Assembly (NCBI GenBank): GCA_040905425.1 | Contig: JBBDRO010000062.1 | Coordinates: 13,613 to 28,957 of the forward strand | Source: Gemmatimonadota bacterium | Lineage (GTDB): Bacteria; Gemmatimonadota; Gemmatimonadetes; Longimicrobiales; RSA9 | Direction of reading: 5' to 3' | Length of the DNA: 15,345 bases | Shown here: piece after piece, positions 1 to 15,345 of the stretch | How the letters are laid out: every line of letters starts with the position of its first letter | Numbering within the stretch: position 1 is the first letter of the stretch | Position numbers and translations under genes: made by a program | Notes under the pieces: generated by a model | Told to the model about the DNA's origin: nothing | Database searches by the model: none | The model's input: only the letters and a program-made list of their open reading frames with translations

Positions 1-76
1 AATCCTGTACACTTCTGGTTGTCACACCGGCCGGGCACCATCCAGCCGCCACCATCCGGCCACGCACCACCCGGGC

Positions 77-111
77 AAAAAGCGGGGCCCCCGGATTCCT
101 CCGGAGGCCCC
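77..111 (-). terminator. Rho-independent terminator closing the minus-strand envelope cluster
   Basis: Minus strand reads GGGGCCTCCGGA-GGAA-TCCGGGGGCCCC-GC-TTTTT: 12-bp stem (one G:U pair), GNRA tetraloop and U-tract, 26 nt past the stop codon at 138. Confidence 0.88.
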
Positions 112-137
112 TTTCCTTGCAGTCCTGGCGGTGTGCG

Positions 138-1406
138 TCAGACGCCGCCGCCACCCCCGCCCGTCTTGGGCTTGGGCTTGGCCTTGCGGCCGGTGCTGGA
201 AGTGCCGCTGCCCGCGGACGCGGAGCCGGAGCCCACGCTGCTGGCCGGGCGGCTCACGGAGGAACTCCCTGCGCTGCTGCTGCCGCGGTCGGCGGTGTAC
301 CCCTGACCCTTCACGGCGCGGATGCGGCGAGGACCCTGGTAGACCGACCCGTCGGCATTGTCTCCCGGCCGCTCGATGATGATGATGGGGCCGCCGTAGC
401 CGCCCCGGCCGTACCAGTTGCCGTAGCGGTCGTAGCCGTAGCCGCCGATGCCGTAGCCGCCGGTGCCGTAGCGGTAGGGATCGTAGCCGTAGCGCATGAA
501 CGGATCGTAGCCGTAGCGCATGTCCCAGCCGGCATAGCGGCCGTAGCGGTCCAGCCCGAAGCGATCGTAGTAGGCGTAGCCCTGCGCCACCTGCGGCAGC
601 ATCTCGGGCGTGTGGTCCTCCGTGCTGAGCTCGAAGACGTCGGGGTTGTCCAGCGCCACCATGACGTCCAGCACGTCCTCGTTCACGCCGGCGTCGGCTA
701 GCCGGACGAGCGTGCGGGCGTCCAGGTCGAACGCCGTCTTACCCTCCACCAGCAGGCCCTGCACCACCTCCGGCATGACGAAGCGGACGGCCTCCTCCAC
801 CTCGCGCACGCCGAGTGGAGCCGAGGCCACGGCGCGGGCCGTCTCGATGGCCAGCATGCGATTCTCCGTGCGCGGCAGCACCTCCGCCGGCGCCCAGGAG
901 GGCGCGCTCACCAGGCGATAGCGCCGCGCGCGCACGGGCACGTGATCCGCACCCGCGTCCACGGCCTGCACCTCGAGCCACTCGGTGGCCGAGGTGAGCG
1001 CCATGACGCCGCTGGTGGTGCGGATCTGCCCGGCTTCACAGGTGGACTGGCTGCTCAGGTAGAGGCGGTGGCCGTCCCCCGACCAGGCCACACTCTCCCA
1101 GCCCTCGCAACCGCCCTCGGCCACGGCGGTCAGCTCGCCATCGGCGCGCAGCTCCCGCTCGGCGCGGACCTCACCGCCGGCCAGGGTGGCCACCACGATG
1201 CCCTCGCCGTCCGTGTTCTCGCGCACGCACAGGATGGGCGTGGCCTCACCGAAGCCGGCGCCCGGCTCCACGGCAATGGCCTCCCAGCAGCCCAGCCAGG
1301 GGAGGAAGGTGCCATCGTCCGCCTGCGCCTGCGCCTCACCGGGCAGCAGCGCCAGCGAGAGGGCGGCCGCGGCGGCGATCAGGGAAGTACTCCTGGCGGT
1401 TGTCAT
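138..1406 (-). CDS. Secreted hypothetical protein (422 aa) with a Tyr/Gly-rich low-complexity region and a Ser/Gly/Lys C-terminal tail
   Basis: ATG at 1406 preceded by GAGGAGG, which overlaps the upstream stop at 1417-1419. Signal peptide MTTARSTSLIAAAAALSLALLPGEAQA. Beta-rich N-terminal domain with Cys residues, helical FDLDARTLVRLADAGVNEDVLDVM segment, then YG repeats. Confidence 0.82.
   Translation of the reverse strand: MTTARSTSLIAAAAALSLALLPGEAQAQADDGTFLPWLGCWEAIAVEPGAGFGEATPILCVRENTDGEGIVVATLAGGEVRAERELRADGELTAVAEGGCEGWESVAWSGDGHRLYLSSQSTCEAGQIRTTSGVMALTSATEWLEVQAVDAGADHVPVRARRYRLVSAPSWAPAEVLPRTENRMLAIETARAVASAPLGVREVEEAVRFVMPEVVQGLLVEGKTAFDLDARTLVRLADAGVNEDVLDVMVALDNPDVFELSTEDHTPEMLPQVAQGYAYYDRFGLDRYGRYAGWDMRYGYDPFMRYGYDPYRYGTGGYGIGGYGYDRYGNWYGRGGYGGPIIIIERPGDNADGSVYQGPRRIRAVKGQGYTADRGSSSAGSSSVSRPASSVGSGSASAGSGTSSTGRKAKPKPKTGGGGGGV
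478..522. repeat. 21-nt direct repeat with 24-nt period (MRYGYDP x2) within the YG-rich region
   Basis: ggatcgtagccgtagcgcatg at 478-498 and 502-522. Confidence 0.8.
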
Positions 1407-1416
1407 GTCTGCCTCC

Positions 1417-2214
1417 TCAGAAGCGCAGCGAGACGCCGACCGTAGTCTGCAGTCCCGCGAGATCAATGGCTTCGTAACCGTAATAATCGGGCCCCGGCGT
1501 GGCTGACGCAAAGGCGTAGCGCGCGTCCGCGTTCAGCACCACCTTCGGCATGATGGCCACGTCCAGGCCACCCGCCACGTACGCCGTGGGCGTCCAGCCC
1601 TCGGAACCCAGGAATCCGGCGATGATATCGCAGTACTGCTCGCCGTCGATGACCTCGCAGCTCTGGAAGTCCACGAATTCACCCGACTGCTGGAGCGAGT
1701 AGCGCGTCCAGCCGGCGCCCACCCCCAGGTACGGCAGATAGCGTTCCGGGACCCAGGCCAGGCGCCCGATCTGCCGACCCCGATCCCTGAAGTAGTACTT
1801 GAGACCAGCGGTCACCGGTGTGCGGCTGTACTCGGTGGTCTGCGCGATGGGCAGGCCGTCCTCCCCTTCCCAGTCCTCGAGTTCGGAATCGCGCTTTACG
1901 CTCGTGTACCCCACGCTCGCCGCGAAGTCGAGGCGGTCACTCAGGGTGACGGTCAGGTCCGCGCTCATGGCCGGGCTGTGGAAGTCGCCGCGATCCAGCG
2001 TGTGCTCGGTGGTGAGCAGCTCGAAGACGTCCCCGCCGGCCGCCGCGAACGCGAAGCCGCCCCGTATGCCGATGGATCCGGCCGGGGAGTCGAAGAGGTA
2101 ACCGTCGCTTGATTGAGCACTCAGGGGAACCGCCGGAGCCAGGAGGAGCACCACGAAAAGCGGCGCCAGGCCACGGCGGAGTGACCCGGTCGGCGGAGAT
2201 GGATGGGGCGTCAT
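1417..2214 (-). CDS. Outer-membrane beta-barrel protein (small OmpA/OmpW-like membrane barrel)
   Basis: GGAGG RBS at 2221-2225; signal peptide ending LSAQ; amphipathic strands (PYLGVGAGW, YVAGGLDVAI, VLNADARY); C-terminal beta-signal TVGVSLRF ending in Phe. Confidence 0.85.
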   Translation of the reverse strand: MTPHPSPPTGSLRRGLAPLFVVLLLAPAVPLSAQSSDGYLFDSPAGSIGIRGGFAFAAAGGDVFELLTTEHTLDRGDFHSPAMSADLTVTLSDRLDFAASVGYTSVKRDSELEDWEGEDGLPIAQTTEYSRTPVTAGLKYYFRDRGRQIGRLAWVPERYLPYLGVGAGWTRYSLQQSGEFVDFQSCEVIDGEQYCDIIAGFLGSEGWTPTAYVAGGLDVAIMPKVVLNADARYAFASATPGPDYYGYEAIDLAGLQTTVGVSLRF

Positions 2215-2325
2215 GTGTGGCCTCCCGGCTGGAATACGTCAGCGATCATTCGGGCGGGTGGCAGGGAGGGCCCGTCCACCCATGATAGTACCCGGCCCGC
2301 GGAATGTTCCCCTCCGGATGCACGC

Positions 2326-2355
2326 GATCCCCGCCACCGGAAGGTGACGGGGATC
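2326..2355 (-). other. Intergenic stem-loop without a U-tract (possible attenuator or mRNA stabiliser)
   Basis: Minus strand GATCCCCGTCACC-TTCC-GGTGGCGGGGATC: 13-bp stem with one G:U pair, 27 nt after the stop at 2383. Confidence 0.55.
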
Positions 2356-2382
2356 TGAGCACGGATCCGTTGTGACGGACGA

Positions 2383-2976
2383 TCAGTGATTGATCCGGAC
2401 CCGCGTCTGGTTGCGTGCGGCCGCGCCCACGTCGATGGGCGGGATGCGCCCACGGGCGCGGAGACGGGCGTTGGTGTTGGCCCGCAGCTCCGCCAGCCCC
2501 TCGGGCCCGCGGCGGGCCGCGGCCCGCACCTGCGCCAGCGCCTGCTCGGAGCCGGCGCCGAGCTGCACCAGGGAGGCCAGCACGGCGGTGGCCACCACGC
2601 GACCCTCGCGCGGGGTGTCCGAGTGGATGCGCAGCAATACCTCCTGGCTCACGCCGGCCTGCAGGGCGTCCGCGGCCACGGCCAGCTCACCGGCGGTGAC
2701 CAGCGCGGCGTCGCTCGAGCGGGCCATGACGCTGCGGGCGTTCAGGAGCGCCTCCAGCCGTGCCTCCACGGCCGCAGCAATGCGCTCCTCGGCCACGCCC
2801 TTGGCGCGGCCCTCGTTGATCTTGCTCTCCAGCAGCGCGGTGGGGATCTGCGCCTGGGCGGCGGCCCGCACGCTGGCTTCTATGCGCGCCGCGGCGTTGC
2901 CCTGCTGGGCCGCCAGGGCGGCCGGCATGAGCGCCAGCGCGGCGCCGAGAATCATCGTTCGATACGTCAGGGTCAT
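2383..2976 (-). CDS. Secreted Ala-rich alpha-helical hypothetical protein (197 aa)
   Basis: ATG at 2976 preceded by GGAGGAG; signal peptide MTLTYRTMILGAALALMPAALAAQ; motif LLESKINEGRAKGV; helical composition. Confidence 0.8.
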   Translation of the reverse strand: MTLTYRTMILGAALALMPAALAAQQGNAAARIEASVRAAAQAQIPTALLESKINEGRAKGVAEERIAAAVEARLEALLNARSVMARSSDAALVTAGELAVAADALQAGVSQEVLLRIHSDTPREGRVVATAVLASLVQLGAGSEQALAQVRAAARRGPEGLAELRANTNARLRARGRIPPIDVGAAARNQTRVRINH

Positions 2977-3011
2977 GGTCTCCTCCGGGTGCGTCGTCCG
3001 TCTCATCCATA

Positions 3012-3040
3012 GGACGAGCGGGGGACGGCTCGCGTCACAT
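3012..3040 (-). promoter_or_regulatory. Putative ECF sigma-dependent promoter (-35 TGTGAC, 17-nt spacer, -10 CGTC)
   Basis: ATGTGACGCGAGCCGTCCCCCGCTCGTCC, 8 nt after the sigma stop codon. Boxes and spacing are identical to the motif at 5585-5613. Confidence 0.7.
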
Positions 3041-3048
3041 CCGCGGGC

Positions 3049-3621
3049 TCAGGCCTCCGCGTCCACCGTGTCGGCCAGGGCGTCGCGCAGCGCCTCACGC
3101 GCGCGCAGAACCCGCATCTTCATGGCGCTTACCGAGGCGCCGGTGAGCTCCGCCATCTCCTGATAGGAGCGCTCCTCCCGGTGCTTCATGAGGAACGCCT
3201 CGCGGAGCTCGTCGGTCAGGGCGTCCAGCGCGGCCTGGATGCCCTGGCCCAGCTCGCGGCGCTCCAGTTCCTCACCGGGCGCTGGACGCTCGTCCACGAG
3301 CTGCACGTCATCCAGAGGCGTGGTGCGGCGCCGGATGTTCTTCAGGTGGTCCAGGCAGAGGTTGCGCACGATGCGGAAGAGCCAGACGCGGAAACGCTCC
3401 GGGTCCCGACACTCCGCCAGGCGCGTGTAGCCGCGTACGAAGCCGTCCTGCACCAGATCCGCGGCCACGTCCGGGTCAATGCGCATGCCGCGCACGAAGC
3501 GGTAGAGCGCCTCCTGGTGGCGCCGCACCAGGGTGGAGTAGGACTCGCGGTCCCCGGCCAGCACCCGGCGCACCAGCTCCCCGTCCGCGGGCGCGGCCGC
3601 GGCGAACGCGTGCACGGACAC
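3049..3621 (-). CDS. ECF RNA polymerase sigma-70 factor (about 190 aa)
   Basis: Region 2 (DGELVRRVLAGDRESYSTLVRRHQ...AADLVQDGFVRGY...FRVWLFRIVRNLCLDHLK) and region 4 (LDALTDELREAFLMKHREERSYQEMAELTGASVSAMKMRVLRAREALR). GTG start at 3621 is inferred from the GGAG RBS adjoining the upstream TAG; the longer ORF-track start lies inside the upstream gene. Confidence 0.93.
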   Translation of the reverse strand: MSVHAFAAAAPADGELVRRVLAGDRESYSTLVRRHQEALYRFVRGMRIDPDVAADLVQDGFVRGYTRLAECRDPERFRVWLFRIVRNLCLDHLKNIRRRTTPLDDVQLVDERPAPGEELERRELGQGIQAALDALTDELREAFLMKHREERSYQEMAELTGASVSAMKMRVLRAREALRDALADTVDAEA

Positions 3622-3622
3622 G

Positions 3623-4813
3623 CTACTCCACCACCAGCACGGCCACGTGGCCGCCGAAGCCGTCATCCTGACGCCCCGGCACCCCGTCGGGCACGTACCA
3701 GGTGCCGTCCTCCGTGACGAAGGCGTAGTAGTAGACGCCGGGCTCCAGCCGCACGGGCAGCACCCAGCGACCGTCCTCCGCCCGCATGGCCTGGGGCTCC
3801 CAGTCATTGAAGTCACCGGCCACGAGCGGGGCGCCCCGGGCGTCATCCCGGTCCAGCGCGATCACCGCCACGCCGTCCTCGTAGCTGGCCGGCACGGGCG
3901 CGGCGGGCGCCGGCGGGCCCTGTAGAAGCACGGACAGGCCCAGGCTCCATGAGGTGGTGCCGCTGGTCAGGTAGAGGGGATCGAAGACGGCGTGGCGCAC
4001 CGAGGCCGTGAGCGCGGCGCGCTCCACCACGTCCAGGCGTCCGCCCGCGGCCCACGCCATCTCCTCCAGGCCGTCCTCCAGCCAGCGGCCGACGCTGGCC
4101 CACGCCAACAGCGGCCCGCTCATCCCCGCCGCGGTGAGGCCCAGGTAGGGGTAGCCGCCCTCCTCGGCCGCGTAATGGCGCGCCTCGGCCGAGACGCTCA
4201 GCGCGGGCAGCGGCGAGGCGCTCACCTGCGCGTGCAGTTGGGCCACGTCCCGGTCGGTGGCGTCTCCGCCAAAGTCACTGTGATAGCGGGCCGCGCCGAC
4301 GCGCAGCTCAGCGCCCCAGCCGGTCCGATCGTAGGCCACGAGCGGCATGGCCTCGGCCTTCAGCCCCATGCCCGCGGGCACGGTGGTCTCCGTTACAGGA
4401 TCGCTGCCCGGCCGTCCGGGCAGGCCGGGTAGCGGGCTGTCCGTGGTGGTGGTGGTAACCGACCCCTGCAGGAAGAGCTCGCCCGCCAGGTCCACACCGA
4501 AGCGGAATGCTCGCTCGCCGGTCTGCAGCCGCAGGTTGCCGGTGGCCAGGCCCCAGGGGGCGTCCCCATCGTCCATGGGCAGCCCGCCGTAGATCCCCAG
4601 CCAGGTGGCTCCGTTCAGGTAGCGCAGGCCGCCGAGCGCGGTGGCGCTGGCGTCCGCGGCGGGGCTGGCGTCGAAGCGGAGCTGGCCGCCCTGGGCGTCC
4701 AGGCGCCACTCCTGCGCGCCGAGACCGGCGGGCGCCGCGAGGACGAGGGCGGCCGCGCACGCGGTCGCGAGCGCGCGGCGCGCCGAAGCGGCACGTGGCT
4801 GGAAACGCCTCAC
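3623..4813 (-). CDS. Secreted protein with a beta-barrel-like N-terminal region and a C-terminal CBM48/AMPK-beta-type glycogen-binding domain
   Basis: GTG start overlaps the upstream TGA (GTGA 4810-4813); signal peptide ending GLGAQ; many alternating amphipathic strands; Pro-rich linker PPAPAAPVP; CBM motifs VAGDFNDW, LEPGVYYYAFV, DGTW, DDGFGG. Confidence 0.82.
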   Translation of the reverse strand: MRRFQPRAASARRALATACAAALVLAAPAGLGAQEWRLDAQGGQLRFDASPAADASATALGGLRYLNGATWLGIYGGLPMDDGDAPWGLATGNLRLQTGERAFRFGVDLAGELFLQGSVTTTTTDSPLPGLPGRPGSDPVTETTVPAGMGLKAEAMPLVAYDRTGWGAELRVGAARYHSDFGGDATDRDVAQLHAQVSASPLPALSVSAEARHYAAEEGGYPYLGLTAAGMSGPLLAWASVGRWLEDGLEEMAWAAGGRLDVVERAALTASVRHAVFDPLYLTSGTTSWSLGLSVLLQGPPAPAAPVPASYEDGVAVIALDRDDARGAPLVAGDFNDWEPQAMRAEDGRWVLPVRLEPGVYYYAFVTEDGTWYVPDGVPGRQDDGFGGHVAVLVVE

Positions 4814-5532
4814 GTCTCGACACCTCGCTCGACCACGGCCACGCGGCTGTTCACGCCGCCGAAGCCGTCATCGACCTGCTCCGCCATCGGATCGGTGACC
4901 CAGGCGCCGTCCACCACGAAGGCGTACTCGTGGACGCCGGCGTCCAGGGGGACCACCACGGTCCACACGCCCGGCGCATTCTCCACGAGCTGGAGGCTGG
5001 GCTGCCAGTCGGTGAAGTCGCCGGCCAGCGCCACGCTGCCGGCTTCGGGGGCGTCCAGACGGAAGTGCACCCGCACGGGACCCGGCACCTGGCTGCCGCT
5101 CACCACCGTGCCGCCCTGCTGGACCGGGAAGGCCGCGTCGACCGTGGATGCCGGATCGCCGCCACGCGGCAGGATCAGCACCACCGCCAGCAGCGCGGCC
5201 GCCGCCATGGCGTAGCCGGGCCGTAGCGTGACCTGACGCGGTCGCCAGAGCCAGCGCACCATGGAAGCGACGTCCCCCTTGCCGTGCGCGGCGCGGGCAG
5301 CATCCTCCGCGGGCGCCTCCACCGCCTCATCCGCGGTTGCCTCCCAGGGGGTGCGCACCTCGGCGATGCGGTCCATAACGCCTGCGGTCATGTCCGGCGC
5401 CGGTTCATCCGGCAGGGTTTCGAGGGAGGTCCGGATGGCGCGCTCGTAGGCGGCCAGCGCCGTCCGCTCGGCCTCGTCGAGGTCCGCGCGCGGCAGGCTG
5501 CCGTCCAGACAGGCGTGGATTCTGTCGTTCAT
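4810..5532 (-). CDS. Putative transmembrane anti-sigma factor with a C-terminal CBM48/AMPK-type glycogen-binding domain (240 aa)
   Basis: N-terminal anti-sigma-like start RIHACLDGSL followed by a helix and APDMTAGVMDRI; one TM helix (YAMAAAALLAVVLIL); CBM motifs VHFRLDAPEAGSVALAGDFTDW, LDAGVHEYAFVVDGAWVTDP, DDGFGGVNS; same operon as the ECF sigma. Confidence 0.8.
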   Translation of the reverse strand: MNDRIHACLDGSLPRADLDEAERTALAAYERAIRTSLETLPDEPAPDMTAGVMDRIAEVRTPWEATADEAVEAPAEDAARAAHGKGDVASMVRWLWRPRQVTLRPGYAMAAAALLAVVLILPRGGDPASTVDAAFPVQQGGTVVSGSQVPGPVRVHFRLDAPEAGSVALAGDFTDWQPSLQLVENAPGVWTVVVPLDAGVHEYAFVVDGAWVTDPMAEQVDDGFGGVNSRVAVVERGVET

Positions 5533-5584
5533 GCTCGCCTTCTTCCACAGCGGGGGTGCTCCGTGCATACCCCTTCATGGATAC

Positions 5585-5613
5585 GGACGATTCAGGTGGT
5601 CCAGGCGTCACAT
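5585..5613 (-). promoter_or_regulatory. Putative ECF sigma-dependent autoregulatory promoter (-35 TGTGAC, 17-nt spacer, -10 CGTC)
   Basis: ATGTGACGCCTGGACCACCTGAATCGTCC upstream of the anti-sigma/CBM/sigma operon; matches 3012-3040. Confidence 0.72.
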
Positions 5614-5667
5614 GGGCTCGGGCGGTCTCCCGGCGGGGCACCGGGGGCGCGCCGTGACTGCCGGCGC

Positions 5668-6375
5668 TCAGGCCACGGCCGCCAGGCGGTCATTCACCAC
5701 GCGGAAGCGCTGGCGCATGTCCTCGGCCAGCGTGTCCACCCGGGCGTTCAGGTCACCCACGCCGATCTCGGTGCCGCGCGTGCGCGTGTCGATCTGCTCC
5801 GTGAGTTCCCGGAGCAATGTCATTTCATTGGTCAGCCGGTGGAGCCGGTGGTCCACGCGCTGCTCGAAGAACTCCATGCGGATGGTGAGCGTGCGGAACT
5901 GGTCATCCACGCCGATGAAGCGCTCCTCGATGGAGAGGAGGCGCGTGTCGATGGCGTCGAAGCGCTCGTCCACCGCCTGGAAGCGCGCGTCGATGGCGTC
6001 GAAGCGCTCGTCCACCGCCTGGAAGCGCGCGTCGATGGCGTCGAAACGCTCGTCCATCGCCTGGAAGCGCGCGTCGATGGCGTCGAAACGCTCGTCCACC
6101 GCCTGGAAGCGCGCGTCGATGGCGTCGAAACGCTCGTCGATGGCCCGAAAGCGCTCGCGCGTTTCTACGATGAACGCTTGGAGCGCCTCGGCCAGGAGTT
6201 CCTGGCGCGGCTCGAACCGCTCCTGGCGCTCCTCCAGCCGCTCGATGCGCTCGGCGATCCCGGCAATCTGGCCGCCCAGTTCGCCAAACTGCGCCTGGCT
6301 CAGCTCGAAATAGCGCTCCATACGGGCAAAGCCCGCGTCCATGCGAGCGAAGCCGGCGCGCGTTTCCTCATCCAT
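5668..6375 (-). CDS. Heptad-repeat coiled-coil hypothetical protein (235 aa)
   Basis: Near-continuous heptads including repeated RFDAIDA/RFQAVDE; no signal peptide or TM segment; fills the intergenic gap without overlap. Confidence 0.78.
   Translation of the reverse strand: MDEETRAGFARMDAGFARMERYFELSQAQFGELGGQIAGIAERIERLEERQERFEPRQELLAEALQAFIVETRERFRAIDERFDAIDARFQAVDERFDAIDARFQAMDERFDAIDARFQAVDERFDAIDARFQAVDERFDAIDTRLLSIEERFIGVDDQFRTLTIRMEFFEQRVDHRLHRLTNEMTLLRELTEQIDTRTRGTEIGVGDLNARVDTLAEDMRQRFRVVNDRLAAVA
5941..6150. repeat. Tandem repeat, 5 x 42 nt (14-aa double heptad)
   Basis: Units start at 5941, 5983, 6025, 6067 and 6109; consensus gcgcgcgtcgatggcgtcgaaRcgctcgtccaccgcctggaa; the last unit is diverged at its end. 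Confidence 0.93.
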
Positions 6376-6431
6376 CCGCCGAATCTAACGCGCCGTGCGG
6401 GGCGCATCCATGGCTGAATGGGACACCGCCC

Positions 6432-8789
6432 TCACCCGCCGCTCCCGACCAGCGCCTGCAGGCGGCGGCGCGCGGCTTCCACGCGCGGCTGGAGCGGCGC
6501 GTCCGCCTCCTCCCACTGCTCGATGAAGCGGGCGTAGTAGTCGGCGGCGGCCTCCCGATCCCCGTCCGCTTCGGCCAGCTGGCCGAGCAGGTGGAGGATG
6601 CGAGCCAGGTCAACCATGTAGGGACCGATGATGTCCTCGGTGCGCAGGGTGCGGACCGTATCGAAGGCAGCGTAGGCGGCGCGTGCGGCCCCGGTATCAC
6701 CCTGGCGGAGCGCCAGGTCACCGCGCGCACTCAGGGCGCAGGGTGTGCAGACCCGCTCGAGCGCCGGCAGCGCCCGCTCCGCGGCCGCCAGATCCCCCGC
6801 CGCCAGCGGAATCCGCACGTCCAGGGTGGCCCGCGTGCCGGGGGTGGGCGGCGGCGCCACCGAATCGGCGCGCCAGCGTTCGAGCACCTGACGCGCCCGC
6901 GCCGGCCGCCCCGCCTGCGCCCAGGCGGTAGCCAGCAACCCGTAGGGGCGTTCGGCTGGCGGCATGGACTCGAGGGGGCGCTCCGCGAGCGCCTCATCGA
7001 TCACGGCCAGGGCCGCGGCGGTGTCCCCCGCGGCCAGGTGAACGTAGGTGGGACCCAAGCGGACGAACGCGGCCATCGCGGGAAGCGCGCTGAGATCCAT
7101 GGCGCTACCCAGCTCGTGGATCTCCGCCAGCGCGGCTGCGCCGCGGCCGCGCAGCGCGTGGAGCACCACCGCCTGCCAGCGCCCCCCGATCTCCCATTCC
7201 GCCTGCCCCGCCAGCTCCCGGTCCAGGACGTCGAGGACGCTGTCGGCCGCTTCCCATTCACGGGCCAGGGACGCCAGGATCATCCGGCCCTCCCCCAGCA
7301 TGCCACTGCCGGGAAAGGCGGCACGCCCGGAATCGATCACCGCCACCGCCTCCGCGTCCCGCCCCTGCGCCCAGAGGGCGGCGGCCACCACCATGTAGTT
7401 GGTGGTCGTGGCACCACCCGCCATGGCGCGGCGGCCAGACTCCTCGGCGCGTTCAGGCTGATCGCGTTGCCCATAGAGAATCGCAACGTTGTTCAGCGCC
7501 GTGCGATCCTCGAAGCGTTCGATGGCGCGCTCGTAGGCGGCGATGGCGCGGTCGTAATCGAACGTCACGCGCGCATGGTAGCTGCCTTCGGCCAGATAGC
7601 GCTCCCGCTCGGGCAACCGGTCGCTCAGCTCGAAGGCGCGCGTATACGCCTCATTCGAAGCCACCGGGTCCACACCCAGGTTGCCGAGCTCCACGCCGAG
7701 CTTCCGCCACGCCATGGCGAACTCGGGATCCTCCTCCACCGCCTGCTCGAAGATCCGTACCGCGCGCGAGCGGTCCTCGCCCACCGCCAGCGCGCGCACC
7801 CCCTGCGTATAGAGACGCAGCGCTTCCATGCTGCCAGTGGTGATCCGCTCCAGCGGCTCGCCGGCGCGGGCGGACTTGAGGGACTCGCCGATGCGGGCGC
7901 GAATCTTCTCGGAGAGCTCGTCCACGGCGTCGATGAGCCCGGCCGAATCGCGCGCGGTGACGCGGAAGGGGGCCAGCTCGGCGCCGTCGCTGGCGTTCAG
8001 CACGTGGGCGGTGAGCACGTAGCCGCCGCCCAGGCGCGCCACCTCGCCGGCCAGGACGGCCTGGTAGCCTTCGCGCGCCGCCAGCTCCCGCGCGGTGGCC
8101 GTGGTCAGCTTGGCTTCACCGTCCAGGCGCATGCGCGCCAGCGCATCGTTGACGCGGGCGGCATCGGCCAGGCGGACCTTCGTGGAACTCTGCAGGTCCA
8201 CCCGCAGCGCCTCCGTGACCACATCGCCCAGGTCGCTGCCGGGCGCGGGGCTCTCGAAGTCGGCCAGCAGCAGGACGGCGTCCTCGGCCAGCTCGCCGCT
8301 GCACATGAGCGTGCTGGCGGGTCCCAGGCACGCGGCGCGCATGCCCATGAAGCCGGTGCTGGCCAGCCCCAGGAGGGCAAAGGCCAGCACGCCGCCGGTG
8401 ATGGCCCGGTTCCAGGTGAACAGGCGCTGCGCGCCGGTGGCGGGCTCCGCGCGCTCCGGCGCGGCCGGCACAGCCCGGGCCGCGGACTCCCCTGCGCCGA
8501 TCTCGTCGGTGACGGACTCCAGCCCCTCCAGGCGCACTTCCTCGCGCGCGGCGGCCCGCGCCTGCAGCGGCCCGCCGCGCTGCACCAGCGCCGTGGCCAG
8601 GATGATCGGCAGGCCGATGGCGGAGAGGATGACCGCGAGCGGCGGCACCCACAGCGGCAGCCCCAACCCCTCGGTGAGCGAGAGCACTACCTCGTAGACG
8701 ATCCAGGACGCCACGAGGTAGCCCGCCGTGATCTGCCACAGCGAGCGGCGGTGCGCCTCGCGCAGCAGTTGCTCGAGATTGTGCGGCAT
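6432..8789 (-). CDS. Membrane-anchored TPR protein with a TolB-N-like domain (785 aa)
   Basis: N-terminal REAHRRSLWQITAGYLVASW..LPLW two-TM module; third TM (AITGGVLAFALLGLASTGF); VLLLADFE alpha/beta domain; TTGSMEALRLYTQG; TPR repeats (FEQAVEEDPEFAMAWRKLG, YDRAIAAYERAIE). Confidence 0.85.
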   Translation of the reverse strand: MPHNLEQLLREAHRRSLWQITAGYLVASWIVYEVVLSLTEGLGLPLWVPPLAVILSAIGLPIILATALVQRGGPLQARAAAREEVRLEGLESVTDEIGAGESAARAVPAAPERAEPATGAQRLFTWNRAITGGVLAFALLGLASTGFMGMRAACLGPASTLMCSGELAEDAVLLLADFESPAPGSDLGDVVTEALRVDLQSSTKVRLADAARVNDALARMRLDGEAKLTTATARELAAREGYQAVLAGEVARLGGGYVLTAHVLNASDGAELAPFRVTARDSAGLIDAVDELSEKIRARIGESLKSARAGEPLERITTGSMEALRLYTQGVRALAVGEDRSRAVRIFEQAVEEDPEFAMAWRKLGVELGNLGVDPVASNEAYTRAFELSDRLPERERYLAEGSYHARVTFDYDRAIAAYERAIERFEDRTALNNVAILYGQRDQPERAEESGRRAMAGGATTTNYMVVAAALWAQGRDAEAVAVIDSGRAAFPGSGMLGEGRMILASLAREWEAADSVLDVLDRELAGQAEWEIGGRWQAVVLHALRGRGAAALAEIHELGSAMDLSALPAMAAFVRLGPTYVHLAAGDTAAALAVIDEALAERPLESMPPAERPYGLLATAWAQAGRPARARQVLERWRADSVAPPPTPGTRATLDVRIPLAAGDLAAAERALPALERVCTPCALSARGDLALRQGDTGAARAAYAAFDTVRTLRTEDIIGPYMVDLARILHLLGQLAEADGDREAAADYYARFIEQWEEADAPLQPRVEAARRRLQALVGSGG

Positions 8790-8827
8790 ATTGGTTCCGA
8801 TGATGCGGGAGCGGCGTGTGGTTCTGC

Positions 8828-8857
8828 AATATGGGGCCCGACGCCTTGCCGGCTCAA
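8828..8857 (-). promoter_or_regulatory. Possible sigma70-type promoter for the TPR gene
   Basis: TTGAGC-N18-CATATT located 38 nt upstream of the ATG at 8789. Confidence 0.3.
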
Positions 8858-8980
8858 GTCAGTCGTGATCCGGCCCCCACGGGAGCGAGATCATTCGGCC
8901 GGGAAATCGGCCCCGACTCTACCGTTGAACCCTTGGGGGATGTGCGGCGCCGCAGCGCCGGCATGGCACGTCTCGACGGC

Positions 8981-9537
8981 CTAATGGTGCTTGATCGCAT
9001 ACTCCCGCACGTAGGCAACATCCATCGCGTCCCACTCCACGCCCAGCAGGTCGCGCTCGCCAATCCACTGGATCCACAGGCCCTCCGGCAGCTCGATCGT
9101 AGCCTCAGGCCGGCCGTCTGCGGTGAGGACCCTGTAGCGGGCCACCGTGTCACCCGGAACCACGGTCTCCCTGACCCAGACGCGGTCATCCCGGTCCACC
9201 ACGAGCCAATCGAAACTGGCCATGGAGTCGGGATACGCCACCTCCGGGGTGCCGCCGGTCCGGTTGCTGGCCACCTCGCGGTACCAGCTCTCCGCCTGCT
9301 CGCGGACGGCAGCGGTGACGGGGCGCCGCGGCAATCCGGCTGTCGGAAAGCCGAACGATGCCGCGGATCTCCTGGATGATGTGCTCCTCCGCCACCTCCG
9401 CCCCGCCGATGCTCAGCGTGGACGCGGGACTCGGGCGCCACCGGGCCAGCTCCGCCGATGGATCCCCTTCGTCGGCGCCCTCCGCACAGCCAGGCAGAAA
9501 GCTGAGCGCCGCGCACACCACGCAGCGTGCTAAGCCG
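8981..9537 (-). pseudogene. Remnant of a 6-bladed beta-propeller lipoprotein gene (5'-truncated, with an internal deletion and frameshift)
   Basis: One frame gives a lipobox-like LSFLPGC and TLSIGGAEV..IQEIRGIVRLSDSRIAAA (first blade). Near 9323-9334 it switches frame to RPVT..FDWLVVDRDDRVWVR..YRVLTADGR..IELPEGL..IGERDLLGVEWDAMDVAYVREY (last blades). No RBS-supported start codon. Confidence 0.7.
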
Positions 9538-9685
9538 CGACGCCCGGAAGCCACCGGCGGCCTCCGGGCGTCGTCGCTTACGAACGAACGCTGCACGCGC
9601 TCAGGTGCCGACGGCCGCGCCCTGCAGCTGCGCCGCCGCCCGCTCATTCTCGGCCCACACGCGCAGCAGGTTGCCGCCCCAGAGC
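9538..9685. repeat. Direct repeat copy A (148 bp): orphan 3' end of the dipeptidase gene plus downstream hairpin
   Basis: Ungapped match to 11064-11211, 136/148 identical by manual count; minus strand encodes LWGGNLLRVWAENERAAAQLQGAAVGT*. Confidence 0.93.
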
Positions 9686-9687
9686 AG

Positions 9688-9879
9688 CTACCGCTCGTGC
9701 CGGATATACCGCCAGTACATAAACCCGGCGAACAGGAGTGCCGAAAGCGCTGCGGTATGAATCCGCGGTTCCTCGCCCAAAAGCCAGACCCCCAACAGAT
9801 TGAAGATCAGAAGCGCCACGAATGCAAACGCGGTCTTCGGTAGTGGAGCGAGACCAGCCAACCTGTCGCGAATGTTCAT
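9688..9879 (-). CDS. Small two-TM membrane protein (63 aa), candidate immunity protein
   Basis: ATGA overlap with the upstream stop (9876-9879); hydrophobic helices TAFAFVALLIFNLLGVWLLG and ALSALLFAGFMYW; basic termini. Confidence 0.68.
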   Translation of the reverse strand: MNIRDRLAGLAPLPKTAFAFVALLIFNLLGVWLLGEEPRIHTAALSALLFAGFMYWRYIRHER

Positions 9880-10823
9880 GACGCTATAATTTCAAGCAGT
9901 TGGTCGACAAATTCAGTTGCCGAGTAACCCAACGCCCCGGCCAAGACTCCCTGCGGCACAGCCGCACGGATCGCCCAAGCAACCAAGCCGCCGCCTACGG
10001 CTCCTACAATGTCTTTCTTCGCTATCCGCCAATGATCCCAGCCCGCACTTTGGACAGCCATTGATGATGAAGCGAACGTCGGTGCGACGTCCCACGAACC
10101 GCCATTGTGAGCCACCAGCGTGATCGAATGTGTGGAATTGGGTGGCCAAATTGAATATCCCACACGTATTGTGGGGAATGGATCGGGACAAAGGTCGTCC
10201 CACACGATTGGCCCTTCCGAATCGAGGCACTCGTCGACAAAACTTTGCCACTCGTCCGCGCTTTCCTCCCACTCGTACGCCGAACTAACAGCGACGGACG
10301 ATATTGAGAGGACCAGTTCAGCTTCTGCGGTGATAAGGGTTGCGGAGGCTGCCGACTCGATCAATGCGATTGCAGATTCGAGTTGAGCTGCCGTCGTTGA
10401 ATTGTCCGCAGCCGCGACGATATCGTCGATATAATCCAGGGCTGCCTGAGAGGGCGGATCCTCGTCCATAAGCGCCACTGACGATTCCATGCCGGCGTGG
10501 GCACGATTCGCAATCGCCTGAAGGCAGGTCCTGATATCTCTCACATTTTCCAGGAACTCCCGGCAAATCTGCTCTACCATGAGACGGGAGTTAGCCCGAT
10601 TGAACGTGCCAGCTTTCAGGCTTGCCCTGGTTCTTGCGGTCAGGGCCTGCATGCCCTCGTTATGCCGGGCACCCACCCAATCGTGCGGGTTTCCGCGCGT
10701 CGGCTTTTGGTCGATGCCCTCCTGAACGACGAATGCCTCATCGACCGGTCCTGCCCCCGAGGTATCGCAACCGATAGAGAGTATGCATAAGAACCCGACG
10801 ACCAACGCATACGTTCGCCTCAT
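9876..10823 (-). CDS. Hypothetical lipoprotein (315 aa) with a C-terminal glycine-zipper-like hydrophobic segment
   Basis: GAGG upstream of the ATG; lipoprotein signal MRRTYALVVGFLCILSIG-C; NPHDWVGARHNEGM motif; helical core ending SVAVSSAYEW; C-terminus WRIAKKDIVGAVGGGLVAWAIRAAVPQGVLAGALGYS. Confidence 0.8.
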   Translation of the reverse strand: MRRTYALVVGFLCILSIGCDTSGAGPVDEAFVVQEGIDQKPTRGNPHDWVGARHNEGMQALTARTRASLKAGTFNRANSRLMVEQICREFLENVRDIRTCLQAIANRAHAGMESSVALMDEDPPSQAALDYIDDIVAAADNSTTAAQLESAIALIESAASATLITAEAELVLSISSVAVSSAYEWEESADEWQSFVDECLDSEGPIVWDDLCPDPFPTIRVGYSIWPPNSTHSITLVAHNGGSWDVAPTFASSSMAVQSAGWDHWRIAKKDIVGAVGGGLVAWAIRAAVPQGVLAGALGYSATEFVDQLLEIIAS

Positions 10824-11059
10824 GGTCCCGCCTCATCATAGTTATGGAGACGGAGTGATCATCGGCAGGCAGGAAAACCGAGTTTCAATCAGTCAGACGA
10901 ATCTTGCGGGAAAGAATTTTCCCCGATTCGTCATGAGTAAACGTACCACCATGGCTGGCTGCGCGTAAAGGTGCAGGTGCAGGACTTGTGGCGATATGGC
11001 GCCAACGCAAAACGCTATCGTCAGGAGGGCACGAAGGGTACTACAGTGCAACGCGCCAG

Positions 11060-11103
11060 GCGACGACGCCCGGAAGCCACCGGCGGCCTCCGGGCGTCGT
11101 CGC
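11060..11103 (-). terminator. Strong stem-loop downstream of the dipeptidase gene (probable terminator, no clear U-tract)
   Basis: Perfect 15-bp inverted repeat gcgacgacgcccgga (11060-11074) / tccgggcgtcgtcgc (11089-11103), extendable to 20 bp with G:U pairs on the minus-strand RNA; 23 nt after the stop at 11127. Confidence 0.7.
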
Positions 11104-11211
11104 TTACGAACGAACGCTGCCCGGCCTCAGTTGCCGGCTGCCGCGCCCTGCAGCTCCGCCGCCACACGCTCGTTTGCGGCCCACACGCGCAGCAGGTTGC
11201 CGCCCCAGAGC
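11064..11211. repeat. Direct repeat copy B (148 bp): functional 3' end of the dipeptidase gene plus hairpin
   Basis: Matches 9538-9685 at an offset of 1526 nt. Confidence 0.93.
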
Positions 11212-12380
11212 TTGGCGATCTCCTCCTCCGTGTAGCCGCGGCGCACCAGCTCCAGCGTCACGTTCAGGCTCTCCGCGGCGCTGTCCCAGCCGGTCACGCC
11301 GCCGCCGCCGTCGAAGTCCGAGCTGATGCCCACGTGGTCGATGCCGATGAGCTCCACCGCGTGGTCGATGTGGTCCACGAAGTCGGCCACCGTGGCGCCC
11401 GGGAACCGCTGGCGGATCTCCTCCATGCGCGCGTCGTACTCGGCGCGGCGCTCCTCGGTGAGGGCGTCCATGCCGCCCCGGCCCCCCGTCACGCCGAACT
11501 CCTCGCGCAGCGCCTGGATGGCCTGGCCGCGCTCGGGCGGCTGGATCTTGACGTAGCCGTCGAAGGCCACGGTCTGCATGACGCCGCCGTTCTCACGGAG
11601 CGCCTGCAGCGTCTCGTCATCCATGTTGCGCGGGTGATCCGCCACGGCGCGCGTGCTGGAGTGGGAGGCTATGACCGGCGCCTGCGAGACGCGCATGGCA
11701 TGCAGCGCGGCGTTCTTGGAGATGTGGGAGACGTCCACCATGATGCCCAGGCGGTTCATCTCGGCCACCACCTGTTCACCGAACGCCGACAGGCCGCCGT
11801 GCTCCTCCTCGGCGTCGTCCCCGCGCGGCGTGGCGGAATCCGCAATGTCATTGTGGCCGCCGTGGGCCAGCGTGATGTAGCGGCCGCCGCGGGCGTGGAA
11901 GTCGGCCAGGTTGGCCAGGTCATTGCCGATCGGGTAGCCGTTCTCGATGCCGATGGCCACCACCAGCTTGCCCGCGGCATGGATGCGCTCCACGTCGGCG
12001 GCGGTGTAGGCAATCTCCACCTGGTCGGGGCACTGCACCTCGGCCATGCGGTGGATGCCGTCGAACTTCTGGATGGCCTGCTCGTGAGCGCGCGCGTTGC
12101 CCTCCGGCGTGCGCTCGCCCTGGCCCACATAGACAATGAAGAAGGCCACGTCGAGCAGCCCCTCACGCATCTTGGGCACGTCCACCTGGCGGTCCACGGC
12201 CTGGCAGGCGTTGTAGTCATCGCTCCCGAAGCTGCCGGGGATGTCATCGTGCGTGTCGATGGTGAGCACGCGCTCGTGGATCTCCTGGGCGCGGGCCAGC
12301 TGCGCTTCCTCGGTGTCACGGGCGGTGCACGCGGTGGTGAGCGCGGCCAGGACGAGGAGCAGCGGGGTTCTGCGGGACAT
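11127..12380 (-). CDS. Membrane dipeptidase, peptidase family M19 (renal dipeptidase-like), predicted lipoprotein (417 aa)
   Basis: GGAGGA RBS before the ATG at 12380; lipobox LTTAC; motifs IDTHDD, QVDVPKMREG, IGIENG, YITLAH, EMNRLGIMVDVSH, PVIASHSS, RNMDDE, DHIDH, HVGISSDFDGGG, KLWGGNLLRV. Confidence 0.95.
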   Translation of the reverse strand: MSRRTPLLLVLAALTTACTARDTEEAQLARAQEIHERVLTIDTHDDIPGSFGSDDYNACQAVDRQVDVPKMREGLLDVAFFIVYVGQGERTPEGNARAHEQAIQKFDGIHRMAEVQCPDQVEIAYTAADVERIHAAGKLVVAIGIENGYPIGNDLANLADFHARGGRYITLAHGGHNDIADSATPRGDDAEEEHGGLSAFGEQVVAEMNRLGIMVDVSHISKNAALHAMRVSQAPVIASHSSTRAVADHPRNMDDETLQALRENGGVMQTVAFDGYVKIQPPERGQAIQALREEFGVTGGRGGMDALTEERRAEYDARMEEIRQRFPGATVADFVDHIDHAVELIGIDHVGISSDFDGGGGVTGWDSAAESLNVTLELVRRGYTEEEIAKLWGGNLLRVWAANERVAAELQGAAAGN

Positions 12381-12488
12381 GGACGTCCTCCGGTTTGCGG
12401 CGCACCGGCGGGAGGGCGGCGCGGCCCGTAGCTGAGTCTGTGAGTGTGGCTGAAAGGTGGGGAGGCGGGTACCGGGCTGCAAGCCCGC

Positions 12489-13217
12489 TCAGTCCTGCGA
12501 GCCGCCCGTGCCGCGCGGCTCCAGGACCAGCCCGTCCGCGATGAGGAAGCGGAAGCGGGGGGAGGGGATGCCCGCGGCCTGCACCACGGGCGTGAGCATG
12601 CGCTGCAGCGCCTCCGCGGTGTTCAGCCGGGGCTGCGCGGAGCGGACCAGATGCAGTTCGGCCTGGTCCTCCAGCGCGCCCTGGGCAATCTCCAGCGCCC
12701 GCTTCTCCACGGCCTGCGTGGTGCTGCCCACGCGAGCCCAGCCGCGGTCGGTCTCCACCTCCATGTCGGCCAGGTTGGGCTCCACGGAGTAGACGGTGAG
12801 GGCGGGAATGGTAACCTGGATGAGGTCGTCGGTCACCTCGATGAGTCCGGGGTGCAGCGTGCCCACGTCGAAGCCGTAGGACACGCGCCCGGGCACGCGC
12901 ACGTAGGCGGACGTGGTGCCCAGGCTCAGCCCCACCAGGCCCGGCAGCACGCGGCGGGTGTTCTCCACCCGTGCGGTGGCCGTGATGTCCAGTGCGCCGG
13001 TCACCAGGAAGGCGCGCGGACTCTCCCGCTGCAGCACCGCCCAGATCTGGTCGCGGACGTCCTCATCGGAGATGGTGGGCGCAGCCAGGCGCACCGCCAG
13101 CGCCACGCCGAAGACCAGCAGGAGCACGCCCGCCAGCAACGCCAGGGGCCACAGCCGGAGCCCGGCCCACGAGGCGCCGCCTGCGGGGGCTGGACCTGGG
13201 GGGGCCGGCCGTGACAT
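12489..13217 (-). CDS. DUF4230-like single-TM membrane protein (242 aa)
   Basis: GAGGAG RBS before the ATG at 13217; N-terminal TM; pattern VRVPGRVSYGFDV..IQVTIPALTV followed by a helical A..NTAEALQRML end, resembling DUF4230. Confidence 0.72.
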   Translation of the reverse strand: MSRPAPPGPAPAGGASWAGLRLWPLALLAGVLLLVFGVALAVRLAAPTISDEDVRDQIWAVLQRESPRAFLVTGALDITATARVENTRRVLPGLVGLSLGTTSAYVRVPGRVSYGFDVGTLHPGLIEVTDDLIQVTIPALTVYSVEPNLADMEVETDRGWARVGSTTQAVEKRALEIAQGALEDQAELHLVRSAQPRLNTAEALQRMLTPVVQAAGIPSPRFRFLIADGLVLEPRGTGGSQD

Positions 13218-13349
13218 GTTGCGCTCCTCTCGCTCGCGGGATTGGTGCGGGCTACAGCGCAACATTCACGCCCCCCTGAACGCGGGAACGAGCGGGGCGC
13301 GCCGCGCGTACATGATGCGGTGCAGGACCGCACTCCATTGGAGGCACTG

Positions 13350-15191
13350 ATGCAACGGCCCGTTGGTTTCCTGATCGCGGCGCTCCTGCTGGCCGCCGGC
13401 TGTTCTCCCGGCAACCCGGCGGTGCAGCCGCCCGCGCCCACCCCCACGCCCATTCCCACGCCCACGGCCGCCCAGGCCGAGGTCTTCGTGCGGGACACCG
13501 CCGAAGCCATGCTCTACGATCTGGGCGTGCGGGCCGGCCGGGCCGCCTGGGTGCAGGCCAACTTCATCACGCACGACACGGAGATCCTGGCCGCCGAGGC
13601 CAATGAGCGCTACCTGGCGGCCCAGTCGGCGCTGGCCGGCCGCGCCGCCGTCTACGACGGGCTTGACCTGCCTTACGACGTGGCGCGCAAGCTGGGCATC
13701 CTGAAGACCGCCATCACGCTGCCGGCCCCCCGCGATCCGGCGCGCACCACGGAGCTAAGCCGCCTGGCGGCCAGCCTGGAGAGCACGTACGGCAGCGGCC
13801 AGTACTGCCCGCCGGGCGGTGGCCCGTGCCTGGCGCTCGGGGAGCTGGAGAACATCCTGGCCACCTCCCGTGAGGAGCCGGAGTTGCGCGAGGCCTGGTC
13901 CGGCTGGCGCACCGTCTCCCCGCCCATGCGCGCCGATTTCAGCCGCTTTGTGGAGCTGGCCAACCAGGGCGCCACGCAGCTGGGCTACGCGGACGTGGGC
14001 GCGCTCTGGCGCTCGGGCTACGACATGGACCCCGACGCCTTCGCCGCCGAGCTGGACCGGCTCTGGGAGCAGGTGCGGCCGCTCTACGAGCGCCTCCACT
14101 GCTACGTGGGCCAGAAGCTGGGCGAGCACTACGGCTTCGACGTGGCCGGCCCGGGCCGCCCCCTGCCCGCCCACCTGCTGGGCAACATGTGGGGCCAGCA
14201 GTGGGGCAACATCTACGACCTGGTGGCGCCGGCCGACGCCGACCCCGGCTACGACCTCACCGCCCGCCTGCGCGCCGCGAACGCCGACGCCGTGGGAATG
14301 GTGCGCACCGGCGAGCGCTTCTTCTCGTCGATCGGCCTGGAGCCGCTGCCGGAGACCTTCTGGGAGCGCTCTCTGTTCGTGAAGCCGGCCGACCGGGAGG
14401 TGGTCTGCCACGCCAGCGCCTGGAACCTGGACGGCGTGGATGACCTGCGCATCAAGATGTGCATCGAGGTGGACGCCGAGGACTTCCAGACCATCCACCA
14501 CGAGCTGGGCCACAACTACTACCAGCGCGCCTACAACCACCTGAGCTACCTCTATCAGAACAGCGCCAATGACGGCTTCCACGAGGCGCTGGGGGACGCC
14601 GTGGCCCTCTCCGTCACCCCTGCCTACCTGAAGACCATCGGGCTGATCGAGGAGGAGCCGCCCGCGGAGGCGGACATAGGCCTGCTGCTGCGCGACGCGC
14701 TGGACAAGGTGGCGTTCCTGCCCTTCGGCCTGCTGGTGGACCAGTGGCGCTGGCGGGTCTTCTCGGGTGAGATTGCCCCCCCCGGCTACAACCAGGGCTG
14801 GTGGGACCTGCGCCTGCGCTACCAGGGGCTGGTACCGCCGGTGGCGCGCACGGAGGCGCACTTCGACCCGGGCGCCAAGTACCACGTGCCGGCCAACGTG
14901 CCGTACACGCGCTACTTCCTGGCGCACATCCTCCAGTTCCAGTTCCACCGCTCGCTGTGCCAGGCCGCCGGCTACCAGGGCCCGCTGCACCGCTGCTCGA
15001 TCTACGGCAACGAGGAGGCGGGCGCGCGCCTGGCGGCCATGATGGAGCTGGGCGCCAGCCGCCCGTGGCCGGAAGCCCTGCAGGCGCTCACCGGCAGCAG
15101 GGAGATGGACGCCACGGCCATCCAGGACTATTTCGCGCCGCTAGCCGCCTGGCTGGACGAGCAGAACCGCGGCCGGAGCTGCGGCTGGTGA
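13350..15191 (+). CDS. M2 family metallopeptidase (ACE-like peptidyl-dipeptidase A), predicted lipoprotein (613 aa)
   Basis: GGAGG RBS before the ATG at 13350; lipobox LAAGC and a PT linker; motifs [32 protein letters not shown] (HEXXH), [36 protein letters not shown]. Confidence 0.96.
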
Positions 15192-15251
15192 ACATGGGAG
15201 CGTCTTCGCGGTATAGAGTGCAGCCGTCCTGCTCTCCACGAGGTCAAACGC

Positions 15252-15345
15252 ATGCATTCGTACAGCAGTAAGCGACCTTCGCCGCGCCGTATGCCGGTGC
15301 TATTCGGCGCCTGCCTGGCGCTGGCCACCTTCGTTGGGGGGGGGG
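15252..15345 (+). CDS. 5' fragment of a probable secreted protein, truncated by the window end
   Basis: GAGG at 15240-15243 and ATG at 15252; open frame MHSYSSKRPSPRRMPVLFGACLALATFVGGG resembles a signal peptide. Confidence 0.45.
   Translation, partial: MHSYSSKRPSPRRMPVLFGACLALATFVGGG

Follow-up and report, generated by a model that had tools for sequence, protein, structure and literature searches.

Which signal is read by an ECF sigma factor encoded beside two proteins with CBM48 domains, and which of the surrounding genes belong to the same circuit? This question is raised by a 15,345-nucleotide stretch of a Gemmatimonadota contig (JBBDRO010000062.1), hereafter the window. A sequence-only reading had proposed that six genes sharing one terminator form a trans-envelope alpha-glucan-sensing system, in which an outer-membrane CBM48 protein and an inner-membrane CBM48 anti-sigma protein meet in the periplasm to control the sigma factor.

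Gene content and layout of the locus

All six proposed ORFs (A, B, sigma, D, E and F) are present and co-oriented on the minus strand, as are the features described below, and domain searches of the six proteins yielded no match to a glycoside hydrolase, a TonB-dependent receptor or FecR, in agreement with that reading. Upstream of A lies P1 (5586..5613), a predicted ECF promoter with an exact match to the motif GTGAC-N17-CGTC. A (4810..5532; 240 aa) is anti-sigma-like by topology and overlaps B by 4 nt. B (3623..4813; 396 aa) comprises a signal peptide, an outer-membrane barrel predicted to have 14 strands (about 4711-3920) and a C-terminal CBM48 part (about 3886-3629), and a gap of 1 nt separates its stop codon from the GTG of the ECF sigma gene (3049..3621; 190 aa). 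A second exact copy of the motif, P2 (3013..3040), precedes D (2383..2976; 197 aa), which encodes a secreted protein, all-helical in its model and matching no Pfam family; P1 and P2 are the only two exact sites in the whole window. A 13-bp hairpin without a U-tract lies 3' of D (2326..2355; z −3.75, 0/200 shuffles) and is likely the end of the module transcript. Beyond it are E (1417..2214; 265 aa), a small outer-membrane barrel-like protein (OMP_b-brl, E 0.004), and F (138..1406; 422 aa), an exported protein with Tyr/Gly-rich repeats; a predicted intrinsic terminator-like hairpin (84..111) closes the pair.

A four-gene module conserved across phyla

The neighborhood was compared in 40 relative loci picked through homologues of B and in 20 loci, spread across the phylum, picked through homologues of D. 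The query in the search of representative genomes was B residues 92-396, not the barrel by itself; a scan of genome contigs with B alone returned seven loci, of which two were useful. D is present in 39 of the 40 B-picked loci, A in 37 and the sigma gene in 32, with all four genes together in 30. Four genomes without a sigma gene at the locus encode an orthologue (51-54% identity) elsewhere, and A, B and D stay together in the six loci from which sigma has relocated. Gene order is A-B-sigma-D here and sigma-A in many relatives. D has both an ECF sigma gene and a CBM gene as neighbors in all 20 D-picked loci, but two of these loci lack B and a third retains only a remnant of its CBM; therefore, B is not obligatory. 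Homologues of D were found in 71 of the 151 Gemmatimonadota genomes searched, and the module also occurs in Balneolota and Rhodothermota. In the ESM Atlas, the matches to D are Gemmatimonadota clusters only, all below 0.9, while B-like clusters occur in Gemmatimonadota and Balneolota. The proposed synteny of a sigma factor, a CBM-bearing anti-sigma-like protein and a barrel-CBM protein is thus conserved.

E and F behave differently. Both are absent from all 40 B-picked loci; E comes immediately before F in each of 11 relative loci, which contain neither module genes nor the motif, and within one family F is found in 7 of 7 genomes and B in 0 of 12. This rules out a six-gene system and leaves E and F, lacking linkage to the module elsewhere and a promoter motif, as a neighboring pair with no support as sigma targets. 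The proposed unit with one terminator is likewise not confirmed, as D has its own promoter copy and hairpin. By gene content and synteny, the module consists of four genes: A, B, ECF sigma and D. D, earlier counted among the target genes, is not a target only but a core component.

The sigma factor, its promoter motif and the candidate regulon

The sigma factor matches Sigma70_r2 and r4_2, scores above the TIGR02937 cut-off and contains regions 2 and 4 only within about 190 aa, the composition that defines an ECF factor. Across the 40 relative loci, the motif stands at the P1 position in 29, at the P2 position in 33 and at both in 27. Judged from sequence, the module is likely an autoregulated ECF system. 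Outside it, the motif lies upstream of a DUF4382 lipoprotein gene in 24 of 30 loci, versus 3 of 119 control windows. This gene is unlinked to the module in the present lineage and lies inside the cluster in 14 of 14 Balneolales loci, where a variant GTAAC motif occurs 30 times, always on the module strand (shuffle mean 2.8). On this recurrence, the DUF4382 lipoprotein is a conserved output of the module; by sequence, DUF4382 has no solved structural relative.

The motif-led genes that could be named in relatives encode an L,D-transpeptidase, two OmpA-family lipoproteins, an IPT/TIG lipoprotein, two barrels and DUF4382, with no glucan-utilization gene among them, and the motif was not found at the GH13 cluster of the bacterium's own genome. 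Within the genome itself, where a large regulon was considered, 158 exact sites were counted, most of them chance occurrences, and only scores of at least 22 bits rose above background (4 versus 0 in simulated background). One lipoprotein gene of this genome has a site of 20.7 bits, but its distant homologues are not preceded by the motif. The motif also serves a different ECF sigma factor, whose regulon may include part of the motif-led genes.

Topology of A and B

Protein A contains a helical cytoplasmic N-terminus, a single transmembrane segment at about residues 103-121 and, beyond a flexible linker of about 24 residues (median 24), a periplasmic AMPK1/CBM48 domain (AMPK1_CBM, E 1e-14; CBM_48 also matched). 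One transmembrane segment is found in 106 of 116 A homologues and positive-inside polarity in 104. The N-terminus resembles anti-sigma domains weakly (zf-HC2 in 2 of 116 homologues; RsiW, E 0.84), and the zinc-binding HxxxCxxC motif occurs in none of the 116. By analogy, A is likely the anti-sigma protein that holds the ECF sigma factor inactive. The genome encodes an RseP-family protease, which, being universal, is non-discriminating.

The model of B (pLDDT 94) predicts a 14-stranded barrel with the CBM at its C-terminus on the periplasmic side; the AMPK1_CBM match (26.1 bits) lies just below the cut-off of 26.8, and the modelled domain superimposes on the AMPK beta CBM with a Z of 11. The best fold match to B is CymA (Z 19.2; 8% identity; rmsd 3.3 over 238 residues); a further match, to the likewise 14-stranded OmpG, has a Z of 17.3. 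W54, W205, W211 and several arginines are conserved on the presumed lumen face. Both CBMs are thus predicted to face the periplasm, as had been proposed.

The CBM48 sugar site and its predicted occupancy by D

The CBMs of A and B retain the fold family and the aromatic cradle of the AMPK beta CBM48. In A, W176, W211 and F224 are kept; among its homologues, the W100 equivalent is present in 115 of 116 and the W133 equivalent in 116, with Phe at the L146 position in 116. Homologues of B show the W100 equivalent in 106 of 106, the W133 equivalent in 103 and Met or Phe at the L146 position in 104. The module domains differ from AMPK beta in being periplasmic, in a cradle predicted to take a protein and in lacking the equivalent of K126, which is Ala204 in A: lysine occupies this column in 0 of 116 A and 0 of 106 B homologues, versus 88 of 94 control CBM48 domains, and is kept in B of the Balneolales (14 of 14 loci). 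In work described for the AMPK CBM, the K126A substitution markedly lowers glycogen binding (PMC2642990). The change of T148 to Gly was discarded as a mark of lost sugar binding, as control CBM48 domains share the same DGFGG loop.

What may occupy the cradle instead is indicated by a complex prediction for the A CBM (residues 153-235; 4828..5076) with D, which scored 0.78, whereas the best of three controls scored 0.00; the mark applied to this score is passed by 116 of 157 solved complexes but by just 2 of 215 mismatched pairs. Agreement between runs covers at least 75% of contacts, with a partner pLDDT of at least 84. The modelled interface places W176, W211, D222 and F224 of A against E33-K37 of D, an E-G-x-A-K motif (mature residues 33-37; about 2814-2800) present once per D, whose EGxxK pattern is invariant among 82 D sequences. 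D is thereby predicted to plug the sugar cradle of A. Interface residues of D are more conserved than the rest of the protein (0.77 versus 0.61, p 0.001), while those of A show no excess over the rest of the CBM (0.77 versus 0.75, p 0.36); residues of B match those of A in 15 of the 23 interface positions, compared with 22 of 51 outside the interface. A Foldseek search with D gave no match at E 0.001, and the best fold match (VIA, Z 6.9) is among designed helical proteins. Such weak matches are no proof of a new fold, but with no clear solved look-alike of D, memory of a similar complex in the predictor is unlikely.

The claim that the two CBMs sense alpha-glucan thus keeps the CBM48 fold and cradle aromatics in its favor and is weakened by the lost lysine, the predicted filling of the A cradle by D and the envelope nature of the motif-led genes. 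An alpha-glucan signal appears unlikely, if still worth entertaining.

Comparison with known systems

In FecA/FecR/FecI, a barrel with a periplasmic domain is encoded with an anti-sigma protein and an ECF sigma factor. The module shares this arrangement, but B is modelled as a plugless 14-stranded barrel with its periplasmic domain at the C-terminus and no TonB-receptor match, and A lacks FecR. CymA (PDB 4d5b), the top match of B and likewise of the 14-stranded type, is described with an N-terminal plug (PMC11186346), whereas B opens at strand 1 and closes with the CBM.

The closest published system is ECF278s1, an in silico description from Desulfovibrio and Syntrophobacter of an ECF sigma factor with a one-TM putative anti-sigma protein carrying a periplasmic AMPK glycogen-recognition site, for which glycogen sensing was proposed (Casas-Pastor et al. 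2021, PMC7826278). As described there, it shares this anti-sigma architecture and a predicted −35 GTGAC with the present module but differs in its −10 (GTATA versus CGTC); its anti-sigma gene is at +1, whereas A lies two genes upstream of sigma here and follows it in the sigma-A order of many relatives. The passage on ECF278s1 makes no mention of a barrel-CBM, D or DUF4382 gene. A CBM-type anti-sigma protein had thus already been noted in silico. An unrelated metagenomics study apart, a literature search returned no paper on an ECF sigma factor with an AMPK1/CBM48 anti-sigma protein or on a Gemmatimonadota ECF anti-sigma protein; for DUF4382 it gave one archaeal glycoproteome study.

In MucA-MucB/AlgU and RseA-RseB/sigmaE, a soluble periplasmic cap is described as guarding a one-TM anti-sigma protein until an envelope signal arrives (PMC7400510). 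The module resembles these in a co-encoded soluble protein predicted to cap the periplasmic part of the anti-sigma protein. By that account, MucB/RseB has a lipid A-binding beta half-barrel and pairs with CBM-less anti-sigma proteins (PMC7400510), whereas D is all-helical, RseB/MucB is not among its listed fold matches, A exposes a folded CBM48 to the periplasm and the module includes an outer-membrane barrel of its own. In Clostridium thermocellum, SigI/RsgI likewise places an alternative sigma factor under a membrane anti-sigma protein, which relays a polysaccharide signal through regulated intramembrane proteolysis (PMC10328401). That system, as described, uses the SigI family, an autocleaving periplasmic domain and a cellulosome output, with neither barrel nor cap (PMC10328401), and no polysaccharide-degrading output was found among the motif-led genes here.

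A model for signaling

With the CBM pocket predicted to be plugged by D, the module is likely a protein-capped envelope sensor and not a simple starch sensor. This leads us to favor, tentatively and at somewhat less than even confidence, a capped anti-sigma switch of the MucB/RseB kind that takes its input at the outer membrane via B and has envelope proteins as its output. By analogy to MucA-MucB and RseA-RseB, membrane protein A would sequester the ECF sigma factor while D caps A, filling its CBM48 sugar cradle; B, by means of its periplasmic CBM48, would compete for D or tether it. Once uncapped, A would be open to proteolysis, and the released sigma factor would transcribe the module together with genes for envelope lipoproteins, DUF4382 among them; D, made from its own promoter, would presumably exert negative feedback. 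In this lineage, the best reading of the input is that B reports on the condition of the outer membrane or periplasm, and not on free alpha-glucan.

The same wiring could respond to alpha-glucan if malto- or cyclo-oligosaccharides crossed B, were caught by its CBM and displaced D, a sugar mimic, from A. The predicted position of D exactly on the sugar site, the retention of both cradle tryptophans and of an aromatic residue or Met at the L146 position, the CymA match with its conserved lumen Trp and Arg residues and the lysine of Balneolales B are in line with this; the low identity to CymA with OmpG close behind, the loss of the lysine from both CBMs in this lineage, the absence of the motif from the GH13 genes and of a named motif-led glucan-utilization gene are not, and we consider it improbable. 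A form of this idea in which the CBM48 acts as a signaling socket, its own lysine lost and an invariant one supplied in trans by D until an oligosaccharide entering via B, whose CBM48 is still canonical in Balneolales, displaces D and thereby activates the ECF sigma factor, is slightly more doubtful.

D, perhaps as a dimer, might instead bridge the CBMs of A and B and so tether inner to outer membrane, a link that a widened periplasm or unassembled B would break, exposing A. Although the common predicted D-contact surface of the two CBMs, the flexible linker of A and the continued linkage of A, B and D without an adjacent sigma gene suit such a tether, each D carries a single EGxxK motif, sigma-A-D loci lacking B occur, and D, having its own promoter, would outnumber its partners, as expected of a cap more than of a stoichiometric bridge; we judge the tether quite unlikely. 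That the two CBMs meet directly or via a glucan to control sigma, with D, E and F as downstream targets, is the least probable reading. In its favor, most loci keep A and B adjacent and coupled, the two CBMs are both predicted periplasmic and glycogen sensing was proposed for ECF278s1 in the published passage (PMC7826278). Against it, E and F lack the motif and are not linked to the module elsewhere, D accompanies A more constantly than B does and is predicted in the sugar site, and the CBM lysine is lost.

Significance

Since the pocket is predicted to bind protein, "glycogen-binding" labels on such anti-sigma proteins, including the glycogen sensing surmised for ECF278s1, may mislead. If the glucan-mimic reading were true, the module would represent a new TonB-independent trans-envelope signaling route in at least three phyla, with the DUF4382 lipoprotein as its universal output. 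If the capped switch is correct, it would be the first defined envelope-signaling circuit in Gemmatimonadota, common to Balneolota and Rhodothermota, and would provide the first regulatory context for DUF4382 proteins together with a ready promoter consensus.

Composition and conservation of the module

The window lies on contig C62 of the source genome (G000) and has a GC content of about 0.71. Minus-strand ORFs between 5532 and 138 agree with the six co-oriented genes of the sequence-only reading. In Pfam, the C-terminal part of protein A (5532–4810; 240 aa) matches AMPK1_CBM and CBM_48, B (4813–3623; 396 aa) matches AMPK1_CBM more weakly than A, and the third gene (3621–3049) encodes an ECF sigma factor; D (2976–2383) and F (1406–138) match no family at cut-off, while E (2214–1417) resembles an OMP barrel family weakly. 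The reading frames of A and B share four bases, the sigma start lies one base past the B stop codon, and a 13-bp hairpin without a U-tract stands directly 3' of D.

Homologues of named source are from Longimicrobiales/Gemmatimonadota. B matches were found in 42 of 61 genomes searched, part of them via the CBM alone, and 40 loci were fetched around the higher-scoring matches, 33 of the 41 matching relatives being represented. Profile searches of these loci confirmed a conserved neighbourhood, with A, B, sigma and D together in 30 (individually D 39, A 37, sigma 32, several missing genes being attributable to contig ends) in the orders A-B-sigma-D, sigma-A-B-D and sigma-A-D-B. Where sigma is absent locally, an orthologue at 51–54% identity is encoded elsewhere in 4/4 such genomes tested; a fifth genome, without B, yielded no sigma orthologue at E 1e-25. 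The displaced cognate-like sigma adjoins citrate synthase in four genomes (L183–L186), with no motif upstream. Across the phylum, 71 of 151 genomes encode a D homologue. In all 20 loci fetched from about 105 match rows, D neighbors both an ECF sigma gene and a gene for a CBM protein, the module genes being co-oriented in 19. Two of these D-picked loci are sigma-A-D lacking B, and in another B is reduced to a CBM remnant.

E and F matched nothing in any of the 40 module loci. F is present in 19/37 genomes, including 7/7 of a family where B was not found, and E directly precedes F in all 11 relative loci fetched, at which neither module genes nor the promoter motif were detected. Because of this mutual absence and the hairpin after D, E–F is a pair separate from the module. 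The proposal of a single six-gene system therefore holds for A, B, sigma and D, which are linked in relatives, and fails for E and F, which are likewise not supported as sigma targets. E (small, barrel-like) and F (exported, with Tyr/Gly-rich repeats) form a conserved uncharacterized pair (138–2214, minus strand); a GGAAC-like element, seen by eye upstream of several such pairs, is perhaps another ECF promoter.

Upstream of A, a 235-aa coiled-coil protein (5668–6375, minus) containing a tandem repeat of 42 bp (14 aa; 4.8 copies, 96% match) shows no synteny with the module. A 315-aa lipoprotein-like ORF without a Pfam family (9876–10823, minus) lies in a low-GC patch (0.56–0.60), is flanked by two similar stretches (near 9530–9650 and 10990–11120), and is possibly a recent insertion. 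A membrane-anchored TPR protein (6432–8789, minus), an M19 dipeptidase (11127–12380, minus) and an M2 (ACE-like) peptidase (13350–15191, plus) are ordinary neighbors.

Promoter motif and candidate target genes

The window contains only two exact copies of the motif GTGAC-N17-CGTC, one upstream of A and one upstream of D. Of the 40 loci, 29 have it ahead of the first gene and 33 ahead of the position of D; both sites are present in 27 loci and neither in 5, an autoregulatory arrangement from which we infer that the module sigma reads it. With a matrix built from 59 sites in relatives, the window sites rank second and fifth in the source genome; the top site lies on another contig, 90 bases upstream of the gene for a DUF4382 lipoprotein (C71:23545–24450; L068:1046–1951), and only scores of at least 22 bits exceed a simulated genome (4 vs 0). 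DUF4382 was matched in 34 genomes, and the best hit was taken from 30 of these, source genome included; the motif is upstream in 24/30 loci vs 3/119 control windows. This lipoprotein is likely a conserved module target; three of the six misses (G014, G048, G009) have no B, a marginal B match, or a motif-less gene order.

A strict form of the pattern was found 75 times across 37 genomes vs 14 for a reversed control; the genes after 51 of the 75 sites were inspected, many of these sites being due to chance. Among 11 exported candidates, Pfam recognized L,D-transpeptidase, OmpA-family (two), IPT/TIG, barrel (two, one Alginate_exp), DUF4382, lamin-tail and carboxypeptidase-regulatory-like domains, and two candidates had no family. 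No glycoside hydrolase or SusC/D was seen by eye among the inspected genes, and the GH13 cluster on contig C50 of the source genome lacks the motif. Motif-led IPT/TIG (plus Kelch-like) lipoproteins in two genomes (L039:11482–13203; L122:1588–3027) may be a second conserved target. A helical lipoprotein gene on contig C40 (L069:858–1499), 108 bases past a 20.7-bit motif, is a further candidate whose homologues lack the motif. In genome G022, a different ECF sigma (C32; L153:1861–4066) carries the GTGAC/CGTC motif twice, so some sites may not be those of the module sigma; genes for a small protein, a multi-TM MscS-like protein and an outer-membrane barrel lie after it.

The module is also present outside this phylum, in records of Halalkalibaculum (Balneolales) and Longimonas (Rhodothermales), as sigma-A-B-D with DUF4382 inside the cluster. 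A was matched in 13/41 Balneolales genomes, and all five genes are present in 14/14 loci (13 fetched plus Halalkalibaculum). There a variant, GTAAC-N16/17-CGTC, precedes DUF4382 in 14/14, sigma in 9 and D in 4; its 30 sites all lie on the module strand, vs a shuffle mean of 2.8.

Predicted structure of A, B and D

Of 116 A homologues, 106 have a single TM, 104 show positive-inside polarity and none contains HxxxCxxC; the linker has a median of 24 residues, and anti-sigma domain matches are weak. The position and architecture of A suggest that it acts as the anti-sigma. The B model (pLDDT 94) has 14 strands and a C-terminal CBM, its nearest folds being CymA (Z 19.2, rmsd 3.3, 238 aligned, 8% identity) and OmpG (Z 17.3). 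In a barrel with an even number of strands both ends of the chain face the periplasm, and the CBM of B is therefore predicted to be periplasmic. Conserved W54, W205, W211 and several Arg of B fall on the polar strand face, as judged by alternation rather than coordinates. The D model is all-helical (pLDDT 91), with no clear fold match in structure searches; E33, G34, A36, K37, R43 and R51 are invariant, and EGxx[KR] is found in 58/60 D frames of the fetched loci.

AMPK contacts cyclodextrin through W100, K126, W133, L146 and T148, and mutation of each markedly reduced glycogen binding (PMC2642990). In alignments, A and B keep both Trp, with an aromatic or Met in the L146 column, while the K126 column is Lys in 0/116 A and 0/106 B sequences vs 88/94 control CBM48 domains, which come from 21 tandem-CBM proteins found by the same search, three with an alpha-amylase domain. 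The DGFGG loop is shared by the controls, which leaves the missing lysine as the sole diagnostic difference. In 14/14 Balneolales loci the lysine is missing from A and present in B. Contig C30 of the source genome (near 45150–46190, plus) encodes a stand-alone CBM48 joined to a histone-like tail with PAKKA repeats.

Complex prediction for A(150–240) with mature D scored 0.78, the best of three controls 0.00; the score mark was reached by 116/157 solved complexes and 2/215 mismatched pairs, counts that apply only approximately with our own alignments. Contacts agreed between runs by at least 75%, with D pLDDT at least 84. The surest place A W176, W211, D222 and F224 against D residues 32–39, with K37 touching all four. 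Conserved residues are enriched in the D interface (p 0.001) and not in the A interface (p 0.36), and B is identical to A at 15/23 interface positions vs 22/51 elsewhere. The model supports binding of D to the A CBM, where the D lysine may stand in, in trans, for the lysine that the CBM has lost.

Proposed model for signaling and comparison with known systems

We tentatively propose, as the most likely scheme, that A would hold sigma inactive while D, expressed from a sigma-type promoter of its own, would cap the CBM of A until an envelope signal arrives, on the model of MucB, which shields MucA against cleavage until such a signal (PMC7400510). B would present another periplasmic CBM, at the outer membrane, which would compete for D or tether it; uncapped A would be degraded, and sigma would make more module and envelope lipoproteins. 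The main rival, identical wiring in which an alpha-glucan competitor enters through B, draws on the resemblance of B to CymA and the lysine kept by Balneolales B, and we consider it rather unlikely. A D-bridged tether appears improbable, and the direct CBM–CBM glucan sensor first proposed for this locus very improbable.

The module differs from cell-surface signaling of the FecA/R/I type and from SigI/RsgI. It is proposed to work like RseA-RseB and MucA-MucB, but would be a member of neither. ECF278s1, described in silico only, with a glycogen-sensing guess (PMC7826278), resembles it in anti-sigma architecture and −35 element but has another −10 element, which speaks against membership. The gene combination was not found in the literature searched, in which subscription journals were largely absent. 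The system here comprises four genes plus an unlinked DUF4382 target, and the module is a real, widespread, uncharacterized variant of capped anti-sigma signaling.
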